From assembly GCA_964188305.1 (NCBI GenBank), contig OZ076903.1: DNA of 64,000 bases, one strand, 5' to 3'. The notes under the pieces are model-generated. The model did not search any database and was not told where the DNA came from. It saw only the letters and a list, made by a program, of their open reading frames with translations. Each line of letters starts with the position of its first letter. Within the stretch, counting starts at the first letter, position 1. Below, in pieces: positions 1 through 64,000 of the stretch. Source of the stretch: Podarcis bocagei. Lineage: Eukaryota. The translations under genes and the position numbers were made by a program.

Positions 1-353
1 TTCGATCTCTTTCAAACATACACCCCACTAAAGGGTACAAGCAACTTAAAGCATCTTAAAGCCACTTGCCAGGTGGGATCCACAAACAAATTGTATCCCG
101 GCCATAAAATGGGTTCCGCCACTATTCTCTATTTTATTCATTTGAGTTTTTCATCTAATGAAGTTGGCAGAAAAATTAATTGAGGTGAAAAAACCAGAAA
201 TATTTATACGGAGGTCGATTAAGTACGAAGGATAATGCTTCTTTACTCTGGAAGAGGAAATGTCAGCACATACCACTTCCTGCAGTGCTGCATGACAAGC
301 TATACTTGCCAAGATAGCTCATCAAAGATGGAGAAAAGTCAATATTTACAGTA

Positions 354-613
354 CAGTCATACCTCAGGTTAAATATGCTTCAGGTCGAGCGTTTTCAAGT
401 TACGCTCCGTGGCAACCCGGAAGTAACGGAGTGCGTTACTTCTGGGTTTCGTCGCTCGCACATGCGTAGATGCTCAAAATGACGTCACGCACATGTGCAG
501 AAGCGGCAAAACGCGATCCGCACAGGCGCAGACGCCCAAACGCAAATTGCGTTGTACTCAGGATGCGAACGGGGCTCCGGAACGGATCCCGTTCGCATCC
601 AGAGGTACCACTG
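354..613. mobile_element. Tigger/pogo-like MITE
   Basis: Termini cagtcatacctc...gaggtaccactg with TA flanks; related to 33294-33907 and 46264-46510. Confidence 0.8.
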
Positions 614-1471
614 TAAATGTGTGTGTTTGTGTGTGTGTGTGTATTAAAGAGGGTCCATAACACAGCACAGTGGTCCGAGGAGAGTCCAGGTCCAAAAAGG
701 CTGAAGACTGAAGCTCAAGCTCTTAGTCTCTACACCAGCAAAGTCCTTGTTTCAACTCTGCCCTCCAAAAGCAATCTTGCTAGGTAGCTTTAGGCAAACT
801 ATCACCCTCTCAATTTCCTATCGGCCCAACCTCACATTGCTTCTTCTGCAATACAGAGATAGAACTGGTCTACTTTACAAGAGGGATGCAAACGTCACAT
901 TGTATGTGGAGCACCCAATGTGTTTGGTAGATTGCGGGAAGGGAATGTTGCAAAGTTTGATCAGCACTTATATTTCAAGCAGTCCAGAAATAATAAAAAA
1001 GATTATTCACGTGCAAATGCCAAGATGACTAGAAATGAAGCAGATTTTGCTCTCTACCAGCCTCCCCCAAACTCATGCCCACCAACAGCCTCCATTAGCC
1101 TCAGTCTCCATAACCAATGGCCATGGATGATGGGAATTGTAGTCCAAAATGCTGAGGGGCACCAGGTTGGAGTTTCTCTATACCTGCTACTCATTCCCCT
1201 TATTCCCTGACTTCTGAGATCAGAGTCAGGAGGATGGGAAACAGAACACAATTTATTTGACAACATTGCTTTTGGAAGAATCATAGAATCATAGAATCAT
1301 AGAGTTGGAAGAGACCACAAGGGCCATCGAGTCCAACCCCCTGCCAAGAATTGTACGAAACACGCCAATCTATTTGCCTTATTCCAACATTGGCGCATCT
1401 TCAACGGGCAATTTGGAGTTTCAGTGCAGAGGACCCCAAACCATAAGGCTTTGCTCAATAGCTCCAAATAC

Positions 1472-1584
1472 CTCTGTGATAGGGGACTTTGGGTTCACAT
1501 TTCTAGCAGCTGCAATCTCCTGCAATTGATTCACAAGCTCTGTGATGGACAGCCTCTCTTCCGGATTCACTTTCAGACTCGATC
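1472..1584 (-). CDS. GAK: GAK exon 9 (RSSLKVNPEERLSITELVNQLQEIAAARNVNPKSPITE); gene continues beyond the window start
   Basis: AG/GT bounded, 113 nt, end of the kinase domain. Confidence 0.95.
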
Positions 1585-2179
1585 CTAATAAAATGACACA
1601 ACAGATTATTGAAACAGGGGTTTAATCTGCAGACCTCAAAAACAAATTTCTGGTTTCCCCTGCCCTAAGATTTCTATCCTGCCAGTCATCCAAAGAGACT
1701 TTCAAAATGGGTAAAAGACCTGGATAATGAATATTTGCATAACTTCAGTTATACCACAAAATGTGGCTTTAATTGTTTCAGTGATCAAGGGCTTCGAACT
1801 GTGAATAGCTGAGAATTCTCTGATCACTGGCCATGCTGGCTTGAGCTGATGGAAGTTGTAGTACACATCATCTGGTGGGCCATAAATCCCCTACCTGTGC
1901 ACTGGAATAAAGTCAACACTACACTCATATAATAAAAAGGTGGAACGGTTAACTTCACTGCCACTTCTAATTTCTTATATTCATGGATTTTCTCTTCAAC
2001 CTGCATGTATACTGTCATTTCCCATTAATTACATGAACAGAAACTGTTTTTTTAAAAAAAACATAGGTGCATTTTTGCAGAGGAAACAAACAAAAAGAAC
2101 CTTAAATCCATACAAAATTATCAGTTCATTCCCCTTTCATTTGCCCCAAGTGAATTTAGCATCACAGTCTTAAACTTAC

Positions 2180-2315
2180 GAATGAGATCATGAAACACTG
2201 TGTATCTTGTGTCATTCTGAGGAATTGAATATTTTCCATTGACTATTCGAAGCTTAGCTCCATCTTCGAATGGATGTTGCCTGAAGCACAACAGGTAGAG
2301 GATGCAACCCAATGC
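2180..2315 (-). CDS. GAK: GAK exon 8 (ALGCILYLLCFRQHPFEDGAKLRIVNGKYSIPQNDTRYTVFHDLI/R)
   Basis: AG/GT bounded, 136 nt; lies within ORF 2121..2387. Confidence 0.96.
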
Positions 2316-2338
2316 CTGCAGGGGAAGAATGCAGAAGT

Positions 2339-2340
<2 letters not shown>

Positions 2341-2380
<40 letters not shown>
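2341..2380. repeat. (AC)20 microsatellite
   Basis: Direct reading. Confidence 0.95.
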
Positions 2381-2384
<4 letters not shown>

Positions 2385-3292
2385 CAAACCTCCCCAAATT
2401 CCTAAATAGTTAAGTTGTTCAAGCTTAAATCAAATCAGCTATGGGAGCTATTATTTCATTTCACCCAATAACCTATGGTATTCAATTACTTCGGAGCAGA
2501 CTACAGCATTGGATGATCTGCTGCAGCCATGCAGCCATAATGAGTGCTAACCGCAGTTTGTTGCCTTAATCCTGGCTAAAATCCCACATGAAACCATGGC
2601 TTGGCTTCCCAGATTGAGCCCTGCCAATGAAAGAGGATACCAATGAGCCTTGGCTGCCATCCCAAGTTTGTATCTCGACCACAACACAACAGAGGGTGGC
2701 AACACGAGAACGGGCCTTTCCAATGGTGGCTCCTGCTCTCTCTTTAGGCGCCAGGCAAAAACATGCCTTTTTCAATCAGGCCTTTCACCATCTATGGCCT
2801 ATTTGTGTGGCTGAGATGTTTTAACGCAGTTCATTTAAATATATATATACTGGTTATAATGTGCGTATGTGTTTGTTTTTTGCTTAAAATATTGAAAGTC
2901 GCTGCCGCAGCAAAAAAAGTAACCAATAATCGTAACACTTCAGCAGTTCCCACATTCTGCTCTCTAACCCAGGAATCTTAATCCGCTCTCTCAGAGATGA
3001 TGAGGACAGAAAACGCAGGCGATCATGTCAAAACTGAGCAAGATGTGCATATAAGCACTGAATCGATTCCTCATCAAGTACATAAGTTTTGGTAAGCTTG
3101 ACACCCAGCAGAGCAATACAGAACAATCTGCCTGCCCATCAGTTCTACGTATTCCCCTGCTGCTTTCACCACCCCATATGGAGTCAAACCATTGGTCCAT
3201 CTAGCTCAGTATCGTCTACACTCAGTGGCAGCGGCTCCCCAGGCTTTCAGACAGCACCTTTTCCCAGCCCTACTTGGGAGTCACTAGGCAAA

Positions 3293-3540
3293 GCGTCAGT
3301 GTGGTGTAGTGGTTAAGAGCGGTAGACTCGTAATCTGGGGAACCGGGTTCGCTTCCCCGCTCCTCCACATGCAACTGCTGGGTGACCTTGGGCTAGTCAC
3401 ACTTCTTTGAAGTCTCTCAGCCCCACTCACCTCACAGAGTGTTTGTTGTGGGGGAGGAAGGGGAAGGAGGATGTTAGCCGCTTTGAGACTCCTTCAGGTA
3501 GTGATAAAGCAGGATATCAAATCCAAACTCTTCTTCTACT
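3293..3540 (+). mobile_element. tRNA-derived SINE with CORE-like segment (Squam-type)
   Basis: A box tggtgtagtgg, B box ggttcgcttcc, ggtgaccttgggctagtcac segment and (CTT)n tail. Confidence 0.75.
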
Positions 3541-3682
3541 TCTAGGTACTGAACCTGGGACTTTATTGCATTCACGGCAGATGCTCTACAAACTGAGCTA
3601 CTGTCCTTCCCCACAAACTGATCCTGAGTGCCTCAGGACAAGATCTGTACTGCGCATGCTCCCATGTATTCACAATGTAAAA

Positions 3683-4038
3683 GGTAAAGGACCCCTGGAG
3701 GGTTAAGTCCAGTCAAAGGTGACTATGGGGTTGTGACGCTCATCTTGCTTTCAGGCCAAGGGAGCCGGCGTTTGTCCACAGAAAGCTTTCCGGGTCTTGT
3801 GGCCAGCATGACTAAAGCACTTCTGGTGCAACGGAACACCGTGACGGAAGCCAGAGCACACGGAAACGCCGTTTACCTTCCTGCCACAGCGGTACCCATT
3901 TATCTACTTGCACTGGCGTTCTTTTGAACTGTTAGGTTAGCAGGAGCTGGGGCAGAGCAACGGGAGCTCACCTCGTCGCGGGGATTTGAACTGCCGACCT
4001 TCTGATCGGCAAGCCCATGAGGTTCAATGGTTTAGACC
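3683..4038 (-). mobile_element. Sauria SINE
   Basis: tRNA-like head, conserved core (tacctatttatctacttgcac) and (ACCTTT)n tail. Confidence 0.9.
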
Positions 4039-5234
4039 ACAGCGCCACCTGCGTCCCTACAATGTATTCACAATGCATTCACCAGTAAGGCTGGAACATT
4101 GTCTGCTGTTCACTGCACTGTGCTTAAGGCATTCCTATCAGTACATTCTATCAAATCCGTCAACAAGAGAATTATTCTCTCTCCCGCCTCTCCCTCTTCC
4201 TTCCCAGCTTCAATTAGAAAAACGGAGAGTATTGCCAGAAATTACTTCCAAATACCTCTTTTCTTTTAGCTGTACTTCCTTAGAAACTGCACTGGCTCCC
4301 CCCAATCACTTAAATGAAAATGCAAGCCTCCTATCCCTGTTTGGCTTTAACATTCCCAATGGTCTTGAAAAATCTGTGTGCTTGTTTATATGTCTCTTTT
4401 CCTCCAGTTCATTGTGTTGTGTTGTCCTTGTAAATTTCCAGATGATTTGGCACAGTCTTGTCTATTTTTAATTCAATGCACAGTGTTTGGTAGCTTAAAG
4501 CACTTCAGGTTGCTTCCAATGTCAGGGCAGTCCAACCGAAGAAATTAAATGGACAAGGTTAACCTAGGTCAATTGATTTCAAGGGTTTCACGCTATTGGG
4601 TCTGATTTGGTGAAAGTGTTAACAGTGAACTCACCCATTCCTAATAAAGGAGTGAGAGGTTTTCACTACTACAACACTAGCCAACAGAGAAAGAGGTAAC
4701 AGCACACACTCCATTGGCTCACCTGAGAAATTCTAGATGCCTTTGGCTCCTCCTTTTCCTGAACTGTTTGTTTAAGGTGGTCACATTTTAAGAACTATGT
4801 AAGCTTGCCTGTTTTCCTCTTCCTTCTCTATCCCTTTTCCTTGTGTGTTGTATGCTTTATTAGACTGAAAACCTGTGGGCAAGGACTGCCTTGTTTTTAA
4901 ATCTGTACGGTGCTTAGTGAAATGTTAGGTGCTTTAGAACTGAGAAATAATATTTAACCAAAGGAAAGAGTATCAGGAGCAAAAGGTGTTTTGTTTTGTT
5001 TTTTTGTTTTGTTTTGTTTGTTTGTTTATTATATGTATTAAGTTGCTACCACATTTTTGAAGTTTTAACGTCTGTATTGCAGTGGTGTTATTGTGTATGC
5101 TTTATTGGTTTACTATGAACCACCTTGGGATGAAATGGAGGGGCAGAAATTCCCTAAACAAATACAAATTCCAGAAAATATTCAGAAATAAGGTATCATG
5201 CAAGGTCTAATCTACATACAAAGAAAATGCTTAC

Positions 5235-5324
5235 CCAAATATCTTGTTTTTCATCAATTGGAAAGTTTGAATATAGATCTATTATTTCAGGAGTCCTATA
5301 CATTGGTGTTGTGTTCCTTGTGAT
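5235..5324 (-). CDS. GAK: GAK exon 7 (ITRNTTPMYRTPEIIDLYSNFPIDEKQDIW)
   Basis: AG/GT bounded, 90 nt, NAK-family TTPMYRTPE activation segment. Confidence 0.96.
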
Positions 5325-5633
5325 CTACAGACACACAAAATAAAGGCATTTTTCTTATTCTATACACTTAGCAGAGATTCAGACACAAAATAAAATTTAA
5401 AAGGAACCTAGAGCACCCCAAGCACAAAATGCTTTGATTTTCATCAAAACAATCTGTATGCCAAATCTGAGTTTCTGTAACTCCTGCAGCAGCAACTAAT
5501 AAAAAGAAACAAAATGATTTTTTGTCTTTGTGATATGCAAATCAAGATTAACATTCAGGAAATCAATGTGAAAGTCAATTCTTGTTTCTAAGTACAGTAC
5601 AGTACAGTACAGTACTAGTAGTCTGTCAGGTGT

Positions 5634-5877
5634 AAAGGTAAGGGACCCCTGGACAGTTAACCAGAGCGCACTGACACGCCGTTTACCTTCCCACCACAGC
5701 GGTACCTATTTATCTACTTGCACTGGCATGCTTTCAAACTGCTAGGTTGGCTTGGACGCGGGTGGTACTGTGGTCTAAACCACTGAGCCACTGGGCTTGC
5801 CAATCAGAAGGTCGATGGTTCAAATCCCTGCAAGAGGGTGAGCTCCCATTGCTCTGTACCAGCTCCTGCCAACCTAG
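5634..5877. mobile_element. Rearranged Sauria SINE (3' part on minus strand, 5' head on plus strand)
   Basis: Two SINE segments in opposite orientation, joined near 5752. Confidence 0.75.
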
Positions 5878-6220
5878 TCTGTTAGACTGGATATATATGT
5901 AGACAGCAATATCCTCTTCTTACAAGCCATGGGATGCGGCAGGGAACTCTCAAAGAAAAGGGATCTTCTTTGATCTGTTTCTTGGTTATTTATTCATTTA
6001 TTAAATGCATTTATATACCACTCAATATTTCAAAAACCTGTAAGCAGCATTATGCTGTTCTGGGAATGATTTCAGAGGCCTGTAGTAAATGGACCACCCT
6101 TTTGAGAGTTCACCACCACCACTCACGTTTTACAACCTGACGACCCTGTGACCAGTAAATTTGCAATCCTCCTGTTCCCACATGGCCAGTTGACAGACCA
6201 CTGCAAACTCCTTCATGTAA

Positions 6221-6572
6221 GTAAAGGGAAAGGGACCCCAGACCATTAGGTCCAGTCATGACAGACTTTGGGGTTGCGGCGCTCATCTCCCTTTATTGGC
6301 TGAGGGAGCCGGCGTACAGCTTCCGGGTCATGTGGCCAGCATGACTAAGCCGCTTTCTGGCGAACCAGAGCAGTGCACAGAAACACCGTTTACCTTCCTG
6401 CTGGAGCAGTACCTATTTATCTACTTGCACTTTGTGCTATCGAACTGCTAGGTTGGCAGGAGCTGGGACCGAACAACGGGAGCTCACCCTGTCGCGGGGA
6501 TTCGAACCGCCGACCTTCTGATCGGCAAGTCCTAGACTCTGTGGTTTAACCCACAGCGCCACCCGCATCCCT
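6221..6572 (-). mobile_element. Sauria SINE
   Basis: Full length, flanked by TSD actccttcatgta. Confidence 0.92.
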
Positions 6573-7253
6573 TACTCCTTCATGTAGCACTGCCTTAAAG
6601 GCTATCATGAAGCTCCAGCAAAATATAGTGGCCCCTGGTGACTAGGAGAGGGCACTGCAGCACCCTAGATCATGGCTCCCTGATTTTCGTCTAATATTGC
6701 TGCTCCCTAAATTCAGGTGCCTGATGCTAATCTACCAGCCCTTGCCAAAAGCGTTCCAGGTTTCTGAAAAGCAGCTCTCAGAAGTAATGTTATACAAATC
6801 AGGGCGACACAGGTAGCTTGGCTCACAATTCACTTTGGAAACCGAATGCAGAACTTTTGGACACGACTTTTACGTTATCTGAACGAAATATATTCAGCCT
6901 TAACCAACAGAGAAGACCGAAGTACCCAAGAGATGTAGTATTTGTGCTGTGGTTCAGAGAGAAAAGGACACTTTATGTGGTGCTTCTTAGCAGACAGCAC
7001 AATCTAATGCAGTGGGGCTTATTCCCAGGTTAAATGTGTACAGGCTTGCAGCCATACACAGCTGAAGGCTACTATTTTATTACAGTAGTAGTTTAAGAAT
7101 GTATTGTATAGGACCAGGAAAAGAATGCCCCCCCCAAATAACATTTCCAAGTAATTTCCACTGCGACAGAATTTGATCTAATGGATTTAAGGGATACCAA
7201 AAAGCCTAGAGTTACAAAACGTTGAAAATAAATCAGAGTATCAGGTTTCTCAC

Positions 7254-7379
7254 CTCCTCTTCAACCGCTGCTCTTTTCTGTGCGGACCAGTTGTAGTCAG
7301 GGTAATGTGCTATGGTTGTTGCACTGCCAAAGTCACACAGTTTAATTGTTCCTTGGTTACTCATCAGCATATTTTCTAT
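7254..7379 (-). CDS. GAK: GAK exon 6 (IENMLMSNQGTIKLCDFGSATTIAHYPDYNWSAQKRAAVEEE)
   Basis: AG/GT bounded, 126 nt, DFG motif. Confidence 0.96.
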
Positions 7380-7919
7380 CTGTACGGACAATCAAGTGGG
7401 GAGTTTAAGGGTGCATATTCAGCGGACACACGTACATTTATATTAAAAAAGGCAGCTTTTCATGCATATATCCTCCCAAGTTCACAGCATCGAAGCGCAC
7501 AAGATTTATCAATTCTGTACTGGCTGCACTGTTCACACTCCCTAATACGTGTGTTTATTTTAGAAGAGGCCTTCCCTCTGGAGAGCAGCGAACGCTGCTT
7601 CTTAGATTAGCCTAATGGAATAAAGTACAACGAAAGATGCGATAAACATCATGTTAGCTATCAATATTTCCCAGACTACTTTTAATTAGAGATTGCACTA
7701 CAAGAATGTTTCCATATGGCTGGCTGTATGAACCAGCCCCAAGAGATCTAAAATGTAGTGACTGTTATAAAAGCATTCTATGAACCATTTGGTTTGGACT
7801 TCCATATGTGCCCACCGCTAAGCTTGCGACTAACTTAGTTGTGGGCTGCGTACATGTACGACCAATCCTTAACATCCTCCCACCTCTTTATTCTCAGCCA
7901 ATATAATTTAGTAGCATGT

Positions 7920-8170
7920 TTTTGCCAACCAGGCAGAGGGCCTTCTCGGTAGTGGCACCCTCCCTGTGGAACGCCCTCCCATCAGATGCTAAGGAAATGG
8001 ACAACTCTCTGACTTTTAGAAAACATCTGAAGACAACCCTCTATTGGGAGGTTTTTAATATTTGAGGTTTCACTATGTTTTTATACGCTGTAAGCTGCCA
8101 AGAGTGGCTGGGGAAACCCACCCAGATGGGTGGCGTATAAATAATAACTTTATTACCACTATTATTACTA
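7920..8170 (+). mobile_element. L2-like LINE 3' fragment
   Basis: agggccttctcggtagtggcaccc..ctgtggaacgccctccc, then a ggcgtataaat tail and short repeats. Confidence 0.6.
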
Positions 8171-8398
8171 TTACTATTATTATCCGATGCAATACTTTTC
8201 CATTTACTACATGACAAACTCAAAACACACTCAGTCTAAATATTATAAACTGCTTTTAGGTTCATTCATTTTCTACCCTCAAGCAGTATATAAATTTTAT
8301 GAAAAGATTAAATAACTTGCTACTGGCTGCTCCTCCGGATTCATAACAAACGCCTCCTTTGCATAAATCAGCCGTTCAGCTTGTTTCGGATTCTGTAC

Positions 8399-8541
8399 CT
8401 TTAAATCTCTATGAATAATAGGAGGTTTCTGCTTATGCATGTGTTGCACTGCACGGCAGGTCTGATAAAAGATCTTCAGCACCGTGTCGCACGAGAGGGG
8501 CCCTTTGGATTCAGCTTTCCTCAGAAATTCCACCACTTGCC
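8399..8541 (-). CDS. GAK: GAK exon 5 (GQVVEFLRK...PPIIHRDLK)
   Basis: AG/GT bounded, 143 nt, HRDLK catalytic loop; lies within ORF 8297..8560. Confidence 0.97.
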
Positions 8542-9704
8542 CTGTGGACGAAAAATTCATGACACTCTGCGAGGGGAATGCGAGGGCTTCCTAACAACTC
8601 TCAGCACCCCTTAACAAACTGCAATTCCCTGGGGAGCTGTACACTACCAATTTAGGGAAGCCATGACTGTATAAAGTGGGATAATAACACTTTAAAGATG
8701 CAGATGTGGCGCCACATACACAAACTAAGCAAGCAAGGAAGCAAACAACATGGCTTCTTCTATATTTGAGTGAGAATTTGGCCCCCACCCCAGACCAGAA
8801 AGGGTAAAGCCCACCCTACTTGCCAATTAATTTCCTTCCTTAGTTCTTCCCTCCTTGTGAGTGAACACACCATGAAATGGGGGTCCAGGTCTCCACCCTC
8901 AGAGGTCTGCCACCTCAAACCAGGATGAGATGGGCGGCCATCTTGCCCCGTTATTAGCCCACAAACAGCAAACCTCTCATGCCCTCCTACACAATATTCG
9001 ATTCCTAAGCAAATCTTCCTATCCTGTTCCTAAGCAGTAGCTCCTGCACATATAAAACAAGGAACTCCAGAGTATGTGAAATGTTAATTCCCCAGCCCTC
9101 AATTCTCAAATCATGGCCAAGATCCAAGGGCAGCAGGGGGGGGGGTGGAGGAGTGAGCAAAAGCAAATACTGAACCCTGTCAGTCTCAGCTGCCTGCAGT
9201 TCTCACTGCAAGAAGAAAAAGCTGACTAACTTCAAATGCAAAACATCTACTAGCTCTGGATACAGACCAAAGGGGAAAGCCATTAGGAAAAAAACCCTCT
9301 TCCAAGTGTTTCTTCTCTTCCAACTTGGCACAAGGACAAAGGAGCCATCGTGTCTGTGTGACCTGCACGGCAGGGTGCCCTTCAGTCCCGGTCACACCAA
9401 TTAATTAGAGAGCAAATTTTAATCGGCAATTAAAGCTGTGATTAAAGCTCACAGTCCTAATTAATATCCGTCTCGGGGGGGGGAGAGAAGGGGGGAAAAG
9501 AATAACTGTGTGGGAGGAAAGAAGAGCCAGTCATTTCTACGTCAATTTAAAATGCCTTTCCCAATGTGGTTTTCAATAAACAAGAAGGTTATGAGAGAGG
9601 GGTTAGGGGAGACCAATGCATGGATTGCTTCCATGTAAGGCACACAAGCGAACATTGGATATTCCTTTTTTTATTAAAAAAGGGGAGGGGGCCAACCACC
9701 TCCT

Positions 9705-10076
9705 AAAGGTAAAAGTAAAGGACCCCATGATGGTTAAGTCCAGTCAAGGGTGACTATGGGGTTGTGGTGCTCATCCCACGTTCAGGCCGAGGGAGCCGGC
9801 ATTTGCCCACAGACAGCTTTCTGGGTCATGTGGCCAGCATGACTAAACGGCTTCTGGCACAACAGGATACTGTGTCGAGTGCCAGAGCTCACAGAAACAC
9901 CGTTGACCTTCCCACCTATTTATCTACTTGCACTGGCATGCTTTCAAACTTCTAGGTTGGCAGGAGCTGGGACAGGGCAACGGGAGTTCACTCTTTCGCG
10001 AGGATTCGAACCGCTGACCTTCTGATCGGCAAGCCCAAGAGGCTCAGTGGTTTAGACCACAGCGTCACCTGCATCC
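9705..10076 (-). mobile_element. Sauria SINE
   Basis: Similar to the other copies in the window. Confidence 0.9.
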
Positions 10077-10228
10077 AAACCACCTTGTGTTGCATGCTAG
10101 TGTCTGTATAAGAAGGCCAACGAGCAAGCTTCACTTTGTATATAGGGCAGTGAGCAGCTGGAGACCCAACATTAGGAAACACTGGTATAGGGGCTCTGCA
10201 TAATCAGGACTCTTGGTTGTGTGGGTGC

Positions 10229-10752
10229 CATAGCTGTCAACTTACAGATTTGAAAATAAGGGGCCAGCAGCCTCGAAAATAAGGGATCAGCAGCCAAAAT
10301 AAGGGATTTTCTGAACACAGGTATGTTCGCCTTCTGAGCCCCTCCGAGCCAAAGGCAGAAAGCCCATCCAGAAGGCAAATGAAGCCTCAAGCGGTGGTTC
10401 CCACAGCGCAGCAACCCGGCAAAGGGGATGCAGCAAGGAAAACCACCGTCACCTCTCCGCTGGGAAGCGCTGAGCAAAAGAGAGTCCCCAGGCAACGTGG
10501 CTGATTTGATCGGCACAAGGCATGCAAGCTCCACCCCCCCAGTCATTCTTAAGACTCCTTATTGGGTGAGCAACGCAGCTAAGCAACACAGTTGGAGCCT
10601 CCCTCCTCCCTGGCCAGCAGGGAGGGAAGGAGAAGAGCTGCTTCCTTTGAAACCCAGGAAATTTAAGGGACGTCATCAATAAGGGACAGCAGCAGGACAC
10701 GGCGCTGGAATAAGGGAGTTTCCTGCCAAATAAGGGACGGTTGACAGCTTTG
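10229..10752. mobile_element. hAT-type MITE
   Basis: TIR catagctgtcaac / gttgacagctttg, 8-bp TSD gtgggtgc/gttggtgc; a minimal relative sits at 51719-51807. Confidence 0.8.
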
Positions 10753-11783
10753 GTTGGTGCCTAGCTCAGAAGGAGCACCTGTAAATGAGGGGGAGCGCAC
10801 ATCTTGGCTTTAGACAAACACATGCAACACATGGTTGTTAAAAAAGAAGACCTGACATCAGGCACAGGGCAAATACAGAGCTGGGGGGCTGAGGCTGTAC
10901 TCTAAGAAGCCCCAGTATAGAACTACATATCCATAGATGCGAGAGTGACTTGCGAAGTAGCTCGCCGGGTTGGGAAGAGCCGCTGTGCTAGCTTCCAGGC
11001 AGGTGGGTCACAGTTGCTTTACCAAGATGTGATGTGGCCCAGATGTCAGTGCAGTGTGAACGCACCAGAAAGAGCGCTGGATTGGCTCTGCCCGTGCATC
11101 TGCACTGCACCAACCGTCCTGCCCCTCTCCCTCCTGGGAAGCAACAACTGGAAGGTCCAGCTTCCGGGAAGCTAGCCTTGCGTCTCCACCCTACCTGGTG
11201 GACAAGATCTGTGACACTGGCTGTAAGCGGCAACCCCTTGTGACAAGAAAACAGCCTTAACCTGATTTAATAGATAGAAGATAGGGGGCAGCAGAAGGGG
11301 AGAAGCAACAACTCCATGGAAAACAAAGTGGGAAATCAACAAAATCAAGAGAAAAGACAAAATTGTATCTTGATTGTGTATGTTAAAAATGTTGAAACTT
11401 GGTAAAATATAATTGAAAAAGAAAACAGCTTTATCTTACTGGGCATGAGCCCAGTAGCCATAGCAAAGAGTTCCATGCAAGAATGGGGTGCTCCATTCCT
11501 TCTCAGCATCCAGCATCAAAACCAAAGTAGGCTGCGAGGAGGCATAGAAATGTGTCTGGTATAGAAATGTACTACCAGAGGCCTCTTCTTCCTCCTCTGC
11601 CAAGACCCCAGCTGGCCACTAGAAGTTTTTGCTGACTAAGTAAAATTGGCCAGCTTATCTACAAAGCTGGAACGCTGTTTTGACCAGCCTCACCACAGTC
11701 ATCTCTGAAGGAAGGACCGGCTTGGCTGAACTGCTAGATTAGTCCACCAAACAATAAAGAGCCCACATAAATTATCATTTTAC

Positions 11784-11898
11784 CTCTGCAAAGCTCAGTT
11801 AGCAGAAGAAACTCCCCTTGCCCAGTATCAGATTCTTCTTTTCCAATTGATGCAGCAGAGCAGAACTGGACAACGTTCGGGTGACCAGATAGCTTTTT
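11784..11898 (-). CDS. GAK: GAK exon 4 (KKLSGHPNVVQFCSAASIGKEESDTGQGEFLLLTELCR)
   Basis: AG/GT bounded, 115 nt, with the HPN motif and gatekeeper Thr region. Confidence 0.96.
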
Positions 11899-12380
11899 CT
11901 AGAGGATTTCATCTGTTAAAGTTTCAAAGATTGCTAGATTTGGAACACATCTTTTGCAGCCAGGTTATACAATAAAGAACAGCTCGTTTCCTTGAGAGAT
12001 TACAGTCCCAAATCCATTGGAATTCCCAGCTTTCTCTGGAGGCAGGGAGCGTGCGGGCAAATCTACTGCTACAGAAACATTTCCAATGATGTTTTAAGAA
12101 ATAAGAACAGGTCACACAGCACATTTCTTTTTATAGTGCCTATGTGAATTGGGAAAATTAAGACAAGCCAAAATTTTAATCTGTATGCCTTCATTTAACG
12201 TGTCAGAAGAAATCCTGGTGCCACAAACAAAAAGGATCATTTGTACCAAACTATGAAATTTCTGAACTTCCACAGATATGATCCCTTAGACAACCTGTGA
12301 CAACCAAAGACGGATATGCATAACTGTATAATTAAGGACTGCTTTACCCAAAGCATTTCAGGTTGTTTCTAAAAGGATAC

Positions 12381-12440
12381 CATAAAACAAACTTCTTGAA
12401 TGATGGCTTTGTTCTTTTCTTCTTCATTAGATAATAATCT
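12381..12440 (-). CDS. GAK: GAK exon 3 (RLLSNEEEKNKAIIQEVCFM)
   Basis: AG/GT bounded, 60 nt, alphaC helix sequence. Confidence 0.96.
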
Positions 12441-14580
12441 CTGTCAGGAAATAAAGATGTTATAGAAATGTAAAATTGTTAACAAGGCATTATGCTTTTT
12501 ATGAATGGATTCCAAATATTGTTGCATTTATCCATACACAATCTGCGTTGAAAAGCGATCTGTTCATGTGTTGCTAGAGTTGCCGTATCTTCTATCCACT
12601 GATCATAGAGAGACATGGCATTATCTTTCCAATAAATTAATATCAGTCTTTTTTATGACAGCATATATTCTTATGATTTATATAATGAAAGAGACATTTC
12701 ACAGCCCACACGTGAATATCAGGGACAGCCTGCCTTGCCATCTTCAACATCCATTGTGAAGCACTGGTGACAAGAAGCATGGCAGCACCAGAGACCCATC
12801 ACTTAAAGTTCAAATTACGTTACTATTATGAAGTCACTTGCAAGAATAGTTCCAACATTTGGGGGGGAGAGAATCTTAGCCCAGTATAACAGTCTCCCTC
12901 AACATAACGCTCTCCAAATTTTGTCAGATCACGACTCCCACCAGACACCAGCTGCATGGCCAATGGGAGTTGTAGTCCAACAATATACCAAGGGCATGAG
13001 GAATGTCATTTTGCATGGAAACACCTTTCAGATTTCCGCAATTCCACATGCTTGTGGTTTTGCTTGTGACCTAAAACCTTGTGCAAGCTTAGTGCCTAGA
13101 GCAAATTCCCAGGAATCTTAATTTTCACTTGTTGCAGATTGTTACGGTTAACGACCAACTATTGAACACATGCAAGTAACCTCTATAAGCACACTGTTTC
13201 AGAAGGCGAAGCTTAAGCACCCAGTGCTATTCGTAATCATTTCTCCTTCACAGAGAAAAAAGGGCATACACACATACACTCATGAGCACACGTGGGCTGG
13301 AGGCTTCACACATTTACACCCATTTCCCTCCCTCTGGTGCAACACCATTATGAGAAGGTCTTTGAGGTCCTTCTAGAGTTTCTACAACCTTCTTATAATG
13401 ACGCCAGAGTCTGTTTTACAAGTTAAGAAGAGGGCTTTCCTGCACACCTCCCCAATTTTGGGCTACCAGAAGTTTGCTATCTACCCGTTATGGAGAAATA
13501 TGGCTACAAATGCCAGCCTGATATGGTGTCCCGTCCCACCTTCAACTTCTGACTCAGCCATGACATTCAGTGGGTGCCCTTGGACAAGTCACTGCTGCTC
13601 AGATTGATCTACCTTACAGGTCATTTATGAAACCAAAATATCACTCAGAGCCCCTTAGAGGAAGAAAGGCTTGCATGTTTTAAGAAATGTAACAAATATT
13701 ATGTTTTCAACAAATCTACTCTGGGGCAGAAGTATCCCAGGCAGAAGGAACACCAGTCTCATGGTAATAGCTAACTTGTAAGTTGCTCTGACACATTCAC
13801 TAGTGACAACTTTAGTCCTGGGGAGGGGGCAGGCTAAGGTTTCATGGCTTATTTATTCTTTAAGTGTTTACGTAGCATCAATGACACTATACCCCAGAAC
13901 TATTCAAATGCACCCCTCTAAGTATTTCATTGTTCAACGCTCTGGAAGCATCTGGTGCAAGTTAAAGGGCTTGCAATTCATATATATCAAAAAAGCAATA
14001 AGCAAAAGCCTGAAACAAAGGTTTAACACTCAAAGCTATTCTAGGTTGCTCTGAAACAAAAGCCAATTGGAAAAAAGGGACACCATTATCCTCCTGCTAT
14101 TGTTCCAGATGAGTTTGCAAAACCATTCAAATCTCGAATGGCAAGATCCCAATGATTCTCTACAGTAGCGATGCACTAGAAAGGAAGGTGGCCTACAGAG
14201 ACACCGTGAAGCAGGAATGCCGGCATTTGGCAAAGCAATAGTTTACTTCTCAGATGCAGCAAGAAAGTATATGAACTACTAAATCGCAGCAAAGGTCAGC
14301 CACTTAGGGCGAATGATGCACTGCCCTCAAACTTCAGTCTGCCCTCAGCTATCCCCCACTGTCTGCCTTATTAGTTATGAACAGTCCAGGCGACGGCAAA
14401 GCCTGTCATCTTCCTCTTCCTTAGTCTCAGCGTGGCCCTTGTGTAACTTAACAAGGAGAAGGATGAGGAAGAAACTAGACTTAATTGGCTCTGCCCGTCA
14501 CTGGCTTTGGCACCACCTACTGTTAGCCTCCTACTTTACTAATTGTACAAATCATCACAACAAACATAGCTTCCGTACAT

Positions 14581-14921
14581 AAAGGTAAAGGTTGCGGCAC
14601 CCATCTTGCTTTACAGGCCGAGGGAGCCGGCGTTCGTCCGCAGATGATTTTTCCGGGTCATGTGGCCAGCATGACTAAGCTGCTTCTGGCGCAACAGAAC
14701 ACCAAAACCAGAGCAGCGCACGGAAACGCCGTTTACCTTCCTGCTGGAGCGGTACCTATTTATCTACTTGCACTTTTTGGCGTGCTTTCAAACTGCTAGG
14801 TGGGCAGGAAATGGGACCGAGCAATGGGAGCTCACCCCGTCATGGGGATTCGAACCGCTGACCTTCTGATCGGCAAGCCCAAGAGGCTCAGTGGTTTAGA
14901 CCACAGCGCCACCCACGTCCC
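14581..14921 (-). mobile_element. Sauria SINE
   Basis: Similar to the other copies in the window. Confidence 0.9.
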
Positions 14922-15526
14922 ATACACACCCTTAGAATTTTTTCTAACATACAAAGAAAGAGCCGTGCTTCCTTCCAACTAGGACATACAGCAGTACCTT
15001 GGTTCTCAAACGCCTTGGAACTCAAACAACTTGGAACCCAAACACTGCAAACCCGGAAGTAAGTGTTCAAGTTTGTGAACTTTTTTCGGAAGCTAAATGT
15101 GCTCCAATTTGAGTGTTACGCTTCCAATTTGAGTGCCACGCTTCTGTTTTGCGTGTTATGCTGAGGTCTGTCTGTTTTTGCTATTTATTTTGCATTTTTG
15201 TGGCTCTTTTCGTTTTGTTTTTGTGACTGTGTGGAACCCACTTCAGCTACTGATTGATTGGTTGTGTGACTGCAGTACATTGTTTATTGCTCTCATTTTA
15301 TGGATCAATGGTCTCGTTAGATCGCAAAAGTCATGTTAAATTGCTGTTTCAGGGGTTGTTTTTAAAAGTCTGGAACGGATTAATCCATTTTGCATTACTT
15401 TCTATGGGAAAGATTCCAAATTGATTCATTATAAGCTACGGGTATTTTCATGTTTGCTGCCTTACTGTTAACCATGTCAACAATGTAAAGACATGTGTTG
15501 AGTCCCAAGAAACTGAGGATATTTAC

Positions 15527-15588
15527 CTTTAAAGCATAATCTTTGCCACTTCCAACATCCTGAGCTTCATATACAAAAGCAAAGCCAC
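15527..15588 (-). CDS. GAK: GAK exon 2 (GGFAFVYEAQDVGSGKDYALK)
   Basis: AG/GT bounded, 62 nt. Encodes the Gly-rich loop and the catalytic Lys (ALK); frame continues from exon 1. Confidence 0.96.
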
Positions 15589-16022
15589 CTAAGGAGAAAG
15601 AGAAAAAGAGAGATGGTGGTGAAACTTAAATGTTTCTAGTAAATTAAGGCAATCTAACACAAGCACGGAGGGATCGCCCAGGAGAGAAAGCTGGATACAC
15701 TGTGCCAGAAAGGGCTTGAACATGCGCAAGATGACACCTTTAATTCAAGACAAGCAACACAAACAAACACCAGCATTAAAGCTTGTATTGTTCATACCTA
15801 GGAATTGAATTAAAGAGGAACCAGCAGGAGAGTACAGATTCCAACAGATTTGTTTTGCTTTGTTTTTTCATTTACGTCCCACCTTTTTCCTCAAGGAGCT
15901 CAAGGTAGACACACCCACACACCCATTTAATCCCCATAACAACCCTACAAGGTAGGTTAGGCTGAAAGGCAGTTCGCTTCATAGCCAACTGGGGATTTGA
16001 ACTCTGGTTTCCCAAGGTGCTA

Positions 16023-16376
16023 GGGACGCGGGTGGTGCTGTGGGTAAAACCTCAGCGCCTAGGGCTTGCCAATCGCATGGTCGGCGGTTCGAATCCCCGC
16101 GGCGGGGTGAGCTCCCGTCTTTCGGTCCCAGCACCTGCCCACCTAGCAGTTCGAAAGCACGCCAAAGTGCAAGTAGATAAATAGGTACCGCTGTATAGCG
16201 GGAAGGTAAACGGCGTTTCCGTGTGCTGCGCTGGTGCCGGCTCGCCAGAGCAGCTTCGTCACGCTGGCCACGTGACCCGGAAGTGTCTGCGGACAGCGCT
16301 GGCTCCCGGCCTCTTAAGTGAGATGGGCGCACAACCCTAGAGTCGGACACGACTGTCCCATACGGGCAGGGGTACC
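16023..16376 (+). mobile_element. Sauria SINE, distinct CpG-rich (young) subfamily
   Basis: 14-bp TSD ttcccaaggtgcta; 3' part differs from the other copies. Confidence 0.9.
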
Positions 16377-16748
16377 TTCCCAAGGTGCTAGTCCAACACT
16401 CTAACCCCAGCAGCACACTGGATGTCAGAAAGGAAAAACAGCCTATACGCTGCATTGCTTGTACTAACACTGCAGGCTACCTCCTGAATCAGAAGATTAT
16501 AAAGAGGTGAAGGAATGTCATATATTTCAAAAAATAAGGATAGAAGCTGTGGAGATGTGTGTGTGTGTGTCTCACGAGAGAGTGTGTATCTCAGAGTTTA
16601 CAGACCAGGAAAGAAGACAAATCACAATTAATATGAATTCATTTAGGCTCATAATATAACTGTACCAAGGGAGATATTGTGGTTTATTAAGGCTGATGTT
16701 TAAGTATGTGATCCAAATTCGCTCACAGATTACAGTAGATATAATATA

Positions 16749-16999
16749 CAGTTGTACCTTGGATCTCAAACAGCTTAGTTGCCGAACGTTTCAGCTCCTG
16801 AATGATCGAAACCCAGAAGTGAGTGTTCCGGTCTTTGAACGCTCTCTTGGAAGCTGAATGTCCGATGAGGCTTCTGTGGCTTCCGATTGGCTGCAGGAGT
16901 TTCCTGCAGCCAATCAGAAGCTGCGCTTTGGTTTCCAAACGTTTTGGAAGTCGAGCTGACTTCCAGAACGGATTCCGTTCGACTTCCAAGGTACGACTG
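16749..16999. mobile_element. Tigger-like MITE
   Basis: Termini cagttgtaccttgg...ccaaggtacgactg; related copy at 51342-51591 and a truncated relative at about 14990-15410. Confidence 0.8.
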
Positions 17000-18978
17000 T
17001 ACTTGTATTGCTCTGTTCTTCTTTTACAGTATATGTCTTGGAACATTTCTAACAACAACACCACATAAGTTACTGCTGAGCCATGATTCTTTGCCCCTGC
17101 TTTGAAGCATGAATAATCAGCCAGAGCCTCAGCTGCCACCATCAGCAAGTGTGCAAGACCTCCTGCCTGCATCTCCCTCTTTAATTGCAGGCAATACCAG
17201 TGGCAAAGTGTGGGGGAGGTACAAGGCGGTTGCCCCAGGCACAATGTTCTTAGGGGCGCAAAATTTCAACACCCATTGCTGCCTCAATACAGCTGTGCGC
17301 TTCCATCGCTGGGCTCCACTGAAAATGGCTTCTCCCAGCGAACCAGGAAGTGACCTCGCCAGACGATGGAACAGCTCTTCATTTCTTATCTCTACGGCTG
17401 TGATCTCCTGGGTGACGCAGACGCCATTAGGCAGTTGAATGCGCATGTGTACTCCCGTCCGTTTCCCTCCCACCCTACTCCACATGGCCCCGGGCACTGG
17501 CAACCCACGCTATACCACTGGCCAATACTAAAGGGTCCCTGGGAATGCATATGCACTGCAGCACACACTAGAGTGTCGAGCTTCTCTTCGAGCTAGAGCT
17601 CGATTTGTGGCACGCTGACAAAAACCTCAAGTGGGACTATTTTAAAACTGAATGCTGACAACCTGCCCTTTAAAAGCACATCACTCACCGACCAAGGAGG
17701 CTATGATTTGAGAAAGGATTCAAGAACATGATTAACTGGGCCCAGGTATTGTAATTTGCTATCATAAGCACATGATTTGTACTGTCAGACTGCTGAGTGG
17801 GTGATTGCAAAACACGAGCTCTGAACAAAAATACGTTCCATGTTAACAGGAAACACTCCCTGGCTGAGTCATAGGTACAACTAAGTCACAGTCAAAAGTT
17901 TCTTTGCAAAATTGCATCTTATTCCTGAATCACAGTGCTGCTTCATTTGCAATTCCAGCAGTCTCTTCCTGGAATTCTGGTGTGTTTTAGATTGGTTTAT
18001 TGTGCACCAACCCAAAACACAAATAAAGAAAGTTTCAAACTCTCACAGATGGCACAGTCTTCAACTAGATTTTGTGAATTGTTTTTAGGCAATTACTGAA
18101 GACCTTGCTGAAATCAATTTAAACTGTGGTGGCCATTTTTTTTAGTTTATTGTTGTTTTAACATTTGCTTAACATATTGTTTTAATACCTGATTCTTTTA
18201 TCTTCTATAACATACGAATTTTTAGATATTTATTTTGCTTTTCTCTAGTTTCTGTCTCAGGGTACCTCAATGTACCTTACGTTTGTTTGTTTGTTTGTTT
18301 GTTTGTTTGTTTGTTTGTTTTGTAGAAATGTGTGCTTCACGGTGATACCAGACCTGGTTAGGACAAAACCCAAATATTATGTAGAATATATATCCTCTCA
18401 TGATCTATGTCCTCTGTTTGTTAAAGCTTGCTCGCAGTTTGGCTGGCGTTTCAAGAGATCATGGGCAAAAACCCTACAAAAAAATTCAAGGCATGAAGTC
18501 CCTAATACCTCAGGAGCACAGGAAGTCCGGGCCTGGAAATAAATCAAAAACCTGCCACATCACAACAATAAATAACTTAAGGCCGGAAGAAGGAAGAAAG
18601 ATGTGTTCTCTTGATACTGCCGCTGCCTTAAGAAATATAACTGTCATATATATATATGTATAGAGAGAGAGAGAGAGATAGGAGTGGGGTTTTGCTAAGC
18701 ATTAAATTCCCATAAATGGAATAGAAGAATGACTATGTTGAATTAATTGTCAAAGACGGCTTGAATTATTAGTGAAAATGTGCAGGGGGTTATTACTGAC
18801 TGAAATCTTACAAGGTCCATCTGACGTCAACTCCCCGCCAACACCATTTTAGCTAAAACAGGCCCTGCTTCAAGCTTCTAGAAACAATAGTTCAGAGACT
18901 GGCACAAAAGTTAAACAGGCTTTCCCTGTCTACCACGCAAAACCAGTTTGAAACCCATATCGTGATCTCAGTTTCATA

Positions 18979-19393
18979 CAGTGGTGCCCCGCAAGACGAA
19001 CGCCTCGCGAGACGAAAAACTCGCAAAACGAAAGGTTTTTTCGTTTTTGAGTTGCTTCGCAAGACGAATTTCCCTATGGGCTTGCTTCGCAAAATGAAGC
19101 TTGCCCCGCAAGCTCCGGGGACAGCGGGAAGCGCAGCGCGTCTTCCCCTCTCTCCCCGGACCCCTTTTGAACTAAGGGGCGGCAAGGGGGAGAAGCGATC
19201 TTCTCCTCTCCACCCCTTGCTTCAAAAGAGGGGACAGAGCGGCGCTTCCCCTCTGTCCCCGGACGGTCTCCATAGGAACACATTGATTGATTTTCAATGC
19301 ATTCCTATGGGAAACCGTGCTTCGCAAGACGAAAAACTCGCAAGAAGAAAAAACTTGCGGAACGAATTAATTTCGTCTTGCAAGGCACCACTG
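18979..19393. mobile_element. Tigger-like MITE (cgcaagacgaa family)
   Basis: Termini cagtggtgcc...ggcaccactg with TA; related copy at 44542-44858. Confidence 0.82.
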
Positions 19394-19447
19394 TAATTTC
19401 TGACCTGGCAATATATCACAAATCATGATTTGTGTCTGTGGGCTAAG

Positions 19448-20052
19448 CAGGGTGGGTTTGATTTAAATCAAATCGATTTAAATCACTAGTCAGTATGACT
19501 TGATTTAAATATTTTTTTACAGAAAGACTCATTCTTGCTGGTATAATGTTAGCATTTACAACCAGATGAAGGTTTCATTTTTTGAATAATAAATTTTCAG
19601 AGTAGTTTTTACAGTTATATCAAAAATTGCTGATTTGATTACACTATTAGAAATACATAGACAATTATGAAATTATTGAGAGGTTTTAATAAGTTAACTG
19701 TTTCTTTTTGGAGAACTTTTCTGCTTACTATTGGAAGGAGAAAAATAATCATTTCCTGAACAACAATTTAAACAATTTATTTAACTAAAACAAAAACATT
19801 ATAGCATATGTATCCATGTTTGTTAACTGATGTGGTTAAAAGGTTTTTGAAAAAAAACTTCAGCACACATGAAAAGCTTAAAACAAATACTTTGGACTGT
19901 AATGTAACTTAAACAGAAAACTATCTGTAGAAAGATTTTTCCTCCAAAAGCATTTTATTTTACTAATCCAATTTAAATTTTAAAAAATCTGATTTAATTT
20001 TTTTTTAAAATCCGATATTTTTTTTTAAATCACTGATTTTTTTCCAACCCTG
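19448..20052. mobile_element. AT-rich hAT-type MITE
   Basis: Termini cagggt...accctg, 8-bp TSD gggctaag/ggactaag. Confidence 0.78.
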
Positions 20053-20938
20053 GGACTAAGAAAAAAATCACAATGTGGGAAAAACTGTGAAGCAAGCCAA
20101 TGCATCTACATAGTTACATCCTTACTTCAAACACTGCTATATCGATATTTTGCGATGTTTAGCTGGTGATATAATGCAATGTTGAAAGCCAGGTACCACC
20201 GCTTTTGTACATTTGAAGGAGGGTCTGGTCATAAGGTTGCTTTTGGACTAAAATGAGATATCTTGATGAGGAGGGATTAGGTTTCAACCAGACAGAACAT
20301 CTTCCAGAGGAGGCCTCACAAAACAAAGGTCCTATGACTACTAATGTGAGCATCTCACTGATTTTGGATGGTGGATGTAACTTCAATTCTCAAAAAAACT
20401 TAACAACTTTGGTTGGCCCTCACGCATGTTCATTTCATCAAATCTGGCCTTCTCTGAAAAAAGTTTGGGCATCCCTGTCCTTAGGCTGTGCCCACAATAC
20501 ACCCTCAAAGCACAATTTCGCCCTCAAATAATTCTGGGCACTGGAGTTAAAGGGCTGGTGGGATTTCTAATTCTGTGAGATGTAAACTACGGTTCCCAGA
20601 ATTCTTTGAGGGAAAGAATGTGCTTTAAAGGGTATGGTGCTTATGCAGCCTTAGTAATTTTCATAATGCTTCTTGGCTTCCAGAAGCAAACATCACCGAC
20701 CAATACAGTACTTCAGCCTTCTGGCCTTGATAAAACCACGCCATTTGGAGTAAACCAGCTAAACCACAGCCTTACAAAGACGGTGCCAAAACTTGCATTT
20801 AAAAGAGTGCACAAACCTGGCACAAATAGCCTCAAAAAATGTAGCTCTGTGACATTCTCACACCTACGCAAAACCGAGGAAGAGCCCATATCACTCTCTC
20901 ATACAAAGGCACTCTGGGGTTTTAAAGCCATCAAATAA

Positions 20939-20980
<42 letters not shown>

Positions 20981-21409
20981 TTATTTATAAAGTCTATAGC
21001 AATGTTGTTCCTTAATCAGGCTAATATAACAACTCTAGCTTTAAAACTAAAGAATCCAAACTACCTTTGGATTTAGTTTATGAGGTGTTCTAGCGACATG
21101 GTTTTCAGGTTTAATACACACATAATTTGGGCTCAAGGAGAAAGGCAGCTTGCAGTCCGAGACAGGACTAGCATGATTCCCAAAAATATGACCTTTTCCT
21201 TGTATTACTGACCAGGATGCAGAAGAGTTGTGGAGAGAGTCTCTACCAAAAATTGGGCATCCTCAATTCATGCATCAACAAAAATAGACACTTCGTGTGT
21301 GTGTGTGTGTGTCCATCAACTCACAGGTTTTTCACATCACAAATATGTTTCTAAGGTGAATCTGCCTATAGAAGCTGTTATGCAAGAGAACTGCCTTCAG
21401 AGAGTTATA

Positions 21410-21651
21410 CAGTGGTACCTCAGGTTAAGTACTTAATTCGTTCCGGAGGTCCGTACTTAACCTGAAACTGTTCATAACCTGAAGCACCACTTTAGCTAAT
21501 GGAGCCTCCTGCTGCCGCCGCGCCGCCAGAGCACGATTTCTGTTCTCATCCTGAAGCAAAGTTCTTAGCCTGAAGCACTATTTCTGGGTTAGCGGAGTCT
21601 GTAACCTGAATCATATGTAACCTGAAGCGTATGTAACCTGAGGTACCACTG
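21410..21651. mobile_element. Tigger-like MITE (cagtggtacctc family)
   Basis: TIRs plus TA; same family as 23421-23624, 34569-34793 and 46036-46261. Confidence 0.85.
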
Positions 21652-23420
21652 TAATCTATAACCATGGTATTAAACTAAGGGTATGTTCTCAGCTAATCAT
21701 GGTTTGTTTGGAGTGAAACAAGCCATGCTCTCCAGTTTTGATGTAATACCTAATTTGTTGCCCTCATTGGTTAACAGGAAGCAGTTAAAAAGCAGGAATG
21801 ATCCTGGCATTCACAGGCACTGGAACTAAGAATAAACTTAAGACCTTTACGTAGCTATTAATGCAATGGACAGGGGCAGGAACCTAACAAAACTGAGTAC
21901 ATTTGTATGCATTTATGGTTTAGCATCCAGGCACCAAGCCAAAAACACAGAAAACTAGATTGTTGCAAGGTTACAGAAGCAAGGAAAATGTAGTCACAGT
22001 AATCAATTCAACACCATTTCCATAAAGTAACAGAATGTAAGCTCTCTCTCAGAAGAGTTATAAAATGAATGAGATGAAAACTGTTACCCATCTTAAGACT
22101 TGAAAACAGATGTGAGAAAGAAGCTCTCTAGTTTAAAAGTGTCCCCTTGTGTCTAGCTAAAATCCAGAGACTTTTAAGATCTGGGCATAAATTACTTCTT
22201 AGGGAACAAAACCTCTCTACGCATCTAAATCTAAACACCCACTGTTGTCATTTCCTCCCTTGTAGCTGAGAAATTATAATTTCACTCCTTGAGACACCTT
22301 AAAATAAAATGCCAAAATCCTGAGAATGAGCACAGGATTATTTACTACCATGGAACTTCCAAGGCTGCTGATCATTAAGTGGGAATGTTAACCACATGCA
22401 AGTGTTCCTCCCGTTCTCATACAAAGCCCTTAAACAATTCGTGCCAAAAGATACTGAAAGTTGTCTTGTGTTCAGAAGCACTACTGATTCATTCCATACA
22501 AAAGCTCTAAAGTTTGAAGCCGGCCAATTTGACAAGACTGCAGTGAGCTTTATAATTGACTCCTCTGCTTAAGACTGTCTTGCCGCTTGGTATTTTTATA
22601 CGCCCTTCATAAAAACCACCTTTGCGAATTGCTGAGCAGTTTAATAGTTTTTGTTTATCTTCCATTTCACTACCTGCCCTTCAAAAATAAAAGCAGGCAG
22701 CTAAGAATTAGTTAGATCAGAAGCTACTTAAACCTACTATTGTGTATCTTCCCAGGAATTTGGGGAAGTGGATGGGTGGGTGGGAGAGTTTATTTTTTTT
22801 CAAAACAATACAAATTATTCTCACAGAAAAAAAGAAGCTACTTGAACAGGGCTCAGAACAGCTCGGAGGTTACTTCATACATATCCTTAAATCTACTCGC
22901 GGAACAGCATTGTTTTAATGGCTTCTTTTCTGTGTTTTATGTCAGCACCGCAAGACAAATTTTCTGGTCCCCTAATGTTCACATAAACAGATTGCAATGG
23001 TTTGTGAGGACAGTGTTAGAAACTCATAATGTAGAAACTACATTATTCCTCACTGTTATTCAAAGGCACTTCAGATTCCAACATTTTTTAGTATGCCAAG
23101 AAGCTTAAAACCGAAGAATGTGGAGATATAAAGAGGCTTAGGTAAAACAGTTTAAACTAATACTTCTTATTCAAGCAAGCCTTCAAGTTCGGTCTAATGC
23201 AACAAGCCAACACCATGAACACGGCAACGTGGGATCTATGCTATTTAAATTATTGTGCCGGCAACTTCCTCCACAATGAATAATTCCAGTTCCTTTCCCA
23301 AGTACCTATTGGGCTGGGATGCAGTTACAGAAAGATTCATATTGCTATTGTAAAGATCCTCTATTGTAGAGAAAGCATCACAGCTCAAAGATTCTAGGGT
23401 CCGTAAAAGTAGCCATAATA

Positions 23421-23624
23421 CAGTGGTAGCTCAGGTTACAGACTCCGCTAACCCAGAAATAGTGCTTCAGGTTAAGAACTTTGCTTCAGGATAAGAACAG
23501 AAATTGTGTGACGACGGCGCAGCGGCAGGCCCCATTAGCTAAAGTGGTGCTTCAGGTTAGGAACAGTTTCAGGTTAAGAACGGACCTCCAGAACGAATTA
23601 AGTACTTAACCCGAGGTACCACTG
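23421..23624. mobile_element. Tigger-like MITE, opposite orientation to 21410-21651
   Basis: TIRs and a shared internal sequence. Confidence 0.8.
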
Positions 23625-24854
23625 TAGTGTACAAATTTCAAAAAGTCCCAGACATACACAAATCCAAGACAGCTGTTGTTTTTTTTAAAAAAAAACACTT
23701 TACCCCTATTCTGCATAGACTGTGAGCTTTTGTCAAGTTTAAGTGCTCCTAGATGGTTAGCGCAATCTGAATTCTCTAATTCATATAATGCTAGAATTTG
23801 GGACCTCCCATTAAAAAAAAAAGGATGTTGTGAGTATTTGTTGATCCTAAACCTATTTTACACAACTCGTAACTAGCTTGTGGAAATTATAGCCAGAGTA
23901 TTTGCTAACTACCATTAGCGTAGAATTAAATTTTCAATTAAAAATATGTTAAAAAAATTATACAAACTCACAGAGACAAGCCTGTGACAGACATATCCAC
24001 CATGACTGCTAATTGGGGGCTATAGGATGAGAAATGTGTAGCTCTGGACATGAGAGGCAGTTGAATCATCAACAGTGGATAGCAACTGCCCCATTTGTGA
24101 GCTTCCCAAAAGCATCTGGCTGCAAATCGCTGCAAACTTGATGCTTCAATGGACTTTGACCGGCAGAAAAGGAGGATTCTCCAGCACTTGCTAACAAACC
24201 AAAGATTCCAGAAGGCATATTAAGGCCTAGATTTCTATGGCACACTGGCTTGCTATTGCAATCCACTTTGCTGTGTCTTCCATTGTAGTTCCTTGACATC
24301 TTATACATCACCGGAAGGATGAAATGCACTATCATTTAGGCATACTTCACTAATTGCTGTGTTCCTGGCACACCTTACTGTCCGAGTCACATCCTCTGAA
24401 GCCTGGCCCACTACGGCATTTGCATATCAAGAATCAATTCCCTCCTCCTGGACAGAGCCTTAAAAAATTCTCTACCAGTCAACTTCCTGCCTTTTCTCTT
24501 TTAAGATTGGAAAAATATCCACTTGCAATGTAAACACCAGGTACTTGGTAAAGCTTCAGGATTTCTGAGATAATGAGCAACGAAAGTTCTTAGAACTTTG
24601 AAAAGTTACTAGATTCTGACAGCAGCAGTCAGATCTAAGTTTCTAAAAGCATAACCAAATTAAAGACTCATCTGTGTGTATGGGGAGTGTTACACCACTT
24701 TAATAATAATATTTTTTTCTCCAAAGAATCTTGGGAATTTGTGATAGAAATGCTTGAAGGAGGACTCAAAGCAGAGATAAGTTTAAAGTTACAGCCCAAG
24801 TGTAGGGAAAACTTTTGGTCCTATGATCTTCAGATGAAGGGTGGAATAATAGCA

Positions 24855-24875
24855 GTAGTAGTAGTAGTAGTAGTA

Positions 24876-24925
<50 letters not shown>
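24855..24925. repeat. (TAG)n(TAA)n microsatellite
   Basis: Direct reading. Confidence 0.95.
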
Positions 24926-24926
<1 letters not shown>

Positions 24927-25157
24927 GATAGTGCCAAACTCCCATCAGTCCCAGACAACATGCCCAATGGTCAGGGATGGTGGGAGTTGAGATCTGTAGT
25001 TCAGGAACATCTGAAAAGCTGCAGGTCTCCAATCTCTGTTATAGTCTTTGCTTCCTACTCAGTTCAATGCCCTTTTCTACCAATTTCCTCCTCTAAATTT
25101 TTGTCCAAGACTTAGTGGAAGGCAATTACAGCTACATGAAAGCATCAACATTTCATA

Positions 25158-25510
25158 AAAGGTAAAGGGACCCCTGACCATTATGTCCAGTCGTGACCAA
25201 CTCTGGGGTTGCGGCGCTCATCTCGCTCTATAGGCCGAGGGAGCCGGCGTTTGTCTGCAGACAGCTTCCGGGTCAAGTGGCCAGCATGACTAAGCCGCTT
25301 CTGGTGAACCAGAGCAGCGCACGGAAACGCCGTTTACCTTCCCGCCAGAGTGGCACCTATTTATCTACTTGCGCTTTGACATGCTTTCGAACTGCTAGGT
25401 TGGCAGGAGCAGGGACCAAGCAACGGGAGCTCACCCCGTCGCGGGAATTCGAACCGCCAACCTTCTGATCGGCAAGTCCTAGGCTCTGTGGTTTAACCCA
25501 CAGCGTCACC
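25158..25510 (-). mobile_element. Sauria SINE
   Basis: Similar to the other copies in the window. Confidence 0.9.
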
Positions 25511-26155
25511 TTCAACATTTCGTAGGCCTCCCCTAAAAGATCTGGAGATGGAAAGCGGCAATAACTTCTCAGAACTCATCGGTAAGATAGCAAGCCAAAC
25601 AGCTTGACACAAATTGCGAGTCAGAGATATAGCAGGCCACAGGTAACCTTTTAGGTACCCCAACACATTGGTCTCAGTGAACCCACATAGCTTGAGTTAA
25701 TGTTTTAAAACACCACCCTGTCCACAATGCAGATTTATCTAAAGACAAATGAACACAATCACCCTTCTCGTTTCTGCTTCCTCTCCTTTCTGTGACAGTC
25801 TTAATTGTGGTTAAAGAGTTACATCTGCATCAAGCTTACCAATGGTTAACTAACATTAACCAGCATTCCATGGTAACCAAGGTTTGGCTAAGAGAATATG
25901 GCCATGGTCATCGTGGAGAAAGGGAAGGGGAATCTGAAAGCATAAGAGGTGCCTGGGAAGTAAAGAGACAAAACATGTGGCCAGCTCAAAGGATGGAGAC
26001 CAGAAGCATTACATCTGTATTGTGCCTATATGAACTTTCCAAAATGAAACCCAATTATACCTACCACAGTAACTCACCATAAAGTTAGCAGATGTGAGGC
26101 ATTTTTATATTCTCCATCACTGATTTTTAAAATGTCACCCTTTTGTAAAACGTGC

Positions 26156-26606
26156 GGTCAGGGGACTGCCATCGGAACAGGGGAGGGGGACAGGGGAATA
26201 CAGAGAGCCGCCCATGCTTCTGAGGAGCAGCTCCTCGTCCAGCGGTGGAGAAAGCCACACTTCCAATGGAGCAGAAGGGGAAGGGGGTAGCCAAGCGAGG
26301 GGAGGGCTCGAAGATGCTACTGAGAGCCCAAGCACCTCATCTAGCCCAGGAAGCAGACATGCCGTTTCCGTCGCCCAGCTTGCACAGAGGGGTGAAACGC
26401 AAGGAGGGGAGGCGGAGATTTGGGGTGTCTAAGTTCTTATTTGGGGGGAGAAACCGGAAGGGGCCACTCCTGGAATCTGCAAATTACTGAGACGGATATG
26501 AACTTTGGGGTTCTGCACTGTAAATAGTTTTCACCAATAAAACCTGTAAAAGACAGGTTGGAGTCCTGCCTGGTTACTCACGAGCAACCACCACCCGCAC
26601 CTGACA
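26156..26606 (+). mobile_element. Solo LTR, Gypsy-like
   Basis: Termini ggtcagg...cctgaca (expected TG start mutated), 5-bp flanks cgtgc/cgtgg, AATAAA near 26536. Confidence 0.6.
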
Positions 26607-29600
26607 CGTGGAAGCCCCTATTTCCAAGGAATATTTTAACATATGCTCTCCCCAGGGAAATTTGCCTGGCGGCTTCATTATACACCTTTAGGCACTAGGC
26701 AAAAAGGTTCCTTTTCAAGCAGGCCTTTGGTTAATCCAATTTACATCCTATGCCCTTTTAAAATGTATTGGGGAGACTAGCGGGTTGTTGTTTAGTTTTT
26801 ATTAAGTATTTTGTGGTTTTATGTCTTGATTTTATTCTGTGAACCACCCTGAGACTCCTGGATATATATAGCGGTATATAAATTCAATTAACAACAACAA
26901 TAACAATAACAACAACAAATCAAACCAGAGACAACTCAGTTGGAGTGCTAGCTCTTGCATGAATTATAGAAGTTTTGTGGAGGGTTTTTTTTTAAAAAAA
27001 AACTCCATTATTTTGCATTCTACTTTTTAAGATTTCCTAACTGCAATGTTAAGAGGATCGTGTCAGCTACTTCTCTAAATAAGCCATTTTCCAAATGGCA
27101 AGCATGATTATTCCTCTGGCTGCCATCCTGGGATGGGGAGCAGCAGCTCAAACAGCTCTTCCAGAAGAAATAATGTCTTTCAGTCTTCTTATCTTGTCAT
27201 GTCACATCTGGAAGAGTGACACTGACAAGCTGACATTCACACCCAACCTTTATGCTCATGACTCACCATTATTTCAATACCTTTAGTACGGTTCTACACC
27301 TGACACACAACAAAATCATAGAATCCTGGGCGTTTTCACTTTATACCGCGGGTAGAGGAACCTAAATACACATGTGAAGCTTCCTATATTCAATAAATCA
27401 TTATATCAGAGATAGAGCTATCATAAGCCTCTCTCCCTCGTGTGTTATCTTATTGGATGCAAGCAGTTTCTATGTGGGAGATCATTCAAAGAGCATGTCA
27501 GAAAACTAAGACAGACCAAAACACTGCAAGAAATGTTGTGCTGCACCAGCCATATTCTGCATTTAATTCTTTATTAAAGAAAATCAGTGAGCTCTCAGCT
27601 AACCCTGTTCCTCCTCACAGTAACACCCTTCTTTTTCACTTATAGAAAAGGGGCCAACTGCCCACTTTTACAATGAATAAGCTGTATTGTAGGATGATAG
27701 TACCATTTCACTCCAGTGTCTATTTTTCACTCATCTACCTGCCACCCAACCTGTTGCACTTGCTCAGACATATCTCCATAATTGCCTACAATCCCTAAAG
27801 TGATGCTATTGTTAAATGCAGACTTTACCTGCTATACAAAATACAAAGAGAACTGTGCAAAGTGGTAAGATTCCCAACACATTTCAAAAAAATGCTTTAT
27901 CACAGAGAAAGTGTCTAAACTGCTTAATGCAAGGTGATCCTGAAATAACATTTCTCCATTTGCTTTGGGGTGCCGCAACGCAACAGTTTGTTCCAAGCGG
28001 TTTTTTATTAAGAAATGTAGGCATTTCCTTCCATTATAAAAAGAGTTTTCTAAACGCCCTAGGAATCGCACTAACTTGCGCAGCTATCTTGTGCGACTGT
28101 TGCCTTTCGTGAAACCGAGTCTCTGTCTTTGGGTCTTTACAATCTGAAAAGAAGTTATGAATGAAACAGTAAGCGAACATTTTATCACAATTTGGGTGAA
28201 AATCGGAGCAAGTGAACAGGTATAGACGCTTTGGGGGAGGTTTGCAAATCTCCAGGGTACCATCTGTCCATTCTTGTTCCAAGGTGTATATACACAGTTC
28301 TGGTGGATCAATCAGTCAGGCATATGGAACTTCAATAATAACCTGCATGAATTGAAAGGGCATCACAAGCTACACCCAACACACACCTGTGGCTTTGCAC
28401 TGTAAGATAAGATCAGTAGTGGAGGGAGAGACATTTCACCATTACAAATCTTCCCATCAATGAATCCCTCATACACTTACAGATAACCTCTGAGTTCCCT
28501 GGAAGCCACTGAATCATGAAACTGACATTTCCCAATTTATGTTTGTTTCTGTAGTAGAGCCTGGTTTCTCAGAACAGGACTGAAGCTTTTAATAGAACTG
28601 CTATGCAACTTTTCCAGGAAGAGCAAACCAAAGGGAAAAGGGACCCAAAAGCTGGACAAATTCCTACAAAATAAGTCTAAATATTCTAAAGGCGCATGTC
28701 TTAACATATGACTATCATGTGAACTAGCGTGACTGCGGTATAAAGGCACACTTTCCTTTCTGTGAATCAGAAAGGCATATACATTTATGTCTTTAAGTAT
28801 GAATTAGAAAGACATATCAGTTTTTAGTGTCTTAGTTAAAAATCAAAGGCAAGAGATCAAGAACTTCAATGTCGGATTAGAAATCCGACACCACTCTTAT
28901 TTATTCACTTCTGCTTTAGTCCAGTCCAATTCGGATCGGGAAACATACCTATTATCAACAAAAGCAAAACTGACTTTCAAAACTGCAAACTGCCAAACTT
29001 ATGAAACATAAATCACCCCCAGCAGAGAGATAGTCACATGAATGAAGTGTCTTCTACAGACACTGCATATGTGTGTTCAAAAGCACTTCTGGAGGCATAT
29101 CCCTGACTGCACTGGAATGCTCACTGGATCCTCGTTGAACAGGTTTGATCTATTTTGACACAAATGAGAATGAGAACCTGCATCTAGTCACATGAAACTA
29201 GAGAGATCCCACGTTGCCTTTGCCTACAACTCGACCAGAAGCAATGCTTCTGCTGTGCGAAGGGCAAAATACATGGTTTGCGCTATAATGCTTGCAAAGT
29301 GGCACCAGCCGTCTTCAACATCATTAATAGTTAACTGACATTTCTCCTGCTTAAGAGTCCGAGACGCTTGGCTCAGTGCATTTTTACAGGGCTATCTTCA
29401 CAAATCTATGCCCAATCGCAGAAGCAGGCAACCTGACCAGAAGCAGATTGCCATAGAGTTTATCCAGATATTTAAAGCTTGCTCCAACCACATATTTGCC
29501 GGGTTGTTCTGTTCAAGCTGGCAGAAAGGTAACAGTACAGGTTCTCTTCCAGGTATAATGGAGGTGAGGATCACCTTTGTCATTTTTATTTTTTTAAAAG

Positions 29601-30188
29601 CAGCAGGAGAGGACAGGAGGAAAGAGGCAGATGTGTCTCTACTGGAAAGAAAGAGCAGAGAGTTTCTGAAAAACTTAATAAAAAAAGAAGCATTCGTGAA
29701 CCGGTGAAAGATGCCAACCTTGCTTGTGTACTTTTTAGTGGAGGGCACTGCCATATTTAAGTAGCGAGAGTCAAGCCTTTAAAATGCAAATTTTTTAACT
29801 TCAAAACTGGCAGAACATGGCACAGCAGGAAGAAGAGTTGTATCATGAGTCACTTATGATGTCACAGTCATCCAGAAGGAAATTGCAATGCAAACATGCC
29901 CCACAGCATTCGCTATCAAAACCAACACACTTGTGGGAAGAAACAAAACATCCAGTTTCCCCCAACATGAATAAAAGCACTTCAGGAAACTATGACATCT
30001 CTGCAACCTCTTCTTCAGGGAAGAAGTCTGCACTAACCATCTTGTATATACATTTACACAGGGACAAACACAAAACTGAGTTAATTATTCAGGAGACCTC
30101 CAATTCAGAGAGAGCTAGGTGCACAGTTGCTACTACCAACGCTGAAACAGAAACAGCAATGCTATGGGGTGACACAGATACTGTATAA

Positions 30189-30607
30189 CATGGGTCGGCA
30201 AACTAAGGCCCGCGGGCCGGATCAGGCCCAATTGCCTTCTGGATACGGCCCGTGGACGGCCAGCACGCATGCGTTCTTTCCCTCTCCTTCACACAGTGGC
30301 GGAGGCAGCGCCTCCTCCCTCCCTCCTCCTGGCTTCTCCCTGCCCTGCCTAGAGGAGGAAGGGGGCTGGACTTTGTTGGCACCAGCAGCAGAGCGCTCGA
30401 GCGGTTGCCATTTAAAGCAGCCCCTCTCCAGAGCCCTTCGTCCTGTCACCGCTAGCCCCTGCTGCTCACAAAGACATAGGTAAGCAGCCACCGGGGCTCA
30501 TGGTACTCTTGGGTCATCCCCCCCCCAAAAAAAATTATAGTCTGGCCCCCCACAAGGTCTGAGGGACAGTGGACCAGCCCCCGGCTGAAAACGTTTGCTG
30601 ACCCCTG
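30189..30607. mobile_element. hAT (Charlie-like) MITE; relative at 35443-35696
   Basis: Termini catgggtcggcaaac...gtttgctgacccctg and shared ends with the second copy. Confidence 0.7.
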
Positions 30608-31789
30608 CTGCATAATGTTCTCTATGTCACCACAAACATAAGAGGAAGGGTTTACAGGCAGCTTTTGCCCCTCTATAGGTGTAGGGAAACACACACATCT
30701 GACGTATGCGTCAAAGTTACTCATATGCTTTATGTACTATACTCATTTGGGTTTGGAAGTCCCAGCAAGCAGAAGCTTCCAGACATGTAGACATGACACT
30801 TGTCCTGTGTGAATATTGCATGGAAACTTCTGAATGTTGTATCTTCCAAACCCAAACACACCACTTGTACATGGAGACTTGTACATAAAGGTAGCTCCAA
30901 ATTGCACCAGTGATGTTCTGTGTTAGCTAAGCTAAACCAACCCCAGTATCTAGGGCCCTCTCTTCACTTTACCCACAACCATTCAACGGGGGTGGGGGAT
31001 CTACCGCATAACTATCCTAGTTGGTATGATTCAGCCTGTCTTCAACAGCAACATGAAGCACACAAATAGCCAAGTTTCCCCCAGTGTTTAGCTCCATGCA
31101 GCAAAGGCTTCGCCAGATACAGATCTTGTCAAACAGCTCCTGGAGACAGAGGAGTCCTGGCCAGAAAAAAGAAGTTGGCAAACCTTTATAGAGCTCTGTA
31201 AAACAGTAACAGCTCCTTAATAATGGAAATGGGAAGGCAAATTCCAGAAGAGAATTAAGCTGTTATAATTAAGTTGTAAGGGAATTAAGTTGTAAGATGT
31301 TGACACCAAACAACTGATAGAAAATTGTTACCTTCCTTACTGGGCCCTGATCCTAGCCAGATGAGATCCTAGCCACCATTTTATGTCCCTGCTGGGAAGA
31401 GTATCGGCCACTGAACATTGGAGCTTTTGTGAGTGGCGATTAGCAGCCCTACCTTCCTGCACCTGCAAGACCCTCCTTCCCTTTTACTTTCCATTCCTGC
31501 CAAACTTTAGATTCGCAGCCTGCTGGGAGGGCCTGTTTCGTTCTCCATTGCTGTACAGTGCCTGATTTTAGTATTATAATTATTGAGCAGGAAAAAAACA
31601 GGAAGAGAAAGGTAACAAAGCAGGTGTGGGAGTTGACTTACTTCTTAAACTATTGATTTTATTGTTTGTTTTTCACCGATTTCCTGCCTTAGGTTGGGTA
31701 TTTCTAAGGCGTTCACTGCAATTAATAAAATGAGGAGTGGGGAGGGAGAGAGACGAGGAAGAGGCTGTTGAAGGGGGAAAGGGGTGGAG

Positions 31790-32500
31790 GGAAAGGGGGT
31801 GTCGAGAAAGCACCTGGGGGTCACCACCTCACTCTGCCCCCCCAGCCCCCGAGATCGCCCCCCTGCGCCCCCGAAGGGCCACCCCGCCTCGCCCGCCCAC
31901 CTTCGGCGATGACCTTCTTGATCCGCAGCTTCATCTCGCCCATCTCCACCACCTGCCCCACGAAGTCGTTCTGGTCCCGGCTGGCGGCCCCCAGGGAGCC
32001 GGGCCCCGCCAGGAACTCCAGCGCCGACTGCAGCAGCGACATGGCCAACTCCGCCCGGCGCAGCAGCAGCCGGGGACTGGCGCTCCCAGGACCAAGCAGA
32101 TCGCCAGGCCGGTTCCTTCGGCCGCTCCCGCTCCTGCCGTTTCACGAGCGCCAATCCTGGCCCTCCGCGGCCACCGTACTCCCCGCCGCCCCCGCCTCCC
32201 TCCTCTCCCTCAGCCCATTGCCGAAACCCGTTTCCGCCAACGACGCTCGTCGGAGGAGGAGGAGGGGCGAACGCGCTCGCCCCGCCCACATTCGCCTCCT
32301 AGCTCCGCCCCGCAGCTCCAGGGGAGATTTCCCCTCCTCCGCGCGTGGGCAGGGGGTTATAGAGAGAGAAAGTCGAAGAGCGGTCGGCGCGCTACCTGAT
32401 TCCGGGCACCGAGTTGAAAGCAGCACCAACGGGGGCCGCGTCGCCGTTTGCCAGGGCTCCTCGGGGGCCAAGCGAGCCTCACACAGGGCCGGCCCAAGAC
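31790..32500 (-). promoter_or_regulatory. CpG island / GAK promoter and 5' UTR
   Basis: Very GC- and CpG-rich, with GC boxes (ccgccc), surrounding GAK exon 1. Confidence 0.85.
31901..32042 (-). CDS. GAK: Cyclin G-associated kinase, coding exon 1 (MSLLQSALEFLAGPGSLGAASRDQNDFVGQVVEMGEMKLRIKKVIAE/G)
   Basis: Closely matches the human GAK N-terminus (MSLLQSALDFLAGPGSLG...). ATG at 32042-32040, GT donor at 31900-31899, 142 nt, inside a CpG island. Confidence 0.97.
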
Positions 32501-32521
32501 TTTTCTTTTTTAATAATTTTT

Positions 32522-32867
32522 ATAAAGAAGGCTGATCGCCGAAGAATTGATGCTTTTGAATTATGGTGCTGGAGGAGACTCTTGAGAGTCCCATGGACTG
32601 CAGGAAGATCAAACCTCTCCATTCTGAAGGAAATCAGCCCTGAGTGCTCACTGGAAGGACAGATCCTGAAGCTGAGACTCCAATACTTTGGGCACAAGGA
32701 GAAGGGGACGACAGAGGACGAGATAGATGGTTGGACAGTGTTCTCGAAGCTACCAGCATGAGTTTGACCAAACTGTGGGAAACAGTGGAAGACATGAGTG
32801 CCTGGTGTGCTCTGGTCCGTGGGGTCACGAAGAGTTGGACATGACTAAACGACTCAACAACAGCAAC
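32522..32867 (+). mobile_element. BovB/RTE LINE 3' fragment with internal deletion and (CAA)n-like tail
   Basis: Encodes KKADRRRIDAFELWCWRRLLRVPW; near-identical to part of 53123-53450. Confidence 0.93.
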
Positions 32868-33293
32868 ATTAAACACTTTCAACATACCAAATTAAAAATC
32901 CAAATAATCAGTTGCATTATTTCCCCCCATCCCTCCCTCTCCACCCCCAACAAGGACTTCCCTCAGCTCCCCTCTCTGATTTCTTTGCACATATTGTTCT
33001 CTGCATGTTATAAAATTGTACATATCATTGCCTCATCTGTCATGTGTTCAACTAATAAATTTGTGGATGTTTATTCAAGGAGTCCACGGTCCAAGACTTT
33101 TCGGCACCAGAGGCGAACCGCAAAATGATGACCTGCCCTCCCCACCAGGAAAGAAGGGGGAGCGAAGATCTACAACAGGAAGGGGGGCAGGGATAAAAGC
33201 TCTGCATTGGAATCTGCCAGTACTATGGAACCTGTTGCCTGAGGCGGTTGCCTCACCTTGCCTCCTGGGTCGGAGGGCCCTGTGCCCAATATA

Positions 33294-33907
33294 CAGTGGT
33301 ACCTCTGTTTGCAAATGGGATTTGTTCCGGAGGCCCGTTCGCAACATGAAAAGAGTGCAATCCACAGCTGCGTGTCTGCAGATGCGCATTTTGCGATTTG
33401 GCACTTCTGCGCATGTGTGTGACGTCATTTTGTGCTTCTGCGCATACACGAGCGGCAAAACCCGGAAGTAACCCTTTCCGGTACTTCTGGGTCACCGCAA
33501 GATGTAACCTGAAAGAACATAACATGAAGGAAACATAACATGAGGTAAAAAGGTAAAGGTAAAGGGACCCCTGACCATTAGGTCCAGTCGTGACCGACTC
33601 TGGGGTTGCGGCGCTCATCTTGCTTTATTGGCCGAGGGAGCCAACGTTTGTCCACAGACAGCTTCCAGGTCATGTGGCCAGCATGACTCTGGCGAACCAG
33701 AGCAGCACACGGAAACGCCGTTTACCTTCCCGGTGGAAGCAGTTTGATGTGCTTTCGAACTGCTAGGTTGGCAGGAGTAGGGACCAAGCAACGGGAGCTC
33801 CCCCCATCACGGGGATTCGAACCGCCAACCTTCTGATCGGCAAGTCCTAGGTTCTGTGGTTTAACCCACAGCGCCACCCGCGTGCCCTATAACATGAGGT
33901 ATGACTG
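33294..33907. mobile_element. Tigger/pogo-like MITE interrupted by a SINE
   Basis: Termini cagtggtacctc...gaggtatgactg with TA flanks. Confidence 0.8.
33548..33888 (-). mobile_element. Sauria SINE inserted into a MITE
   Basis: TSD ataacatgaggta at 33535-33547 and 33889-33901. Confidence 0.9.
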
Positions 33908-34049
33908 TATAATTTTGCATTGGAAATTGATAGTGGAAAAGAATAGGAGATATGCCACTGGTTTGACTTGGGAACCTCAGTTTGACCTGTTCACAGGACG
34001 ATCCTTGCATGCACACTAATGGGAGAGGAACACTGCAATCCCAATGATC

Positions 34050-34880
34050 GTAGAATTGGAGAGTTGGATAGGACCCCGAGGGTCATCTGATCACATGCAA
34101 TGCAGGAATCTCTATTAAAGCATCCCTGACAGATGGCTATCCAACTTCTGTTTTGAAACTTCCAAGGAAAGAGAATATGCCACTTATAGTGGAAGATTGT
34201 TCCACTACTGAACAGATATTACTCTCAGAAAGTGCTTCCTGATGTTTGAGACTCCTTTCTTGTAACCTGAAGCCACTGGTTCAGGTCCTAGCCTCTGGAG
34301 CAGAAGAAAACAAGTTTCTTCCATGTGACAGCTCTTTAGATATTTGAAGATGGCTATCATATCTCCTCTCAGTATCCTCTTTTCCAGGCTAAACATACCC
34401 GTTCCTCATCAGGTTTCCAGACCCGTGATCAGCTTGGTCACCCTCCACTGTACACATTCCAACTTGTTAATATCCTTCTCAAATTGTGGCACCCATAATT
34501 GGACACAGTAATCCAGGTGTGGTCTGGCTAAGGAGAAATAGAGCAGGATCCTTGATCTGAACACTATACAGTGGTACCTCGGGTTAAGTACTTAATTCGT
34601 TCCGGAGGTCTGTTCTTAACCTGAAACTGTTCTTAACCTGAAGACCACTTTAGCTAATGGGGCCTCCTGCTGCTGCTGCGCCGCTGGAGCACAATTTCTG
34701 TTCTCACCCTGAAGCAAAGTTCTTAACCTGAAGCACTATTTCTGGGTTAGCAGAGTCTGTAACCTGAAGCGTATGTAACCCGAGGTACCACTGTAAATTG
34801 ATGCAATCTAAAACAGCATTTACTTTTTTTTTTGCTGCTGTATCACACTGTGGACTCATGCAAAGCTTGTGGTATACTAT
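34050..34880 (-). mobile_element. CR1 LINE 3' fragment
   Basis: ORF 34205..34396 (FSLEKRILRGDMIAIFKYLK) resembles the CR1 ORF2 C-terminus; CR1-like 3' UTR near 34050-34090. Confidence 0.8.
34569..34793. mobile_element. Tigger-like MITE inserted in a CR1 fragment
   Basis: TIRs plus TA; CR1-like sequence continues on both sides. Confidence 0.82.
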
Positions 34881-36205
34881 ACAATGAAATTCAGTTAGGG
34901 GGGATTCGATTAACAATGAAAGTTAAATTAGGTTAGAATTAATAAGTGTTTTTATTTGTTTGTTTTTTTGTTTTTCTCTTTAGTATTGTAATGTGTTTTC
35001 TTTTTTGTGTTTTGTATGTTATTTCTGTTGTAAATTTGGAAAATTAATTTTAAAAAATTGGGGGGGGGGGAGCTTGTGGTATACTAAGACTCCGGCGCTA
35101 GATCACTTTCATATGTACTACTGGCAAGCCAGGTGTTGTATTACGCCGGGGTTGCATTACAATAAAAGTCGTCCCCTCTGTACACGAAGTTGTCATTCTT
35201 GTTTTCGAGTCTATGGTCCCTATGTCACGAAAAGCGCCTCTTCCGCCAGAACGCAAGCCGGCTTCTGGCGCCCTAGCCACGCCCATCGCCCCGCCTCCTT
35301 CCAGAGTTCGAATTAGCTTCCTATCTGTGCTGCCGGCTTGCTCTGGTATTTGCCGCGCCCACGCTTGGTGTATCCTGTAGCTCTTGCTGCAACCGATGAC
35401 GAAGTGCTGCAATTCTGATGATGCAATCGCACATACTCAGAGCATGGGGAGGCAAACTAAGGGCCGGGGGCCGGATCCAGCCCAATCGCCTTCTAATTCC
35501 GGCCCGCGGACGGTCCAGGAATCACCGATTTTTTACATGAGTAGAACGTGTGCTTTTATTTAAAATGCACCTCTGGGTTATTTGTGGGGCATAGGAATTC
35601 ATTCATTTCCCCCCCCAAAAAAAATATAGTCCGCCCCCCCACAAGGTCTGAGGGACAGTGGACTGGCCCCCTGCTGAAAAAGTTTGCTGACCCCTGTACT
35701 CAGAGGGCTTCTGTAATATTCAATGACCCCGTCATAAGCTTCCTTACCTGCAGCCCACTACTGTGCTTGCTTTTTGCGGAAGGAAGTCCTTTGCGGAAGG
35801 AAGTCCTATTGATTTCAATAGGTTTACACCCCCAGTAAGCGTGCAGCCCTAAGAATAGCTTCGCTGGTTCGGATGAATTGCCCCGTCTATTTCATTTTTC
35901 TGGTTCCAGCCGCCAGCTAGATACCCCTGCATGTTCACAAGCAGGACAAAAACGTCATGGCCACATCCCGTATCGGGTATGGGGTATTCTGAGGTACACT
36001 GGCACTGAACAAAGGGTATCCATTTGGGTATCATGCCAACAAGGGTTGCCAAACCTATTCTTCTCTATGAATTGTTCTAATTCTTCTAAAAAGCCAGCTA
36101 AGCTAGTGCCAGTGACTGCATCTTGTGATTCCAAATTAATATAAAATACCAATAAACTCTAACAGAGCACTTCAGTGATATTTTGTGCTGACGTACCGTG
36201 ACTGT

Positions 36206-36570
36206 GGGACACAGGTGGCGCTGTGGGTTAAACCACAGAGCCTAGGACTTGCTGATCAGAAGGTCGGCGGTTCGAATCCCCACGACGGGGTGAGCTCCCG
36301 TTGCTCGGTCCCTGCTCCTGTCAACCTAGCAGTTCAAAAGCATGTCAAACTGCAAGTAGATAAATAGGTACCGCTCTGGCGGGAAGGTATACAGCGTTTC
36401 TGTGCGTTGCTCTGGTTCGCCAGAAGTGGCTTAGTCATGCTGGCCACATGACCCGGAAGCTGTACACTGGCTCCCTCGGCCTATAAAGCGAGATGAGCAC
36501 CGCAACCCCAGAGTCAGTCACAACTGGACCTAATGCTCAGGGGTCCCTTTACCTTTACTTTACCTTTACC
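36206..36570 (+). mobile_element. Sauria SINE
   Basis: Similar to the other copies, with (ACCTTT)n tail. Confidence 0.9.
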
Positions 36571-37844
36571 ATGACTGCAGTCCTGATTAAACATTTTGAG
36601 TGCAATGTAGTTTGTTTCTTTCCAAAGAGTTACCACTTAACACCCTGCCTTGGGCAATCTTTCAGCCACTTAGATATCTTACTGCAGCAGGCTAAGAGAG
36701 ATGAGGGGTTGTAGTCTAATTCTAGTAGAGTATATGATTTGCAAGCAAAAGTTATCAGGCCCAGTCCCTGGCACCTGCTGTTAAAAGGATTACATAGTAG
36801 GCAATGTAAACAACACTGGACGAGACCCCAAAGACTAAGGGGTCAATCAGACTAAGAAATATGCTGTCAATCAGACTAAGAAATATGGGATTTGAGGGAC
36901 AAATGATTCAACCTGTTGTAAGGTAGCTTCCTAGGTGAGTTCTTCCACTGCTCCTGGTGCAAGAAAACAGGTTACTGTATAAGACTTGCCCAAATTCCCC
37001 TTTGAACAGGGAATAATTTCTTTTGCAAAAGAAAGTCATTTTAGGCATGATCAGAAACCAGAAACCATTTCACCCATAGTTATTAAGCAAAACAAAGACT
37101 TCACTCACCTTGAGAAAAGAAATGCATACAAGACTCTTGATACCAGGGTCATGGGTCTGAGGCCCCCATTGGGCAAAAGATTCCTGCATTGCAGGGGGCT
37201 GGACTAGATGACCCTCGTGGTCCCTCCCAACTCTACAGTTCTATGATTCTGTGTTCCAAGGCAAACTTTTCTTGGTGTCAGGTGTAAAACAAATAGGGAA
37301 TCTGTGGCTCCTGAACCCAACCCAAAGAGGACTACTTCGTGTTAGTCCTGCTCTACAACTGTCCCCGTTAGCTGAATCGGAAAAACGATTTGGCTTATCT
37401 TTTTAAAATTCCAGACAAAAGACTTCTGCTGCAGAAAAGAAGGAATGCATGGACTGTGTTTGCCCATTCTTCATAAGCCTGTTGATTCGCCTGGAGAACT
37501 GGTGGTGAAAGAGTGGGTATAGGTAAATTTTCCTGATTTAACTTGCCCTCCTCCAGCTGCTTTTTCTTTCATGAGTATATACTTCAAACAAGCATCCATA
37601 CTGCTTTGCCTCATTGTACCGTATTTTTCGCCCCATAAGACGCACCGGCCCATAAGACGCACCTAGATTTTAGGGGGGGAAATGAAGGAAAAAATTTTTA
37701 TTTCCCCCCCAGGTGCGCTGCGCTACACCAGGAGCTTGGGGCGTGCGGAGCTCAGCGCGCCCCAAGCTTCTGCGTGCCGGCAAGGTCTCCGCTAGCGTGG
37801 GAGAGCCAGCGCCTCTCCCAGGGCTAGCGGACCCCTGCGCTAAT

Positions 37845-38670
37845 CCAGAAGCTTGGGGCGTGCTGAGGTCAGCGCGCCCCAAGCTTCTGCATGCCGGCAA
37901 GCAGTCCGCTGCCGCCCCAAGCCTTGCGCACCCGGCGGGACCTCCTGCCGGGTGCGGGAGGCTTGGGGCGGCAGCGGGCTGCTTGCCGGCATGCAGAAGC
38001 TTGGGGCGCGCTGACCTCAGCACTCCCCAAGCTTCTAGGTGCGCGCAAGCAGTCCGCTGCCGCCCCAAGCCTCCCGCACCCGGCGGGACCTCCTGCCGGG
38101 TGCGGGAGGCTTGGGGCGGCAGCGGACTGCTTGCCGGCATGCAGAAGCTTGGGGCGCACTGACCTCAGCACGCCCCAAGCTTCTAGGTGCGCGCAAGCAG
38201 TCCGCTGCCGCCCCAAGCCTCCCGCACCCGGCGGGACCTCCTGCCGGGTGCGGGAGGCTTGGGGCGGCAGCGGACTGCTTGCCGGCATGCAGAAGCTTGG
38301 GGCGCGCTGACCTCAGCACGCCCCAAGCTTCTAGGTGCGCGCAAGCAGTCCGCTGCCGCCCCAAGCCTTGCGCACCCGGCGGGACCTCCTGCCGGGTGCG
38401 GGAGGCTTGGGGCGGCAGCGGACTGCTTGCCGGCATGCAGAAGCTTGGGGCGCGCTGACCTCAGCACGCCCCAAGCTTCTAGGTGCGCGCAAGCAGTCCG
38501 CTGCCGCCCCAAGCCTTGCGCACCCGGCGGGACCTCCTGCCGGGTGCGGGAGGCTTGGGGCGGCAGCGGACTGCTTGCCGGCATGCAGAAGCTTGGGGCG
38601 CACTGACCTCAGCACGCCCCAAGCTTCTAGGTGCGCGCAAGCAGTCCGCTGCCGCCCCAAGCCTTGCGCA
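37845..38670. repeat. GC-rich 148-bp tandem array, about 5.5 copies, each unit made of two hairpins
   Basis: ORF starts recur every 148 nt (37891, 38039, 38187, 38335, 38483, 38631). Confidence 0.92.
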
Positions 38671-38672
38671 CC

Positions 38673-39005
38673 CTGCCTTCAGGGCGCCCGACGCTCCGAG
38701 AAGCAGGCTGCTATCCGCAGCCTAGGCAACCCTGTGGGACCTCCCACAGGGCTGCCTGGGCGGCGGAATTGTTCCCGAAGCGTCGGGCGCTCTGCCTTCA
38801 GGGCGCCCGACGCTCCGAGAAGCAGGCTGCTATCCGCCGCCTAGGCAACCCTGTGGGACCTCCCACAGGGCTGCCTGGGCGGCGGAATTGTTCCCGAAGC
38901 GTCGGGCGCTCTGCCTTCAGGGCGCCCGACGCTCCGAGAAGCAGGCTGCTATCCGCAGCCTAGGCAACCCTGTGGGACCTCCCACAGGGCTGCCTAGACT
39001 GCGGA
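38673..39005. repeat. 119-bp tandem array, about 2.8 copies, palindromic units
   Basis: ctgccttcagggcgcccgacgc recurs at 38673, 38792 and 38911. Confidence 0.9.
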
Positions 39006-39178
39006 TATCTTCCTGAAGCCTGGAGAGCGAGAGGGGTCGGTGCGCACCGACCCCTCTCGCTCTTCAAGCTTCAGCGAAAGCCTGCATTCGCCCCATAAGA
39101 CGCACCCAGATTTTCCCTTCATTTTTGGAGGGGAAAAAGTGCGTCTTATGGGGCGAAAAATACGGTACCTACCTACAC

Positions 39179-39530
39179 GGGACGTGGGTGGCTCTGTGGT
39201 TTAACCCACAGGACTTGCCAATCAGAAGGTCGGTGGTTTGAATCCCCACAACGGAGTGAGCTCCTGTTGCTCGGTCCCTGCTCCTGCCAACCTAGCAGTT
39301 TGAAAGTACGTCAAAGTGCAAGTAGATAAATAGGTACCGCTCCAGCGGGAAGGTAAATGGTGTTTCCGTGCGCTGCTCTGGTTCGCTAGGAGCGGCTTAG
39401 TCATGCTGGCCACATGACCAGGAAGCTGTACGCCGGCTCCCTCGGCCAATAAAGCGAGATGAGTGTCACAACCCCAGAGTTGGTCACGACTGGACCTAAT
39501 GGTCAGGGGTGCCTTTACCTTTACCTTACC
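39179..39530 (+). mobile_element. Sauria SINE
   Basis: Similar to the other copies in the window. Confidence 0.9.
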
Positions 39531-39607
39531 TACCTACACACACACACACACACAAACACACATAATTTTATTTTCTTATATTCCTATTCCACCTTTCTTC
39601 TGTCATG

Positions 39608-39680
39608 GAACCCATGTAGTTCCCAGACAGTCGCCCATCCAGACACAAACCACCCCCAGACCTGCTTAGCTTCAGTAAGG
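39608..39680 (-). mobile_element. 5S rRNA-derived fragment (SINE3-like)
   Basis: Minus strand gaagctaagcagg..tggatgggcgactgtctgggaa resembles the 5S internal control region. Confidence 0.55.
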
Positions 39681-39825
39681 TGGTGAACTTTTGTTCTTTC
39701 ATACTGCAGCCTGGGACCTGTTCTACTTTCAAACCATTACCCTAATAAAAATCAATGAGGCACAGAAAAGTAATGAAGTTATATTTAAAAGCTTATAAAA
39801 TGACTTATTCGCAGAAACTTCACAT

Positions 39826-39831
39826 TTTATT
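39826..39831 (-). terminator. Candidate polyadenylation signal (AATAAA) of the MAT-like gene
   Basis: First AATAAA on the minus strand, about 225 nt after the stop codon. Confidence 0.55.
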
Positions 39832-40054
39832 CCTCCAGACACTTTAGATTTGATTGCCTTCTTTCAAACCTTGCCCCCTTCTTTTTGAGAGTCAACATTT
39901 TTTAAAACCATAATCTGGTTTTTCTGAAAAGGGTAAACCCAGATTAAATGCAGGGATTAATACAGGCTGCATTTTGAGGCCAACAATGTTGTGTGGATAC
40001 TGTGAGTAATTTGTTGTATTCCACAATAAATGCCAATCTGGAAGCAACCCATAA

Positions 40055-40157
40055 CTAGTAAACCAGCTTTTTAGGTTGTTCCCATGTAAATTCTTCTCTT
40101 CCAAAATGCCCGTAGCATGCAGTCTGTTGATAAATGGGACTCTTCAAGTTCAGTTCT
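40055..40157 (-). CDS. MAT-like exon 9: [33 protein letters not shown]
   Basis: Acceptor TACAG, 103 nt to the TAG stop. The nine exons sum to 1170 nt (389 aa plus stop) with no frameshift. Confidence 0.95.
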
Positions 40158-40162
40158 CTGTA
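40154..40162 (-). promoter_or_regulatory. METTL16 consensus nonamer UACAGAGAA spanning the last 3' splice site of the MAT-like gene
   Basis: Minus strand reads ...tctttgccTACAG|AGAActg, an exact match to the METTL16 motif of U6 and MAT2A hairpins. Function is unproven. Confidence 0.45.
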
Positions 40163-40913
40163 GGCAAAGAAAACATATTTCTGTTACCTCACAAGACTAG
40201 CAGAGAAATCCTAAGTGGCTTCAGAGCCACCACACTTCACACGAGGCTACTCAGAAGTAAGGGGAACAGTGTGAAAGCACCTGCTCAGATCAGGGCCTGT
40301 CTGAGAGCTAGGAATGGGTGGAACCCCCAGCTTCTATGTAAGCTCTGTCTAAACTGTTTCATTGCTGAAGCTTCAGATGTCCTGATTGGGATGGGATGGG
40401 ATGAATGAAGGCAGACAACGCCACATCTTGAATGGGTCAAGTAGGTTTTTTTTTACTTTTAACCTTCTTCCTTAAGGGTTTTTCAGATGGCGAGCTCTTT
40501 TACCTTTTCCTCACATATGACTAGAATAAACAGAAGGGAGTTCCGTTCCATTCAGATAAATGGACTGGATGATGGTAGTAGGGACAAACGCTCCATCATT
40601 TCAGACCATTTTATTCCAACCATCTGAGATAAGAATGGAACTTAGGTTCTCTAGAAGGTTTTCCTGATTAGTTTAGAGCTCTTAGGGGTCCTCTCTTCTA
40701 AGTTGGGCTGAGCCCACCAGGTGTAGCACGGGACTAACAAACGCTATCTAAAGAGTCCCCAAGCAAACTCTTGTGGCGGGTTGAATCCTGACCTCTCTTC
40801 AAAGTGAGAAATCCACTGGGTGTACTCTCAAGGCGAGGACACGTTCTTGGTCTCTCATCTGAAGGGAAAACTTTACCGTAGGCACCCAAAGATCCATTTT
40901 TAAAAGGACAAAC

Positions 40914-41047
40914 CTTATGATTGGCCCAAGGCGAAGGTCAAAGTTCTTCTGAATGATATCCAGCAGCTCATCTTCTGATCTGTCCGAAGTACCGTAATGA
41001 AACACCGAGATGGCCAGTGGGTGACTCAATCCAATCGCGTAAGACAG
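40914..41047 (-). CDS. MAT-like exon 8: LSYAIGLSHPLAISVFHYGTSDRSEDELLDIIQKNFDLRLGPII/R
   Basis: AG/GT bounded, 134 nt. Confidence 0.95.
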
Positions 41048-41815
41048 CTGAAGGATATAGAAGTTCGCTGTAGCTGAAGAGTATTTGAGTTCATATGAAC
41101 TGATAGCATTACAGCTTGGGATCTGTTCCTGGTTACTTTATCAGTGGATACCTGAACCAGGGTTGCCCTTGTCTAAGTCCAACACTTTCTCTCAACCACA
41201 CCACACTGACTCTTTTTAAACCACTTTGGATGCACGTGTGAAGCATCTCTCCAAGTTTCATTCAGAAAAGGGACCCCTTAATAATTAGAGGATTTGAGGA
41301 AACACTGGTATAATCTGTGCTATCCATAGTACCAACATGAGGCACAGCAGTTATGTACTTAGGAACCCACACCCCCATAAAATTAATACATTTTATGAAT
41401 GCAATTAACCCCTATTGTTTATCACACAGTTGAAAAAATGTCCACAATAAACGCAGCATTTGTAACATCACAATGGTTCCCATTGACTAAGGATGCTGCC
41501 TGGAAGATAACCTTGATTCGCAAATAGAAAATCAGTAACAGCTATAGGAAAATCCAAGGGGAGGAAAGCTGCAAACAGAGTTCTTCGAATGTTTCAAGCC
41601 AACTCTGTCAAGGGAAAGATTTGGTGCTACTCAATAAAGACAGCCTAGGACAGTTTTTCACTATCTCCTCTAACGAGACTTAGGCTGTGCACACATTGCT
41701 GGCTTAAAACAGCATTAGGTCATGCTTTTTCTCAGATCAAATTTGGTTTTGGGAACAACAGATCAGAAAAGCAGCACTTAGTAAGAAACAACAGGATAGA
41801 TATGAATGGCTGTAC

Positions 41816-42163
41816 CAGGTGGCGCTGTGGGTTAAACCACAGCCTAGGGCTTGCCAATCAGAAGGTCGGCAGTTCAAATCTCCGCGACAGGGTGAGTGCC
41901 CGTTGCTCGGTCCCTGCTCCTGCCAACCTAGCAGTTTGAAAGCACGTCAAAGTGCAAGTAGATAAATAGGTACCGCTCTGGCAGGAAGGTAAATGGCGTT
42001 TCCGTGCGCTGCTTCGCCACAAGCGGCTTAGTCATGCTGGCCACATGACCCGGAAGCTGTACACCGGCTCCCTCAGCCAATAAAGTGAGATGAGCGCCGC
42101 AACCCCAGAGTCGGCCACGACTGGATCTAATGGTCAGGGGTCCCTTTAACTTTACCTTTTACC
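41816..42163 (+). mobile_element. Sauria SINE in MAT-like intron 7
   Basis: Similar to the other copies in the window. Confidence 0.9.
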
Positions 42164-42372
42164 GCTTCCCAAACGACTGGTGAGAGCTCATTGGATGCAG
42201 AGTAAAAGGCAGTGTGTACACCACCTAAGGTTACCCGCGGTGCAGAGTTGTCCCAAGCAGTTTTTAATCACGCAGAACTCAGCATAAAGGCTTTCCTCCA
42301 AACATACTGGGTTTCATCTCTGTTGTGCAATTCCCCCACATTTGGTCCAAGGCTCCACTGGCCCCCTCTTAC

Positions 42373-42555
42373 CTGCACCAATACTCTCCTGCAAAGGCCT
42401 GCTTTCACCAGGGACTTTGCCACCCAGCGAGCTGCATAGGCTCCTGAACGATCAACTTTGGAGGGATCTTTCCCCGAAAAAGCACCCCCTCCATGAGCAC
42501 CCCAGCCTCCATAGGTATCCACAATGATCTTTCTGCCAGTCAGGCCAGCATCAGC
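42373..42555 (-). CDS. MAT-like exon 7: [61 protein letters not shown]
   Basis: AG/GT bounded, 183 nt, GGGAFSGKD signature. Confidence 0.97.
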
Positions 42556-42586
42556 CTGAAAAGAAAAGAAATACATTTTTTAAATA

Positions 42587-42796
42587 CTGTATTTTTCGCT
42601 CTATAAGATGCACCAGACCATAAGACGCACCTAGTTTTTGGAGGAGGAAAACAAAAAAATATATATATTCTGAATCCCTCTTGCTGTTCTGGCTTCTGGG
42701 AGAGCTGCGCAGCCTGCATTCGCTCCATAAGACACACACACATTTCCCCTTACTTTTCACGAGGGAAAAAGTGAGTCTTATAGAGCAGTAATACAG
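42587..42796. mobile_element. Short pogo-like MITE related to the 37619-39165 element
   Basis: Termini ctgtatttttcgctctataaga / tcttatagagcagtaatacag with TA flanks. Confidence 0.8.
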
Positions 42797-43356
42797 TAAA
42801 TAAAAAAAATCACCAGGATGTTTACTTTGCTAACAATGAGTGTCAAATTCATCTCTCAAGATCATAACCGCTTCAATATGTCATTGCAGTGTAAAAAGCC
42901 TGGCACCGGGATTGCAATCCCATGCCCACTTATCTAGGTGTAAACATAAATCAACAGGGCACACTTTTGAGGAGGCATGTATAGGATTCCACTACAACAG
43001 TGGTATCACACGCGCACAAACTGTTTGGAGCACAAATGTCTTTTTTAAGCAGCCTCAGGTTAAAGGGAAACTACAGACAAGGGTAGAAATTTAAGATTTA
43101 AATCAAGCAATAGCCTAGTAACCTTGCGGTACTTTATTTGTTGCATTGGGGTTGTGTTCTATCTCATTTACTAGCTTTGGCAAATGTCCCCCCCCCCCCG
43201 CAGATTGACATTTGTTCTGATTCAGCAGCAAACGGCAGTTTCCCCATAGAAAGAGGCAGGGCAAATGAAAAGCCAATCAGATTCATGCTTTCTCTCTCTC
43301 TCTCTCTCTCTCTCATTATTGTATATCTAGAGGTTTGGAGGTTAAGGGTACAATAC

Positions 43357-43575
43357 CTTAGGACCACCTGCTAGAAAGGCTTTACTCGGCAGGAGGTGAT
43401 AGACTGTGTTTTCATCCAGGTATTTTGCTGGAACCACTTCTTTCACAACTTTGTCCATCAGCTCTTTCTGTATTTTCTGCAATGGCACCCCAGGAGCGTG
43501 TTGTACAGAAATGACCAAGGTGTGCACTCGGATTGGCTCCAGCGCACCGCCGACTTCTCGGTATTCCATCGTGAC
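43357..43575 (-). CDS. MAT-like exon 6: VTMEYREVGGALEPIRVHTLVISVQH...YHLLPSKAFLAGGPK
   Basis: AG/GT bounded, 219 nt. Confidence 0.95.
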
Positions 43576-44541
43576 CTACAAGATTGGCCGTAGGTTTAAA
43601 CAGTTATATTTTTTGCTTCCGCCACTTTATACAACTCTGCTGAACAAGCCTGAGCTACTGTTTTGTTTTTCATCTATCTTCCGCTATCTTATGTTGCATT
43701 ATTTTATTGCATCCTGATCCTAAAAAGTAAGTTCCACCGAACTCCCAATAGAACCTTTCTATTAGTCACAGACACAAGATCTACCCACTTTGGAAGAATG
43801 TCAGATGAAGCTGATTGACTGTATGGGACTGGCAGAAATGACTGCTAGAATCCGTGACCAGGGAGAAGAGTCGGCAGAAGAAGACTGGAAAAAATTTAAG
43901 GACTATTTACAAAAATATTGTAAAATTAAGGAATGTTGAATGATGTTGGATTGAAATTAAGTGGTTTCAGGCTGTAATTATGATAAAATGACTTTCTTTT
44001 TGTAAGCAAGAATTTAAAGCTATAACAATTTAAGATGTTGAGATAAGGATTTGCTGTATAAACAATTTAAACTGGGTATACAAGAAGGGGAGGTATGAGG
44101 AGGTCGGGGAAATAAGTTATGAGAAAATAAGTTATGAAATTTATGTGTTTTTAATATTTTTATGTTTGTTTTTTCTTTTTGTTTGCAAAAAATTGGAAAC
44201 TTTAATAAATATCTTTTTTTTTTTAAAAAAAGAACCTTTCTATTAGTCACTTTAATTTTCTTTTTACTGCAATGCAGACATGAATCGGTATAGACAATAA
44301 GAAAATAATAAGAGTGTCTGGATCCAGCCAATGACCCATCTGCTCCAGCATCCTGTTCTCACAGTCGCTAACCAAATTCCTGCAAGCAGGATCTGAGGAC
44401 CAAGAGCACTCTCCCATCCTGTAGTTTCCAGAAACTGATATTCAGTAAAATACTGCTTTCAGCAGTGAAGGAAGAACACAGCCTTCAAGGTCAGTAGCCA
44501 CCGACTACTTGGAATATTGTGCAGAGAATGCTATCCTGGTA

Positions 44542-44858
44542 CAGTGGTACCTTGCAAGACGAATGCCTCGCAAGACGGAAAACTCGCAAAACGAAAGGGT
44601 TTTTGGTTTTTAGAGTTGCTTCGCAAGACGATTTTCCCTATGGGCTTGCTTCGCAAGACGGAAACGTCTTGCAAGTTTGTTTCCTTTTTCTTAAAACCGT
44701 TAATACAGTTGCGACTTGACTTCGAGTGTGGTAGCCTTTTTTGAGGTTTTTGAAGACTTTGGTATTTGTGAAGCTTTTCCAAAACTTTTCCGAAACCGTG
44801 CTTCGCAAGACGAAAAAACTCGTGGAACGAATTAATTTCGTCTTGCGAGGCACCACTG
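44542..44858. mobile_element. Tigger-like MITE (cgcaagacgaa family)
   Basis: TIRs plus TA flanks. Confidence 0.82.
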
Positions 44859-44904
44859 TATATCAAGAAAGATTCATCCACCTGCTGCTAACCAGCTAGC
44901 AAAG

Positions 44905-45283
44905 GGGATGCAGGTGGCGCTGTGGTCTAAACCACTGAGCCTCTTGGGCTCTCCGATTGGAAGGCCAGCGGTTTGAATCCCCAGGATGCAATGAGCTCCC
45001 ATTTCTCTTTCCCAGCTCCTGCCAACCTAGCAGTTCGAAAGCATACCAGTGCAAGTAGATAAATAGGTACCGCTGTGGCGGGAAGGTAAACGGCGTTTCC
45101 GTGCGCTCTGGTTTCTGTTCCATTGCACCAGAAGCGGTTTAGTCATGCTGGCCACACAACCCGGAAAGCTGTTGGTGGACAAACGCCGGCTTCCCTGGCC
45201 TGAAAGCAAGATGAGCGTTGCAACCCCATAGTTGCCTTTGACTGGAATTAACTGTCCAAGGGTACTTTACTTTTACCTTTACC
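44905..45283 (+). mobile_element. Sauria SINE in MAT-like intron 5
   Basis: Similar to the other copies; flanking repeat ctaaccagctagc. Confidence 0.9.
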
Positions 45284-45813
45284 TAACCAGCTAGCTTACT
45301 ACCGTAGTAGTCAGGATTGATGGACTGTGGAAGCTAAAGGATAAGCAATGTTTATTAAACCCAATCTACAGGTAGGATATCGGATCAGCATTCTATCCTG
45401 CAGAAAAGAAAGCAGAGGTCACACAGATCACTGTGACTTTAGCTGGGACACAGGAAGTTGCCTTGGCCGCTTTGAGAACAGGATGCTGAAGTGGAGAATG
45501 GACCTCTGGCCTGACCCAGCAGGGCTTGATTTATGTTCATAGGGTATGATTCAAACAGACAAACAGTTTGTTGGGTGAAGCTGTAGAGCCCAGCAGAAGC
45601 TTGATACCACTTGGCTCTGCCAGTTGTCTACACTAGGCCAGGGATGAACTGTATCCATATGTTGATTGTTTACAATATTCTAGCTTCAACATAGCTTTGA
45701 CCATGTTCACATGAGCCTTCAAATGGATAATTTCAATGGGACATAAGCATGTCTCACTTATTTCAGACTTCAGCTCTGCTCATTATTTTTGACAGTCCTT
45801 GGTATATACCAAC

Positions 45814-45957
45814 CTGTGTTTTCCCATCGGGTCGAAGCCAGGGCAGAACTCCATTTCTCTCCAGGGATTTAATCTTCCCGTTAAGTTTATGCGCAAGAAG
45901 GATAGTTAGGGGCATGCACTCCTCAGTTTCATCAGTGGCGTAACCAAACATCAAGCC
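45814..45957 (-). CDS. MAT-like exon 5: [48 protein letters not shown]
   Basis: AG/GT bounded, 144 nt. Confidence 0.96.
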
Positions 45958-46035
45958 CTGCGTTAGAAATCACATGGCTATATTTACCATAAGCATATTG
46001 GCTTCTTCTACAGCTTCGAGTGCAGATCGGCAATA

Positions 46036-46510
46036 CAGTGGTACCTCGGGTTAAGTACTTAATTCGTTCTGGAGGTCCGTTCTTAACCTGAAACTGTTCT
46101 TAATCTGAAGCACCACTTTAGCTAATGGGGCCTCCTGCTGCCGCCGTGCTGCCGGAGCATGATTTCTGTTCTTATCCTGAAGCAAAGTTCTTAACCTGAA
46201 GCACTATTTCTGTGTTAGCGGAGTCTGTAACCTGAAGCCTATGTAACCTGAGGTACCACTGTACAGTCATACCTCTTGTTACGTTTGCTTCATGTTACGT
46301 TTTTTCAGGTTGCGTCCTGCGGCGACTTGGAGGTACCGGAGAGGATTACTTCCGGGTTTCGCCGCTCGCGCATGCGCAGATGCACAAAATGACATCATGC
46401 GCAGAAGCGGCGAATCACGGACCTGTGCGTGCACAGACACAGGTTGCTTTCCTTTCATGTTGTGAATGGGCCTCTGGGACAGATCCCGTTCGCAACCAGA
46501 GGTACCACTG
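46036..46510. mobile_element. Two adjacent Tigger-like MITEs (46036-46261 and 46264-46510) sharing one TA
   Basis: Both have intact terminal inverted repeats, joined by a single TA. Confidence 0.8.
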
Positions 46511-46867
46511 TAAAGCAACACATGCAGAGGTAGAAGTGAGGCAGCTAACCTCTTCCCCTTCTTTCCCTCTAAAATTGAACTACAATTTCCAAGAGACAGC
46601 TACAATTCCCAGAGTGCTGAAGAATCAATCGCCCTTCCAGGGAACTCTGGAAATTTGAGGTCAGTGAGGAGGATAGAGGGTTCTCTTAACAACTTTCAGC
46701 ACTCTTAAGAAAAGACAGTTCCCAGGATATTCTGGGGGAAGCAATGACTACTTAAAGTAGTATGATACTGCCTTAAATGTACAACGCAGATGGGGTCACA
46801 GACAGAAAATGTAGGGGCCTGAAGTGCTTCATAGAAGAGGGTGGGAACCCAAACAGAAGCATGTTAC

Positions 46868-46980
46868 CTGGTCTCCAGCTCCAATATCATCCCCAGTCTT
46901 CCCCTCGGTGATGGCTTGTTTGATCTCATGGCACTGCTGCTCCAGGGCTACCAGCACAGTGCAAGTCTTGTAATCCAACC
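46868..46980 (-). CDS. MAT-like exon 4: [38 protein letters not shown]
   Basis: AG/GT bounded, 113 nt, GAGDQG signature, divergent gating loop. Confidence 0.95.
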
Positions 46981-47932
46981 CTGTGAAGTGAATAGCAAGC
47001 CACAATAATGGGCAACTGGCTTGGATGCAGAGGCCTGGTTGGCACATCACACCAGTGCTTGGAATGAATTAATTCAACTTAACTAATCACTGAATTAATT
47101 CCAAAAATCTCTGAATGACACCTGCAAGTAGTTCGTATGATTTCCAGGTGGACTGAACATTAAATTCCTTTTGTGGTGGAGTTTTGCATGGTTTTCAACT
47201 CAATTTTAATTCTAATTCAGCATCTCTGTATCTTTTACATCTGGATTTCATTACACTTAACTCAATGTTTGATGGTGGCCAATGCATTTACCATTTTCAC
47301 CTAAACATCATAATTGCTGGGAAAATAAATAAAACTCACTGAGTCATAGGAGGAGCAATTGTTGCAATCAGTCTCCTTTTAACCATTTAGACACATTGTA
47401 CTGCACAGGCTGTCACTAATTTTGAGTGGGATTCAATCACATTCCAATATATTCAGGTTGTGTAATTTAAATTGATGGTGAGGTCTTGCGCAATAAACCT
47501 GCTACCGTAAAATATCTGTTTTTTGCAAAAAACAGAAAGGGAAACGATGACTAAATGCACTGGAAACTGTGGGCTAACACTTGTTTCGACACAACATCGT
47601 TGAATCTTCCCAGAAACAATTCAGAACGAATGCTCATTAAATAGCCAGGGGATGATGGGAGTTGTAGTCCCAAACATTTGGGGGCGAGGCGGAGTTTGCC
47701 TATGCCTGTTCCAAAGAGACGGTGCTCCTTATAACATGTAGAAGCTGCTTCAAACTTCTCATTTCACACAACATCTTTCACAGCAGTTAGTGAAGCTTGT
47801 TAAGTGAGTAGATTCTAGGTAAAATAACATAATAGTCACCAAGAGGCTCTGATGAGCACCTACTTGTTTCCTCTTAAACAGAATCCATACTTGGTCTATC
47901 TCCAGTGGCTTATTCAAGTTACCACAACCCAC

Positions 47933-48055
47933 CTTTGGAAGAGTCATCATAACCAATCTTCTGGAGGGTGTCTCTCACTACTTGCTGGTAATCAATGATA
48001 GCTTTGGAGGTAATTTCACCACATAGCAAGATCATCCCAGTTTTGGCCACACATT
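47933..48055 (-). CDS. MAT-like exon 3: [41 protein letters not shown]
   Basis: AG/GT bounded, 123 nt, GEITS motif. Confidence 0.95.
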
Positions 48056-48095
48056 CTGCAGAAACATAATTCAAGAAAGCTAGTTATATAGTGGG

Positions 48096-48109
48096 ATAGA
48101 TAGATAGAT

Positions 48110-48156
<47 letters not shown>

Positions 48157-48168
48157 GATAGATAGATA
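48096..48168. repeat. (GATA)n microsatellite
   Basis: Direct reading. Confidence 0.95.
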
Positions 48169-48511
48169 CACACACACACCAAATATTTATTTTCCCCAAT
48201 ATAGACAGTGTGCACTTATGTCCCTGCTTGTATCTTTAAGGCATCCAGTTAAGGCCTTGTCCTGGATACCTGAAATTAGGCACATATCCACTCAGAGCAG
48301 GGCCTTGTCCAAATGGAACATTCTCCTTTGTAATGGTGACAACTTGCAAGTAAAGACCTTTCCATTTTGGGGGGGCATTTGCATTTTGAAGGGCATAGGT
48401 TCTGCAAATTTTAATTGGTTCGATAATTAAACAGTTTAGGCTGCCCTTCTAATCTCATAAGGCTGTCATGCGTCTTGATTTCCTGGACATTAATGGGATT
48501 TCAAAGGTGGA

Positions 48512-48770
48512 ACATTATGTGACATGTTCCCTGACAAAAAGTTGTTTTCAGGAAGAGAATAACTTAGGAAGAAATTGGCAAGGGCTGGTTTTCACTCAGC
48601 ATGCATGGAAGGGAACTATAAACAGTGACTCTGTACCTGAACTGCTGCCTTAATAACCATTTATCATAATAATCAAAGTCCAAGGGGTTATAACGGCTCT
48701 TAAGAAGCTCTTTGTAAGCAGTCCTCTGTGATCCTTGCCCATCTGGCTCCAAGCCAATTAATAATCAATA
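48512..48770 (-). repeat. Duplicate of the MAT-like ATG/promoter segment (52116-52368) inside intron 2
   Basis: Near-identical sequence; ORFs 48564..48752 and 52168..52350 translate almost identically. Confidence 0.92.
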
Positions 48771-49420
48771 GCTAATAGTCTGTGGTCAATATTGCCTGCC
48801 ATGTTTTGATATGCCCCCTTGGCTGTAAGTTTCCAGCCCTTGTAAATGATACTGACACACTTCTACATGAAATTGAAGGGTGTAGGTTCTGCTGTTATTA
48901 CTAGTCCTGCAAATTTTAATTGGTTCAATAATTAAACAGTTTAGGCGGCACTTCTAATCTCATAGGGCTGTCATGCGTCCTGATTTCCCTGGACATTAAC
49001 AGGATTTCAAAGGTTGAATTGATGCCCGGGGGGAATTTCCGAAAGGCAGCATTAAAAGAAAAAATTCTCAAGAACTCCAGAGTCTTCAACAATTTGTGTG
49101 GGGTCCTTTTTTTACTTTTTGAAATATGGCAACCCTATAATCCCAGTGTCGAAGGAGTATGTCCCACTGAATTTACTTCTGAGCAGGCATGGTTCAGATT
49201 GCACTGTAAAGCTATAATTCTATATCCCCTTACCCAGGAGCAGGGCTATTTTGTCAGCCAAAACTTGCCAGAGCTCAGTTCTAGCACCTCTCAAGTGGGC
49301 GCCATTGCCATTTGAAGAGAATGAGGACGGTGTTCACTGTGAGTTCTGGCACCTCTTTTTCGAGAAAAACAGCACTGCCCAGGAGTATACAATTTTGTTT
49401 TTGTTTTAATGGATGTGTAT

Positions 49421-49770
49421 AAAGGTAAAGGGACCCCTGACCATTAGGTCCAGTCGTGGCGGACTCTGGGGTTGTGGCGTTCATCTCGCTGTATAGGCCG
49501 AGGGAGCCAGCGTACAGCTTCCAGGTCATGTGGCCAGCAGGACTAAGCTGCTTCTGACGAACCAGAGCAGCGCACGGAAACGCCGTTTACCTTCCCACCG
49601 GAGTGGTACCTATTTATCTACTTGCACTTTGACGTGCTTTCGAACTGCTAGGTTGGCAGGAGCAGGGACAGAGCAACGGGAGCTCACCCCATTGCGGGGA
49701 TCGAACCGCCGACCTTCTGATCGGCAAGTCCTAGGCTCTGTGGTTTAACCCACAGTGCCACCCGCGTCCC
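49421..49770 (-). mobile_element. Sauria SINE in MAT-like intron 2
   Basis: TSD ttaatggatgtgtata. Confidence 0.92.
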
Positions 49771-50611
49771 TTAATGGATGTGTATAGAATTGTGCTATCA
49801 AGCTGTTGTTTGCCAATTGGTAAAATAATTTCAGCATTAGCCCTTTTGTTGTGTACTGTCTCCAACACCTAATTCCTAGTAGCATGGAGGCCTTAGCTTT
49901 AAGGTCCTGCTCTCCACTGTGGAATCTTTGTCTAGAATTTAGCCGACACTGGGCTTGAAATGTTTAAATTATGATGACTCTTTGCAACCACTTGGGATAC
50001 AATTACAACACAGGGGGAACACCTCTTTGCTACTCCCCCCCCCCCTTTATAATTAAACTAGGCAGAAAATGCGCTATAGTTCTGGGTACTGTTGAATAGC
50101 TTAGGCTCTAGAATGAAGCTTGCACAAATGGACACACATATAATAGTGGTAGTCTGCTGTACAGAAGTGAGGAGTCTTGCTGATGTTCTCCATATTCAGT
50201 TTCTTCCCCCTGCCTTATTGTCTAAAAAATAAAGTATAAGCATTTTGGCTGTTCACCTACTAAAAGAGTCAGAAAAATAGATGTTACGGGGGTTCAAAAT
50301 AGTGCAGAAATGGACAGAGGAGTTGTGCTGACACAGGAAGTGGCCAATACATGCCAATAATAGTTGCCCAGCTGCAGTACACCAGGTGCTTCAAGCTGCA
50401 ATGGATGCATCACCTTGAGAGGGGGAAAGGGAATATTTATTTCCCCAGAAATAAAGCTTATCGTTGGAGAAAGGCCATTTCTTCCTCAGTAATGAACACC
50501 TGCATTTTTACTGCACGCTTAAAAAAAAAAAAAAAACCCTGCAAAGGTGTAACGAAACACAAAACACAAACCCTCTGTAATTTGCTCTGCTAGGCCATAG
50601 ATGAGACTTAC

Positions 50612-50689
50612 CACAAGCAACCTTAGCATCTGGATCAACCTTAATATGAGCATCAAGAACAGCATCACTGATCTGGTCACACAGTTTAT
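50612..50689 (-). CDS. MAT-like exon 2: [26 protein letters not shown]
   Basis: AG/GT bounded, 78 nt, conserved [11 protein letters not shown] motif. Confidence 0.95.
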
Positions 50690-50992
50690 CTACACGGGTG
50701 GAAAGGAAAAAAACAAAAATAAGCCAGGTTTCTATAATTCATTTAGTTGTCAACTGCCTAAGAACAGGCTACCTAGGCTGCACTAGTTGGCCTGGAAGCC
50801 AATCCAGGTGGAATCTATGCACATATAAAAAATGTTCTGAAAATGCTTTTTTTGTATATATAAAAAAGCATTTTAAAAAACACATTGAATTTTCCATAAG
50901 GCTCACCATTGCCACCTAGTATCACATTGTATACTGCACTTAAAACACACTTAAAATGTTTTATTTGCAGCTGTATAGCTGAGTCGCCATTG

Positions 50993-51038
<46 letters not shown>
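50993..51038. repeat. (TTG)n microsatellite
   Basis: Direct reading. Confidence 0.95.
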
Positions 51039-51341
51039 ATTTAAAAGCAACATTTTTTCTGAGCTTTTCAGAGGTCACAATACCCTCCACAAGTACATCA
51101 AACATCCACCTGGGTTTGCTAGAAAGCAGTTAAATAAAGAAACCACTGGGATGACATTTGAGAACGTACATACCTCAGTGGTAGAGCACTTGCTTTGCAT
51201 GCATAATGCTTCAGGTTCAATCCCCACCATCTCCAGGTAGGTTGGGACAGACCTGTGCCTGAAATCCGGGGGGGGGGGGGGAGTTGCTGCCAGTCAGTGT
51301 AGACAACACTGTGCTAGATGGACCAATTGTCTGACTCAGTA

Positions 51342-51591
51342 CAGTCATACCTTGGATCCCAAACGCCTTGCGAGTCTAAAGTTTTGGCTTCAGAACACCT
51401 CAAACCCAGAAGTGAGTGTTCCAGTTTGCGAACCTTCCTTGGAACCCAAACGTCTGACGTGGCTTATGCGGCTTCCGATTGGCTACAGGAGCTTCCTGCA
51501 GCCAATTGGAAGCCGCACCTTGGTTCCTGAACGTTTTGGAAGTCGAACGGACTTCTGGAACGGATTCTGTTCAACTTCCAAGGTACCACTG
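51342..51591. mobile_element. Tigger-like MITE inserted into the tail of a tRNA-derived SINE (about 51170-51340)
   Basis: TIRs plus TA; SINE head ctcagtggtagagc...ggttcaatcccc lies upstream. Confidence 0.78.
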
Positions 51592-52056
51592 TATAGGGCA
51601 GCTTCTGGTGTTTTCCTGAGATCAGGCATTCGCCGGTTTGCTGAGTTGACTGTTAGAGCATTATGCATCCAGTTATTTCAGGCTCTCTTGTAAATAATTG
51701 AAAAAAGCACTTTTAAAGCATAGTTGTCAACGTTTCCCTTTTTTAAAGGGAAATTCCCTTATTCCGAATAGGATCCTCTCAAGAAAAGGGAAAAGTTGAC
51801 AGCTATGCTTATAAAGAGTTCAAAGCAAGACCGTACCCATCACTGAGCAAACATAACAAGCACTAAACCTGCTGTATTAAGACCAGTGAAAGCCACCTGA
51901 GCCGTCAGGTGGGGATGGAGCAAGAATTGAAAAAATTCATGGTTGGAAGCTTACTCTCTTCCATTCCTTCGGAAATTGGAGGCCTCAGAAGAGGCTATTA
52001 GAAAGTTACATTTTGCATTCACCAAACTGCTGGACAGGAAAGCCACATTCACTCAC

Positions 52057-52129
52057 CTGAATGTCCCTCAGCAACAGACTCAGACGTGAAGAGGAATCTC
52101 TTCTCTTTCAGGGCGACGTTATGTGACAT
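52057..52129 (-). CDS. S-adenosylmethionine synthetase (MAT family, divergent paralog), exon 1: MSHNVALKEKRFLFTSESVAEGHS/D
   Basis: FLFTSESVxEGH motif. ATG at 52129, GTGAGT donor after 52057, 73 nt; same phase-1 intron position as MAT1A/MAT2A. Confidence 0.92.
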
Positions 52130-52368
52130 GTTCCCTGACAAAAAGTTGTTTTCAGGAAGAGAATAACTTAGGAAGAAATTGGCAAGGGCTGGTTTTCACT
52201 TAGCACACATGGAAGGGAACTATAAAGAGTGTACCTGAGCTGCTGCCTTAATAACCATTTATCATAATGATCAAAGTCCAAAGGGTTATAACTGCTCTTA
52301 AGAAGCTCTTTGTAAGCAGTCCTCTGTGATCCTTGCCCATCTGGCTCCAAGCCAATTAATAATCAATA
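52130..52368 (-). promoter_or_regulatory. Non-CpG-island promoter/5' UTR of the MAT-like gene with an HNF4-type site (CAAAGTCCA, 52272-52280) and an HNF1/ONECUT-like element (attaataatcaat)
   Basis: Lies directly upstream of the ATG; motifs read by eye. Confidence 0.45.
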
Positions 52369-53460
52369 TCAAATTGCAAACATGTGCTGGATTATGGAGA
52401 AAGCTTGAGAGTTCCAGAAGGACATCTACTTCTGCTTCATTGACTATGCAAAAGCTTTTGACTGTGTCGACCACAGCAAACTATGGCAAGTTCTTAAAGA
52501 AATAGGAGTGCCTGATCACCTCATCTGTCTCCTGAGAAATCTCTATGTGGGACAAGAAGCTACAGTTAGAACTGGATATGGAACAACTGATTGGTTCAAA
52601 ATTGGGAAAGGAGTACGACAAGGCTGTATATTGTCTCCCTGCTTATTTAACTTATATACAGAATTCATCATGCGAAAGGCTGGGCTGAATGAATCCCTAG
52701 CCGGAATTAAGATTGCCGGAAGAAATATCAACAACCTCAGATATGCAGATGACACAACCTGGATGGCAGAAAGTGAGGAGGAATTAAAGAACCTTTTAAT
52801 GAGGGTGAAAGAGGAGAGCGCAAAATATGATCTGAAGCTCAACATCAAAAAAACGAAGATCATGGTCACTGGGACCATCACCTCCTGGCAAATAGAAGGG
52901 GAAGAAATGGAGGCAGTGAGAGATTTTACTTTCTTGGGCTCCATGATCACTGCAGATAGTGACAGCAGCCACGAAGTTAAAAGATGCCTGCTTCTTGGGA
53001 GAAAAGCAATGACAAACCTAGACAGCATCTTAAAAAGCAGAGACATCACCTTGCCAACAAAGGTCTGTATAGTTAAAGCTATGGTTTTCCCAGTAGTGAT
53101 GTATGGAAGTGAGAACTGGACCATAAAGAAGGCTGATCGCCGAAGAATTGATGCTTTTGAATTATGGTGCTGGAGGAAACTCTTGAGAGTCCCATGGACT
53201 GCAAGAAGATCAAACCTCTCCATTCTGAAGGAAATCAGCACTGAGTGCTCACTGGAAGGACAGATCGTGAAGCTGAGGCTTCAATACTTTAGCCACCTCA
53301 TGAGAAGAGAAGACTACCTGGAAAAGACCCTGATGTTGGGAAAGATGGAGGGCACAAGGAGAAGGGGACGACAGAGGATGAGATGGTTGGAAAGTGTTCT
53401 TGAAGCTACCAGCATGAGTTTGGCCAAACTGCGGGAGGCAGTGGAAGTGCCTGGCGTGCT
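52369..53460 (+). mobile_element. BovB/RTE-clade LINE, 5'-truncated, covering the RT domain
   Basis: ORF 52508..53470 has GVRQGCILSP, NLRYADD and RRIDAFELWCWRR motifs typical of RTE/BovB. Confidence 0.95.
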
Positions 53461-53499
53461 TTACCTTTAAGCAACAAGTGAGAGCTGCCTTGAGGTGCA

Positions 53500-53715
53500 A
53501 GATGACTGCTTTGGAAAACTGGGCCAAAATTAAGAAAATGAATTTCAATAGGGACAAATGCAAGGTTGTACACTTAGTCAGGAAGAACCATTGCACAAAT
53601 ATAAGATGGGGACACCTGGATTGCCAGTAGTACATGTGAAAAGGAGCTAGGGGTCTTAGTTGACCACAAGCTTAATATGTGTCAACTGTGTGTTGCAGCA
53701 GCAAAAAAAGACTGA
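53500..53715 (+). mobile_element. CR1 LINE fragment
   Basis: Degenerate ORF2 segment (MNFNRDKCKVVHL, then EKELGVLVDHKLNM in a shifted frame). Confidence 0.7.
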
Positions 53716-53944
53716 TTGGGTCAGCCCTATGTCCATCCATTCTGGACCGAGTTTCAGATGACTAAATACAGCAACGTGCTCATCTTTACCCATTTGCCAT
53801 TCCATCTCCAGGCTTCCATACTCTCCTGTCCCTTGGCCTGTCATCTGTTTTTGGCAGCCAGTAGCGTACATGATAGGTTGGACAATAAACAGTTGTTAAA
53901 CAGATTATCCTGTATTCAAGTTTCTTAAAGTTATATTAGACTCA

Positions 53945-53978
53945 GGTAGGTAGGCATGTTGGTCTGATGCAGTCAAAA

Positions 53979-54025
<47 letters not shown>

Positions 54026-54140
54026 ATGTCTAGTAGCACCTTATAGACCGACTAAGTTTCTTCTGGTATAAGTTTTTGTGTACACATGAAAGCTTATAGC
54101 AGAACAAACTTAGTTGGTCTATAAGGTGCTACTAGACAAT
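53945..54140. mobile_element. Penelope-like element end forming an inverted repeat; related fragment at about 59815-59920
   Basis: gtagcacctta.agacc.actaag motif present in both orientations. Confidence 0.5.
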
Positions 54141-54922
54141 TTTTATTATTTTATACTGTTTGCAATGTTGAGGAAAAGACTTGGTCAACGGATATATTCC
54201 ATCAGTTTGTATCCTGGCTGCAATAGATTTACAGACAGATTTTCTGTGATCCAATTATTTTGTAAATTCGTTCATTACAGCATTCCTTGGTAATCAGCTA
54301 GTATGTTTCTTAAAAGGGCAGGAAGCAAGTGCATTTCTCCATAACGCTATTCAATTGTACACAATCAATGTACATGATTTTACATATTTACAAATTCACT
54401 TTTCTGCAGATAATATGCAGTTTGTTCCACAATAAAGAAATATGGATTGAGTGCTATTTTCAGAAGCTGAATTCTTTATTAATCTCAGTTTGCTAACCCT
54501 CAGACTCAAAGCTTTTAAACAGGTTTTGGAAATCATTAAGATGTGGTTCATAGTTTTGATCCCAGATTTGCCCTCTCAGTTTATTTGGTTTCAGATGTGG
54601 TTATTAAAAAAAAAAAAGGAGCAGCAATCATTACATCAACCAGTCCAGCCTTCTTCAAAGCCAGCTTCCAAGCAGCCTACGCTGTAAGCCCAAGAACATT
54701 CTGGAAATGTTAGAAAACACAAGTTCGGTTTTTTATATACTGTATATTTGTATTTCCCATGAGAAATTCAGACCTGTATGTGCGCATTTCTCAGGAGAGT
54801 TCTTAAAAAGCGGGTACAGCAGCTAACATCTTACACACAGGCCATGTTTCTCATATCATATGGATTGCAACAGGACGACCACCGAAGAAAGTCTGACGAA
54901 AAATGTCCACGGTGTACTGTTC

Positions 54923-55334
54923 TCATAGCCCGGAGGGCTGAAATTCTTCTTCAAGGACCTCCTCCACAGTCGCGTTCTCATAAGCAGGAGGGGGGGTGAG
55001 GGGCTCCGGACGTTCTGCCCGCTCTTCAACACCTTTGAGTTCGTGGGTATCAGAGACAAATCGCTGCAGTTTTGGCGGCATGAGCAACCTGAGGTGGAAC
55101 CGGGACTGTAGATCTGCCTCCGAGGCACGGTGTGTGCCTGGTGCCACCGAAACACTGAACGCCTCGACCACAGTCTCTCCGTGGGCAGGAGGCTCAATGA
55201 CCACGCTGTACGGAGGGGGTTCCACTGGGGTTGCCCCTTGGCTGGAGGTGATGGTCCAGATGGTTGGTCCCGATAAGTAGCCAGTAGTCACCATCTCCTC
55301 ATATGCCGGGGCCTCATAGGCCTCATTGTCTATG
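54923..55334 (-). CDS. TMEM139/TMEM51-family-like terminal coding exon (IDNEAYEAPAYEE...PPPYS...EPLTPPPAYE...*)
   Basis: Strong polypyrimidine tract and CAG acceptor at 55335-55337, then an open frame to TGA. The motifs DNEA.E.P.YEE, PPPYS and EPLTPPPAY match the TMEM139 cytoplasmic tail. No upstream TM exon was found. Confidence 0.75.
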
Positions 55335-55730
55335 CTGGTAAAAGAGAGGGGAAGTAGTTAAAAACCCAAATCATTATAATAGTTCCATGCTAGTCACTGA
55401 AGTCACCACCCTCCCATGCTAATACTTAAGAGAAAGGGAGCCAATTGTTATTTGGGCAGTGTGGGATAGAGAGACAGAAAGAGATAGATAGGGATAGACA
55501 GAGAGAGAGGGATAGAGAGATAGAGAGAGATAGCAGTTGCATTGGAAGTAAGCACGGACACCGCAGGGATTTGAACCCCGTCCTGGGAACCAGGAGCGCC
55601 AACCACCAGTGTCTTTTGCTTTTTTTTTGAGCAATGCAACAAGGGGAAAAGCAAAACCTGAGAGAACATTCTGCAAACGTTCTCTCAGGAAAAAGAAAAC
55701 CTTAAGATGTTAAGAAGAGCTCTTTGGATA

Positions 55731-57575
55731 GACCTGTGAAGAGAAAAAAGAAAATAGGAAAAAGAAGTGACCAATACAAAAAAACATTGTCTTGAAAAAG
55801 ACAACTGGGTGGTGCAATGTGAACTTACCTAAAGCAGCACAGTCCAAATGTAGGCGACTCTCACTTCAGGTACACTGAACTCTGCGAAGCCTGAAGGAAA
55901 GAAGAGCTGGGAGAAAAGAAGAAGTCTTCTCCTACCAGATGAGCCTCATTGTGGTGACACGGAACAGGGCCTCTTCTGACAACTCTGTCACCGCAACCTG
56001 AAAGAGTCTTAGCACAAAGAGCTGCAGACAGAACACAATAGAGATTTCCTCCCTGGCCAAGCAAGGGATACTCACCTAAATGTCCTTCAGTCATGGAATA
56101 CCATTTTGACTGCCTTTTTATTTGAAGCTGGGTAAGCCATTAATCTAGAGGGGCAGAACAGAGACATCTAGAATCACTAGTTTGTCCCCAGTAACTTTCC
56201 ACCAATCCTACAGAAAACGGGTTGTTTAAAAAAAAACAAAACAGCTTTTCTTACCACCATGACTTCTGTGACTCTGATGGAAGAGCTGGCTTCATCTCAG
56301 TGTTGTAGGAGCTTTGGAGAGACCTGTGAAGAGACCAGCAGAAAAGAAAATGGGAAAAAGGAGAGAGCAATACAAAAAAAAATTGTCTTGAAAAAAGCCA
56401 ACAGAGTGGTGGAATGTGAACTTATCTAAAGCAGCAGTCCAAATGTAGGCGACTCTCACTTCACATACACTGAACTCTGCGAAGCTTGAAAGAAAGAAAA
56501 GCTGGAACAAAAGGAGAAGTCTTCTCCTACCTGCAGGTGAGCCTCATCGTGATGACATGACATGGAATAGGGCCTCTTCTGACAACTCAGTCACAGCAAC
56601 CTGGAAGAATCTTAGCACAATGAGTTGCAGACAGAACACAATAGAGATTTCCCCCCAAGCCATTCAAGGGATACTCTGAGAAACTTGAAGGAAAGGTGAG
56701 CCGGTACAAAAGGAGAGAAGGGCTGGAACAAAGGAAGCAGTCTTCTCCTACCTGCAGGTGATCCTCATTGTGGTGACACAGAATAGGCCCTCTTCTGACA
56801 ATTCAGTCACCGCAACCTGAAAGAGTCTTAGCATAATGAGTTGCAGACAGAACACAACAGAGATTTCCTCCCTGGCCAAGCAAGGGATACTCACCTAAAT
56901 GTCCTTCAGTCACGGAATACCATTTTTAACCGCCATTTTATTTAAAGCTGGATGAGCCATTAATCTAGAGGGGCAGAACAGAGACATCTAGAATCACTAG
57001 TTTGTCCCCTGTCACCTTCCACCAATCTTACAGAAAATGAGATTTAAAAAACAAACAAAAAGAAAACAGCTTTCTTACCACAGCTTTCTGTGACTCTTGT
57101 GAAAGAGCTGGCTTCATCTCAGTGTTGTAGGATCTTTGGAGAGACCTGTGAAGAGACCAGCAGAAAAGAAAATGAGAAAAGGGAGAGACCAACACAAAAA
57201 ACAATGTCTTGAAAAAAGACAACTGAGTGGTGGAATGTGAACTTACCTAAAGCAGCACAGTCCAAATGTAAGCGACTCTCACTTCACGTACACTGAACTC
57301 TGCGAAGCCTGAAGGAAAGAAGAGCTGGGAGAAAAGAAGAAGTCTTCTCCTACCAGATGAGCCTCATTGTGGTGACACGGAACAGGGCCTCTTCTGACAA
57401 CTCTGTCACCGCAACCTGAAAGAGTCTTAGCACAAAGAGTTGCAGACGGAACACAATAGAGATTTTCTCCCTAGCCAAGCAAGGGATACTCACCCAAATG
57501 TCCTTCAATCGTGGAATACCATTTTTACCACCAGTTTTGTTTGAAGCTGGATGATCCATTGATCTAGAGAGGCAC
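55731..57575. repeat. Locally triplicated block (units start at 55731, 56321, 57143); unit 2 has an extra internal duplication
   Basis: gacctgtgaagaga and the downstream sequence recur with high identity. Confidence 0.9.
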
Positions 57576-58926
57576 AACAGAGAGATGAGATTCAGACTTA
57601 AAGAACTTTCCTAAGAGAAATAATACACTTTCATGCAGGGTCCTGGAGTTGCTACATCCCTGAGAAGTCGCTCTGCATCTCCTTCTCCACAGGAGCCAAG
57701 GACAAACCACCTCTTTCTTATCATTGCCACCTGCAACTTCATTCTCAAAATGCCTTCTTTGCTTTTCCACAGTGGAATTGGCAAAGTCACCTTCATTTTG
57801 CTTGTGGTTTTTATCTTCCTCAAATGCTGGCATGTTTGGGACCTTCTGGATTTAGAAACATCTTCAGGAACAAAAAAACCTCAACAATGTTTTGGTGCCC
57901 GTCTTCTGCAATTCCCCCATAGCTTCAAATTAGGTAAAATGCTCTGAGCCGTGATGAGTGCATTTTGCTTCTGCTGCTGCTACCTGCGGCACTTGCTGTC
58001 CACCAAAATCTTGGCACACTCATTCTAAGGGAGGGTTACAGGTGCTACTAGATGCCACTCTCAGGGCTAGATGAAAAACAAAGAACTTAGAACCTCAGGA
58101 AGGTGGTACACACAAGGACTTTCCAGACTTTCTAGCAAGAGACAAGAAGTAAGTATGCCTGCAATGCTCCCCAAATCCCTTCCTTCTCATCTATCCTATT
58201 CCTAGCTTCAGTAAAAACTTATTATCAAAGTATTACTAAGAACATTGCAGAGGGCTTTCAGTTATTGTGTTACCAGCTACACTTCATCAGCCTGGATCCA
58301 CCAACACTTCTTGCTTCCAAGTCTTTCCTATGCTAAAGTCTTCCCAATCTTGACTTTTCTAGGTTGAGAAATGAAAACCTCACACTTTCCCTAACATCAG
58401 ATGGCTTCTCCAGCTGCCTTTTAAAAGAAAAACTTTCCATTTCCCCATCCCATTTTTCACTGTGCTTTAAGCAAACTTCATATCCATCTATGTGCTTTCA
58501 TGTGCTCCTTTTTACATCCAAAGACTAGTTTGAAAAGTAAGCAAAACTTGATTTATCCCCTTCATATTCCTTCATTTTCTCTTGCCTTCTCCAGTTTTCA
58601 CATGGGTTTTTTTTTGTTTTGGTGATTATCCTTAAAATCTTCATCTTGGTATTTTTCTGAGTTTTCAGTTTAGATTTTGCTTGGCTAAGCTTTCTTTTGG
58701 GGACTTTCACAAAGTCCATCTTTTGTCCACAAATGACTGTCCCTCTTTGATTAGGATTAATTCTTCTTTGGTCTTCTATTTTCTTTCCGTTTCTGTTTGT
58801 TTTCAAAATTATTGCCTCTCCTAACACTTTTTAGACAGATACCTAATTAATACATATATATATCAGCTCACAGGTGAAAATTACTTGTACCTCTTTTTGA
58901 AGTTGTAAACAGTAATGTTTCAGTAG

Positions 58927-59553
58927 TGTTAAGGGAAAAATCTGAGGGCTCCCTTGGACAAAAACAAAGACACCAACCATGAAAACTTGGAGCAAAACAG
59001 CAGCCTGTAGGCTTGGGCTTTATTGATTTGTTGCAACAGGGTGCTCCCCTCACCCGCAGGAGAGAGAAGGGACCCAGAGAAATGGTGTGCAAGGCCTTAT
59101 AAAGACTTTTGAAATTGCCACCCTGTAGATCAAGACCACCCCCAGAAACATCATACATCACAGAAGGGGTGTAACCTAAGACCACCCCTCAGATACATCC
59201 CACCTACATCACAAAATAAACAGAAATTTGAATGTTGTTTTTCTCCTGTCCTTGTTTATCTCCTGTCTACTTGATTGGATTGCCTGGGGAGCCTGGCCAG
59301 TCTTTTGTAATGATAAATACTTAGTTCCTGGGCCAGGTCACAGGCTCACACCCTATTCAAACACACACATACCCTTAAGACAGGGTTTGTGAAGGAAAAG
59401 ACAATGGGGAGGCTTTTCCACTTTGACCTTGCAGAGAAAGCATTTGCTCAGTTTAGGAATCAAAATGGCTTCAGGTCGGTCTTCCTGTGCTGATCTATGT
59501 ACGTGCGGTTATGAACATTACCATATATCTAAGACCTCAAAATTCCTATCACA
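58927..59553 (-). mobile_element. Solo LTR, probably ERV class I
   Basis: TG...CA termini and a 4-bp target duplication gtag (58923-58926, 59554-59557). Minus-strand TATAA near 59097 and AATAAA near 59019. Confidence 0.75.
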
Positions 59554-62500
59554 GTAGAGTAAAATCCCTTTGTTTACTTAAAAAATCTAAGCAGTTGTGT
59601 TTACAAACCTGTTTCATCTTCCCCATCTGCGTCTTTTTCCTAATCCCTCTGCCCCTTAACTCCTTCAGCTTTGACCAGTGAGAGGGCTAACACCAGTACT
59701 ATACCCAGGGACAGGCTCACTCACTAGACTCTGGCTCGCTCCTTCCACCACCTGTTGGTCATAATGACACATAAAAAAGTCCCTTGCAGCATTAATACAG
59801 TGGGTGCAAATTGCAGATAGGTAGCCGTGTTGGTCTGCCATAGTCAAAATAAAAAAAATCCTTCCAGTAGCACCTTAAAGACCAACTAAGTTAGTTCTTG
59901 GTATGAGCTTTCGTGTGCATATCGTGTGCATATTTCGTGGGTGCAAATGTCTTCATTTTCAGCATGCAATCATCGCAGGGCTTTGCTGAGGAATTAGTAT
60001 TTTCTTCCCACATTAATACATTCTGGAAATAAATAAGTGTGTTTCACACTGTTCCTTTTATCTTATTATGAAGGTAACTCCTTCACCATTTCATCTTGAC
60101 CCACACTTGAATAAACCTGCAAACAGGTGTGTGTTTACTCAGAAATTAGTCCTGATATATTCTGTGGGGCTTACCCCTTTGTGTTTTTAGTATTGCAGCT
60201 GAAGATGTTGGATTGGGGAGGGCATGCTCATCACTTCTTGGCATTTATTAACCCATCGCACTCTCAAGTGACCACCATGAAAAAGGGCTGAGGGAAAAGC
60301 TATGGGAAGAGGGGCTGGCTTATGACCATGGGCCTAGCCAAGGTGGCAGGGGGCAGGTGCCCCCCTCAATCAATACAAATACTTTAAAAACTTGAGTTTC
60401 TGCCTTCCCTAACAAAAGCCTGCCCCCCCCCATGCTTGGGACTCAGGGGGCCCCATTGAATTCTATGGAACAAAATAAACAGGCTGCAATCTGGGGCACA
60501 GCTGAAAAGGACAGCAGTTGCTTCTCACTCCAGACACTTGAGACTGCATACACACATTTTAGTCTAGAATCAATGGTGTCTGAGTGCTGGCATGTGTTTT
60601 TAAATGTACAGGCAGCGACTATTTTACATGCATATAATTGAGGTGTGACCGTCACACACTCATCTCTGTGGACCTGGAAATGGCCCAGAAAGGGGGTGGA
60701 ACGAGAAGGGGGCAGGGTGGGGCGGAACAGGGTGGGCTTATGCATGGTCCACCAACACACGTGAAGACCCAGAACGCAACCCCCATGCAAATGGGCAGTT
60801 GCCTGTAATCGATACGATCTAGACTGTAGAGCTATTGCACATCTTTTGTCTGAAAAGATCTTGAGATTGTGTACACCCTATGGGAGCAATCCACTGTTGT
60901 GTTATTATTGAATGTTCTGTCAGCGCAAGTGGTTCAACTTTCCAGATGGAACAGTCCCTCCTCTCTGAGACTCCATCCCAGCATGTTTTTCTGGGGGTTC
61001 TCCTGACCCTCCCAGAGCCATTTTGGGGGAACACACAGGCAGGGGACAGCGGGGAAGAGAAGGGAGGGCACTCCATTTCACAAGCAAATCTCCATATGCA
61101 GGGTTTCTGCTGAAAGGACTCATTAGGTGACTCCCACCCTATACCTTTACAGGACATTCAAACATATTATTTCCCTCAAACGATTCTGGATACTGCAGTT
61201 TGTTAAGGGTCTCTGGGGTCAGTTTCAGGGTCCGTTCCATAACCTACGAGCTATGTAGCCTTTTGTCCTCAGGTAGGGAAATCAAAGCATCAGCTGATGC
61301 ATGAAAGAGCATATGATTTCCTTCTTCATACAGGTGCCCATTCACCCCCACTGCCCAGCAGGAGCAAATTTCCCTTTGCAATGGTGTGTTGCTGGTGGTT
61401 GGAGCATGCTGGGCTTGGAAGGGGGTGGCTGGAAAAGATGTCCTTCCTGGGAGGCATCTGTGCTCTGGCCACCAAAAGGTCATCTCAGGGGAGGGGAGGA
61501 AGCCCACCAGCACCTGATTCTTAGCAGCTTGTTGGAAGGTTTATGACGTTCCTTTATTGCTCCCATTTCCTTGAGGTGTATTGAAAGCTACAAAACACCA
61601 AAGGCCAAGGAAATGAACGACTTGGGATACGGAGGCAAGTGTTCATCCCCAACCAAGCCTCAACAGTGAGATGGAGTTTGTCTTTGAGGCAATGTTATGT
61701 ACTAAGTTGGCAACAAAGCTTGAGCTACCTTCAGCATCTTTTCAACCATAAAATAAAAACCATTGCAGTGGGGATGTTGTGGTGTCATTTAAGTGAATTT
61801 ATGTCACCATCTTTTGTATGACTAGATTGCTGGTTAAGTGTTGACTGCTTGTTTTTAGACCTGGTTCTAGAATTAGACCTGGTTCTAGAATGGGTGGCTG
61901 CTAGCTCTGGAATCTGTGAGCTAGCTGGTATGGTCCTGTTCATATTCTTGACCATTGGGCCTCTCTAAAAGTAAATCCCATTGGTGAAGTGTGCCTCTAA
62001 TTTTAATTCAGAAAACGTTGGATGCCTCAGGTGTCAATACCCTGCAAATCAAGAGAAAATGAAAGCATTTTTTGTTTTGCTTGTCTCAGCAGCATGCATG
62101 GGGTGGAGACACACCTCAGTGTGTGTGTGTGTGTGTGTTCAGGAAATGGTAGGTTCACGGTGTGAAAAACAAACAAGTGTTAGCAGGTGACATATATATT
62201 ATATATATTGGGGAATGGGAGCACCAATGACTCACACTTCCTCTTCCAATATTTATTTTAGTGCGTGTAATTCCCCTCTTTGAGAAAGTTCCAAAATTAC
62301 CGAATTACAATGAAGTGCATGTGGCACTAAATGTGACACGTGTTTGGTACCGATGATGGGTAGTTATCTTTACATTCTTTTCGTACCACCCTGGTACGTT
62401 CTGTTCACCTTGAGTTCACACCATATCAATCTGTACTTATCCCTCTGTGTACATTCCTTTCGTACCACCCTGGAACGTGCAGTCCATTAGGAGATCATGC

Positions 62501-62889
62501 CTGTCGAAACTCTGCGTTCCTTTTTCCAACCTTTAACCTATCGATGATTAACGTCTTATATGCAACCCTTGCTTTGTACTTATGTTAACCAATCGGCAAC
62601 AAGCACAGATGTGGCAATGCTGTAATATTCAATAAAAGGGACTCCCCGACACTTGTTGGGAAGACGCCTCCCGTATGACACCTACCACTCGTCTGTTGTT
62701 TAACCCAACACGTGCCAATATTCTGGGCCTGGTTATATGTCACAGAATTGTAAAACAGAAAATTCAAAAAAAATTATATCCCCCCCGCTCAAATTAATGG
62801 TTTTAAAAGAAACGACACGAGAAGACTCGGGTCTAGTGAGCTGCATCCCCATGGATCCTCGTTCATAATGAAACCCAATGCAAAGTGAA

Positions 62890-63440
62890 TCCAAGGAGCG
62901 GGTTTTTTTGCTTTGCGTCTTTCCCGTTCCAATTTCCCGCCCCGGAGGGAACCGGGCAGCGCCTCCTCGCGAAGCCGAGGCCGCCGAGAGCGGGGCGGGC
63001 CTGGGCGGAGGAGGCGGGCGGTGTTGGCGGCCGGCCTCCGCGACGAGGAGGGAGGGCGGGCTCTGCTTTGAGGCCCGCCCGGCATGCGAGGAGCGGGATG
63101 GCCGAAGCCGGGGACTATGTCGCCGTGGTCTCTCCGTCGACGCCGCCCCCCGGCCCGGGCAGGCCTCGCGGCGGGGAGCTGGGCGGCGGCACCCAGGCCT
63201 CGCAGCGCCTGCTGGCCTATAGCGACGCCCTGCTCTCCATCATCGCCACCGTCATGGTGAGTCTCTCGGAGGGCGGCCGGGCAGCCCAGTCAGGCGCGCC
63301 CCTTGCTGTGGGAGGGCGGGTGGAGCTGCACCTGTCGGAGTCCCGCCTGCTGCGCTAGACAGGCTGGGAGCAGGAACGAGGCGCAACTCCGGGGCTGCCC
63401 TTTGGCATGGAAGGGGCGAGGTTTCTGCAGCAGCGCGTCT
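62890..63440 (+). promoter_or_regulatory. CpG island / TMEM175 promoter
   Basis: GC- and CpG-rich with several GGGCGG boxes. Confidence 0.85.
63098..63256 (+). CDS. TMEM175: TMEM175 lysosomal K+/H+ channel, first coding exon (MAEAGDY...TQASQRLLAYSDALLSIIATVM)
   Basis: Matches human QRMLSFSDALLSIIATVM. Strong Kozak context gggATGg, GTGAGT donor at 63257, and synteny with GAK. Confidence 0.94.
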
Positions 63441-63519
63441 TCCTTTTTATTTATTTTTTAACATACCTACACACATAATTTTTATGGTATGCCACCTTTC
63501 CAAAGTTAGATTTATAAAA

Positions 63520-63640
63520 GAGATAAAAGGGACCCCAAGGGTCATCTAGCCCAACCCCCGCGATGCACAAATTCTTCCCCCAGTGGGGCTCGAACCCACG
63601 ACCCTGGGACTAAGAGTCTCATGCTCTACGCAATGAGCTA
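63520..63640 (-). mobile_element. tRNA-Lys-derived SINE with CR1-like tail; older copy at about 37125-37250 (+)
   Basis: Minus strand TAGCTCA..GTAGAGCATGAGACTCTTA..CAGGGTCGTGGGTTCGAGCCCCAC, followed by a CR1-like ggctagatgaccc segment. Confidence 0.7.
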
Positions 63641-64000
63641 TGGTATCAGTTCAGACCATACAACATGAAAAAATGCACAATTGCAGCGCAACAAAAGCAA
63701 TCATAAACAATAAACGAAACACCTAAAAATACACAATCTGACTGAACAATTCCTACGTAACCAGATCTAAAATAAAGGTATGAAAACCCCCAAACTATAC
63801 CCCAGCGCCTCTTCCTTTTTGAAGGTGAAGCAGCATGGCAGGATTAGACCCTGGGTCATGAGCCCTTTCAGCGTCACTCAGCCAGCTTCTGCAATACACA
63901 GGCAATAATAATCTTGCCTTCTTCCTTACGTTTCTACCCTGCCTAACGAAAATAGTAGTAACCATGTTGTTGCATCTGGCTGGGTTGCCCAAGCCTCTTG

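Follow-up and report, generated by a model that had tools for sequence, protein, structure and literature searches.

A squamate member of the MAT2A-like family of S-adenosylmethionine synthetases, located between TMEM175 and GAK

Background

Mammal-based textbook accounts give vertebrates two catalytic S-adenosylmethionine (SAM) synthetase genes. A stretch of 64,000 nucleotides from the lizard Podarcis bocagei (the window, by which we mean the whole of this sequence) holds what an initial annotation, made from the letters alone, described as a third such gene, neither MAT1A nor MAT2A. The locus therefore raises the question of which family this gene belongs to, how old it is, and whether it is a working gene at all. 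We conclude, with a probability of roughly 90%, that squamates have here their orthologue of the 'MAT2A-like' gene of vertebrates, known in zebrafish as mat2al. The name mat2al (methionine adenosyltransferase II, alpha-like) was given in zebrafish in 2012 to what is there a cloned, expressed gene (PMC3410756), and because the family has had a name since then, novelty is low. Members are labelled 'S-adenosylmethionine synthase-like' in RefSeq for geckos, amphisbaenians, turtles, crocodilians, birds and lungfish. The window gene is thus a copy of an already annotated family and not a new gene: the initial annotation described a real gene, and did not recognise that its family was already known as mat2al. 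Its wider interest is that a third SAM synthetase gene, strongly constrained and differing in its active-site gate, persists in most bony vertebrates other than mammals, and that the gene lies at different sites in sauropsids (GAK-TMEM175) and in ray-finned fishes (synaptobrevin/UBX), an evolutionary point worth following.

Gene structure and conserved residues

On the minus strand, from 52129 down to 40055, nine GT-AG exons splice into a stop-free methionine adenosyltransferase (MAT); the joined coding sequence of 1170 nt is in frame and encodes 389 amino acids followed by a stop codon. Starting from the visible peptide pieces, a search by length and splice site yielded a single consistent model, which reproduces exactly the exon lengths first listed for the locus. 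All introns begin with GT and end with AG, and pyrimidine-rich tracts precede most acceptors. Coding exon 1 (52057..52129, 73 nt; all exons are on the minus strand) starts with the ATG at 52127-52129, and its N-terminus, M-S-x-N, is common to the aligned gecko, turtle and bird orthologues. Exon 2 (50612..50689, 78 nt), flanked by AG and GT, has the same length in all orthologues and in mat2aa; exon 3 (47933..48055, 123 nt) was placed by the splice model and by comparison of exon lengths. The divergent gating loop discussed below is encoded by exon 4 (46868..46980, 113 nt), which is followed by exon 5 (45814..45957, 144 nt), by exon 6 (43357..43575, 219 nt), which encodes the central domain with the clade-typical YHLLPS, by exon 7 (42373..42555, 183 nt), which encodes C-terminal domain sequence with GGGAFSGKD, by exon 8 (40914..41047, 134 nt), and by exon 9 (40055..40157, 103 nt), which includes the stop codon at 40055-40057.

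Exon lengths are identical in the MAT-like genes of the window and of the bird Pipra, and those of mat2al in bowfin, milkfish and handfish and of true mat2aa differ in the first exon only (67-91 nt). Since the internal exon lengths are those of true mat2aa, the gene is not a retrocopy, as had been argued initially; a processed copy is ruled out by the eight introns, all placed as in mat2aa.

Exon 6 matches the Pfam central domain of S-AdoMet synthetase (PF02772) and exons 7 and 8 match the C-terminal domain (PF02773), while the colinear gecko orthologue, 89% identical, matches all three S-AdoMet_synt domains (N, M and C) with E-values from 1e-40 to 1e-66. Both MAT family signatures reported at the outset are present in the translation, the first straddling the exon 4/5 junction and the second (GGGAFSGKD) lying in exon 7. 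His29, Asp31, Glu57, Gln113, Ile117, Asp134, Asp179 and Lys181, residues that we take from MAT structures to have catalytic or metal-binding roles, are unchanged in the window protein and invariant or nearly so across the clade (His29 in 23 of 24 MAT-like sequences), and the alignment shows that the Phe stacking on adenine is retained as well, together with the motifs xDAGLTGRK and SGKDxxKxD. Between 114 and 128 the gating loop departs from that of MAT2A at most positions, and this altered active-site loop runs through the whole MAT-like clade.

Orthology

Homologues were searched stepwise, from window exon 6 to a frog MAT1A fragment, then to a fish exon-6 fragment, and from there to a lungfish isoform. 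The window protein is 89.5% identical to gecko Euleptes P0401 ("S-adenosylmethionine synthase-like"), 85.6% to the turtle protein, 83.8% to that of the bird, 78% to that of lungfish and 75-78% to fish mat2al, and only about 70-72% to MAT1A and MAT2A. In a careful maximum-likelihood tree it belongs to the mat2al/MAT-like clade (support 100/98), which is separate from those of MAT1A and MAT2A; the members of this MAT-like clade are sauropsid, lungfish and ray-finned fish proteins, its inner topology matches the species tree, and the window protein pairs with that of Rhineura (100/94), with the gecko next out. The MAT1A clade (100/95) holds frogs, caecilians, newts, mammals, birds, turtles, the coelacanth and fishes. 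Approximately unbiased (AU) tests reject the grouping of squamate MAT-like proteins with MAT2A (p 4.5e-52) and with MAT1A (p 9.9e-34), so that the window protein, lying outside both clades, is an orthologue of neither. The tree and the tests thus bear out the initial view of a third MAT of the catalytic type, distinct from MAT1A and MAT2A; the outcome that was to count against that view, a nesting within squamate MAT1A or MAT2A, is the one that the AU tests turn down. A fast-evolving squamate-specific duplicate (a lineage-specific duplicate was the other possibility then offered) or a relocated copy of MAT1A or MAT2A would suit the similar identity to both (about 70-72%) and the mosaic-looking residues, but is effectively excluded by the tree and by AU p-values below 1e-30 for both placements, by 84-89% identity to gecko, turtle and bird proteins in one clade with fish mat2al, and by the separate MAT2A of the gecko and the separate MAT1A of the turtle Trachemys, which these species have besides their MAT-like genes.

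The mosaic character of the sequence, MAT1A-like at some sites and MAT2A-like at others, was first taken as a mark of this gene; it is real in the alignment but not peculiar to the window: it is common to the whole mat2al clade and consists partly of ancestral states, and the LLCGEITS form occurs also in ray MAT2A. Direct orthologues are the RefSeq proteins of Euleptes (P0401), Rhineura (P0447), Trachemys (P0407), Gavialis (P0385), Pipra (P0420) and Protopterus (P0384); sauropsid models of full length, like the lungfish X1 isoform, have 389 amino acids, are colinear with the window protein and 78-89% identical to it, and differ from it by species-level substitutions only, the squamate branch being somewhat longer. 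With the mat2al of zebrafish and other ray-finned fishes the window gene shares, besides the clade and the internal exon lengths, the derived motifs GHSDK (for GHPDK), ACECVAKTG, a QQC-x-EI gating loop and YHLLPS, whereas KDPSK and DLRLG exemplify additional changes peculiar to the sauropsid copies. MAT2A has the same fold, domains, intron positions and catalytic residues, but is about 71-72% identical, has a different gating loop and extends further at the N-terminus than the window protein. MAT1A likewise agrees in fold, domains and catalytic residues, and in TACYGHFG and the Cys of LLCGEITS, but is about 69-70% identical and forms a clade of its own.

Selective constraint and expression

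Squamates and birds separated roughly 280 million years ago. Between the window gene and that of Pipra, the one comparison from which the ratio was taken (the Trachemys stretch is without exon 9 and contains 3,991 N), dN/dS is 0.058 by the NG86 method and 0.076 by maximum likelihood, so that the check on selection proposed in the initial annotation speaks for strong constraint.

The immediate 5' flank could be read as that of an unexpressed relic, or of a young pseudogene whose frame is still open: it lacks a CpG island, and both a LINE reverse-transcriptase fragment, some 280 bp upstream, and a local duplication abut the start codon. The duplication extends into the first codons, the segment 52116..52368 (minus strand; 5' flank and first 14 nt of the coding sequence) having a 94% identical copy in intron 2 at 48512-48770. 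We nevertheless consider a relic very improbable, given the nine intact-frame exons with canonical splice sites, the intact catalytic residues and a dN/dS of 0.06-0.08 since the split from birds. Sampling of RNA-labelled runs points the same way: six such runs contain 0.13-0.14 of the sampled words of 40000-46100, a word share and not a count of spliced reads, and this equals the share of the interval taken up by exons and the first 55 nt of the 3' UTR (838 of 6101 nt, or 0.137).

Genomic position, age and origin

The gene lies between GAK and TMEM175, as first proposed. Downstream and in the same orientation is GAK, whose first coding exon (31899..32045, minus strand) is 94% identical over 49 amino acids to that of a Pipra gene with the Pkinase+PTEN_C2+DnaJ architecture of GAK. 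TMEM175 is the divergent upstream neighbour; its first coding exon (63191..63259, plus strand) lies in a GC-rich island and is 91% identical over 23 amino acids to its Pipra counterpart. Both exons were identified by comparing translated sequence with the annotated locus of the bird, Pfam having recognised neither of these short first exons. The order in Pipra, TMEM175(-)/MAT-like(+)/GAK(+), is that of the window. The comparison of synteny suggested earlier thus gave a divided answer, with Pipra sharing the GAK-TMEM175 site and ray-finned fishes having the gene elsewhere. In bowfin, milkfish, paddlefish and bichir a synaptobrevin of 101-102 amino acids (annotated as 216 aa in bowfin) is followed by mat2al and then by a UBX protein, with an RRM protein and a 309-aa PP2A-like phosphatase where the flanks extend far enough; the position of handfish mat2al is also unlike the GAK-TMEM175 locus of bird and window.

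A ray MAT2A falls inside the MAT2A clade, and the MAT-like lineage must therefore have split off earlier under any of the three resolutions of the paralogue clades; judged from the tree, the MAT-like gene is at least jawed-vertebrate in age. The best tree sets MAT-like outside MAT1A+MAT2A (96/86), and the other orders stay unrejected (AU p 0.16 for MAT-like+MAT2A, 0.10 for the further one). No MAT-like member from mammals or amphibians was found among the matches listed, and none from amphibians, coelacanth or sharks within the best 120 matches. Together with the grouping with fish and lungfish proteins, the lack of a mammal among the matches listed upholds the original suggestion of an ancient paralogue absent from mammals. 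We propose that this third catalytic MAT goes back to a duplication at the DNA level, in the common ancestor of jawed vertebrates at the latest, that purifying selection has kept it in ray-finned fishes, lungfish and sauropsids, in the last of which it lies between TMEM175 and GAK, and that it went missing, presumably by loss, from mammals and, by the searched collection, from amphibians. The searched literature yielded no account of such losses. For an origin in the vertebrate genome duplications, the age of the split fits, and the fish and sauropsid gene positions, with flanks covered to 10 kb, disagree.

The wholly different neighbourhoods (synaptobrevin/UBX in fishes, TMEM175/GAK in sauropsids) could mean that the sauropsid gene and ray-finned mat2al are two ohnologues, reciprocally lost, and not orthologues. 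The basal split of the clade into sarcopterygian and actinopterygian members agrees with this, although it is predicted by either scenario. We regard this as improbable: a long stem of 0.21 changes per site is common to the two groups, as are many derived motifs, and two such genes per species occur, among the matches listed, in polyploid sturgeons only. MAT-like proteins also evolve 1.7-2.2 times faster than MAT1A and MAT2A, within sauropsids as well as across the bony-fish split, so that the deep divergence does not exceed what speciation would predict.

Less unlikely, though still improbable, is that an ancient local duplication in linkage with MAT2A, and not whole-genome duplication, gave rise to the gene, which moved later to the GAK-TMEM175 site on the way to sauropsids. 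Human MAT2A is situated near VAMP8, and the neighbour of fish mat2al is the 101-aa synaptobrevin; in a PDB search, however, VAMP4 and VAMP8 score alike for that neighbour. In handfish a distance of 5.3 Mb separates mat2al from mat2aa on one 12-Mb chromosome, although some 5 Mb is weak evidence of linkage in a teleost, and in zebrafish both genes are on chromosome 10 (PMC3410756). The MAT-like+MAT2A grouping that would speak for a local duplicate is unrejected, but it is not that of the best tree.

Activity and regulation

The catalytic residues are retained. Like MAT1A and MAT2A, the enzyme encoded by the window gene most likely forms S-adenosylmethionine out of ATP and methionine. The gating loop is altered across the MAT-like clade, and kinetics or regulation different from those of MAT1A and MAT2A are therefore to be expected. 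No enzyme assay of any mat2al-type protein was found in the searched literature, and a protein atlas search returned generic MAT clusters only.

MAT2A 3' UTRs bear several METTL16 hairpins. No copy of the corresponding UACAGAGAA motif was found in the 2 kb past the stop codon of the window gene. A broader reading is that the rewritten gate, the non-CpG promoter and the want of a MAT2A-type 3' UTR sensor give a working third catalytic isozyme its own kinetics, product inhibition or regulation, and that fishes and sauropsids draw their SAM supply from three catalytic enzymes, of which mammals and amphibians each gave one up; we put this forward tentatively, at slightly under even odds.

The sequence UACAG/AGAA at the last 3' splice site was considered as a regulatory feature of the family and set aside, because the bird and fish orthologues and mat2aa do not share it. 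Past the stop codon, candidate poly(A) hexamers at 39826-39831 and 39567-39572 bound the stretch 39567..39831 (minus strand), which would give a 3' UTR of about 220-480 nt.

Gene structure

We searched the minus strand for stretches of the exon lengths proposed in the initial annotation, each containing the visible peptide pieces and flanked by AG and GT. The search had a unique solution for seven exons: exon 1 (52057-52129), exon 2 (50612-50689), exon 3 (47933-48055), exon 4 (46868-46980), exon 6 (43357-43575), exon 8 (40914-41047) and exon 9 (40055-40157). Exon 5 (45814-45957) and exon 7 (42373-42555) had extra candidates, and the chosen pair keeps the frame open. The spliced coding sequence is 1170 nt long, with 389 codons before the stop; all introns have GT-AG ends, and a pyrimidine tract precedes most acceptors. 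The nine-exon gene was described accurately at the outset. By Pfam, exons 6-8 carry the central and the C-terminal domain of MAT, and exon 6 matches the human MAT1A and MAT2A chains equally (E about 4e-21).

All nine exon lengths recur in the annotated orthologue of the bird Pipra, and the eight internal and terminal lengths are also those of mat2al of bowfin, milkfish and handfish and of the bona fide mat2aa of handfish; the first exon alone varies (67 nt in bowfin, 79 in milkfish, 73 in handfish mat2al and 91 in handfish mat2aa). Since these lengths are common to MAT-like and mat2aa, the duplication copied an intron-containing gene, and the view that this is not a retrocopy holds.

Family identity and age

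A search with exon 6 among 1.8 billion cluster representatives yielded numerous fragments of exon size with YHLLPS in place of the YHLQPS of MAT1A and MAT2A, and two more searches led to named proteins. NCBI's name for this type is "methionine adenosyltransferase II, alpha-like" among ray-finned fishes and "S-adenosylmethionine synthase-like" in lungfish, gharial, turtles, gecko, amphisbaenian and birds. The spliced protein is 89.5% identical to a colinear gecko protein (P0401, 389 aa), 85.6% to turtle, 83.8% to Pipra, 78% to lungfish and 75-78% to fish mat2al, versus about 70-72% to any MAT1A or MAT2A. Zebrafish mat2al, cloned and named in 2012, is 73-75% identical to both human enzymes and is expressed beyond the liver (PMC3410756). 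The family is already named, and its sauropsid genes are already labelled by automatic annotation; in the literature searched, we found no paper treating the gene in sauropsids, its mammalian loss or the biochemistry of its product.

With a site-heterogeneous model, the maximum-likelihood tree (57 proteins) contains three vertebrate clades: MAT1A (support 100/95), MAT2A (97/92, with two rays basal) and MAT-like (100/98). Branching within the last mirrors the species tree: lungfish and sauropsids form one half, and the other holds bichir, sturgeon plus paddlefish, gar, bowfin and teleosts. The window protein pairs with Rhineura (100/94), and gecko comes next, which places the source among the non-gekkotan squamates. 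Placing squamate MAT-like inside MAT2A or MAT1A costs 195 log-likelihood units in each case and is rejected (p-AU 4.5e-52 and 9.9e-34, respectively), which bears out the initial annotation in assigning the gene to neither. MAT-like lies outside MAT1A+MAT2A in the best tree (96/86), where the outgroups are distant, and AU rejects neither a grouping with MAT2A (p 0.16) nor one with MAT1A (p 0.10). Under all three resolutions the MAT-like split predates the divergence of rays and bony vertebrates, which makes the paralogue at least as old as jawed vertebrates.

Locus history and distribution

GAK occupies the minus strand from the start of the window up to its first coding exon (31899-32045), and the first coding exon of TMEM175 is at 63191-63259 on the plus strand; these two exons are 94% and 91% identical, respectively, to the annotated Pipra genes. 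In Pipra the three genes are arranged and oriented alike, with a divergent TMEM175 followed by MAT-like and GAK. This neighbourhood extends to a bird; it does not extend to the ray-finned fishes examined. Bowfin, milkfish, paddlefish and bichir have a synaptobrevin gene of 101-102 aa (216 aa in the bowfin annotation) on one side of mat2al and a gene with a UBX domain on the other; beyond these come an RRM protein and a PP2A-like phosphatase of 309 aa. The handfish neighbours differ again. Because the bird shares the position and ray-finned fishes do not, the GAK-TMEM175 location is old within sauropsids and is not, in any simple way, ancestral to bony vertebrates.

We favour orthology of sauropsid MAT-like and fish mat2al with one relocation, as suggested by their long common stem, their many common derived residues and a deep divergence that scales with the clade's general rate. 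Two ohnologues, reciprocally lost in sauropsids and ray-finned fishes, are a possible alternative, and the gene may also have begun as a local duplicate in linkage with MAT2A: in the handfish Brachionichthys hirsutus, mat2al (2.02 Mb) and mat2aa (7.35 Mb) lie 5.3 Mb apart on the 12-Mb chromosome CM082280.1 (loci L006 and L007), and zebrafish chromosome 10 carries both genes (PMC3410756).

With the lungfish protein as query against annotated proteins, every MAT-like protein outscores the MAT1A and MAT2A of frogs, caecilians, newts, mammals (including platypus), coelacanth and rays, and none of these groups has a MAT-like member among the best 120 matches listed. For mammals and amphibians, this absence among the matches listed points to separate losses.

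Constraint, predicted function and expression

Between the window and Pipra, dN/dS is 0.058 (NG86) or 0.076 (ML), with dS of 1.3-1.8, and so is not near 1, the value that, joined with a lack of expression, would have told against the initial annotation's gene; against fishes silent sites are saturated, and the ratios are low as well. Over the same species pairs, MAT-like evolves at 1.7-2.2 times the rate of MAT1A or MAT2A: 11% versus 6% differences from turtle to bird, 24% versus 14% from turtle to bowfin, and 25% versus 11% from gecko to sturgeon.

The residues that we take to be catalytic or metal-binding in MAT structures (His29, Asp31, Glu57, Gln113, Ile117, Asp134, Asp179, Lys181, the stacking Phe and, within the motifs DAGLTGRK and SGKD-x-x-K-x-D, the Asp, Arg and Lys residues) are all kept in the window protein and in nearly all MAT-like members. 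The active-site gating loop (positions 113-131), near-invariant in MAT1A and MAT2A, has a different skeleton in MAT-like: Gln, Cys, x, Glu and Ile come first, followed by three positions that vary, Val or Ile, four more positions in which a Gly-(Lys/Arg) pair is invariant, and finally acidic residues. From this combination we would expect an active SAM synthetase with kinetics or regulation unlike those of MAT1A and MAT2A.

Exon 7 (61 aa, in frame) is skipped in numerous MAT-like isoforms that are annotated at about 328-335 aa, among them those of Rhineura (P0447), Gavialis (P0385), Carettochelys (P0387), Protopterus (P0297) and several fishes, as it is in annotated MAT1A isoforms of 332 aa. 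Such products lose the GGGAFSGKD region and should be inactive.

In six RNA-labelled runs (two organism labels), 0.13-0.14 of the sampled words of 40000-46100 are present, close to the 0.137 of that interval made up by five exons and 55 nt of 3' UTR; DNA runs contain 0.5-0.86. This agreement is indirect evidence that the gene is expressed.

Other features around the gene

The sole UACAGAGAA, a METTL16-type motif, in the 64-kb window (expectation about 0.35 per strand) lies at 40154-40162 on the minus strand, across the acceptor site of the final intron of MAT-like. The orthologues in Pipra, bowfin, milkfish and handfish, like the mat2aa of handfish, lack it there and have ag|GGAGCT or ag|GGATCT, so conservation of the motif would be limited to, at most, squamates.

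A 259-bp stretch at 52116-52368 (the 240 bp preceding the start codon plus the opening 14 nt of coding sequence) is repeated inside intron 2 at 48512-48770, in the same orientation and at 94% identity; as an M-S-x-N start is common to other sauropsids, the start-codon copy looks original and the intron 2 copy a local duplication. A 353-aa stop-free LINE reverse-transcriptase fragment (52409-53467, plus strand; Pfam RVT_1, E 3e-26) lies close to the start codon, about 280 bp upstream, and the MAT-like 5' end has no CpG island (GC 0.41), in contrast to those of GAK and TMEM175. Between MAT-like and TMEM175, a 144-aa open stretch with PPxY-like motifs (54926-55357, minus strand) matches the C-terminal half of Pfam TMEM51 above cut-off (E 1.8e-7); the corresponding Pipra interval is much shorter, with no gene called. 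In the interval from the 3' end of MAT-like to the promoter of GAK, a pair of GC-rich tandem arrays lies side by side at 37846-38995: one has 5.6 copies of a 148-bp unit (97% match), the other 2.7 copies of a 119-bp unit (99%).
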